From Girardia tigrina (taxonomy: Eukaryota): DNA of 52,891 nt. Numbering within the stretch: position 1 is the first letter of the stretch; each line of letters starts with the position of its first letter. Where the stretch lies: positions 1-52,891 of the forward strand of contig MQRK01214009.1 of the NCBI GenBank assembly GCA_001938485.1, given 5' to 3'. The notes under the pieces were generated by a model, which was not told the origin of the DNA, did not search any database, and saw only the letters and a list, made by a program, of their open reading frames with translations. This document shows positions 1-52,891 of this stretch, one piece after another. The position numbers and the translations under genes were made by a program.

Positions 1-673
1 GAGTTATTCGACTGTCTATTTTTTTCTTTACATTCTTCACGGAGCTTCTAGACACGCCAACAAGTTTGGCAATTTTATATTGTGAGTGATTTCCTGCTTT
101 TAAAAGTCCCCAAATCTGATCGACCTTCTTCGGAGAGAGATCCGAACTTTGACCCATCTAAAAATATTTAAATGCAATTAAATTTCACAGAAAACGTAAC
201 ATTTAATTAACTAGTATACGTATAAGTATGGACAATATCNNNNNNNNNNNNNNNNNNNNNNNNNNNNNNNNNNNNNNNNNNNNNNNNNNNNNNNNNNNNN
301 NNNNNNNNNNNNNNNNNNNNNNNNNNNNNNNNNNNNNNNNNNNNNNNNNNNNNNNNNNNNNNNNNNNNNNNNNNNNNNNNNNNNNNNNNNNNNNNNNNNN
401 NNNNNNNNNNNNNNNNNNNGTAATTAATAATAGCAATAATACAAATAACAACTTCTTAGATTTCATTAGCTAAGGTGCATTTAAATGTAAAAATAACGAT
501 TTTTCTTAGTGGGTCTAATAATATGGCCAAGTACTGTATTATCTAGTAGGAATTTCTAAAAAATCTATTTAAAAAATACAATTTAGCGAAAAAATTATTC
601 GCTTAGTATATATCGGTAACCCGATTAAGTACGTGAAGATTCAATCCCCAGGGAAAAGCGGCAATTATAAAAA

Positions 674-1620
674 ATTCAAATATTTGTTAAAATGTTAGCA
701 GGTAAAACCATAACGTTGGAGGTTGAATCCAACGACAAAATAGAGAACATCAAATCGAAGATTCGAGATAAGAAAGGCATTCCACCGGACCAGCAGAGAT
801 TAATATTCGCCGGGAAACAGTTGGAAGATGGTCGATTGAGCGATTACAACATCCAGAAGGAATCGACTCACCATTTAGTCTTACGTTTGTGTGGAGGAAG
901 TTCCGAGGAAGATAAGCAGTTGAACGATAAGTTGAACAAAAGAATGAGATGGAAACTTCAGATAAATAGTGCAAGGAAAGACCAGTATTTTAGTCATAAT
1001 GACGAAGAGTTCAAAATGCTGAACAAAAAATAAAGAGAAATATACGATGAGAATACAAATGAATATAGAATAATGATCAAGTTGGCTAGAAAACTCCAAA
1101 GAAAATAAGTGGACGAGTTGGGCAGTGAACTGAAACAGTTAGTGCTAGCCGATAAGGAAGTTGAAGATCACATGGAAAAAATAGAAGTAAATAAAATCGT
1201 TGAAAAAGGACAAGAGAAAGCTTCCAAAAACGAAATTGAATCGAAAGAAAGAGCTGATGATTTAGAGTAAAGATTAAAAGAAAATATTCCTATATCTGAA
1301 AAAAAATCAGTCAAATTAGGATAAAGATAGAATAAAACGAAAAGGAAGCATCTGATCTTTGTTTAAATTTTATAAAAGATTTAAAAGTTCTTAAACAGAG
1401 GATCGAAAGTGGTGAACATTAGGTTAATAAAGACGAAGAATTTTGGAACAAAACAAAATTATTTGAGAATTCAAAAATCGAAAAGTCGGCAACAGAGATA
1501 AATCAATTACAAAAAGTAATTTTAAATCAAATTAAAAATATTAAAGGCGAAAATGGAAATATTAAAATGGATAATATTAACATGACAAGAAAGTTTTTTC
1601 CGTTACTTTCCACTTATAAA
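674..1620 (+). pseudogene. Ubiquitin domain (674-898) fused in frame to a long K/E-rich coiled-coil region, interrupted by stops; probable retroelement accessory ORF relic
   Basis: Reads [18 protein letters not shown]...HLVLRLCGG, 63/76 identical to canonical ubiquitin by manual count (ATG>ATT at 674, T55 deleted, R74C). The same frame continues past TAA 1031 as REIYDENTNEY...VDELGSELKQLVLADKEVED...ERADDLE. The tail is not a ribosomal protein or another ubiquitin. Confidence 0.85.
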
Positions 1621-1696
1621 TAAGAAAGAAAATTACCATTCTAATGCTATTTTTTTGTTAATTCATGTTTATAAATATTTTTTGACAAAAAAATCA

Positions 1697-1701
<5 letters not shown>

Positions 1702-1743
<42 letters not shown>

Positions 1744-1811
1744 TTNNNNNNNNNNNNNNNNNNNNNNNNNNNNNNNNNNNNNNNNNNNNNNNNNNTATAT
1801 ATATATATATA
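1702..1811. repeat. (TA)n microsatellite spanning an assembly gap
   Basis: atatat runs on both sides of the N stretch; similar runs near 27280 and 50680. Confidence 0.95.
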
Positions 1812-1867
1812 TTAATTTGTGTCATATGATCACTTTTCATATTAGATTTAAAAGGTTGTCGGTAAAA

Positions 1868-2491
1868 ATGGAGTTTTCAAAATCTAACAGTCGATTCTAT
1901 GCATACGTTGAGTGTTAAAATGGAATGACTGTAGATGAAACCTATAGAAAGTTGTTCAATGCGTTCCCTGATGATTGCCCAAAGGAACGCACAATAAGAA
2001 ACTGGTTCAAAGATCAAGAAATCGAAGATTTAACTAACAAACTGAGATATAGTGGTAAAATATACAATGATTTGTATTGTGAAAATACAGAGAAAATATC
2101 GGAATTGAACTCAGAAACGAAAATGTTAGAAAAAGAAATCGATATTCTAACAAATGAATCAGAATTGTCAATTGAAGATTGTGTCAAAATATGTGATGAG
2201 TTGGAGGAAACCAAAGTAATTTTAGAAAATAAAGAAGAAACACTTAAACAATTAGGAAAAAGTTTGAAAGAAAAAGAAAGTAAAATATTGAAACCGGAAA
2301 AACTAGCGCTCAAAGTAAAAGAAATAGAATATGAGAAAATTAGAAATCAAAAAGTGGAACCAAAACGATTTGATATATTATTGGAACGAACTTCGACAGA
2401 AAAGAAACTTGGTTCAGAAATAATTAAACAGTACAATATGTTGCGGTCGAGAATCAATTATAAGACAATAACACGCAATCCACAAATATAA
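1868..2491 (+). pseudogene. Mariner-type N-terminal HTH (1868-2014) joined in frame to an unrelated coiled-coil ORF
   Basis: MEFSKSNSRFYAYVEC*NGMTVDETYRKLFNAFPDDCPKERTIRNWFKD fits the mariner first HTH pattern (L..AF.D..P...TI..WF). After this the frame becomes an E/K heptad-rich sequence with no transposase motifs. Confidence 0.7.
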
Positions 2492-2569
2492 CATGCAGCA
2501 AACACAAAGAAAAAAGGCATTTAACAATATAATACATGTATTTGAGACTAATCAAAACATTACATGAAC

Positions 2570-4402
2570 CCTGAGATGATCTCCGATCTCCTTACAGGCC
2601 AGCGGAGCACTGAGGGCGCCGCACGAAAGCTAGAAACATAATATAAAGAAAATAGACAAAGTTGAATAAAAACCTACCCGATAACGGAAATCGAACAAAC
2701 GCCCCTCTACAGTTAGAAAATAGTAAGGCGCATCCGTGAAGGTGACCCACCGGAAGATTACATCATCTTGAGAGAATTTAGAAACCTTAAAAGAATAAAA
2801 GTTAATTAAAAACAAACCCAAAAAATGATAAAGTTCCGTACTGAGCTTCCCAGTAGACATAGGAGATCATCCAACCCTCTCCAAAGAGCTCTCCGTGAGC
2901 CGAGTCCATGACTGAGACCCACGAGATGATAACGCATTCCGGAGCCAAGATATAACCCCTGAAAGATTTAGAAATTAATTAAAAATATAAAGAAAATTAA
3001 TTAAGACTTACATGATTCATGCCCACAAAGAGAAAATAAAATCATGCGATGAATAAGCATTATTCATCAATGATAAAGCCGTCATTGTTTAGTGACGTAT
3101 TACCTAAAAATAGTAACGCCGACAAATTAGAATGAAAAATTAACAAATGAAAATGTAAAGTTACCAGTCCTGGCCAATCAGAAGGAGCCACGAAGAAAAT
3201 GTATCACTACGAGACAAATACTGTTATAAATACAACAGTAATTTCGATTAGAAACAGACGCAAATTAGAAACTAGAAATTAGAAATTGAGATTAAAAATT
3301 AAAAACTTAAGTGAAGTGAAAAGAAGACGTGAAGAAGTATTTTCGACATTTTGAGAAACAGTTTTGGGAATCTAAACATCCTTAATCGGAAATATTTGTA
3401 CCAGAAGTTAACGGAACAATTTGCAAGAGAAAATGATTAGCAATTTTCCTCCAGCGAGTATCAACATTGAATGTAAATTTTGTTATTGTAATTTTCATAT
3501 ATCCTAATATATGTATAGTATGAGAATTGCCTTGTTATTTATATAGTAAATAAATAAAATAATTTTAATAGAGACTAAGTTTAAGGTAAGGCAGTAAGCC
3601 AGTCCTCGTCGTTGACTGTTATTCCAGCCAACCATGTCCCGACTAGTTGACAAAGAATGTGTAGAACCCATGATTCCAGAGAGGAGGACGAGACTGCGCC
3701 TCTCGCAGCACGTGAAATGTCTTCATAAAGACTAATAATTGTTAGGAACGAGAGATAATCAATAAAAATTATGCTGCCAAACGCTTATGTTTTGACTGAA
3801 GATGTGAAATGAGATGAACTGAGTAGAAATAAAAAATGAATAATTGTGATACTGATAGATAGACAAGAGATAACTGACGCGAAATAAATTGATAATTCGA
3901 GAGAGTTAATGTAAATCTGTTGTTGATATAAATCTAAATGATATAAATCTAACTGATATAAATCTAAACGTTATAAATATAAATGGCGTGATATAAAATA
4001 AATTGATATACGATATACAATGATGCACAATAATATATAATAATGATGTTTTCATGAATTTAGACCAACCAGACACAACAGTGCCGCAAGTCTTAAATAT
4101 TACATAACAGTGCTTCAAGTTATAATCGTCGACACATTTTATACAGGCATGAGCGATGCATTCACTAGAGGAGAACATAACATGAAATCGACCCCCATCG
4201 ACACTGATCTAGGCCTCTGATCTATGGGGGCCTATATCCCGTCCTGTCTTTAACCGAACCCGCAGGCCCTCGGAGCTTGGCACTGCTAGCCAGATGTCAA
4301 GTAAGGAGAGGCGTCCGACCCGTGTACAATCAAACATATTACAGAGAATAAGTGAATAAATTCATAAAATAACATTTGGTTGTGGTTGACCCTTAATAAC
4401 CA
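2570..4402 (+). mobile_element. Long LTR-like sequence (at least 1.8 kb; left boundary uncertain)
   Basis: Non-coding, with degenerate internal repeats (2570-3000), CCAAT and TATA boxes, AATAAA near 3550 and 4355, and a 15-bp tandem GATATAAATCTAAxT near 3925-3985. It ends in ...TAACCA immediately before a tRNA-Pro PBS. Confidence 0.6.
3172..3232 (+). promoter_or_regulatory. CCAAT box plus TATA box (putative LTR U3 promoter)
   Basis: GGCCAATCAG at 3172-3181 and TATAAATA at 3225-3232, in canonical order and spacing. Confidence 0.55.
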
Positions 4403-4403
4403 C

Positions 4404-4421
4404 TGGGGGCTCGTGAGATTT
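4404..4421 (+). other. Primer-binding site complementary to the tRNA-Pro 3' end
   Basis: TGGGGGCTCGT-GAGATTT versus canonical PBS-Pro TGGGGGCTCGTCCGGGATTT: 11 exact nt, then a 2-nt deletion. It lies one base after a CA dinucleotide. Confidence 0.75.
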
Positions 4422-4447
4422 CGAAAATGTTCTAACTCGAGAGGGTC

Positions 4448-5130
4448 ATGACAAATAAAAAGAAAAAAATTGGTTAAAAGCGAAAGAACAAAAAATGAAT
4501 TAAGGATCTTTTCTGCAGAAGCAATAGTAAGCGATATGTTGAAAGAGAAACAAGAATCGAGAGAAGAAGTTCAAAAAGAAATAATGTGGGAAAAAAGATG
4601 TGAGACTTTTGGGAACAAAAATAAAAGAGAAATCGAAAATTCTCAATGTTTGAAAAAGTTTTTGACGTTAAATGTTCAAGACGAGCCGCAGTTGAGTCGC
4701 TTCAAAATGAATATGAAAGCCATTGAGCGAAAAGAAGAAATTATTACTTTGAAGAGTAATGTGATGGTTTATCCGCTAGACAGAGGCGGTTTGAAAGTGA
4801 AAGATCATCAAAATAGTGTAATTGCAAGAGAATATTTGATAAAGGACATATAAATCAATTGGATAAACCGATGGGTTGAAATTGCTAAACTTGGAACTCC
4901 ATCAGATGCCCTGGAAAATTCAAAGTCAATTGTTATTGGATTAAAACATTGGAAATCGAGAAAGAAAAATGATCCAATGTATCGAAAGATAGAGAATTAG
5001 AAGAGGACAAAGAAAAAGAATGGAGTGATCCAAATAATTGACAGTTGGAAAAAGAGAAAGAAAAAGCAGGATAATTCCACAAGAAGAACCACTTAATCTC
5101 AAAACAAAGGTTCTTTATAATTGCCAATGA
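4448..5130 (+). pseudogene. Decayed K/E-rich ORF internal to the LTR element
   Basis: ORF 4470-4853 plus frameshifted charged continuations, lying between the PBS and PPT; no recognisable domain. Confidence 0.4.
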
Positions 5131-5302
5131 GAAGAATAGTGTAAATAAATTTGTACAAATATGTACTAATAATAAGTTGGTTGCTAAAAAAGTTTTTGTT
5201 GATAAAGTGATAGTTCTTTCGTGATGAAAATACGGTTATAGTTTTGCTAATTGTTGGCCAGGTAATTTTCTAGAGAGAAATAAAAGGCTTAATGATTCGG
5301 TC

Positions 5303-5315
5303 AAAAGGGGGAGAA
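5303..5315 (+). other. Polypurine tract of an LTR retrotransposon
   Basis: AAAAGGGGGAGAA followed by TTTGG, which could be a mutated TGTGG LTR start. Confidence 0.55.
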
Positions 5316-5718
5316 TTTGGAGAGGAAATTAATCGGTTTGGCCGAACATTTTGCTTGTTTAGCAAAATTCATAAATAAATTATATAATTAATAAAAAATA
5401 ATTAAATTAAATAATTAAAAGTAATATAAATTAAATAATTAAAATAATAAAAAGACCTTACAAAGAAAAATTAAATTAAATAAATTGAATTTTTTGTACG
5501 TGCGGTTTGTTATTTGCAATTTGTCTGTGAATGATTTTTGTTGTAAATAGTATAAAGTTGTCAATGAATAGTTGATTCATTCTTGAGTTTTGTTTGAATG
5601 GATCAATTGGTAAATTTGTGTGTGTGACTGAGTTGACACAATTTTGAAAAACAATTTAAAAATAAACGTTTGAACTTCTTTTCTGGCTTATTTCTGAATA
5701 AAAATAAAAAGTCTGAAT

Positions 5719-6088
5719 TTGAAATTTGACCGATTTTCAAACTATTATGATACATTGGTAAAAGAAAACAAGCTCCATTTTGCTGTTAAATCGAACAATT
5801 TATTGAATGTGTTGAAATATCTCGAGAAATACTCGAAACAAAACAGCCGATCGTCATCGTCCACTAAATCCAAGAAACTCGATCTCGATTATCGCAATAA
5901 TCACTGATTCCCATATTTACTGCCATCACTGACTTCACTTGAAGCTGAAATTGAAGCGTTCAATAAAAACCGAGAATTCGAAAAGTCAGTGATGTCTGAT
6001 TTTGAATTAAAAAAGGCTAAAGAAGATAAAACTCAAAAAAAATTTTGGAATCGGCCCAAAAAGGCAAAGACAAATTAAAATCTGAAAT
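5719..6088 (+). pseudogene. Unidentified host-like coding relic, truncated by a gag fragment
   Basis: The frame continues through a single TGA (5905) as FPYLLPSLTSLEAEIEAFNKNREFEKSVMSDFELKKAKEDK. Composition switches abruptly at about 6089. Confidence 0.4.
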
Positions 6089-6830
6089 TTGTAACTTTTC
6101 GTATGGTGTGTGGTGTGCCAGTAATTGCGGCAAATGTTTCTGGAGGGTTGTTAATTGCCCTGATGGAATGGATGTCAACAACTCGTGGAAGAGGTCCAGT
6201 TGCCCGCTAATGTACATGGATCTTAGTTTGAAATCCATGACGTCTAACCAGAGTTGTGGTGATCCCGTTTCGTCCTCGAAGTATGAAATGAACCTTTTAG
6301 TCGTGGGTATCACTGACGGAAGCTGTGAAGAAAGGTTCGAAATCGGTGTCACGCTTGTTTCTTGTTTGTCAATCGGTATTGGTCCCGATCCGTTTGTGTC
6401 GGACGATGAATCTGACCCAACATGTTCTGTAGTTTCAGTTGAGTTCGCATTCGCCTTGGCGTGTGAGCAAGCATGGGGGGGTGTCGTTGCGGTACCTTTT
6501 TCGGAGGTTTGCCCCCTGCCAGTGGGATGTGACTTCATAGTGTTGTGTCGTTCACAATGTTATAATCTGATCACGTTTTCTGGGGTCTGAGCGGCTTGAA
6601 CCCGCGATACAGTGTGACCATGTGGCCGGTTGTACTGGCGATGTGATCCAATGTTAGTGAAATTGTTTCATTAATGTTGACTGTCTCGTAAAGGTGAGTT
6701 TCACCCGTGACGGTGATGCGTATGTTCCGTGACTCTTGTTCCCTATCGGGATAGCGTATGTTGGTTGTGTTCGTTTTGTGTTCTCCGAAAGCTACGTGGT
6801 CTTTGTGTAGTAGTGAAGTGTCACTTGAGA
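6089..6830 (-). mobile_element. Gypsy-type gag N-terminal fragment with upstream leader
   Basis: SPQLWLDVMDFKLRSMYI...FHELLTSIP...TPYEKL resembles the P.LW...F..LL..LP...PY..L gag N-terminal pattern; GC content is elevated. Confidence 0.5.
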
Positions 6831-6946
6831 TGTTTTTATGTCTTTTTGTGAGATTTAATATACATTTACGAAAAATAATTTAAAAAGTTTTAATAAGACC
6901 ATTATGTGTCACAGCAAAATATAGATATAAAATCATAATCATAATA

Positions 6947-7534
6947 TCTTATAAAAGCCCAAGTCACTCACTGCCTGCCTCACTGCCTCACTAACGCTGT
7001 AAGGTAAATTTTTGAAATGATTTTATAACCAATAAAGAAATAATTGTATATTAATAAATAAATATTAGACTGATATTAGAATGAATGCGATTTTTGTAAA
7101 AAACTGATAACAGTTTTTTTATTTTTTTTTAAATATTTTGTTTAAGCGAATAACAATTTCAGTAAATTTTATCTTATAAAAGCCCAAGTCACTCACTGCC
7201 TGCCTCACTGCCTCACTAACGCTGTAAGGTAAATTTTTGAAATGATTTTATAATCAATAAAGAAATAATTGTATATTAATAAATAAATATTAGNNNNNNN
7301 NNNNNNNNNNNNNNNNNNNNNNNNNNNNNNNNNNNNNNNNNNNNNNNNNNNNNNNNNNNNNNNNNNNNNNNNNNCAAACTTTGCATTAAACAGAAATAAA
7401 AACTTTTGTTATACGATTTTTTATACTCGAAACACTGAAATTTTCAATAAAAATGCTTTAAGAAAAAAGTCGCGTGATCTAATAACATTGAACACCCGGC
7501 AAGAGAGGGCCGCGAAGCGGGCCGAGCGCGCTAG
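6947..7534 (+). mobile_element. Non-autonomous Helitron with a duplicated 5' end
   Basis: 5' A|TCTTATAAAAGCCCAAGTCACTCACTG at 6947 and again at 7172. 3' GC hairpin GGCCGC-GAA-GCGGGCC (7508-7523), then CTAG|T at 7531-7535. No TSD. Confidence 0.8.
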
Positions 7535-8270
7535 TCATAATAATAATGAAATGAAAGATAACACGAGAAGAATGGAAAGTGGTATGAGATAAGACGCATC
7601 CACCGATTAAATGACAGAAACACGTGGAAAAGAAAATGGGTAGACAAAAAATTACGTGTCTGACTTGCTCAGCTTCGCTAACAGCTCCACATTGCGGCGA
7701 ATCATTTGAGATCGGTCTGCAATTGTGATGGGAAGATCCCACTTCTGACACCAATTTGGCGAGTGCAATTTGCACCACCAACTGCCGTCGTTTGGAACGG
7801 GAAGAAAAAAGAAACAGATCGAACATAAAATATATTGACACATAACACGTAAACACGATCCGAATCGGCAGAATAGAGACGTCTATCGGCATAATCATTG
7901 AGATGGATACTCGCGTATTGTCTGGGCATATTTGAGTTGATGATTTAGAGTATGTTGATGTTGCTGACTGTAATTCTGGTTTGTGTTATGATTAATTCCG
8001 GTTTTTATTCTGTTCGCCAATTTGCTTCAGTTAAACAAAAACATTAATTCTGTTCATTCATTTAATTTCATGAATTTTTATTTAAATTGATTTTTGTAAT
8101 TTGGTTTCGTGTTTTTTTGAACACCACATCCACAAACATATATGACCTTTAATTAGAAGGGGGCTAGTCAGATGAGGTGCTCGAACTCGTAAAGAATTCA
8201 CCAATTATATTCACATAAACATTATTATTTATTATCATAAATAATAAATAACCTTTTATTATTTTAACAA

Positions 8271-9834
8271 GGCTTGTATTTTTTCGCTAAGTATTTTAAT
8301 AAAATGCTAACTTTTTTTTAAAAAATGCTAAGTTATTTAATAAAATGCTAAGTTTTTATTTTAAAAATGCTAAGTTTTTTAATAATGCTGTTGGGGTTCC
8401 AAAATTCATTTTTTAAAAGAAAATTATTTTTGTATTTCGAGAGTCAGATAAAAAAGAATTGAATAAACAAATAATTTGAATTCCCAAAGCCGAAATGATT
8501 AAAGCTCAGGTTCTATTCATAAAGTCACAAAAATTCAAAACACAATGAAAATATAATTCTTTATTAAAACCGATTTAATTCAATCATTGAGCAGTGCTCT
8601 GGAAGTTTTCTTTGACCTTCCACGCCTTCTTTTTCCCCAATGGGCACTTTTTTTGCTGCGGGAGGTGCAGATTAGAGCTTCAAGCGTATAGCAAGTCCTA
8701 AAAGATGCTTACAGACAAAACATTTAAGAAAATATGGATAAGTGCATGAACCAGTATGCCAATTTTCATTGTTTCGTGGACGAATTACAAACCAAACAGT
8801 AAAAGCCTTTACTTTAAAGTCATCAAAAGTTGACCATCTCACCTCCTCGACAATTTTAATTTCATCATCAGTAACACTTTGCTTATGAGCTGTAGGAACA
8901 GAATATATAAATTCAAATTCTGTTTCTCTAATGCTAATATCTTTGTTCATTCTGACCCACTGATATGCTGTCGTCCATTGTTCTAAAGATGGTTCTGTTT
9001 TTTCAAAAAAGATTTTATCTTTATCCTTTTACAGATTAGATCATCTTTTGATTGAAGTTAATGAAAGTTCCATAAATCTTCCTAGTGGATACCTTTCTCT
9101 GAACGTATCTTCGTTTTTAATGACATTATTAAATGATTCTAGTGCATTATTTGTAGAAGGTGTTCTTTTCTTTACACTTTCATACCAATTTGAATGACTA
9201 GAGAACCATCCAGAACTAAACATATAATCGATGAAGCCTTGCCAATTTCTCCATTTTATGATAAAGCATTCCATTGCTTTATAAAAAATTTCTGAATTTG
9301 AAGAAAGCTGAAGCATATCAATATCTTCCATTACGACTGTCTGAAGTCTCTTATTTGTCAAAAGATGCACATGCTTCGCTGTATTTCTTCGCATGTGAGC
9401 CCAACACATCACCAGAAGCTTATCCACTCCAAATACATCCAAGAATGCATTTCGAATGACATTCGATACATCTGAAATTAAACACCTATAATAAACTTTC
9501 TTCCCGTCTGCAGTCTGGTTTTTATAGTGATAGGCTAGCCACTGTTCTAAATTTATAGTAGCAACAGCTTCCGTCTTATTCGCGAAATATGGGATTCTCA
9601 TATCAATTATATAAACAATTTTTTTAAAAGGTTTTTAAAATTTTTTTTAAATGCTAAAAAATAATTTAAAAATTTTAAAAAATTAATTACTTAGTATTCT
9701 ATTAAATAACTTAGTATTGTTATTAAAAAAAACTTAGCATTTTAATAAATAACTTGACATCTTTTTAATTAACTTAGCATTTTTAAAATAAAAACTTAGC
9801 ATTTTATTAAAAACTTAGCAAATATATATACCTG
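8271..9834 (-). mobile_element. Mutator-like (MULE) DNA transposon, internally deleted
   Basis: Long TIRs built from AAAATGCTAAGT sub-repeats; the 9-mer TTTTAACAA flanks both ends (8262-8270, 9835-9843). Confidence 0.85.
8583..9601 (-). pseudogene. MULE transposase with SWIM zinc finger
   Basis: LISD...IRNAF...MCWAH, STNNALESFNNVIK, degenerate SWIM CTYPYFLKCFVCKH and basic tail KRRRGR. There is a stop at 9041, and the region with the first catalytic Asp appears deleted after VYYRC. Confidence 0.85.
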
Positions 9835-10098
9835 TTTTAACAAATAATAAAATAATTACAAAATACAATAACATAATACCTAGGTTATAATTTTTATTTC
9901 GGGAGGATAATGGGTTTTGGCGTTGAAATTAGATTTCATAAGCTTTATGCTTATAACTTATTTTCTTCACAATCAAAATCATGAGGTATGGTGCTCCTGA
10001 TAATTTGACTGTAAATTATTGTAAAAAATTCAAATACGCAAATTTACTGTGAATTAAAAAACAGTGAATTAAATTTTTTTTCAATATTATTTGTTCAG

Positions 10099-10988
10099 GG
10101 GGACAAGTACCCTACATTGTTCGCTGTGAGCGTCCATACCAGTTACGATTATTATTGATTATCTTTTACTTACGTTTTTTATGAAAAATATTATTATTTA
10201 TCACATTTGACTTAGTATATTTTCAGTAATTAAAATCGCATTTATATTTTCAGTTATCCAAACAATTAAAATCAAAATTTGTCAAAGGATTCATTTATTC
10301 TTTAACAATCAAAGGATTTTATCAGTTTACTCAGATATTTCTAGGAGCAACACCTGGCCTCTTGAATTTCGGTATTAACGGAATATACTGAATAAAGTTT
10401 TCGTAAAAAACAAATAAATAATTAAAACTAGTAGCGTGCGGTGGGTTTTGACATAGGAGAAACCATAAGCCAAACACATAGGTATATATTTTTTTTGAAT
10501 TTTTTTATTAAATATTTCCTAACAATTACACAACAATATTAAATTCAAAACAAATTATTAAAAAATTTAATAACTAACCTTATATTCGCTCATCACTTCA
10601 GAGTACAGCTAAACGATTGCAGAATGATTTTGGTGAAAATCTTATTTTTTGACTCTTATTTTACTAATTTATATTAAAAAAAAAATACTACTTTTATCAA
10701 ACATATCAACGAATGTGATAAAGGAAATAATTGTACGTTAATATTTCAAGTTATTAGTTAAAAAAATTAACAATTACAAGATATAATATAATAGATAAAA
10801 CAATGAAATTTGTGCAGAGACAAGGTATATTATATTACAATTGCTCTGCAAATTTCATTCATTATTACGATGAAAAATTGTATGGAATCATATTTTAAAT
10901 TGCTTCTAGACTTGCTTATGAGCGTGACAAAGATGAGCAATGTTGTACAGTGGGAGCGCAGCGTGTTCATGATATGTTTCCTTTCCTC
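10099..10988 (+). other. Possible small exons of an unidentified spliced gene or pseudogene
   Basis: GC-richer islands bounded by AG/GT: ttcag|GGGGACAAG (GQVPYIVRCERPY), ttcag|TTATCC (LSKQLKSKFVK...GATPGLLNF), and caag|GT (10825) ...ctag| (10909). Frame not resolved. Confidence 0.3.
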
Positions 10989-11108
10989 GTAATAAGTAAT
11001 ACTTTTATTGTTTCCAGTAGCAAGACTCCCTCAGATCATATCTGATTCAATGTTTTGTTGTTTCAATGAAAGTAATTGTAACAATTTAAATAGTATTGTA
11101 AAAAATTA

Positions 11109-11637
11109 AACTAAAGGCGGAATAAAGTATATTTTTGGTATATTACAAAATATAATATTATTTCTTTAATATTTATTTCTCAATTTAAATGAGTTTCTCA
11201 AGTCCTTCTTTATTTCTTCAAGATAGAAATTGCAGATTTATAGAATATCAATTTTTTATCCAGAAAAATGAAAATATTTTTTGCGAAAACAGGTAAAAAT
11301 GTGTCAGGTGTTGATGAAAGTTTTAAGGTAAATGATAAAAGGGCCCATCGGTGTAACCTGTTAAAATAATCTTCTATTAATATTTTAACTTTATTAAATA
11401 CAACTGTTTAAACATTATGTAATAATTATTATCTCTGATATTCTTAAATGGACTTCATCATACTTGCAGTTGCGCAACAATTGATAAAGAGTCAAATGGC
11501 CAATTTGTGAATCCAACAAACCTTTTCGAAAATATTGAATAATAAATTATTATCATTTAAAATATTCTTTTGAAAAGTGAATTGACACCGTTGATAATGT
11601 CATGAACCTGTCTTTGATAAAAAAATAAAAGAAATTT
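11109..11637. repeat. About 528-bp direct duplication, copy 1 (copy 2 at 18485-19012)
   Basis: About 17-18 differences by manual comparison (roughly 96% identity). Confidence 0.95.
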
Positions 11638-11686
11638 CATTTAAAAATATTTTATGAATGATTTTTGTCTTCATGATTATCTAACA

Positions 11687-12408
11687 CAGTGGTTCCCAAC
11701 CTTTTTTGGCTCATTGCTCCTTTCCGGAGGTTGACTGTTACCCATCGTTCCTCCCCCATTTCATTTTCATCGGTCGCCACTATTTGAAGTAATGTGTAAC
11801 ATTTATTTACACTGTAAATAATAATGCAGTTTTATTATTTTAAACAATTTTTTTACCGCACAAAAGCAACCGAACCGGTTTTATCATTAACTCTTAAATA
11901 AAATAAAAAAATAAAATGTACATTTTTTTACAGATTTTTTTAAGAAAAAAAGCAAAATAATTAATAAAGATCATTACCTAGATTTAAAAAATCTGGATAA
12001 ATAGGTGTTTTCATTTTTAAATTGGAATCTTGAAAACTTGCTACAGTTAACAGTTAAAATTTGAATAAATAAATGAAAGTTTGAAAATTTTGTTATGGTT
12101 TTGTTTTATCTTTCAATGGATATATTTATAATGGATATATTGCACTTTTTTTAGAAAATAAAAGATTTATAATTTCATTATAATACCTGTATTTTTATAT
12201 TAAATGTTCTAACAAAATTAATATTTTATAATAAACTTTTAATCTTCCCATTTGAATATCCTTTTCCCGTCAAATCACCAAAATCATCCCCCTGTTTGAG
12301 AACCACAAATTTATNNNNNNNNNNNNNNNNNNNNNNNNNNNNNNNNNNNNNNNNNNNNNNNNNNNCACCCATTCAGGGACGATCGCCCCCCTAGATTTGG
12401 AACCACTG
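11687..12408. mobile_element. hAT (Charlie-like) MITE
   Basis: TIRs CAGTGGTTCCCAA...TTTGGAACCACTG; 8-bp TSD ATCTAACA / GTCTAACA. Confidence 0.85.
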
Positions 12409-13002
12409 GTCTAACACAAAAGTGAGATTTCCTTTAAAAATTAAATACTAAAAAATAATAATTTATCATAACTTTAAAAATCAAATTTTAATTAAAAATC
12501 ATTTTTATTTTTAATTATTCTAAAATATTAATAAAATTAAATTAACATTAATTTAACAGAAAAAAAATTCAACAAAAAATTTAAATAAACAACTTTATTA
12601 ACTTTATTTAAGTTTAATTAATTTTCAAAATTTTATTTAATTATCTGTCAATTAATTGAATTACAAATGATGTTAAAATCAAAATGATGCAATTAATATT
12701 TTTTATTTTGATTGGTTAATTAATATTTAATTGCATTTTCCCTTCATATTGATTGGTTCGTTTTGAATTATTAATTAATATAATTATGGAAATGTTTTTT
12801 GTTTCGTAATATTTTAAAATAAAAATTTTAAATCTATTTTTCTGTTCTTTAAACAAGTAACTTTTTATTTTTCCCGATAATTTATATTATAATTAATTTT
12901 GGAAATATAAATTATTTTATTATTATTTTTCTACCTTTCTTTCTACTGATATTATTGAGTCAATATTCTCTTCGTTTACATTTTATTATTGTTATTGTTA
13001 TT

Positions 13003-13040
13003 AATAATAATAATAATAATAATAATAATCATAATAATAC
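13003..13040. repeat. (AAT)n microsatellite
   Basis: Direct reading of the sequence. Confidence 0.9.
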
Positions 13041-13078
13041 ATTTTTTATCATCAGTCATTTCATATATTGCATTGTAG

Positions 13079-13737
13079 ATTCGTTTCATGTTTCGGATCT
13101 CGTCAAGTAATTCAACATCGCTAAACGAAATGTATATAAATATGCGGTATAATTTACTTTTCTCTCAAATAAATTAACAAAACTCTTTCAGGGCCCTACG
13201 TCAAAAGAGTCAAATAAAGAATGAAGATTCAATATTCAATAAGAAACTTTCTGACGTTTGCGAAGTTTCGAAAAATAATTTCGCTTACCAACTTATCATT
13301 CAACAATTGAATTCCGATTCTGAGCCAAAGGTATCGCAATCTCATTCTGAGTCGATTTCAGAATCTCTTTCTGTCTCAGTCCAAACTCCAGAAAATTCCA
13401 AATTACTACCTTCAAAATATAAAAAAAGTTTAAATTAATTTTATTTTTATAATGAAATTCTCTTTTAAATCTCTAAATGAATATAGAAATAGAGCATGAA
13501 ATATTGTCCACCCCTGTAAATAAAGATAAAAAGACAATCAGCATTCGACGACGAAGTGGTACCCTACTCAAGCAAGTCATAGATTCGGCTAAAAAAATCA
13601 TTAGAAGACCCACAAGATCAGATAAAGACAAAACCGGTGAGAAAAGAAGTATTCTTCCAGATGATGTTTCTGATGATCCGAAAAACTTTTTACATTTTAC
13701 GAAGGTTATTAAAAAACGACATTCGTTTCAGAAATGA
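13079..13737 (+). CDS. Spliced gene of unknown function (at least 3 exons; Ser-rich then basic)
   Basis: GT-AG introns 13147-13191 (45 nt) and 13428-13486 (59 nt) join three stop-free exons in frame: (IRF)MFRISSSNST...NMR|ALRQKSQ...KYKK|KIEHEILSTP...FQK*. A further intron 13705-13761 and an upstream acceptor at 13078 are possible. Confidence 0.65.
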
Positions 13738-14583
13738 AACTTCTTCAATTCGTTAACTTAGATTTATCGCTTTGTTTTGAATAAACTATTTCTTTTGTTC
13801 TTTTATTTCTAAAATCTCAAATTTATTGTGATTAATCGATAGATTTTAAATAAATTACACAAAAAATATTTCACTTTCTGACACACAAAACACAAAGCTT
13901 AAGACCCCTCAACAATGGAACTAATCATAACCAATGAAGGTTATTTTTCCAATAAAAACTACTCATTTCCATCATTAATTCAACAATGTTTTTTTTCGTG
14001 AAGAAAGGTTTATTTTTCTCCAAAGATGTACTAAAAAAGTCATAAGACGTTACAACAAAAGCAATGATCTAAAGATTAAAATTATAAAACAAACAGTAAT
14101 AATCTTAGAACGGATTATGAGAGAACGCGGAACGAATTTTGTCTGTCATTTAGGTTTTTATTGTTGAGGATCAAACAAAGATAGTTGATTCAGTATTATC
14201 TTTTACCAGGGTCCTATAATGATGTCAAGATGACCTAGTTTCTCGCCAATAATCAATTGTTACGATATTTTGACCTAACACAAGTTGATTCGAGTTTTCA
14301 CTTGCATTTGCTATTTCAATTTATGTAACCCAGGTCAATATAGAACACTGCAAAAGGTTATTAATACTGTTTCACTTCTACATTGAATTATAAAATAATG
14401 ACCGATGAGATAGATTCAGCATAAAATTACCGGTCAACAGTGTGTTAAAAAGTAAAATATTTTTTATTTTTCAAAAAAATTATAAGTTTTAATTTCAGAT
14501 TTTAAAGGAATTATTTCCTTGTTTTTATTTTACTTAATTATCTAAGAAATATCGAAAATTAATAAAAAATATTTTTTGTTTAA

Positions 14584-14821
14584 CCCTTTCAACACTGTTG
14601 GGACATATGGTCCCTGAGCATACCCTTTCAACACAAGTTTTTTTATTCCAATAAACCATGTAATATTATAGCCCAAAATATTTTTTCTAATTTATTTTAA
14701 CGAGATTGATTTAATTTAATTTTCTAATAATATGATTAAATTAGTCAAAATAAATTGGAAAAAAATATTTTGAGCTATAATTTTACATGGATTACTGATA
14801 TAAAAAATCGTATTGAAAGGG
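14584..14821. mobile_element. piggyBac-type foldback MITE
   Basis: TTAA|CCCTTTCAACAC...GTATTGAAAGGG|TTAA; 14622-14821 is an imperfect palindrome, and the left end is duplicated. Confidence 0.8.
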
Positions 14822-15171
14822 TTAAGATGAAAATTAAATTATGTATTAATAGTTGATGTATAGGGACTATTTAAATAAGCATATCTCTTGTTGCATCAGT
14901 AATTAAAAGATTTATTGAAAAATCATATTAGGATAAGCCGCTGATGACGCAACAACATTGAGTGGTACTTTAATCTTTCCAAGTTTAAATTTCAAATTTA
15001 TATTTCTACTTTTGAAACATTTTTGTCAAATTTACTGATTCGAACTAATCTACACTGGATTCGTGGATTGTATAAAATATTCTTGGGAATTTTCAATCTT
15101 TGTCTTACACAAAAGATTCTCTTTTATTACATAGAATATAATATGAATTTAAAATAACTATATAATTGATT

Positions 15172-15616
15172 CAGGGGTGTAGCAAGAATTTCATTTCGAG
15201 GGGATAATGATGAGCACGCTTCTAATGATGATTTTAAGCTTCAAGTTAAACTTTTTAAATTTCAAATTAAAGTTTTTGAAATTCAAATTAACTTTTATAA
15301 AATACCTTGCAAACTAATAAAAGATTAATTGGAATTTAAAAAATTTTAATTTGAAATTACGAAATGTTAATTTGGGTTTCAAAAAATTTATTTGAGAAAT
15401 AAAAGTTTAATCTGAAATTAAAAAAGTTAAATTTGAAGTTAAAAACCTATATACTTTACTATAAATAAAATTTTTTTAAATACTTTTTCATCTTAATTTT
15501 TAATTTTAAAATAATTTCTTAATTTTTTTTTAACAAGCTGTACAAATTTTTTGGGGGGAATACAGAGATTTTGGGGAAGAAGTAACCCCCACCAGAGAGC
15601 TCTGGCGGGAACACTG
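15172..15616. mobile_element. hAT-like MITE relic(s) with internal inverted 21-bp-like repeats
   Basis: Starts CAGGGGTGTAGC and ends GGCGGGAACACTG. The termini do not match each other, so it is probably chimeric. Confidence 0.4.
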
Positions 15617-16162
15617 CATCAATCGTCTGGAATCTACAACAATTGTAAGATATGCTCTCTTAATCCCGCTTACTGGAAACTCATCTGACAGATATTTTAG
15701 TTATACATTTGGATATTCATTGGTACTGTTATATTTATATAAGGTTACGCTATACTCTAGATCCCTATTATCATTTTGAGACCCTTATTTAAATTTGTCA
15801 GTAAAAAATCTGTTTTAAGTAATTTGTGGTTCAAGTAAATTCAACTATCACCGTTGTAGCGTTATATTAAGTTTTACGGTTTTGCCTGTACTAACTTATT
15901 GCTATGACCCATGATTAATAATCTGAATACGACTATTGTTGTTTACATAATCATGAAATATTATATATAACTTTTTTAAGAAAATTATTTTACAAAACTT
16001 CGTTTACTGATATTAAGCCGTGCTGAATAATCGAACAATAATGTTCTTTGATTTACAACTCAAAACCGATTGGTAAATAAAATTAACTCAATAAGACAAA
16101 TATAAAATGAAACAAATAAATTAATGAACTAAAATAAGGCAATTATAATTAAGTAGTCAAAC

Positions 16163-16519
16163 TAGGGATTGCATATCCGGAATTCGTTCAATAAATATAA
16201 TATCGAATTCGGAAATTTTCATATCAAATTCTGAATTTAAATTTTATAAAACAAATTAAAACAAATATATAGTTTAATTTATTTTCTTCATCTTTAAACA
16301 AATTAAAACAAAACAATAATTAATTTTATCATTTTTACTAATGAAAATTTTTCTGTGCTAACTAAAGTTTTGTAAATCATTATGTTCCTTTTTATTAATA
16401 AATGTTAATTAATTTAATTGTTGTTTTTTGTTAATAATACCTAAAAAAGGCTAATTTTTTTCGAATTTCGAGAAATATCAAATTTGAATTTGATTTTTTG
16501 GCAAAATTTGCAATCCCTA
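16163..16519. mobile_element. hAT MITE
   Basis: TIR TAGGGATTGCA / TGCAATCCCTA with a perfect 8-bp TSD AGTCAAAC (16155-16162, 16520-16527). Confidence 0.92.
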
Positions 16520-16842
16520 AGTCAAACTATAAAATCTACACTATATCACAAATTTAGTTAGAGCTAAATGTAAGTATCAGTGGTGCATGCAATTAGTGTA
16601 GTCGGATATCGATTAACTGACTTTTCTTCTGGATTGTACATGCCTAATTTATGACAATCATTTTCTCGTAATATTCTTTGACCAATCGCAATCTGGATAT
16701 TATTGATTTTCATATATTGCATATATACAATCATTTGTGAGGAACCAAACTCGAATCGGACATGAGGGACGGACAGCTTTCTCGTTTCTTCGATATCAAT
16801 CTCCTTAAACCTCAACGTCTGTATATTCTTGTATAATCGGTT

Positions 16843-17800
16843 CAGTGGCGTACCGGGGGGAGGGCGGTGTGGGCCCCGGGCGCCGGAGAGTGAGGGGCGC
16901 CAAAAATCAGCATCAAAGTGACAGATTAAATCATGCGGCTTAATTTATATGCTTCATGTAAATTATTTATCAATTGTAAATAATTTTTATTTACTCATTA
17001 GTCTCCAAATTTATTACGTCAAGCAAAAATTTAAGTGGAGCTCAACATCGCAAAAGAAGGCAACAACAAGAAGCTGATGCTAAAAAATGTGACTCATTTT
17101 TTTGAAACAGCGATCAGAAGAGGAAATCAACAGTTATGAGTCTGATATGGATAAGCGTGGACAAGATGCAATAACTGAACCTTCGGAATACCTGAATCAA
17201 CTAGATGACCTTGATGACATGTATCATCTAATGGCAGCCAGAAATGCCAGGGTCAGATTCATGTCATGAGGCTGCTCAAGCTACTGATGAATATAAACAG
17301 CGTATGCTTTTATTCACATGATTTAGGATATGCTGATATTGATTACATAAAAAGTTTATCAATTGTGTCGGACAATGTCCGCATGGAGTTGGTTTGCCGT
17401 GGGTCAAAAGTATTTCAAAATTAGGATACTGATTTTGCAGTTATTGCAGGCCGTTCAATGACATCAAAGGGGTTTAAACGTAGTCTTAACAATTAAGAGG
17501 AAGTTAACAGATCTTGGTTGGTTTATTCACCATCTCAGAATCTGGCATACTGTTTCAGTTGTGCATTATTCCCCTCATCAAGTAGTAACTCTTGATCTTC
17601 ATTTCAGTTGTAAAACCCGGCTTTAGTAATTGGCGACACACAGGATCATGAAACCAGCCCAAGTCATTGAATATCTTTCACCAAATGGAATGAAATGTAA
17701 CATCGGATTTCACAAGGTAGGTTGATAGATAAGGAAGTTGAAAAAAATTCTAAATGACAAACAGAAATGGCTTGAAGTGCTGAAACAACTTGTTGATATG
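16843..17800 (+). mobile_element. hAT (Tip100/ZMYM1-like) 5' half with TTF-type zinc finger, decayed
   Basis: Terminus CAGTGGCGTACCGGGG; translated pieces LSGAQHRKRRQQQE, RSWLVYSPSQNLAYCFSCALF, GFSNWRH; many stops. Confidence 0.8.
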
Positions 17801-18180
17801 CAAGGAAGAGGCGCGTCCGTTCCCCTGAGTAACGAGTGAGTCCTGATGGAATTGTCGAGAGAAATACAAAGTGCATACGAGTTGTCTTTAAACTCAGAAA
17901 ACGACTGGGGGCTCTGAGTCAACAAAAAAGGTTGTGTAGAAAGTGGAACGCGACAATATCAGCAAGTAGCATTGCATGAAAGTTTACAAGAAAAAACCTC
18001 GTTTTGCACAAGATCACAACAGTATTGTTTTAATCGTGTACCATTTAGACTTTCAACAGCACCCGAACCGTTTCAGCGAATGATGAATTTATTATTTGAA
18101 GATATGCTATTCTCTGGAGTAATAATATGCCTAGATGATGTCTTAATCTACTCAAAATCAATGGGGAACCATTGCAAAGG
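17800..18180 (+). mobile_element. Gypsy integrase-like scrap plus reverse transcriptase fragment
   Basis: DGIVERN near 17850; KTSFCT...FNRVPFRLSTAPEPFQRMMN...ICLDDVLIYS at 17972-18170. Confidence 0.8.
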
Positions 18181-18484
18181 AGAGATCAAGAAAAGAATGT
18201 TCTTTAAAAATATTTTAGAGGTTTTATAATCTTAAAAGTATAATTAATTGCTACTTTTACCTTCATTCAGTCTGTCATAGATTTCCTCTATTAAAAAAAT
18301 TTTGGGCTCTCTCTGAGTAGTGTTAATATTGTAAGATTAAACAAAGAAGGATACAATCAAAATTTACTGAAATTTCAAAATTCAATTAACGATAAAAAGA
18401 TCTTTATATAATTTATACGATACATTAATTATCCAGAATAAATAGTGTGCAAGATGATCCATAAATCTAACATCTATGAAGTTT

Positions 18485-19012
18485 AACTAAAGGCGGAATA
18501 AGGCATATTTTTGGTATATTACAAAATATAATATTATTTCTTTAATATTTATTTCTCAATTTAAATAAGTTACTTAAGTCTTTCTTTATTTCTTCAAGTT
18601 AGAAATTGCAGATTTATAGAATATCAATTTTTTGTCTAGAAAAATGAAAATATTTTTTGCGAAAACAGGTAAAAATGTGTCAGGTGTTGATGAAAGTTTT
18701 AAGGTAAATGATAAAAGAGCCCTTCGGTGTAATCTGTTAAAATAATCTTCTATTAATATTTTAACTTAATTAAATAGAACTGTTTAAACATTATGTCATA
18801 ATTATTATCTCTGATATTCTTAAATGGACATCATCATACTTACAGTTGCGCAACAATTGATAAAGAGTCAAATGGCCAATTTGTGAATCCAACAAACCTT
18901 TTCGAAAATATTGAATAATAAATTATTATCATTTAAAATATTCTTTTGAAAAGTGAATTGACACCGTTGATAATGTCATGAACCTGTCTTTGATAAAAAA
19001 TAAAAGAAATTT
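18485..19012. repeat. About 528-bp direct duplication, copy 2
   Basis: Matches 11109-11637. Confidence 0.95.
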
Positions 19013-19059
19013 TATTTTAGAATTTTATTTTGTGAAATATTTTGTTCTCCATTATTACA

Positions 19060-19390
19060 TCCTTCATCAGTCATGGTTTTGGCAGCCATGTCTGCAAAGC
19101 ATCACATTTCCCATTATTTCTATACTTATCAAGTTACTGTCAAATCTTTCATCACCATACTTTGCAAAACCCATTTTAGCTACATTGGAGGCAAATGACA
19201 TCTTGGTGTAGTCTCACTTGCAACAAAACGGTGCACCAGCGCCCAATTCATTAACTATGAGGAAGGGTTTGAAAGAGAAATTTCAAGACAAATGGGTAAG
19301 CAAATTTGGACTGATTCCCTGGCTTTCTCAAAGTCCTGACCTTACTTCGTGCGACAATGCTTAGTGGGGAATCATAAAGCCAAAAATTGT
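19060..19390 (+). mobile_element. Tc1/mariner transposase fragment with DD41D (rosa-like) spacing
   Basis: QQNGAPAPNS...FQDKWVSKFGLIPWLSQSPDLTSCDNA*WGIIK; 41 residues between the mutated second Asp position and the last Asp. Confidence 0.75.
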
Positions 19391-20435
19391 TGTTTTATAT
19401 TTTATAATTTTTTAATATTATTTATTTCTTTTATTTTTCTCGGAAGCCGATATTTGTTTATTTTCTAATTTTGAATTTTAATTAATAATAATTTTATTTT
19501 AAATATATTAATTTAAATATCATTAACATTAGTTTACAGTTATTTCAAGTACATTTCAAAAAATAAAAAAATTCATTTTAATTTTAGAAAATAATTGAAT
19601 TAAATTAAATTTCAAATAAATCTCAGAAAAACACGTCTCACTTTGACCTTCTACAACCACCATAGAACACTATGGTAAACCATGTCATCTTTTCTCGTTC
19701 AACAGAGCCAAAAGTGCCAAATTGCAGTTTACGTAAAATTAAAACATTTCTAATCTCAATTTATATAATTGGCAATTTCTTTCACTTGTTTGTAGGGCAC
19801 TTCAACCTATGACCATTTCAATATTGTATATTTTCAAAGCTCGACCTATTCTTTTTTCCCGCACAAAAAATTAATTGTAATTAAATATTAATTGAGGAAA
19901 TATATGTTATTAATTGACAACACATTAATTTATTATGATTCAAAATCATTTATTTCTCAAAAATGAAATACAATACACATCAAATCTACAGTAAACCAGC
20001 AATTTGTAAAATTAATAGATAAGTTAAATCCTAGAACAAGTTAAAAATAATAATTTATTGTGATTGTTAAATTAGTAAGTTAATCATAAATCAAATGAAA
20101 ATAAAAGAAACATAAAATAATCACATGTTATCCAAACATAATCATTTAAAAATATGAAAACTACTTTAACAGGCTATAAATTTTTTTACCTGAATTATAA
20201 ATTAGTAATCACTTTGTTAACAATTTAGACAATATACACAATAAAATTTTTTTCATTTTTACAATTTTATTTGATATTTGTACAATATTACTAATTTTCT
20301 AATTTTAATTTTCTGAATTATATTGAAATATGGGTTGAAAGGACCGGGGTTGAAAATGCAAATTGGTTGAAATCGTCGGGGTTCAAATGAATATGGGTTG
20401 AATTAGGTCATGGTTTGAAACGCCCCACAACCCTC

Positions 20436-21343
20436 CTGCTTGTATATAATGTGTCAAACTACTTGGGATGTCGATTATCTCAACATTTCTCTTAATATAA
20501 TGTTCTTTTACTTGTTGACCTAAATGAACTCGACATTTATTCCAAATAATAGAATAACCATTGTATTTTTCAATCAAAGGAAACATATGATAAGTCCTCT
20601 TTATAATTAATTCTGGGTTCACCCATGATTGGATTGGATAGTATGCATGACACAATTTAGTTTGCGAATAATAATTCTATCCTTTCCTTTATGGATTACA
20701 AAAGCGATTGCCTTCCTACTATCTGCCAAAAAATCAGTGTTGTTACTCTCATTGAACTAAAATCAGTTGATTTCATGACTTCGAGACGTGCTCAGAGCAA
20801 ATCCATAGTACTTGTTCTAGTATCCCAAATAAATACTCTGATTTCACCCACGATTAAAGTCTTTAATATTTAAATAATGAAGACGATTTTTAAAATATTT
20901 CGTATAATTAATAGCAGGTAAAATTATGCCAGTCTGATAATGTTGTTAAATTGGTAGTTTACTAAAGTTTAAATACATTTCTCTTAAAAAAACCCTGTTA
21001 TTCAATTTCCAAAAGCCTTTAATTTAATATTAAACTCTTTATATAACACTACCGCTCTATCATAAATATACTTCCCAATTCCTTTTATTTTTTGTATTCT
21101 AAGAAATGTTATCTCATCGCATTTAAAAACTGGTTTTCTTTCCTGCTACAAACTCATCTTGCATTCATGGTTTTTCACTAAAAAGTTTGGCTTTGTTTTT
21201 AAACTACTATTGAAGTATAGAATGGTCATATATTTCCCAGTTTTAAACGTTGGAACGTTATTTTGTAACATAGCGCATTTTGATTTGCTACATAAACTCA
21301 ATGATTTCTTTTTAGCAAGCAATTGTAAATGATCATTGACCAT
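20436..21343 (-). mobile_element. pogo/Tigger-like transposase relic
   Basis: IIWNKCRVH...VKEHYIKRNVEIIDIPSSLTHYIQA fits the pogo LI.D...H....K......IP...T..LQP motif; upstream sequence is decayed. Confidence 0.6.
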
Positions 21344-21849
21344 AAGAATTTTAAAAATCGAATATTTATTAATTATAAAATAATATAATATAATTAAAAC
21401 AATTTGCTCAATTGTAAATGATATTATATTTAGTTATAATTATAATTGATTTTAAAAAATCTTAAATAGTGATAAAATTTGAGTCGTGATATTATTAAAA
21501 TAATATCGCTAAAAAAATTTAAATTTGGTAATATTATTTGGGTTGTGATACTATTTGGGTTGATGATACTTTTCGGGGATATCCGTTATTATGAATATCA
21601 AATTTGAAATATTGAACAAGTGTTTCTTAGAATCCTCTAATGAGACTGTAATTATAGAACGAGAAAATGAGACTCTGAAAAATATATTTTTTAATTAACG
21701 TCGAATTTGAGGCGGTTTACTTTCATCGAAAATTCATTTCTCCTCTTTTACTCTCACAGAATCTACGACCAGAAATTCCATTTCAAAGACTGTTCATTCT
21801 AAAATAAAAATATTTTTATAAAATAAAACTTTATAATATTATATATTAA

Positions 21850-22512
21850 CACATTGTAATCGGATCACGTATTAATATGTTTTTAGAAAATTAATGCTAG
21901 AGAGCGGATCACGTATTTATACGTTTTTGATAGATTGTTAGTGAAGCGCGGGTCACGTTAAAATAAGGGTTCCAATATACTTGAGTTTTCGCTATATAGC
22001 GTCTGTAGGGTTGTAGCCATGCAGGTAAAAACCTTTTGAGAACAATAGATGGGGTGTACGATGGGTACCGAGGTAGTGTTATTCATCACAAAAATAGTCG
22101 AAGATAACGGTACATATAACGGCAAATTTTGTGAAGTTCCCCTACACAGGGGCAAATGTTTTGAAAGATATCACACCCTAAAACAATACTAATTTTTATT
22201 TTATATTTAGAAATAATTTTTGTGTATAATTTGTAAAATAAAGAATGTTATGTAAAAACAATATGATTTTTTTCAAAACTTTCTTACTTTATGTGAAATG
22301 CTGCACAAGTTTAACGATGAAGAATACATTTCTAAATATAATAAAATAAAGTGTAATAAAATAAATAATTTGCAAAAAGAATTATTGAAATCAAACAAAT
22401 ATTTTTGAAGTTATCGCAATTTTTCTAGAGGTCTACGTTAGCGCGAAATTACGCGAAAAATCACCCGTTACCAGCACTAGTACGCGGCCGAAAACTGCCC
22501 GATCACAATGTG
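21850..22512. mobile_element. piggyBac-type non-autonomous element with a nested TAGGG...CCCTA insert (22006-22180)
   Basis: TTAA|CACATTGTAATCGG ... CCGATCACAATGTG|CTAA; subterminal repeats CGGATCACGT (three copies, one variant). Confidence 0.75.
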
Positions 22513-23039
22513 CTAACAGAAGACTTTTCAAAGTAATTTAAAAAAATATGTGTTACAAACATGAAAGATATTCAAATAATAAAATGAAAAATAATAATTA
22601 ATATAAAAATATTTTTATTAAATTATGAAAATGAAAAAACTCAAATAACTTACAGAAGAGGCAAAAGTTAACAGAGAAATAAAACATGGAGTTTATTATT
22701 TTTGTCTTAAACTTCAAAACATCTTCATCTGGTTAATGATGAAACTGGATTTAAATCTGTTATTTATTTATTCATAATTTCTTATGGCATTTTATTTACC
22801 AAATAATGATCATAAAATGAACGATCATTAATTAATACCGATAAATATTAATACAAATACATTAAAAATTATTTTACAAAGTTTTTAAGTGATAGTTTTA
22901 CTTAAAATTAAGTGTAGCGATTATTTCACGCGTTACGCAACGCAATCGTAAATCCGGTCGCCATGCAAATATTTAAGAACATTATTTTAATTAAAATATT
23001 AATTTTTAATTGTTAATTAACCGGCGAGCACATATTCGC

Positions 23040-23975
23040 GAAAACCATATCCATTTTATATATTGTTCGCACGTAAAGGATGTTTGACTTCGAAAACCAC
23101 ATTCATTGCAGACAAAACATCGTCGTCTTTGATGACTACCATCGTTTACGAGCGGAACTAGCGATGGCGAATGTTGTTCAACAAGTCTGGACTTAACTGT
23201 CTGATTTATGGCTCTGTGGAAGTATGCTCTACTCTAAATCATCAGCTGGTGCAATGAAGTAAGCATATAAACCTCTCTTTTATCTTTCCACTTTAGAGCA
23301 AATAATGTCTCATTATTTGCATGATCAATCTGACCTAAAATTTGGTCTAAATTAGGAAAACATATTCTATTTTTACGAACTGTTCCACAAGCATTTGTTA
23401 GATACTGCTGGAGAACTTTAAATAAATTTGGGCTTGTATATCAATTGTCTCCATATTTTGTCGATATCCAATTGAATTTTGACCTTGATAACGGTTGGCG
23501 TCACTTACAATTATGTCGATCAAAGCAATCAAAGAAATATTTGATATAATAAGTGGTAGTCAACCATTAGAAGCAATATTTAGTCTATGTCCTTGAATAA
23601 ATTGATGAATTGTAGGCGAAAATTTTGAATTATTCCATTCAAAATTGTCTGAGACATTCGCTGGTTCAATATCATCTTTTTCGTTCTTATCTTCATCCGA
23701 ATCATAGTTTGACATGCCATCTGCATAAACATCATCAGTTACTTCGTTTTCAGCCATAACATATAAAAATATTAATTGTTTTGATGTTATCGAAAAAAAT
23801 TTGGCACAAATTCAAACCAATACAACTATTTCTGTGCACAGGATAAGCGCAAAATTTTAATAGCGCATCAAAATGCTTTCTTTAAGCTTTAAAACGAATT
23901 TAAAATTGTTGACCATAATTAACTAAAAGTTATAAAAATTACTGACTCCGTACGGAGACACCAGACTCAATAGGA
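23040..23975 (-). mobile_element. piggyBac (PGBD4-like) transposase relic, internally deleted
   Basis: Acidic N-terminus, DN*YTSPNLF...ACGTVRKNR, LKWKDK and a C-terminal RRRCFVC. The terminus near 23975 has TTAA and a subterminal palindrome CTCCGTACGGAG. Confidence 0.8.
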
Positions 23976-24452
23976 TTAAAATACTTCTCACAAATAAAAC
24001 ATTGCAAAATTCGAAAGTCGTCATGATACGCGAACATTAATCCATCTTGTACAACATATCAATGAGAATCTTTGTGATCCGATTTTTTTAGTGAATGTAA
24101 TGTGTCAAATGCATTTAACATAATTTCAATAATGAAATGGTTAAAACGTGTGGCTATTTTAGGAAAAAACTATTCCAATCTGTGAGGATTTTGGGAAACT
24201 GTTATATTTTTGAATTAAACAAAACATTTAAAATTAATTTTAAAATATAAAAGTACAAAAATAGAGATTTATTGTAAAAATAAATAAAGACGATAAAATG
24301 TGGTATGAAGTTACAATATTAATAATATTTAAAAAGAAATGTTTTAGATTAAATTTAAAGTATTGACATTTGTAAATTAAATAGTTTTGAAAACGAATTA
24401 AATATAAAACTTAAGAATAGTTACACAGAATTTAATAAACTTTTATAAAGTA

Positions 24453-25544
24453 TTAGGTGTAAAACTTAGTTTTTTGGATTTTTTGCAGAACAGACAAGTT
24501 TATTTATATGACATAATAAGTTTTATTCTAATCAAAATATTTTCCATCGCTAATTATGACTTTCGACCATCTTTCAGGCAAATTATGAATTCCATCGAAA
24601 AAAAAGTTTTGGTCTTTTGATGCGATCCATTTTTCCAGCCATTATTTCTGAAGTGCTGGTCCCGAAGAGCGCTTTGCATTGATCGGAACACATGATAATC
24701 TGATGGGACACAATCTGGTGAATAGGCAGCATGTGGTAGAATTTCCCATTTAAGTGCTTCCAACGTGTTTTTTACTTGTTTTGCGACATGTGGCCGAGCA
24801 TTGTCATGGAGCAAAATCACTGTGCGCTGTTTGTTGACTGGAAAATGACGTTTTTCCTTCAATGCATCGTTCAATTTCATTAACTATTGTTGGCAACGTT
24901 CTGCATTAACAGTTTCATTCTAATTCAGCAGCTCATAGTACAGTACACCTTTCTGATCCCACCAAATGCACAACATAACCTTGCTTCCATGAATGTTTCT
25001 TTTTGCTGTTGATGTGGACGGTNNNNNNNNNNNNNNNNNNNNNNNNNNNNNNNNNNNNNNNNNNNNNNNNNNNNNNNNNNNNNNNNNNNNNNNNNNNNNN
25101 NNNNNNNNNNNNNNNNNNNNNNNNNNNNNNNNNNNNNNNNNNNNNNNNNNNNNNNNNNNNNNNNNNNNNNNNNNNNNNNNNNNNNNNNNNNNNNNNNNNN
25201 NNNNNNACTTTTGAAACGTTTATACCAGTTCTCGCAAGTCTGTTGAGTTGGTGCATGTTGACCATAAATTTCTTCAAGAAGCCGAAAACTGTCTGCAGCT
25301 TTTTTCTTTTGATTAAAGCAAAACAATAGTGCTTCCCGCAAATGCTGTTTCGTTGGTATGAAAGTTGTCATGCTAAAACGTGATTAAAAATATATTTATG
25401 ACGCATTTAATGTCAATGACCTACTTAATTTTAATGCCTCAATTTCAGCACTTTAAAAATCTGTACGTACGACTGTAAAATAATGCTTATTACAAAGGTT
25501 ACACCATTTCTTAGAAAATCCAAAAAACTAAGTTATACACCTAA
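24453..25544 (-). mobile_element. Mariner element, mauritiana (Mos1-like) subfamily
   Basis: 30-bp TIRs TTAGGTGTA(A/T)AACTTAGTTTTTTGGATTTT with one mismatch; TA TSD on both sides. Confidence 0.95.
24528..25371 (-). pseudogene. Mos1-like mariner transposase (stop, frameshifts, N-gap)
   Basis: MTTFIPTKQHLREALLFCFNQKKKAADSFRLL...WYKRFKS; LLHDNARPH; HAAYSPDCVPSDYHVFRSM; ends GKYFD*. Confidence 0.92.
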
Positions 25545-25699
25545 TAGATACATCAAAAGAAAAATAAATATTATAATAAATAATAAAAATTAACGTAGTT
25601 TAATAAAATGTTCATTTGAAAAAAAAGTTTCAAAAAATGTATTTAACAGAATTGTCATAGGAATGTATTCCCGAACCTAACTCAATCTTTTTCTACATT

Positions 25700-27040
25700 C
25701 TATGGAAACAACTAAAATGCTAGAGTTAGTTAATGTACCTTGGCAACGGTTTTCCAAGGCGATTCATCTTGAATTTAGTCTCTGATTAAATTTCACCGTA
25801 AAAAATAAAGCGTAACTTATATTTCTCATAAATACTAAAAACATATTCAAGTAACGTTCTTAAAGTAACCCCGCAAAACTTTACATTTCTTTTTTGTAAC
25901 TGACAAGTTCATTTGCAAAAGGGAGATCGAACAAAGTTGCAGAAACTACCAAGGGAGATGTGAAATAAGCCTTCACATAAATTTGCATTGCAGAGTTCTA
26001 AATATTTCTAATGTCCCACTAGTCTACTTCTGTTAACACAAATAGCTGTCGAAACAAACCAATATTTTGAGAGGAGACCACCTTAGCATTCATCTCACTC
26101 ACTGAAGGTAGCAGAACTTTAAATGAGACTACTGTTGTCGGAATTTCTGTTAATTTATGATTACCAAATGTAAAAGTTTCTGGTAATTGTACTACCATTG
26201 ATTCTGGAACAGCTAGTGTATACATTAAGTGAATATTTTATTGGCAAACACCTTCAAATACTTTTAATTCAAATATTGTGGAACATATTTAATGTATTTT
26301 AACTCCTTTAGCTTAATGTTTAATAAATTTTATAAATTATTGACATTCTCTGGATTTGCTTAGAAATACAGTTGCCTGGACATTGACACATCATTAAAAG
26401 GACAACAACAGACAAAATGATTTCTAGTATGTTATAAGCGACATGTTGACCAAAGCTTGTATATCTATAAATTTGCTTAAGAAAGTGCATGCCACATATT
26501 GCGAGTCTGTATTGGCTGACATCATGCCTAATTCCATGTACTTCAGTTGATCACTAATGAGCCACGCCACCAATGCTTCTATCATCCTTGACGGAAGCTT
26601 CCGAGCATCAAGTATTTGATTCACACTTTCTCCTAACCCTTTGATAAGAAGATCTTCCATGGTTTCTGTTCTAGTTATATCTTATATCTTTGCATGTTAA
26701 TGACTGTGTAAAGACTCATGTGTTAAAAATCTCTTTTTATGTTTTTTGCTGTCTTTAGTTCGGTAATTTTTTCTTTATCAATCGAAGAAGAATTAATGTT
26801 AAAATTATGGGATATGATTAAGCCAATGTAGTTGGGGAGTCAACACAAGTGCTACATTGCGATTGTCTAGTTTTTCGATGTGAAGACTAAGCGGGAATCT
26901 GTTTCTAATTAATTTCTTTGTGCAACATTTTTGTAATGTTAAATATGAGGTAGGTTGGTAGACTTAGAACTGGAAAATAATCTTTTTTCTGGTTTAATAT
27001 TTGCTTTTAAAATGTTCGTAATTAATCTGTAGCTCATATT
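25700..27040 (-). mobile_element. Old hATm-like transposase relic
   Basis: Degenerate SANTDSQYVACTFL (NTG...GAC motif) and IYVKAYFTSPLVVSATLFDLPF (IYVKAWF...AP.NDL motif). Confidence 0.45.
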
Positions 27041-27709
27041 ATAAAAATAAAGGTATTTCAAGATATGTAACAAGGCTGATAGAGACCCATAAACATTATC
27101 CAATTAATTTTAAATAACAGGGAACATGTGTTTTTTTATCAAAGTTAACCAAATGAAGGTGTCTCCATTGAAAAAATTCAATGTCAACTGTGAGTGCCGA
27201 TCCCGGTCAGTTCACTATCGTTCGACATCAATAAAATAGATTCACTTTAAAAAAGAATAACTGTAACGAATTAATCATATATATATATATATATATATAT
27301 ATTTAATTTTATTATTAAAAGTATTAAAAGTAAAAAAAAAATCTTTATATATATATTTANNNNNNNNNNNNNNNNNNNNNNNNNNNNNNNNNNNNNNNNN
27401 NNNNNNNNNTATATATTTATAAAATTTATTGTAATTTTTATATTTAAAATATATTTATTTTATATTTTATATATATTTTTTATATATATATTATTTTATA
27501 TATATTTATAAAATTTATTGTAATTTTTTATTACAAATTTTTAAATTGTAATTATTTGAATTTCTGGAAAAAAAATTAATTAATGATTTGTTTAAATAAT
27601 ATGATTGTAAATTATAAAAGTTTGAATGTCGATTAAAAATAAACAGTTGTGATTGAATTTCGAGTTTTCAATTTTGAATATAATTAGTAATTGAAATTAG
27701 AATTTTCTG

Positions 27710-28479
27710 ATGGCATTATTTTCTCCGACAAATCAAAAGCGATTGACAAATGTTTCCGATGTGAAATTAATCGTAAAAACCGATAGAAAGCGTCAGCGAT
27801 TTGAAACAGCGTATTATCCGAATAAAGTGATCGTTTGGCGACAAAAACTTGAATTTCAAATTCAAACTCTGCAAAATGAGCTGATTTTCACGAATGTGTC
27901 GAAAGCGGAAATCGTGAGCAAACGCAATAAAATAATTGAAAGACGCTTTTCAAACGACGAATATTTTGGATATTTGTAAAATTATATTGGAGAATGCAGA
28001 GCTCCAATTGAGGGACAAAAAGAGACAATTTGGGATGGATAATTTAATTAAAGATGTCACAAAAATTCTGACTAGTAAAACGTTGAATCCGAGTACAAAA
28101 CTATGCTTTCCACCGGGTGGGATAAAGAAAATGATTCACGATTGTCACATCAATTTGAAACCGAATAAATCTACAAAACAACAATCTCTCGACGTTATTC
28201 GAATGTTGATAAAGAAATTGAATGTGCAGATTGATGTCGCTCTTTCATCTGTCAACATTATTGTGACACGAAAACAAATTAAATCAATCAGACGAGAATT
28301 ATTGTGAAAATATTTTCTCAGAGTTGCCACAAGAGCACGATTTAAAGATGGAGGCGATTTTCGATCCGAAAAATTATGATTTATTCAAAGAAAATTTCAA
28401 AACGAATTGCACAATCGAATTACACAAAAATGCAACAACAATAATTCGATTAAAAACGGTTCCAAAATTTATTATTTAA
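27710..28479 (+). pseudogene. SBDS: Intronless SBDS/Sdo1 ribosome maturation factor pseudogene
   Basis: MALFSPTNQKRLTNV...RFETAYYPNKV..WR...IFTNVSK; after a frameshift near 27930, AFQTTNILDICKIIL...NPSTK...KPNKSTKQQSLDVIR; TGA at 28305; second frameshift to IFDPKNYD...IEL. Confidence 0.9.
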
Positions 28480-28904
28480 AAAAATCACTCCACAATATTC
28501 GAATATTTAAACAAAAATATTTTTTTGTTGTTCATATATTTTTTAGAACCCGTTGATTAATTTTCTTAATTTTAGACATAATGATTTTAATTTATAAATA
28601 TTAATCTTGTAAATATTAATATTGATTTTATGTATTATTTATTTACGGATTATTTCAAGATATTTTTTATTATTAAAAATCGAAATTTTAAAATAATTCT
28701 ATTTTAAATATCTCACATCAACAAAAACCACTACCCAAGACACACACTTGAATACTGGGTTAATAATGCATTTCGGCATAATTGTCAGTCAATTGAGCGG
28801 TAAGTAAGAATGATGAAAATAATTACTTGAATACATATAAATAAAATCCTCAGTTATAACAATTTTTGTAATATTAATAAGCTGAATTAAAAGAAATATT
28901 TATT

Positions 28905-29790
28905 TTATTAACAACATCAATATGAGGTTTACAACATTTATTAATACCGCAAGCGCATTCACTATTTGACATCTCTCTTGATCAATATATTTCTGAGTTC
29001 AAACTAATTATTTTCAATAAATGAAAATCTGTTAATAAAATTATTAATTATAAATAAATGAAAAAATAAAATTATTAATTATTAATTAATTATCACAAAC
29101 TTCGAGAGGGGTATCTTCCAACACACAATCACACATACAGACATACATACCATTACATACACAATCACATACACATTTTTTACTTTTTAGTGAAGCACAC
29201 TGATCACCTCTCCTTGTGATCGTGCATCCTCGTTTCCCTGGTCATTCTCGTATACTTGCCTATTATCTGTACGCATTCTTTGCATCGAGTTTCCTTCATT
29301 TGATCGTGTTTCTTCATATTCGTTTTCATCATGCATTTCTGCAATATCATATCTTCGATTTTGATGCCTCTGTTGATTTCATGGGTTATTTCTTCTTTGC
29401 CATTCATTTTTCCTGGCATATTGTTCTCTTTCTTTAAATCTTTTCTTGTTCATGTAGCATTGCGTCCTGATATTTTAAATAAAATATGATATTATATTTT
29501 ATGATATAATAAAATATTTAATGTTAAAATTTGTTTTTTTACTTTAATTCTTTTAAAACGTGTTTTTATAATTTTGTTTTTCAACTGAAATCTTATATAT
29601 TGTTTTTTAATTTTGCGTTGTTTTTTAAAAAAAATCATTTTTAATATGTTATTATTTTAGAAAATTTAAAAATAAGTTTTATTAGCAACATCAATATGAG
29701 GTTTACAACATTTATTAATACCACAAGCGCATTCACTGTTTGACATCTGTCTTGAGTTTCATCCTAATTTTTAAAAAAACAAATGGAAAA
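28905..29790. repeat. Pair of diverged direct repeats (cores about 28912-28980 and 29687-29755) flanking a Gypsy scrap
   Basis: CAACATCAATATGAGGTTTACAACATTTATTAATACCRCAAGCGCATTCACTRTTTGACATCTSTCTTGA occurs twice with 3 differences in the core. Confidence 0.85.
29090..29465 (-). mobile_element. Gypsy gag-pol junction fragment with a -1 frameshift signal
   Basis: gag-like tail ...NDQGNEDARSQGEVISVLH* is similar to EEVIGAIH* at about 51730; slippery G GGA AAC plus hairpin. Confidence 0.65.
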
Positions 29791-30807
29791 TATTTTTAAT
29801 ATTAATTATTTATCAAAACTCTAATTGGTTAAATTCAAATCTAAATATTTATAAAAAAAGTGCCAATTGAATTAATATATTAAAATTTTAAATTACATTA
29901 AAAATTAAATATCACATTCTAAAATTTAAATATTACATTTGAAAAATATATAAAAAATTTTTATTAAAATTTTTTTTGAAGCTTTTAAAAATGACTTCAG
30001 GTTTGTAATAATCAATAATACAAACATATGTGTTTGGACAATGAGGCATTTCTGGGAGATTGATTATTCATTTTATTGATAATTTCTTAATTTTCTTTAG
30101 GGAGCAGGTGTCAGTTGTTATTCCACCAGATGCTTTTACGCACCCCATGAAATTTGACCCATTAACTGAGATATAAACAAAAAAGAGTTATTTTCGTCGG
30201 ATCTTTTATCAAGCTTGCATAGTTAAAAAATGACCTTCAAAGTCCACTATTTTTTCGAGAATGCCATTAACGGTTTTTGGAATTTACTTTGTTAACCGTG
30301 GAATAAGTTATTGCTTTACTTGTCACAGATTTCGAAAACAGGAATATTCATGAAGCATTGAGAATATGATGGCATACATATAATCACTTTAAAATTTAAT
30401 AAATAAAAATAACATGTAACGTAATGCGTTCAATATATTCGATTAATTTCTATAACAAAAAAATGTGTTCATGTCCATGGAAGTTGGCTATTATGTATGA
30501 TGAAATATTTCTTTATTTCAAGTTAAATTGCGGTAATTGGGCCATATTTTGGTCTTACTAGGACTTTAGTGAGCGCATAAATTTTGGAATTCTTAAAACT
30601 TAACGCTTCAAACATTTTAAAGATATTTCATAAAAAAATTTATTATTGTAGGATTTAAAAATATTTAATTAAATTAGATTTTAAAAATTACCATGAAAAA
30701 CCTTTAAAATTAAAATCATTGTATTTCATTTTATTTATAGGGGTTCCCGTTCAAATGAATAAGTTTAGCAACCAAATGAATAAGTGCTGCAATCAATTGC
30801 ATTTTAA

Positions 30808-30881
30808 CACTTTGAGTGCGACATGACGCAGACGTCTGCGTCATATGAGTATTACATATGAATATCACTGGACTCAAAGTG
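30808..30881. mobile_element. 74-bp piggyBac-type mini-MITE
   Basis: TTAA|CACTTTGAGT...ACTCAAAGTG|TTAA; perfect 22-bp palindrome ATGACGCAGACGTCTGCGTCAT at 30823-30844. Confidence 0.8.
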
Positions 30882-31457
30882 TTAAATCTGTTTTTATAGT
30901 AATTCATATTATTTTTATCTTGTTTAGCAAATATGTTACTGACATAAATTTTGTAATAATCTTCTTTTTAAATTGTAAAAAACATACAAACTCGTGTTTC
31001 AATTACTTTTAATTTCAATGATTTAAAAAATGTTATCGTGTATCAAATCTTAAATTAATATAGAATCCGAATTAATTTTTTCAATTTTAAATCAATAAAA
31101 AATACTCATAACACATGAAACTTTAAACCAAATGTTCGGGATTCAATTATCGTTATTTATTGTTAATACCAATTAATTATCTATATCTATATGTATATAT
31201 ATGAATATATTTAAAGGATCCCGCGTTCTCTTTCTCATTCGCCTTAAAAAACTAGAGACGGAACTTTTGTGATTACTCTAATTGTTTTTTTGTTTTTCTT
31301 TTTTTATGATGAAATTTTTGTAAATTTTAGTTAAAAAATTAATTTTAATGTTTTTTTGAAAAGATCAAAGCGGAAGGAATGGAAATGTAAAAAAACTATT
31401 TTCAACAAAAAATTAATTGAATTAGGCGAAGAAATGAATGTTGTTTAAATACATCGG

Positions 31458-32000
31458 TTGATATTGAAAGATGAAAATTTAAATAAAAATAAATGGTTGA
31501 TCGAAATTATCTTTGCTTATCGTTTTCTTGTTCTTTATCATTTTCTTTGGAGTTTTATCGAGATGAAACGAATCAGTGATTTGAATAACAAATTCGACAG
31601 TGTCTCGAGAAAAACCGGGCTCTACCAATGCATATATTTCAGTATTTACGAGCCACAAATCGACGATCTGATTGCCGCATACCGCAGGTGTCTCTCTCGC
31701 TTAATCGAGACTTGCCACAAGAAATTCGATCTGATTTTTCTATTTAGCTGTATCCTGCAGCGACTGGTAAATGAGTACTGGCTCACGGATGCGAGCAAAG
31801 CGAATAAATTCTTTGATGACATTTCGTGGTTGATTTCCGTGTGGTCAAACGAGACCGATGAGGATTTACAGTTGGAAGATCTTTCGATTGACGATGTCGT
31901 TTCCGCTAATTACAAATATTCGATGAAAAATATCGATTTAGAAAAAGAAGATCACGAGCATCAAATCAAATTAAAACGGGCCCAGCACAACGAGAAAGTT
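31458..32000 (+). pseudogene. Unidentified host-like ORF (about 180 aa), truncated at about 32000 by GC-richer sequence
   Basis: Long open frame with protein-like composition. The ORF-track start is TTG; no recognised motif. Confidence 0.4.
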
Positions 32001-33387
32001 TCCCTGCGTAACCCTGTTACCTCCGTCCGATTCTCGGGGTAACCTGAGTGTCGGGCGGATCACCAAACCTGTCATTTTAATTGCAACCATGCAACTATTA
32101 TTACTTCTTGTACTAGGCTTTAATAGTTCATAACATTTCTAATTTTTTGGTGAATACTCCTTTTTTATCATTTTTTAAAATTTTGATTATCCAAAATTTC
32201 TTACTCAAATCACTCAGCAAATAATTTAGAAATAAATTTGGATTCATCTCAATCTACCAATCAACGATTAATAATTTCATGACTTCGCTGTTAAAATTTT
32301 AGGATACTTCATCTCATACCATATACAATCTACACTTGTAATCCTAGAATAGTTTCTAATGATTTGTTCGATAATCGGAGTGGTTTAAAATGTAAATGAA
32401 ATCCTTCTTTCTTTTTTTCTGTCTGTTTGATTCTATTTCTGGTAACCGTGAACCGGGCATACCATTTCCAATAGGCAATAGGGCGAAAAATCCACATTTT
32501 TGAGACATTTGAGAATTATAATTCAGAATGGGTCCGAATAAACTTGATGATTTTAATTATTTAGTGACGTTTCATTTGTGCATGTTCTGACTGTTATGTT
32601 TATTTAATTTTAATTTATTTTGATATTATGTAAATTAAAAAAAGAAAGAAAAAATATAATTCAAAGAAATGAATCAAAATTTTAAACAAATTTAAAGGAA
32701 AGATATTATGTAAAATATTATGTTAAAAGTAATTAAAACAGTTTTTAGTGAATTAATGATGAATTAAATGTTATGAAAATCGTGTTTAAGTGTTTGGTTG
32801 AGCGGAAGAAGTTTTTGTTTGAAATAAATCGTTTAAGTTGTTTTATGTTTTTAATTGCATTTGCTAGAAATACTTTCATATTAGCAATGAGTGTAGTTCG
32901 AAATTTGATTATTTTCAAAGAAAATATTCTCAAACCGGAAATAAGTGGTAACATATATCCTGAAATTGAATTTCAAATTTTCATGGAAATGATCGATAAA
33001 AGCAATATGTAGCTAGTTGAGAATACCAGAACATTGAATTATTTTGCGAATAGGAATTTCTGTGATTCATTCGATTGTAAATAATTTACTGTGGCGACTG
33101 CAAATTGAGTTTAATAAAATCAATGTTGGTGCTGGAAAGACACTGAAATGTTGAGTTTTGAAATTGAATAAATTTTTATTGATTTTTAACGATATAAAAA
33201 ATCCAATTCGATAATTATCGACTCGCGTCAAATTCGATTGACTTTAATTTACCTTCGATACCAAGTTTACAATTTTTATTTTCGACCTTTCGGTTGATTT
33301 GATCGGACGCGCCATTATTCAATCGCTTCGTTTCAAATCGATTATTTCCATGTCGATAAATTCTTTCATCTTTAATTTTAAATCGAT

Positions 33388-33813
33388 TTTTTGTTTAAAT
33401 AACTTCAAGGTCTGTGCATCGGTTCTCCAAAATCAGGAACGCCTAACCCTAATAATAATAGTAAACTGTCTTTTAAAAGCGTTGATGCTTTTAGGGCGAA
33501 ATGAGAGAAATGTTTGAAATGATTTTGTTATTTTCTCTCATTATTATGCATACTTCTACATGCAAATGTAATATTGTGCTGTTGATGAAATTCTATTTGG
33601 AATCAATTTAAATGTTTTGTTCTGATTTTAAATAAAAATTTTAATCAACAGACAACAATTTATCAATATGCACGATTCTGAATGTATTTGAAATTTTTTG
33701 ATGCTTTTTTTTTTAACAACGCTTTTAAAAGACAGTTTACTATTATTATTAGGGTTAGGCGTTCCTGATTTTGGAGAACCGGTGCACATACCTTGAAGTT
33801 ATTTAAACAAAAA
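33388..33813. repeat. 97-bp inverted duplication (33388-33484 / 33717-33813)
   Basis: The arms are reverse complements with 2 mismatches and include the hAT-like end TAGGGTTAGGCGTTCC. Confidence 0.92.
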
Positions 33814-35570
33814 CTGTCATTTTATCAAAATATTAAAATACTTTTTTAGTTTTCTGAAACACTACACATTACATTTTAGGTTACATGCTAATTACAGTAT
33901 AATTATACAAATACAATAATAACAGTAATAATGTTAATAATGATACAAGTAAACATAAGGTGACAAACACATTTTCATTACAAATTACAGTTTAAAAATG
34001 TCAAAAGTTAAACAGTCTTAGGTGCTAAACAATTCAGTTGCGCTATTACGATATTTTATGTTACTGAAAATACACGTTCAGAAGGAATACTGGTAGCGGG
34101 TATAGATAAATATTTTCTAACAGAAGATGAAATAATCAGGAAATGATTAGCATTTTCTTGCCTCCATAATGTTTGTATCTTGCATATTTTGATTCAGCGG
34201 CTCCATAAGGTAATACTTCATTTGATTAAACATTCATAGGTTACACGTTCTGAATTATTTGTCGTATTTTTTTCCGTAGAGTTTTGATATCAAGTCGTTC
34301 ATGGGTGAGTTTCGTAAACTTAGTTGAAAATTCATATTCTTCAAAATTATCACTAACATTAATTATATGTATTAATTCAAGTTTCTATTGTTGAAGTAGA
34401 ATTTTTATGAAATTATTAATTATCCGGTTTTTTGTTCCTCCTGAAGGAATGAAAGACTTCTGAATCATAGATTCAAAAGAGTTGCAATGCCCATTGGTAT
34501 GTCCAGAGTTTCATTTCTTAGATAACGTATTTTTAAGTCAATAGTCATTGCTGGACAAACATTTTTGCTATTTATTCCGAATTTTCTGTTTGCTGAGTTG
34601 TTTCTTTGAAAAGATGATGAACACAAAAGTAATATTAAAAATGTAGTAACATTTTACGCCACGTATGCTTCTGTTATTAATTTCCAAGGTTTTAGAATTG
34701 ATAGAAATTTCAACAAACAATATTTTATGGCCTTTTTTATAAAACTGTAGAACTACAGAAATGGAAAGTTTCTATTCCAATAAACAGTCTAACATGTCAA
34801 TCGAAGTGTTACATCTAGTTATGGATTTTTGAATCAACTTATGTTGAAAACTTCAAGGTTTTTTTTGCTAAATTTTTAAAGTTTAAGTAACTATAGCACT
34901 GTGTTTAAAATTTCAAACCAACTTCCGGCACTTCTCCAGTAAATCTTCAACATAATCTACTCCTTTTGTTACAAATAACTGCATCGAATGTGCGAAGCAA
35001 GATTGAAAGTCGATTCAATACAGTCTTTAGTAGTTGAAGAAGGGTAGTTTAACTCACTATTGATTCAATACGATCCTTATAAACACTTGCTAAGCATGTC
35101 TAAATATTTTGCTGATTATTTAATCTAATAAATGTTGTTGGTCAACTGCTCGTCCTTAAAATTGATAAAACAATTAACGAAATTTTTAAAGTAGTCAACC
35201 ACCACTGTACAATTATTATAGTTATGAAAAAATAAGTGTGGTTGTTACATTAAAAAACGATTACCCTATATGGTAAATATAATAAAATACTGAATCAAGT
35301 TGGAAATGATAATTATTAAACAAAGTATTGCATGGACACTGATAAAATAGACAATCTATAAACAATCTGTAGACAATCTGTATTTTACTTTCTCAGTTTT
35401 CGGTGTGGAATTGAATGTATTTTCCTGGCAAGTAATAATATGTTTCAATTTCGAAGACTCTGTGATATTTTCAAGTTTATTGTATTTATTAACAACATCA
35501 CAATTTGAGTGTAAACATTTATTAACAACACAAACATTTTCACTGGCAATTTCTGCTGGAATCGTCATTC
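33750..35570 (-). mobile_element. hAT (Ac/ZBED1-like) transposon relic
   Basis: CFAHSMQL...LLEKCRKLV, TRCNT (TRWNS motif), dimerisation motif RKYLSIPATSIPSERVFS; TAGGG terminus at 33750. Confidence 0.85.
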
Positions 35571-35890
35571 TTGATTAATATGCTTTTTATTAGAAATTTT
35601 ATTAAAAAATTTTATTATTTTATTTTATTAGAAATTAATAAATAAAGATACATAGAAATGTTTTCGGGTGCACATGTTTGTTTATTTAAAGTAGTATTAG
35701 TTTATATATATTATTTATATTTATATTATTTATAGCCATAATTATTATTTATATTATTAGTATTATTGGTTTGTAACCCTTTACCTCGGTCTATATTTCC
35801 TAATAGATGTGATGGCGATGAGTCTATCTGTCGACAATAACTGTTATTATTATTACTACCACCGTTACAATTAATATTATTCGATCAATA

Positions 35891-36328
35891 CAGTCTCGCA
35901 TCGTTAAATTGCAACCATTTCTAACCACCTAGAAATTCCTGGAACCGTTTTAAATACTACTAAAAACCCCTTTGAACTACCATTCCCTCGAAGTCCTCCA
36001 ACCACCAATACAAAATAAGAACACAAACATATGGATCCCTCTTTATAATGCCAAAGTGAGTGCAAGATGAGTTTTTGTAAGATCCCCTTTGAAAAAAATG
36101 TAGAGATAAAGGAAGTTAGACTTGGATATTAATGTTGTAAAACGAACTACTGATGCCTTTATAATATGAATAAAATTTTAATCACATGAATTTAAAATAT
36201 TGAAAAAAAATAGGTACAATAATTCATTGAAACCTCAATAATCCGACAAAATATGGTGGTTCAAGAGGGTTTTATTAAACCGCCATTTTTTCTGGAACCA
36301 AGTGTGGTGGCTTAACGAGTTGAAACTG
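35891..36328. mobile_element. Possible pogo/Tigger-type MITE
   Basis: TA|CAGTCTCGCATCGTTAA ... TTAACGAGTTGAAACTG imperfect TIRs. Confidence 0.4.
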
Positions 36329-36469
36329 CAGTATTATTATTATACATACTGTGTTATATCGAAGGAAAACTATTACCGAGTGTGGTATTAATCGAAGAGA
36401 TCGAATAGTAACGATTTTCTTTCCTTATAACAACAAGAAATAACAAAATAAAAATTAAATAAGATTCAT

Positions 36470-36830
36470 TCAGTAAAAACGGTGTATTTGAATCTCGTAT
36501 AAAAAAAGTTCGAAACAAATGGTGCTCTCTGAATACCGCAATGATAAATCGTCCGTGAGTGAAATAGAATTATCACAACGTGAATAGATTGATAGTAAGA
36601 ACACAGTTATCAACGAACTAAAAATGAAATTATTTCTTTTTTCTTGAATAAGATTAATAGTAAATAACAAATATATAACTTCAATGGATATAATGAACCG
36701 GATAACTGTAAGAACAATCAAAACCGGATGTAACCAATTAATCGAGATAATGGATTCGGCACTAATTTTGTATCAAAAAAATGGCGAGAACGAAGAATAA
36801 TTTTGTCGGAAAACGCTGGACATATAATTT
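36470..36830 (-). pseudogene. Hydrophobic membrane-protein-like coding relic
   Basis: WLHPVLIVLTVIRFIISIEVIYLLF...FIFSSLITVFLLSI; in-frame stop upstream; family not identified. Confidence 0.3.
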
Positions 36831-37214
36831 TGGTTGATAGGTAGAATTATTTAATTTGTAATATTGATTTCAATTTGAATTTTGTATTCAAATTAAAATC
36901 TTTATCATTTAATTATATAAGTATTACTTTCTTTTATTGAAGCATAATCTTTTTCTTTTTTTTTTAATTCTGGGCTCTCATTTCTTTTCATTTACTTTCA
37001 TTCTTGAATTGATATTTCATTTGCGATAAAAAAGAACTAATATATAAAATAAAGTAAAAAACAGAAATAAATAAATAAACACAATTGATATAAAAAAAAC
37101 AACACAAAAATACCCTCAACACATCACACCTAAAAGACGGACGAATAAAATCAATGGTTACATATAAAATAATAATGTGATGCCAGACGAAACAATACAC
37201 ATACCACCAAGACA

Positions 37215-37478
37215 ATTTTTAGAGATACTCACTCGAATCGTTTCGCCGAATATCACGGAATTGTTGGCAATTTGAACGGCTTCTAGAGCTTCGTATAAAA
37301 ATAAAAAAATTAAAGTCGATAAAAATAGTTTCTGATTTTCATTTCGTTTATCATTGATTATTTTCACTTTCAATACTTTACCGGTCGCAGAAAACAAATT
37401 CTGATGACTATGTCATTGATGTTCTTCGGTAACTTGGTTACTGTGAGAAGTGGTTGCAATATCGATTTCAGAATTCAT
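37215..37478 (-). pseudogene. RRM-domain RNA-binding protein pseudogene (ELAV/Sxl-like pattern)
   Basis: LLTVTKLPKNINDIVI / NLFSATGKVLKVKIINDKR...EALEAVQIANNSVIFGETIRVSISK with frameshifts; RNP1 is degenerate. Confidence 0.7.
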
Positions 37479-37606
37479 TTTAACTCAAATTCAACGTTAA
37501 AACATTTAATTATTATTCTACTTAATTTTTAAAATTTTCAGTTTGATTTCAATTCAAAATAATTTTTAAAACCATTTAAATTTTGATCAGCGAACTAAAT
37601 TAATTA

Positions 37607-39905
37607 CCTCCTCATATCCCCTTTTTTAAGAATTTCTTCAGTTTTTCCAGATTTCTATCCAAGATTTATCCATTTTCATGTCGCAATCTGTATTTTCTGT
37701 AATGTATTTTTTCAATCACTACATATGGTCCTTTGTATTTGTCTTTTTTTCCTTTACTCCGGTTTCGACCTTAACAAGCACACTATCTCCGATCTCGAAC
37801 TGTCTCCTGACTGGTATCACTTCTGTATCGGTGTTATGATTCGTTTTTATTTCTCGACTATGTCATCTTTCTCTGTATATTTTTGAACAAATATAACTTC
37901 CGCTGGGCTCTTTCCTATTGTCTTCTGAAATGTTGCGTTTAGTGTAAATTCTATTTCAAGAAGTAGAGTTTCCCAATCAGTCCTAATTTTTTCTCGCAGT
38001 GACGCATTTAAATATTCTCTGATAGTCCGGAATTGTCTCTCTACTATTTCATTCGAGTTGTGATGGTATGGGCTCGAGAAACACATTTTTATATTCATTG
38101 ATTCTGCTATGTCTTTGATTACCTTCGATTCGAATGTCTTGCAACAATCTGTATTTATTTCCTACGGTGCTCCAAATCTTAAGACCCATTTTGTCATTAT
38201 GGTGCCTTTTTATGGTTATTTCATCCTGTTTGCTAATGGGTGTCAAAGATATGTACCTACTAAACTGATCTATGATTGCAACAATATACTTTTTCTTTCC
38301 CCAAGTCTCCTTTAGTGGTCCGCATATGTCTATATACACTTTCTCAAATGGTTCATTTGCGACCAGTTTCCCCGGTTTTCCTTCGAAACGATCGTTAATT
38401 TTTTACTTTTTGGCATGCTTTGCATTGTCCAATTACTTCTTTTATTATTTCATGTGATTGATCATGTCATAATTTTCCGAGATGTATTTCGTTATATTCT
38501 CTGCTTCCGCGCACGACAATAGCGTATGTATTTGTATGATCATTTCTTCTGTTTTTGAATTCGGTATCTAAATCTTCCCATGTTTGTTCTTATTTTGCTA
38601 TCTTCGATCGTAGGTTTTCTGTCTTTACCTGAATTTGGGTCTCTTTTAATTTTTTCTATTTCTTCCTTTTGATATTTGAATATCTGCGATGTTCCCATCA
38701 AGTTGATTCTGGGAGTCTTTATCTTCATCATTTTAGCATTTTCATGAGCCATCAAGCATTGCGTATATGTATCACATGTATTCCGAGACAACATGTCCGC
38801 GTTGGAATGATCTATTCCCTTTCTATTTTCTAGGTGTATGTCCACGCTTGATAAATAATTTATCCATGTCTAAAATTGCGCTGTTATCAGTTTTTTTGTT
38901 TTAACCATAAATGTAATTGCCTTATAATCCGTTCACAAAGTGAATCGCTTCCCGTATAAATAGTGATTAAAATGTTGACAGAAGTAATGCATTGCCAACA
39001 GCTCTTTCCTAATAATGCAGAATCCTTTTTCATGATTATTCATGGAGTGTAAATCATATGCAATAACTCTATCACGTCCGTTCTTGTCGTTTTGGGATAA
39101 CACTGATCCAATCGTGTCGAAACTGGAATACATGTGATACATATACGCAATGCTTGATGGCTCATGAAAATGCTAAAATGATGAAGATAAAGACTCCCAT
39201 CAGTGTCCAATATAAATTCTTTCTGAAGTCTGAGAATCCTAGAATCGGTGGTATTGTTAAAGCCTCTTTCATCTCTGGAAATGCTACATCACATGCGTCT
39301 GTCCATAACAATTTCTTCTTGTTCAATCCACACAGTTGTTCCAATGTCTTGGCCTTTGTTGCGTAGTCCTTAATACATCGTCTGTAAAAGATGCAATTTC
39401 CAAGGAAACCTCTTAGATTCTTTACAAATTTAGATGTTTCGAATGTCTTTATGGTTTCTAATTTAGATGGCTCAGTCTGTATACCTTTATCATTAATTAG
39501 ACGTCCCAAAAATTTAACCTCCGTTTTTAGGATATGACACTTTTCCGAATAATTCTAAAACTTGCTTTCCCGATTTGCTCTAATACTTTATCTTAAGTTT
39601 CGTAATGTTGTTCCAACGATTTTTAAAATATAAGAATGTCATCTAAATATAACACTGTCTGTTTTATGTCTCCGAGCACCTTTGTCATGAGTTCCTGAAA
39701 CGTTCCCGATGCCACGGCTATACCAAACGGCATTCTATTGAAACCAAATTGTCCTAGCTTTGTGGTAAATGCCGTTTTTAGCTTTAAATCTTCCTCATTT
39801 TCAACCTGGTAGTATGCATTGCCTAGATCGATTGTTGTGAAAAATCTGGTTCCATACATATTTTCCATCATTTTTATCATACTGGTCATAGGAGATGCCT
39901 GTCTC
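37607..39905 (-). mobile_element. Ty3/Gypsy pol (RT, RNase H, integrase, GPY) with PPT, decayed
   Basis: FTTIDLGNAYYQV, RMPFGI, LYLDDILI, LDTD/SFDTIGSVLSQ, HSNADMLSR, IDICGPL, SSPYHHNSNEIVER, YKGPY; PPT-like AAAAAAGGGGATATGAGGAG at about 37607-37627. Confidence 0.95.
39127..39197 (+). repeat. 71-bp inverted templated insertion copied from 38712-38782
   Basis: 71/71 reverse-complement identity; it splits the RNase H DTDAS motif. Confidence 0.95.
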
Positions 39906-40390
39906 TATTTCTTAGTGCTATTTCATTTTTTGATATTTCTTTTCTTATGTTTTCTTTCTTTATCAAGACTTTATCCCAACTTGAAAAATTTGATTTGTCT
40001 GTACTATATTTTTGGTCTTTTCTTTCCTGACCTTCTCTTCATTAGTATTTTTCCACCAATGTATTAACTTCCTGCTAAATATTATTTCCACTGATGAGAC
40101 ACCTATGGTAGCTTAAATTTGTGCTATTTAACATAAATTCTACCTCTTACAAAATTTTCTTCCAGTCTTTGTGAGTTTCAGATTTCATTCTTATATACAT
40201 GGTGTCTCATTTTGTTCTGAATTGTCACTCCACGATCTTGTTGGTATTGTAGTGGTAGGGACTAGAATATACAATTTCAACTTTAAATTTATTAACTGTA
40301 TCTTTAAAAAAGTACTGATACGATGATATGGAAAGCCATAAAGACCTTAAACATGAACCTCCATTCGTTCTACATAAATAACAGCAACAA

Positions 40391-42258
40391 ATGGAGATCG
40401 AAACGACAAAATCCGACCAATTTGCCGGGAATGGTTACTGGATTGCCAACAACATCTACCAAATAGTCAATAATGGAAACATTAATGAAGACAACAGAAA
40501 CACTGTTTGGGAGCTGTCAAAAAAGAGAAAGTACAACAAACTCTCTGCGCACCCAATAGTGGTCCGGAAAAAGACAGAGCGAAATCAAACTTATCATGAC
40601 AGACTATCAGCAGCAGAAGACTTCCTGAAATCCGTCACTAATAAACCAATTGGAGACTTTTCAGAACAATTCCAACAATTTATTCTACAGAAACAGAAAA
40701 AGAGCCGTAAAAAGCCATATAAAAGAAGAATCGGTAAAGACAAAGGTAAAAACGACAAATACCTCCATATCAGGTACAAAACCGATGCAAAGAAGGTAAT
40801 AGAAATAATCCTATCAGATTCAAAGGTGAATACGTTCCCACCTATCGAAAAGATACAGGAATACGGACAGACAAAGGTACGTGATCCCCTTGTAACTAAT
40901 CGAACAAGGACCAGAATTTGGGTTCAAGAAAATAACAGAGGCAGAAATATTGTCGGTTTTGCTAAAGATGAAAAAAATCTAGCCCTGAGAAATCGAATAT
41001 TACATACAAAGACATCGAATACTGTGATCCTAGCGTCTGTATCCTTCCAAAACTATTTGAAAAGATACTGGATAGCAATGAAATACCGAAAAATTGTGGT
41101 GAATTTATAACAATCCTCATACCAAAACCAGGAAAAGACGGTAAATACGAAGAGGTGTCATCCTGGAGACCAATTACACTATTAGAATGCATCTACAAAG
41201 TTTTTGCGTCTTGCCTGACAGCTCAGCTTGAAAAGTGGTTGATGGAAAATGACCTAATTTTCCCGCTTCAAAAGGGCACAGGAACATCTGATGGATGCGC
41301 AGAACACAATAATTTGCTAAGAATCATTCTTGAAGAACTAGACGAAGTTTATGTCGCCTTCCTGGATCTCCCAGATGCATTCAGTAGAATGCCCATCGCC
41401 CATGTGAGGGAAATACTGCGAAGAAAAGGGATTAATACAAAATCCTGCGACTTGATACGACAAATCTACGCCGAAAACACATTAGAGTATTCCTGTAATG
41501 GTAGATCAATACCAGCTATACCGATCAACAGAGGAGTCCGACAAGGATGTCCACTCTCAATGCTCCTCTTCAATGTCGGTATTGATCCAATCCTGTCTGA
41601 AATCCACAGCTCCCAGGACTCTGGAATACGAATCAAAGAATGCAAAATCTCCTGCCTTGCTTATGCCGATGATATTACGTTAATATCCAACGCGCATGAA
41701 GGCCTCCTGGAAATTGTCAACAATGCCTTCAAATGGGCCTCTTGGACATCAATGACCTTCAACCCAAGCAAATCCGGCTACCTGTTAACAACTGTGAAAA
41801 GCAGAAAAATCTACACCAATGGAGAAGAAATCTTGATAGTTGACGATGAAAAGGGATACAGATACCTTGGAGTGGATTTTATAAGAAAGACAAAAAGTTC
41901 TCCAACTGAGCTATTCAAAAGTATCATAAAAAATATGAAAAAGATAGCTAAATCCTCACTTGATCCAGTGCAAAAGATTGACGCTTACAAAACATTCATT
42001 TACTCGCACATAATCTTCTCATTTCGGAATTACAACATACCGAATAGAGAGCTGCCTAATTAAGGTCATGCTGAAAAAAAAGACAAGACATTTGTCAACG
42101 ATCTAGACAGGAGATCAGCAAATTAATAAAGCCTATATGCGGACTCCAGCCAACAGCATCCAACGACTACCTATATGCTGGAAAAGAATAAGGCGGATTT
42201 GGACCTGTGACGAATACGCCATGCAATCCATCATACAGGCGTTCAGGAACCTGACTTA
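40391..42258 (+). mobile_element. Non-LTR retrotransposon of the restriction-like endonuclease group (R2/NeSL/Utopia-like), RT region
   Basis: WRPITL...YKVF, LQKG...DGCAEHN, AFLDLPDAF, GVRQGCPLSMLLFN, LAYADDI, YRYLGV; frameshifts upstream and downstream. Confidence 0.9.
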
Positions 42259-42259
42259 A

Positions 42260-44314
42260 GAAGATATGGGTGTTGCTGAACTTACACTAATCAATCTAGA
42301 CGATGACTTCCCTACGGAAATTGCTCTTGATGAAATTGCTGCAGCTAATGAAGAACAAGACGAAGATGAAGAGATCAACACAGTCTCAGATAATTTATCA
42401 AGTGATGATGATGAAGAATTAGACTCAAGCATTTTATAAGTAAGATCAGAGGAAGGTTCAAGTGTCGAGGAAGAAGAGGATGTTTAGCTTGCAACTCCAT
42501 GACTTCAAGCTTCTAGTAGTTTGCAATGGATACTGCAAACAGATCAGGCACATCCTCCAGGTAGAGTAGCAGCACAGAACATATTTCGTGTACCAAATGT
42601 TAGTCTGGCAGTAGGATTTCATCCTAACTCAAGTTTGGAAGCCTTCAAAGCATTTTTCGGAAACTGTCTAGATGAGGCTCTTTTATACACCAATCGTGAA
42701 GGTCACCGAATAGCTGCTGCTAAACGTGTCACTTGGAAATCTGTGTCTGTTGTATAATTTGATGCCCTTATTGGCTTCAGTTCATTGCGGGAGCCTTGAA
42801 AGCGTGTCACATAGATACTCGTGAATTATGGGATTTGAAGAATGGAAACCCTACTTTTCGTACGACAATGAGCTTTCAACGTTTCCAATAGATACAGACT
42901 GCTCTGAGATTTGACAAAAAGACTGCGCTGATCCATTAGCCCCAATTCGAAAAATAGTTGAACTATTCAATCAAAACTTGAAAGTGCTTTACATCCATGG
43001 TTCACTTTTAAGCATAGATGAGTAACTTGTAGAGTTCCAAGACCGAGTGCGCTTTCAACAATGTATTCCTAGCAAACCCGGCAAGTTCGGAATAAAAGTT
43101 TTTTGGATAACCGACACTGAAAACAGTTTTCCCCTTCGTTGTGTCATCTACGTTGGAAGAGATACGATTCCGGAAGATGAACGAGATGTTCCTCTTAGGG
43201 AAGCTATGGTAATTCATCTGTCTAAGAACTATCTAGGAGCAGGACAAAATATCACGATGGATAATTGGTTTTCGTCTGTAAATCTGTCTGATCGCCTTGA
43301 AGCTTCTCAGACCAGCATGGTTGGAACAGTCCGTAGCAGCAGAAGGGATATACCGCCGGCTGCTAAATCAGTTCAAGGAAGGGCAAAGATGGACTCGCGG
43401 CATTATTTGGCTGGCAACAAAGTGCTCTGCTCTTGCTGGGACAAAGTAAAAGCTCCAGTTCTTCTTCTCTCCACCAAATATTCCACTGGACGACACACTG
43501 CAGGGTTGAAGCCAGAAATTGTAGACTGCTACAACACGACGAAGTCAGGCATGAACAACTTAGAAAAGTTAGTTCGCACCTTTTGCAGCCAAAGGAAGTG
43601 CCACAGGTGGCCTTACAGCATCTTTATTACTCTCGCAGATGTCACTGTCATCANCCGCCATGAAAGCCAGGGCTGCCTCCGACCAGTATCCCTACAAAAG
43701 AGACTTGGGATATAATCTGACTCTTCCACTTGTTCGCCAACGCTCCCAGAAACGTCATCTGACAAGGGCTATCAAAATGGCTGTTCGCTTGGTTGGTGTA
43801 GAAGCAGTGCATAAAGACAACCATGGAGCTAATGCTGACAAGCATGGGCGACAACGCTGTGAGATCTGCCGGGGCGCATGAGTCAAAGATTGCAAAACCC
43901 GCTTCAGGTGTGCAGAATGTGCCAAAGCAATTTGTTTGGGATATGCGGAAACAGTGCATTACTGTCCCGACTGTAGGCGCTTACTGTTGAATTAATTTTA
44001 TGACATTCTACATGCATTTGACTGTTTTTTCTTATCCTAAATGTTCAATTACTTGGAAACAATAAACCATAAAACACAGTAATTTTGTGTAATTTATGAT
44101 TCTTCTTGTATTTTGGACTTCTAAAATCATAAATAAACATGTCATACTACTTGGAATAATTAGTAGTATAATTCGAATGACAAAATGAAATTACAAAATA
44201 ATATATATACAAACACTAGATGAAAGTCACTAATATCCATAACTTATACCCATGGGTCTGGCCAGACCCAGGTTCATAATTTACTTAGTATCAAATTGAA
44301 ACATCGTTTAACGG
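42260..44314 (+). mobile_element. piggyBac element (PGBD4-like transposase pseudogene), left end missing
   Basis: Acidic N-terminus, IDE*LV, PSKPGKFGIK, ITMDNWFSS, VGTVRSSR, YNTTKSGM, C-terminal Cys cluster; subterminal palindrome TGGGTCTGGCCAGACCCA; end CGTTTAACGG|TTAA. Confidence 0.92.
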
Positions 44315-44357
44315 TTAATTAACAACTCTTTTGATACTAACCTTAGCGCTGATCCAA

Positions 44358-45756
44358 TGACTGTCACCACAGAACAAACACCCCCAAAAGTACCTTCATT
44401 TTCATTTCTATTTAATCCTAATCAAAATGAAAAAAAGTAATGTTTATTCTTTCGCTGAAAGGTTTAGGTTAAATAGCTACAGAAACAAGCTGGAATTATT
44501 TTCCAATGTAGAAATGTGTGAGATACAAAATTGTATAAATCGAGATCCATATTCATTACCTCCTGAAAATGATTATTGCATCCAATACAATCGTTAAACA
44601 AAGTTTTTATAATTTCTTTATATTCATTTTCTGGATGTTATCAATTGTTTCTGCAAAAGTTACACTCTTATTTCAACGTATCTGGCAGTACATTTGTTGC
44701 TGGACATGATGTTATCAAACTTACAAACTCATCAGTAATCACTGTTCTGAATGAAATAATTATAAAGATTTTTACTAGTGATACATCCTTGGAAATGCAA
44801 AACACGTTTCAATATTTGGCAAAGAACTGGAGTCAAGAATTCTCTAGAACGGTGACTTTATCGAATACATTTGCGGACAACTTTTGTCCAAAAAACGTTT
44901 TCCAAATGTGGAATATTTCTTCTTTATACAATATTGCATATAATAACTCCGGTCAAACTCCTCTTTTCTTCTGTAACAATAGCAATATGATCACAGATTC
45001 TCGATCGTGTTACTTGACCGTTTATTTAATAATAAATGACGACTCTAAAGTGTCTAAATTTATCGAAGAACAAAACAGTCAAAACGATTCGTCATTCATG
45101 TTTTATAATAATTCAATTACTATTAAAAAGATTTGTGTTAGAGATCAACGAGTTTATTTAGACAATTCAAATATAAGATTCTTTGCTGACGGAGACTTCT
45201 GGATCACGACAATATTGATACCGATCTCAATTGTCGGACTGTTAGTAGTTATCGTAACGTACTCCATACATCGACAGTTGCATACCCTTCCAGGGTTGAT
45301 GGTCTTGTCAATGAGTACTTTCTTATTATTCACATATATTGGTTTTATAATAATTGCATTTCGAAATAATAATACCTACGACTGTTACTGGATTCTAATA
45401 ATAACTCACTTCTTTTTATTATCATATCTCTTCTGGATGATGTCCATTGCAATAATATCTGCAAAGACCTTTGCGTCAAAAAATACTACAAACAAAAAAT
45501 CAAGACATTCGTATCGAACATGTGGCTATATTTGTATATTCATTGTTGGATGCGTGGTAGTTTTCTGGTTACCAGGAATAATAAACTTTGGATGTGGTAA
45601 AATATGTTTGAGTTGGATCCCAGTTTTATATGGTGAAGTCCCTAATTGTTGGTTGAGCGGCTCATTCTCCATAATATATGGTGTTTCTGTACCGGCTGCT
45701 ATCACGTTCTTTGTTTCACTTGTGTCCCTCATTTCTGCCATTCTGGGGCTCTACAA
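44358..45756 (+). pseudogene. Methuselah/adhesion-like (family B, 7tm_2-type) GPCR: ectodomain plus TM1-5; partial gene or young pseudogene
   Basis: 400-aa ORF with TYSIHRQLHTLPGLMVLSM, C....I.THFFLLSYLFWM, YG..PNCWL and YGVSVPAAI. Donor AA|GTACGT at 45757. The upstream PSFSFLF exon joins via a possible intron 44437-44482 but needs one frameshift near 44590. Confidence 0.8.
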
Positions 45757-46289
45757 GTACGTTGAAATAGTTGCTTAAGAACATTTTTTAAGTAATAACT
45801 TTTCACATAAAACTAATCAAATATTTGCTTTACAAAACAATTGAAAATCTTTTTTGTCAAAAATTTTTTTATTATCAAATTTTTTTTAAATTAATCTTTA
45901 GCAATTTCAGTTTTAAAAACCATTAAACTTATTAAAAGGAATTACTTAAAGTAAAATATAATTCCATAATTATGTCAAAAATATTTTAATTTAAGATTTT
46001 AAGGATTGCTTTGAGTTTACCCTGTGACTCACTCATTAATGAACGTTTCAACCCCCTGAATAATATAATTGAATAAGTCTTCCCAATATAAAATGTTTAT
46101 CAAAATCGTCATATATGTTTGTACATTTAACATATTTTATATATTTTATATATTTTTTATAATTAGAAATTATTATCCCGTCTGACGAACCTTTCTTTAT
46201 GCGGTCATGTTCATACTAAAGACTATTAATTAAGATGTATACATATATTATCTAAATATAATAAAATACTTAATCTTCCATATTAATAC

Positions 46290-46570
46290 CTCAAAAACTC
46301 CGGGAATAAGATCTACGGGAAGCTTAAGTTTTCAAAATTAAGCAAGCATAAGATGGCCGGAATCTCAGTCAATGCGATGGTCCTTGACAGATCCATCAGC
46401 AATATATTATACAATGCTGAGTTAAACAACAGCAAATGACCTTTCTACATGCGGCAAGAACAAACAGCCTGCCGAACAACTTCAAACTGCGAAAACCGAA
46501 GACTGAGACTTTCTGCATGGCTTGTGGAGTAGGCATAGAAATGCAAATTCACGTTTTCTGTCTAAGTAAA
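46290..46570 (+). mobile_element. C-terminal CCHC zinc-knuckle region of an R2/NeSL-type non-LTR element
   Basis: TFLHAARTNSLP...CMACGVGIEMQIHVFC fits F.H.AR.N.LP...CR.C...ET..HV..C. Confidence 0.7.
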
Positions 46571-47695
46571 TGGAAGAGTCCCTTGATCATTCTCTGCATA
46601 AAGTTGGAACAAACAAATGCAAGCCTAGTGGAGTCAGCTAACAAAGGAGTAAATCACAAAGCAATAAACATGTTAGAGTGACTTAAGCATTTTTTGTTCA
46701 GAAAAATATCTATATGATTTTTTATCAAGTATATTTTTTTCTGCAATAAGTTTTGCATAAATAAATAACCTTCAATATAATAACATCATCATTAATGTGT
46801 ATTATATTATTTATAAAGACATGATAATTCTCGTGAATTAAGTGAATCTTTAAGAAATCTTGTTTCTCAATCATTTATTAATGCTTCCAAAATAGGAATC
46901 TAAATAGAACTACTGTAGAATTCTTCTGGAGAAGAATGTGAAATATTTGATATATTTTTTGAATTTTTGTAATGCCTAGAATTGCTACAGGAATTTTGAA
47001 CTTTTCTAACAAAATTACATCTTTAATAATTATTTCATTAAATATTTTATTAGCATTATTATGTTTTTTTCATAATTATGGATATTATTTTGTTAATCAG
47101 TTTCGATGCATTACAAAAGTCTAAGTTTTTCTTTTGAAATATTTTTTTAATAGTAAAAAAGATATTAAATTGAATCCTGATATTTAGTTGCGTTTTTGTC
47201 ACTTTCATTATCAATAGACTCGAAGTTTATAATTTAACACAAAATTTTTCTTAATATTACAACCAGTGAGCACACCAACTTAATATATTTTGGATTTTAA
47301 AAGCAAAAACACTTGAAAATCGAATGAAATGATCCACTTCATACTTATTAATTTGTTTTGGGGTATCATTATACCACGTCAACTGATCATTTGTGATAAA
47401 AAGCTTTTCTTTATATTTTTGTTAAATACCATTAATAAATATTATATTTTCTTAAACTAATTCTAAAGAACACAAATTTAACGGTATTAAATAAAATAAA
47501 ATACTTCTTTTTAATAGTTTTTTTCCCAAAGATGTATCACTATTTTGGGATTTCCAGTTTTGACTAATTAAAAATCAAAAATTCAAGCAATTCATATAGC
47601 TAAATATTGTTACACAACATTGCTCAATTTTAATACTTAAATTTTTTTATCGAATGGAAATTATTGAAATTAAAAAGATAAAAAAAATTTTAATG

Positions 47696-49819
47696 TGTTG
47701 TGTGATTTTATTTGGATCTATTAAATTATTAATAATAAGTATTGCACCAAAAATCACGCAGAAGGTCCTGATGCATGTATTGGGATCCGGCCCATTGGTG
47801 CAAGCCAACGCCGATGCATACTACGATGACATCATGGTAAGCACCGTGAACGTCTCGGTAGAACACCTCTTATCTGTGCTATATAAATATGGTCTGGAAG
47901 CAAAACCTCTAGAAGTCATTGATAGTGGTCACGTCTTGGGACTGGCAGTTAAAGGGGGAGCGGACGGACAGTTGCAGTGGCGGCTGGATGGGAGTATCCC
48001 GGAAATGCCAGAGCGCCTTACACGGCATAGCCTTTATGCGTTGACCGGAAGATTAGTGGGTGTGTGGATGGTTGCGACCAGCATGCAATGTCGTTAAACG
48101 GCTCGCTAGCGATACTGACTGGGACACCCTACTGGAACCACACGTGTCCGAGATTGTAAAGCAGCTATATGAGCTGGTTAAATCGGATGATCGAGCCCGT
48201 GGTGTTTGGGAGGTGCCGCCAGTCGGAAGTGGGCGAATATGGTGTGACGCTAGTTCAATTGCGGTCGGCGTTAGAGTCGAAATAAAGGAGGCGGTGATCG
48301 AGGATGCCTGCTGGCTTCGCCCAAAAGAAGATAGCAACCACATCAATCTCACAGAGCCTGAGGCAGCAAATCGGGTGCTTAAGGAAGCCGCAAGATTCAG
48401 TAACCGATTCAGTATCAGTCCACAAGTGACTCAACGCCTTTCTATCCGAGCCGAAGCCAATAAAATCTCATGCTCTCAGTGAGTTACTGATCAGGAGAAG
48501 AGTCAGCCAGTTCAAGCAAGTGGTGGATGAAGAACTAATAAGCGTGTCGGTCCCACTCGTTTGCTCGGGGGACAATAAAGCGGAAGTATTGACTCGCGTC
48601 CCAGCCAATTGGTGATCAATGGCAAAAAGTATAGCCGCAGCAACAACAGTTTCTTCAGATGAGTCGCAGGAGCAGATCGATGGTCTTTTTAAAAGCTCCA
48701 TTAAATTAATCATTTCGAGCTTCGACGAACCCTATTCCTAGCAAGGAAGATTTGGGGACCCAAGAAAGTCTCGGAACAGCAGATCGAGGCGGAAATAAAG
48801 GATTGCAAGCCATGTGCTTCAATCGAACCATCGCCAGTGCGTTGGAGCGAGGATGAACTTGGAGTGAAGAGAACATGGTAACGTCTTGCGGTAGACGTTT
48901 GCACATGTCGGACCAAAAAATCCTAACAATGGTCGATTGCGACCCAGGGCGGTTTGCAATATGGCGCCAAATTGCATCGGAGAGCGAACCGTGCAGCCAT
49001 GAGCAGCGTGTGGAATGAGTTTGGGCCACCAGAAGAATTTTTGTTCGATAATTATAGCACCTTCAGGGATCGCGGGTGGCGGACCTCCTTGCTCAGATCG
49101 GAATCGAGGCCCGATTTCGATGCGTAAACCGGCCAAGTGGTAATGGAATTTTGGAACGCAACCACTGAACGATCAGGAGAATGGTCGCTTGGAGCGGCAG
49201 GGCACCCAAGAGATGGTTGCGTGGTACAACGCGACCCCAAATGCAAATGGAGTAATTCCGGCGTCGACGGTTTTTGCACAAAAGAGAAGATTAATATTCA
49301 CAAAACTTTCAATCAAGCACAGCCAGGATAACAACATAATCCATCACCAACGAAGCTGGAAATCGGGGATGCGGTGTTTTTAAAACCGGCGCCATCAGTC
49401 AGCTGCATATCACAGTGGAAGCGCGGAACAGTCACGGGAACGCAATCAGTACATCAAGTGGAGGTAGATGAGAGGCCTTATCCCGTCAGCTACGTGCGGC
49501 ATGCACGTCTGGATCAGCTCGGTTTCGTTCAGATCACGAAGTGAGGGAAAACATTGAGATGCAATCAGCGCATCGAGATAGCCTTCGGGTTGATGAATCA
49601 GAACCTGTACATGAATCTGGGCTAACCAGGGAGCCTGCTAGGAAGTGGCCTTGCAGAGTAATTTGCAGACCGGCTCGATTTGAAGACTTCGTGTGTGCGG
49701 GCGCAACAGCATGCGAAGGTGACAAAATTCCCCCTTGTTCAAGTGGAGTATGTTTATGTGCCGTAAGAGCATGGGGGCATGTGGTGTGATTTTATATTGA
49801 TTTATTAAATTATTAATAA
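47696..49819 (+). mobile_element. GC-rich divergent LTR retrotransposon (BEL/Pao-like RT end, RNase H, integrase) with short LTR remnants
   Basis: YYDDIMV, VLGLAV...LQWR, GWLRPAC..VKR, WCDASSIAVGV, HINLTE, NGILER. Matching 40-bp TG-starting repeats at 47696 and 49780 (36/40), the second preceded by GGGGGCA. Confidence 0.8.
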
Positions 49820-50739
49820 ATCCGTTTGTTTAAATTAATAGTTGGTGTAATATCAGAAATATTTAAAATATATTTTTGTTCAGGTCTTCTTCAATATGAT
49901 TGGATGATTCACTTTAAACATTTAAACATAGATTATAATGCTTATTTAAAAATGCTTCTGGGATTATCCTCTACTTATAATTATAAAAATTATTTACAAA
50001 AATTTAAAACTCTATTATTATATCTACTTTAATTTGATCATTGCAATAGACAAATATATAGTAATTTTTTTTTAATTTTTTCTATTTTTATTTTTGAAAA
50101 ATATTTTATTAAGGGTATCAATAGAGCTTTATTTACCTTAATTTTCACCGGTAAAAGTTTTTAGATTTTCATTTTTAATAAAAACCTTACTTTTAAAGGA
50201 AATTATTTATTAGTGACGAATAAATTGATTTGTAGCAATTTAATTAGTAAAAAAGTGATAGAAATCATCATTTATCAAATAAATTAGTATTTTCATAAAA
50301 CGTTTCACGAAATTTCTAGTAGGAATTATAAAATTGTCATTATTCAAAATCGGTGTTTATATAACAATTAAACGGTCTGAACGGTTATTTGTCGATTTCG
50401 TCAGATTCCCGGTATCTTTCAGAGTAGGCACTGTACCGAGAGAATGTTTTTGATGCGGGCGATCCAGATTAATCACCTCAAACGTGCATTTTTTCCAGTT
50501 AATTCTTTGTAAGGAGAATTATTATCAAAACTAATAAATGTATGTTGCGTAATTTATGTATGGAATGTTTTTGGTGTGATCTTTGTATTGTTATGTAATA
50601 GGTCATGACCGAAATAGTGTGTATGGTAAAATGAATGAGTGTATGTTTGACCCATATTGATGATGGCATTAATCAATATATATATATATATATATATATA
50701 CTGATGATATTCCTCATTTTATGGTCTTTAATAAATATT

Positions 50740-52891
50740 ATGACAGTCTCGAAGTCTTCTAACAAAGCGACCACACCAGGACACTTAAATTCTTTTGTCC
50801 CCACTCCCAAAATATTCAATGTCGGAGATAATATAGAAGAATTTTTAGAAGAAATTCAAAGATTCTACGAATTGACTGGAATTCAAGGCCCACTGCAGAA
50901 AACATTCATCAGGGCATTTGTATCAGCTGATGCAGCTAAACAATTTGAAGCAATCGAAGATTCCGTTGAAGATTATAAAGAAAGATTTAGAAAAGCTTTT
51001 CAAGAACCAGCAGATATCAGCAAAGATTTATACGCTGCTTTGAAATATCCAAAAGGAGAAGAAACGGTAGCACAATTTTTAAAAAAATTGATATTTTAAC
51101 CGACAATATATTGCGTCATACGTTGACGAAAGAAACGCTTGTTACATTTCTGTTGCAAAACTCCATAGATGATATGGACATTAAAAAAAAATAAAAATGA
51201 GAAGCACAACCAGCAATGAAGAAATAAAGCAAATTATAACAAAATGGAATTAATAAAGAAGGAACTACAAGCAGAAAATAACGTTGCCGTTTTAAAAACG
51301 GATAAACCCAGTTACGCAAGAGCCGTCCAATCAAATCAAATCAATCAATCAGATTCAAGGAAAATATTTACTATAATGGCGAAAGAAGAGAAATACAAAA
51401 GCCCAAACAAACACAATATTTTAACAGAAGGGGTCAAAATTATAGTAATAAAGAAGCATATCAAGGAAGAGAATTGTGCAATCGAATAAAAACATGCTGG
51501 GCATGTAGAGAAAAAGGCCATGTTCGAAGTCGATGCCCACACGTGCAATGTTCTTATTGCAAGAAGCCGGGACATTTTCGTCACCAATGATACGAGTCTA
51601 GGAGGAAGGAATCATACCAGAGATACAAAGTCGCTACATTTGATGATCAAGTGGAATACCAAGATTCGGAGCTAGACTCGTCCGAGATGGTTGACAAACA
51701 CCCAAATGCCAGAGCCCTGCACGAGAGGAGGTTATCGGGGCGATTCACTGAATCATGTCAGTTGTATATTGAATAATGCTGGTATGACTGATAATTTGTA
51801 TGATGATGATTTGTATGATGATAACAAGTATGATGTGTTATTTACCAATATTTCTGATAGTAATTCTCACGTGTATAATTCGAATAATAATTATAACAAT
51901 TTAAATACTGATAATTTTCATGAAAATGATTTATCTAATGATAATACGTATGTTTGCAAATTGTATGATGATAATATTTTAGATGGTTTGAATGAATTAA
52001 GTACATTAAAAAAATGATTTAATATATAATAATAAAATAGCGATACTGTCTGAGGATAATAATTCTAAAAATATTAATAGACTCAATAATAAAAATGAAA
52101 TAATTGATTGTGATAAATTCGATGGCAGACAAATTGTCAATATTAAAGTCAATGGAATCCACAATAAGTGCCTACTTGATACAGGTGCAAGAATAAGTGT
52201 TATTAAGACAGAATTGTTAAACAAAATAGGTAAGTTTGAGATTAGTAATCATTCGTGAAAGTAAGATGCGCTAACGATAGTAATTTAGAAATAGTAGGAA
52301 GAGTTTATTTGGATGTCGAATTAAATAATATTAAGAAAAAAATAGAATTTTATATAGCGTCTAAAATTTTCCCGAGCATAATTGGAGGTATTAATTTATT
52401 GAGTCAATTTAATATTAAATTGATGAGAGAATATAAGAGTATCTCTCAATCTTTAAATGTACTGGAAGATCAACGAAATATTTATGAAAGCCCTAATGTA
52501 AATGATATTAAATTAAAAGAAATATTAAAAATATATGAAAATATTATAATGAAACACAAATGGGATATCGGGAAAACTAATTTATTAAAACATGAGATAG
52601 TGATTAATACCAAACCAATCGTAATGAATCCTCGTCGTCAACCATATCATTTAATCGAAAGAATTGATAAAAGCATTAAAGAAATGGAAGACAATGGTAT
52701 TATAAGTAAATGTGAATCACCTTAGAATTCACCATTAGTGTGTGTAAAGAAAAGAGATAGTGAAGATATAAAAATTTGTTTGGATTATAGAGCTTTAAAT
52801 GGAGTCACTGAACGACTAATTTTTCCTATTCCTAATACTACAGAAATGATGGATATTTTATATGGAGCAAAGTATTTTAGTACTATTGATC
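50740..52891 (+). mobile_element. Ty3/Gypsy element: gag, two zinc knuckles, frameshift site, protease, RT start (runs off the window); decayed
   Basis: gag PKIFNVGDNIEEFL; CWACREKGHVRSRC and CSYCKKPGH; CLLDTGARISVI; KHKWDIGKT...ESP*NSPLVCVKK...ICLDYRALN...YFSTID. Confidence 0.95.

Follow-up and report, generated by a model that had tools for sequence, protein, structure and literature searches.

A ubiquitin-GG domain ahead of Gag in BEL/Pao retrotransposons of Girardia tigrina may be a processing site for host deubiquitinases

The stretch of Girardia tigrina DNA analysed here (contig MQRK01214009.1, 52,891 nucleotides, henceforth the window) carries a dead, non-autonomous element of the BEL/Pao lineage in which a ubiquitin domain ending in GG continues directly into Gag. 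The lineage is, with near certainty, one of BEL/Pao LTR retrotransposons, and comparison of its copies and relatives makes it probable that host deubiquitinases (DUBs) cleave behind the GG and so give the freed Gag a fixed N-terminus, which is the best model that we have for this arrangement.

The ubiquitin of the window copy is intron-free, is identical to the host's own ubiquitin at 64 of 75 aligned residues, matches Pfam PF00240 with an E value of 6e-24 and retains I44, K48, K63 and the terminal GG, in agreement with a previous sequence-only reading of this DNA. That reading gave the C-terminus as LRGG, which is LRLCGG in the window copy. It also had the domain run into at least 140 codons of coiled coil. 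A K/E-rich helical tail is indeed fused to the ubiquitin in frame, but the frame stays open for only 44 codons past GG (stops at 1031, 1106 and 1268 are followed by a frameshift), and the first ~90 codons after GG are not generic coiled coil but the N-terminal helices of a BEL Gag. Another stop codon lies just 5′ of ubiquitin codon 1. The parts of the element and the sequences that interrupt it are listed below.

608-673, plus strand: remnant of the element's leader, common only to the nearest copy (C167126), without an Hsp90 fragment and with a stop at 668-670.
674-898, plus strand: ubiquitin domain of 75 codons, with ATT at codon 1, codon 55 missing and the ending LRLCGG (GG is 893-898).
899-1175, plus strand: BEL/Pao Gag N-terminal helices, directly after GG, with stops at 1031-1033 and 1106-1108 that break the frame.
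1176-1576, plus strand: part 1 of the coiled-coil filler of the non-autonomous form, with the stop at 1268 and the frameshift.
1577-2007, no strand assigned: not of the element; a mariner-type HTH fragment (HTH_48, E 9e-6), an AT microsatellite and an assembly gap.
2008-2438, plus strand: part 2 of the coiled-coil filler.
2439-4453, no strand assigned: foreign 2015-base repeat with TG...CA ends and a 4-bp AATA duplication.
4454-5302, plus strand: remainder of the filler frame and the element's 3′ untranslated part.
5303-5315, plus strand: polypurine tract.
5318-6081, plus strand: the element's own 3′ LTR, which matches sequence 5′ of ubiquitin in other copies and is 90% identical to the nearest copy.

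The earlier view of this locus as a decayed retroelement is supported, and the element's own 3′ LTR begins at 5318, behind the polypurine tract. The copy is without its 5′ LTR, the capsid part (DUF1759) and the Hsp90 fragment that most copies carry at the leader position; segment 1577-2007 stands in place of ~570 bases that the nearest copy has, and the 3′ LTR is interrupted at 6081 by another insertion (6017-6880), whose minus-strand frame is Gag-like by eye and has no Pfam match. Since the window copy is 93% identical to the nearest copy, as compared with LTR pairs that are 98-99% alike in two other copies, it is older than the youngest family members.

The LTR (2570-4402) and PBS that were at first ascribed to the element lie inside the separate, later-inserted repeat 2439-4453, which is probably a solo LTR of another family. 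Position 2438 joins straight to 4454 in six other copies (three loci and three contigs), 36 of 39 other matches to the repeat start at 2433-2442 at its left junction, 33 of 40 stop at 4453-4459 at its right junction, and in other copies of the repeat, too, the 'PBS' at 4403 lies within it. The LTR 2570-4402, between matches to which linkage of ubiquitin with gag and pol had been anticipated, belongs to another element. The repeat is present in high copy number (3440 first-look candidates), and a TGGGGGCTCG motif lies within it, 50 bases from its end. The loci read showed no internal region next to it, and no tRNA was found in the window. Elsewhere in the window, long terminal inverted repeats at 8277-9828 enclose a transposase-like frame (9041-9634) that is MULE-like by eye and has no Pfam match; an intron-free SBDS-like fragment of 123 codons (PF09377, E 3e-16) lies at 27936-28307; a reverse transcriptase of the LINE type and part of a piggyBac-type transposase occupy 40382-42063 and 43026-43715; and a 401-codon open frame at 44573-45778, a secretin-family 7TM receptor (E 2e-4), is the likeliest host gene.

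The junction of ubiquitin and tail is a family trait. A DNA search returned 369 candidates, of which 40 were scored and all 40 matched; a protein search returned 472, with matches in all 150 of those scored. Both parts are present in all 30 fetched loci. This multicopy junction rules out a chance fusion of a ubiquitin pseudogene and settles in favour of a family the question of whether the junction was unique to this locus. The intact ATG expected at the start of ubiquitin, on the other hand, occurs in none of the 30 loci: 25 have ATT in register, three have it one base off and two do not reach this codon. The ATT start and the missing codon 55 are subfamily traits, common to the subfamily of the window copy (subfamily A, see below).

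In fuller copies, the order of parts is LTR-leader-(Hsp90 fragment)-Ub-GG-Gag-PR-RT-RH-IN-LTR, where the Hsp90 fragment is not universal. Past the tail, these copies, but not the window copy, encode DUF1759 (E 5e-11 and 2.5e-13), a pair of CCCH fingers and an aspartic protease (DUF1758, E 2e-4, marginally below the cut-off). In C175082, ubiquitin and HSP90, CCCH, RVT_1, Peptidase_A17, rve (E 6e-4, below the curated cut-off) and DUF5641 lie between LTR pieces that are 99% alike, giving the pol order PR-RT-RH(Peptidase_A17)-IN-DUF5641; stops and frameshifts are found in this copy as well. C231707 has paired TG...CA LTRs with pieces 98-99% alike, a 5-bp duplication ATCAT and a coiled coil in place of RT. 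LTR-bounded copies are ~6-8 kb long, and a PBS-like 18-mer occurs 131 times.

BEL Gag usually carries Cys/His knuckles, which are present in the relatives P0121-P0123. This cluster was not found in the element; the two CCCH fingers, which P0125 also has, occur instead and are the sign of a variant BEL/Pao lineage, all other hallmarks examined having been found. In alignments with BEL Gag, the sequence behind GG corresponds to its N-terminal helices, and several relatives without ubiquitin (P0122, P0144 and P0152) begin ~3-17 residues before the GG-equivalent point by a rough profile estimate; GG sits about where an ordinary BEL Gag begins. A non-autonomous form (L085, L112) consists of Gag-PR followed by a coiled coil that replaces RT just past an FW-E motif. 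The same form is seen in P0125, where the filler is a CFAP58 fragment (E 2e-18); the coiled-coil filler of the element itself matched no Pfam family.

Ubiquitin had been regarded as a simple N-terminal leader with its own ATG. As judged from the reading frames, it is usually internal, with a frame that opens upstream in most copies. A fragment of the Hsp90 middle domain, 86-91% identical in DNA to one host paralogue (eight copies compared), lies in frame ahead of ubiquitin in most A and B copies, and deletions of 8 and 11 codons within this piece preserve the frame. The frame 5′ of the Hsp90/Ub junction is open for at least 150 codons in 9 of 36 copies and in 0 of 36 in either other frame, a count in which 15 of the 36 copies are cut short by gaps or ends and which is partly circular because 85 codons derive from host coding sequence. 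In P0278, a single 616-aa frame runs from an RPB10-derived Met through a PBS-like site, Hsp90 and ubiquitin into Gag.

In P0278, L079:360-3104 and L111:7382-8362, a single frame opens within the LTR and continues past the PBS-like site as far as the Hsp90 fragment. An RPB10-derived piece stands at the start of two of these frames, and the LTRs differ in the host-like pieces that they carry. Such multi-gene captures in the leader fit template switching as portrayed in PMC5131818. The Hsp90 fragment is shared by subfamilies A and B and by P0135, whose Gag is only 28% identical, and has an omega of ~0.35; it may be more than a passenger. RNA contigs suggest that the leader and Gag are joined in transcripts: contigs of one metatranscriptome library (X2) bridge both the Hsp90/ubiquitin and the ubiquitin/Gag junctions, and a contig of X7, whose RNA status is a guess, bridges the latter. 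These are contigs that carry no level, start or strand and might derive from library DNA, and hence they count as weak support.

The copies fall into three subfamilies. Subfamily A, that of the window copy, has the ATT start and lacks codon 55; the ubiquitin of subfamily B is near-perfect; that of subfamily C is identical to host ubiquitin at 33 of 76 positions and still matches PF00240 with an E value of 7e-16. Linkage to RT was seen in B and C copies and in no A-type copy read. GG survives at 14 of 19 A loci, in 39 of 40 B rows (39 places) and at 27 of 30 C loci; these 89 junction rows may still include duplicates created by assembly, since collapsing removed identical ones alone. Residue 74, the P3 position of a cut after GG, is the canonical Arg in P0124 and in 12 of 19 A loci, with Cys in another five; Cys prevails in B (38 of 40 rows) and C (29 of 30 loci). 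Pro directly after GG is absent from all 89 rows and from six proteins outside the genome. The residue that a cut would expose varies (S, G or M, and N in 7 of 19 A loci). The exposed residue is thus not always Ser, the stabilising N-end residue that had been foreseen, and a conserved N-end-rule purpose is unsupported.

Outside the genome, ubiquitin precedes Gag in 4 of 153 BEL Gag relatives (P0124, P0135, P0163 and P0209, the last with a partial domain, E 2e-4). A fifth protein, P0125, has a bare LKGG motif at its very start, and a sixth, P0278, carries ubiquitin before Gag. Five of the six come from JGI or ENA contigs. Their Gag identities to subfamily B are 92% for P0278 and 54, 27, 28, 28 and 30% for the other five (28% for P0135), and the tail endings are LRGG, LYGG, LRGG, LKGG, LKGG and LCGG. 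The ubiquitin of P0278 is of A type, whereas its Gag is of B type; the subfamilies therefore recombine. A homologue search with the ubiquitin-containing frame gave only polyubiquitins among the 120 matches listed, and a metagenome scan with P0135, the matches of which were swamped by polyubiquitin-type sequence, found Gag in 0 of 80 loci.

A quick tree of the Gag core was built from 185 columns and 147 of 164 rows. In it, 129 rows that lack ubiquitin form a branch with an SH-aLRT of 98, and all seven labelled rows lie outside of this branch; they have long branches and need four changes. One origin of ubiquitin-bearing Gags and several origins both fit this tree. L73, G75 and G76 are the same in all eight ubiquitin domains that were compared, and the three subfamilies and the outside proteins all keep L-x-G-G, while L8, R42, I44, K48, H68, V70, R72 and R74 vary. 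Subfamily C, P0163 and P0209 have fallen to ~43-52% identity to ubiquitin with L-x-G-G still at the same place, and in subfamily C the I44 patch is eroded (L8S, R42C, H68D, V70M).

Pairwise omega among natural copies (with intervals from codon bootstraps only and with pairs that share branches) is 0.21 (0.14-0.31) for the ubiquitin of B, 0.41 (0.30-0.59) for A and 0.37 (0.22-0.65) for C. Between A and B it is 0.12 (0.07-0.19), or 0.20 (0.11-0.34) for codons 46-76 alone; within C, the interval for these codons reaches 1.14. Elsewhere in the element, omega is 0.15 for the capsid, 0.30 for the protease, 0.57 for the C-terminal tail and 0.81 (0.59-1.24) for the coiled coil. As neutral drift in simulation yields 0.45-0.85 across all settings, or 0.55-0.85 when the transition bias is closest to the observed one, the ubiquitin behaves like a core gene, with a constraint (0.21) comparable to that of the protease, and the coiled coil is near neutral, like filler. 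A caveat to this comparison is the similarly low omega (~0.35) of the Hsp90 fragment, which is treated here as a passenger.

Half of the subfamily-B ubiquitin appears to have been re-captured from host polyubiquitin mRNA. Its 5′ half is near unit 1 of the host tri-ubiquitin (pS 0.20), and its 3′ half is nearer to A (pS 0.36) than to the host unit (pS 0.55). With a host-like 5′ half, some of the low omega reflects constraint on the host gene and not selection on the element. One host unit matches the B ubiquitin at 89-92% identity, and sequence similarity makes the first unit of the host tri-ubiquitin L125 the likely donor. The host tri-ubiquitins L125 and L129 (C137650 and C179109) are GC3-rich and have a short CGTESGW tail; a similar spacing is seen on C203341 and C234766, and a separate AT-rich di-ubiquitin group exists in the genome.

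The polyproteins of LTR retrotransposons are normally taken to be cut by their own aspartic protease. Linear Ub-GG-X fusions, such as polyubiquitin and ubiquitin-ribosomal protein precursors, are processed by DUBs, many of which read the I44 patch, and Ub-Pro resists their cleavage. We propose the following model for the maturation of Gag. Translation would start upstream, in some copies inside the LTR, and run through the leader into the ubiquitin-GG, which is placed in frame where Gag begins. A host DUB would then cut after GG, freeing Gag with a fixed N-terminus and insulating it from the pieces of host mRNA that the leader collects. The ubiquitin would occasionally be renewed by template switching to host polyubiquitin mRNA. 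Taken as a whole, the proposition that an old BEL/Pao lineage has outsourced its first Gag maturation step to host DUBs, with the leader as a cargo bay and a cassette that is periodically renewed, is in our judgement evenly poised.

DUB cleavage is the best explanation because the features that stay constant are those on which a DUB depends, namely P4, P2 and P1 and the lack of Pro at P1′, and because they lie at the expected start of Gag, after a translated leader that varies. The sequences, together with a predicted model of P0124 (18-row alignment), present a ubiquitin fold that ends in an exposed L-x-G-G without Pro at P1′. In this model, the ubiquitin fold has a pLDDT of ~90 and an rmsd of 0.6 Å over 74 residues, and is followed by a GG linker of low confidence, then by three long helices and a capsid-like region that is also helical; searches with predicted folds were dominated by ubiquitin and barely probed the Gag part. 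The frames scanned contained no DUB domain, and the enzyme would therefore be the host's. DUBs are strict at P1 and P2 and wide at P3 and P4, and UCH-L3 prefers Arg at P3, with natural LRG substitutions cutting activity 20-50 fold (10.1101/2020.01.30.926881). The Cys at P3 in most copies here should slow cleavage.

It is this Cys74, along with the eroded I44 patch of subfamily C, that keeps alive a rather unlikely rival, in which the ubiquitin has a function but is not removed, or is removed only slowly, serving as a tag for folding, trafficking or turnover, with Cys74 protecting it from DUBs. The fixation of Cys74 in B and C, the reduced activity of some DUBs on P3 substitutions (10.1101/2020.01.30.926881), the retention of the whole ubiquitin fold and the age of the Hsp90 fragment ahead of it, which is also found in P0135, would all suit such a tag. 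Nevertheless, it is the binding surface (L8, I44, V70 and K48) that varies and the cleavage determinants L73, G75 and G76 that do not, three outside lineages besides P0124 keep R or K at P3, and GG would have no evident use in a domain that is never cut. More doubtful still is that the ubiquitin is a passenger, one of several abundant host mRNAs (RPB10, Hsp90, ubiquitin) template-switched into the leader, with Gag made from its own downstream Met. Re-copying of the host gene would then account for the conserved look. LTR elements commonly capture host mRNA, in many cases in frame (PMC5131818), the Hsp90 piece and the B ubiquitin are as close to their host counterparts as described above, and the host Hsp90 and ubiquitin contigs are far deeper than the element in run X1. 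Against this, L-x-G-G is still in place in subfamily C, P0163 and P0209 after so much drift; there is no conserved Met after GG, and the coiled coil, a captured-looking region of the same elements, is near neutral.

Release by a host DUB thus remains our preferred reading, and the idea from which the analysis started, that of a fragment of a giant Gypsy-group Burro element with a long LTR, has almost nothing left in its favour. Burro1 does carry a Ubi2/SUMO-like domain in its interior, as well as a coiled coil of Smc type, but this domain lies between MATH and BCL-2 and after a retrotrans_gag/CCHC Gag (PMC6431247; PMC13465017 concerns the IAP region of Burro1). The domains linked to ubiquitin here are those of BEL/Pao (DUF1759, DUF1758, Peptidase_A17, DUF5641), the size is 6-8 kb and the long repeat is a later insertion. 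In the frames scanned, we found neither a Gypsy-type Gag (retrotrans_gag and CCHC) at the N-terminus nor Pfam matches to the MATH, BIR, BCL-2, ankyrin or env-like domains of Burro's region of up to 25 kb. The linked BEL/Pao domains refute the Burro/Gypsy identity, Burro having been compared by description only.

If the model is true, the host ubiquitin system would directly control a retroelement via its Gag. The model also suggests why these elements tolerate many in-frame host fragments. Tests of DUB specificity could draw on the natural range of ubiquitin tails (LRGG, LCGG, LYGG, LKGG) and I44 patches found here. For annotation, the hundreds of 'ubiquitin' and 'Hsp90' matches in this genome are parts of retroelements, not host genes. 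The lineage is apparently undescribed: we found no description of ubiquitin-Gag BEL elements or of ubiquitin-GG processing in retrotransposons in our literature searches, and the text of PMC6338049, which deals with accessory domains, does not contain the word 'ubiquitin'; the elements may be catalogued in Repbase, Dfam or GyDB, though not under this interpretation.

With BEL/Pao elements (Belpaoviridae), the element shares the order of DUF1759 Gag, DUF1758-like protease, RT, Peptidase_A17, integrase and DUF5641, the TG...CA LTRs and the 5-bp duplication; it differs in placing ubiquitin-GG before Gag, in its translated leader and in having two CCCH fingers, not Cys/His knuckles. Burro/GYPSM1 likewise has an LTR polyprotein with a ubiquitin-like domain and host-derived pieces, but belongs to another superfamily, exceeds 30 kb and carries the domain internally, and the part of PMC6431247 consulted describes no GG processing site. 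LTR-mediated retroposition (Tan et al. 2016, PMC5131818) also brings several pieces of host mRNA into LTR elements, in sense and in frame, but its products are young chimeras that disrupt the element, whereas selection acts here on one captured piece, in copies that have pol as well. Host ubiquitin precursors are linear Ub-GG-X fusions too, with the difference that the C-terminal partner here is a retroelement Gag and that residue 74 is often not Arg.

The closest likeness is to cytopathic pestiviruses (BVDV Osloss, CP1 and CP Rit), in which captured host ubiquitin, with other sequence ahead of it, immediately precedes a protein whose N-terminus must be exact; these insertions release NS3 even when the ubiquitin is N-terminally truncated and lies behind an S27a fragment (PMC8310069). 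The pestiviral fusions are sporadic variants of RNA viruses whose cleavage has been demonstrated, whereas here the fusion is a fixed and old trait of a retroelement for which cleavage is predicted. If that prediction is true, the BEL/Pao elements would hold a lasting and independent version of the pestivirus trick.
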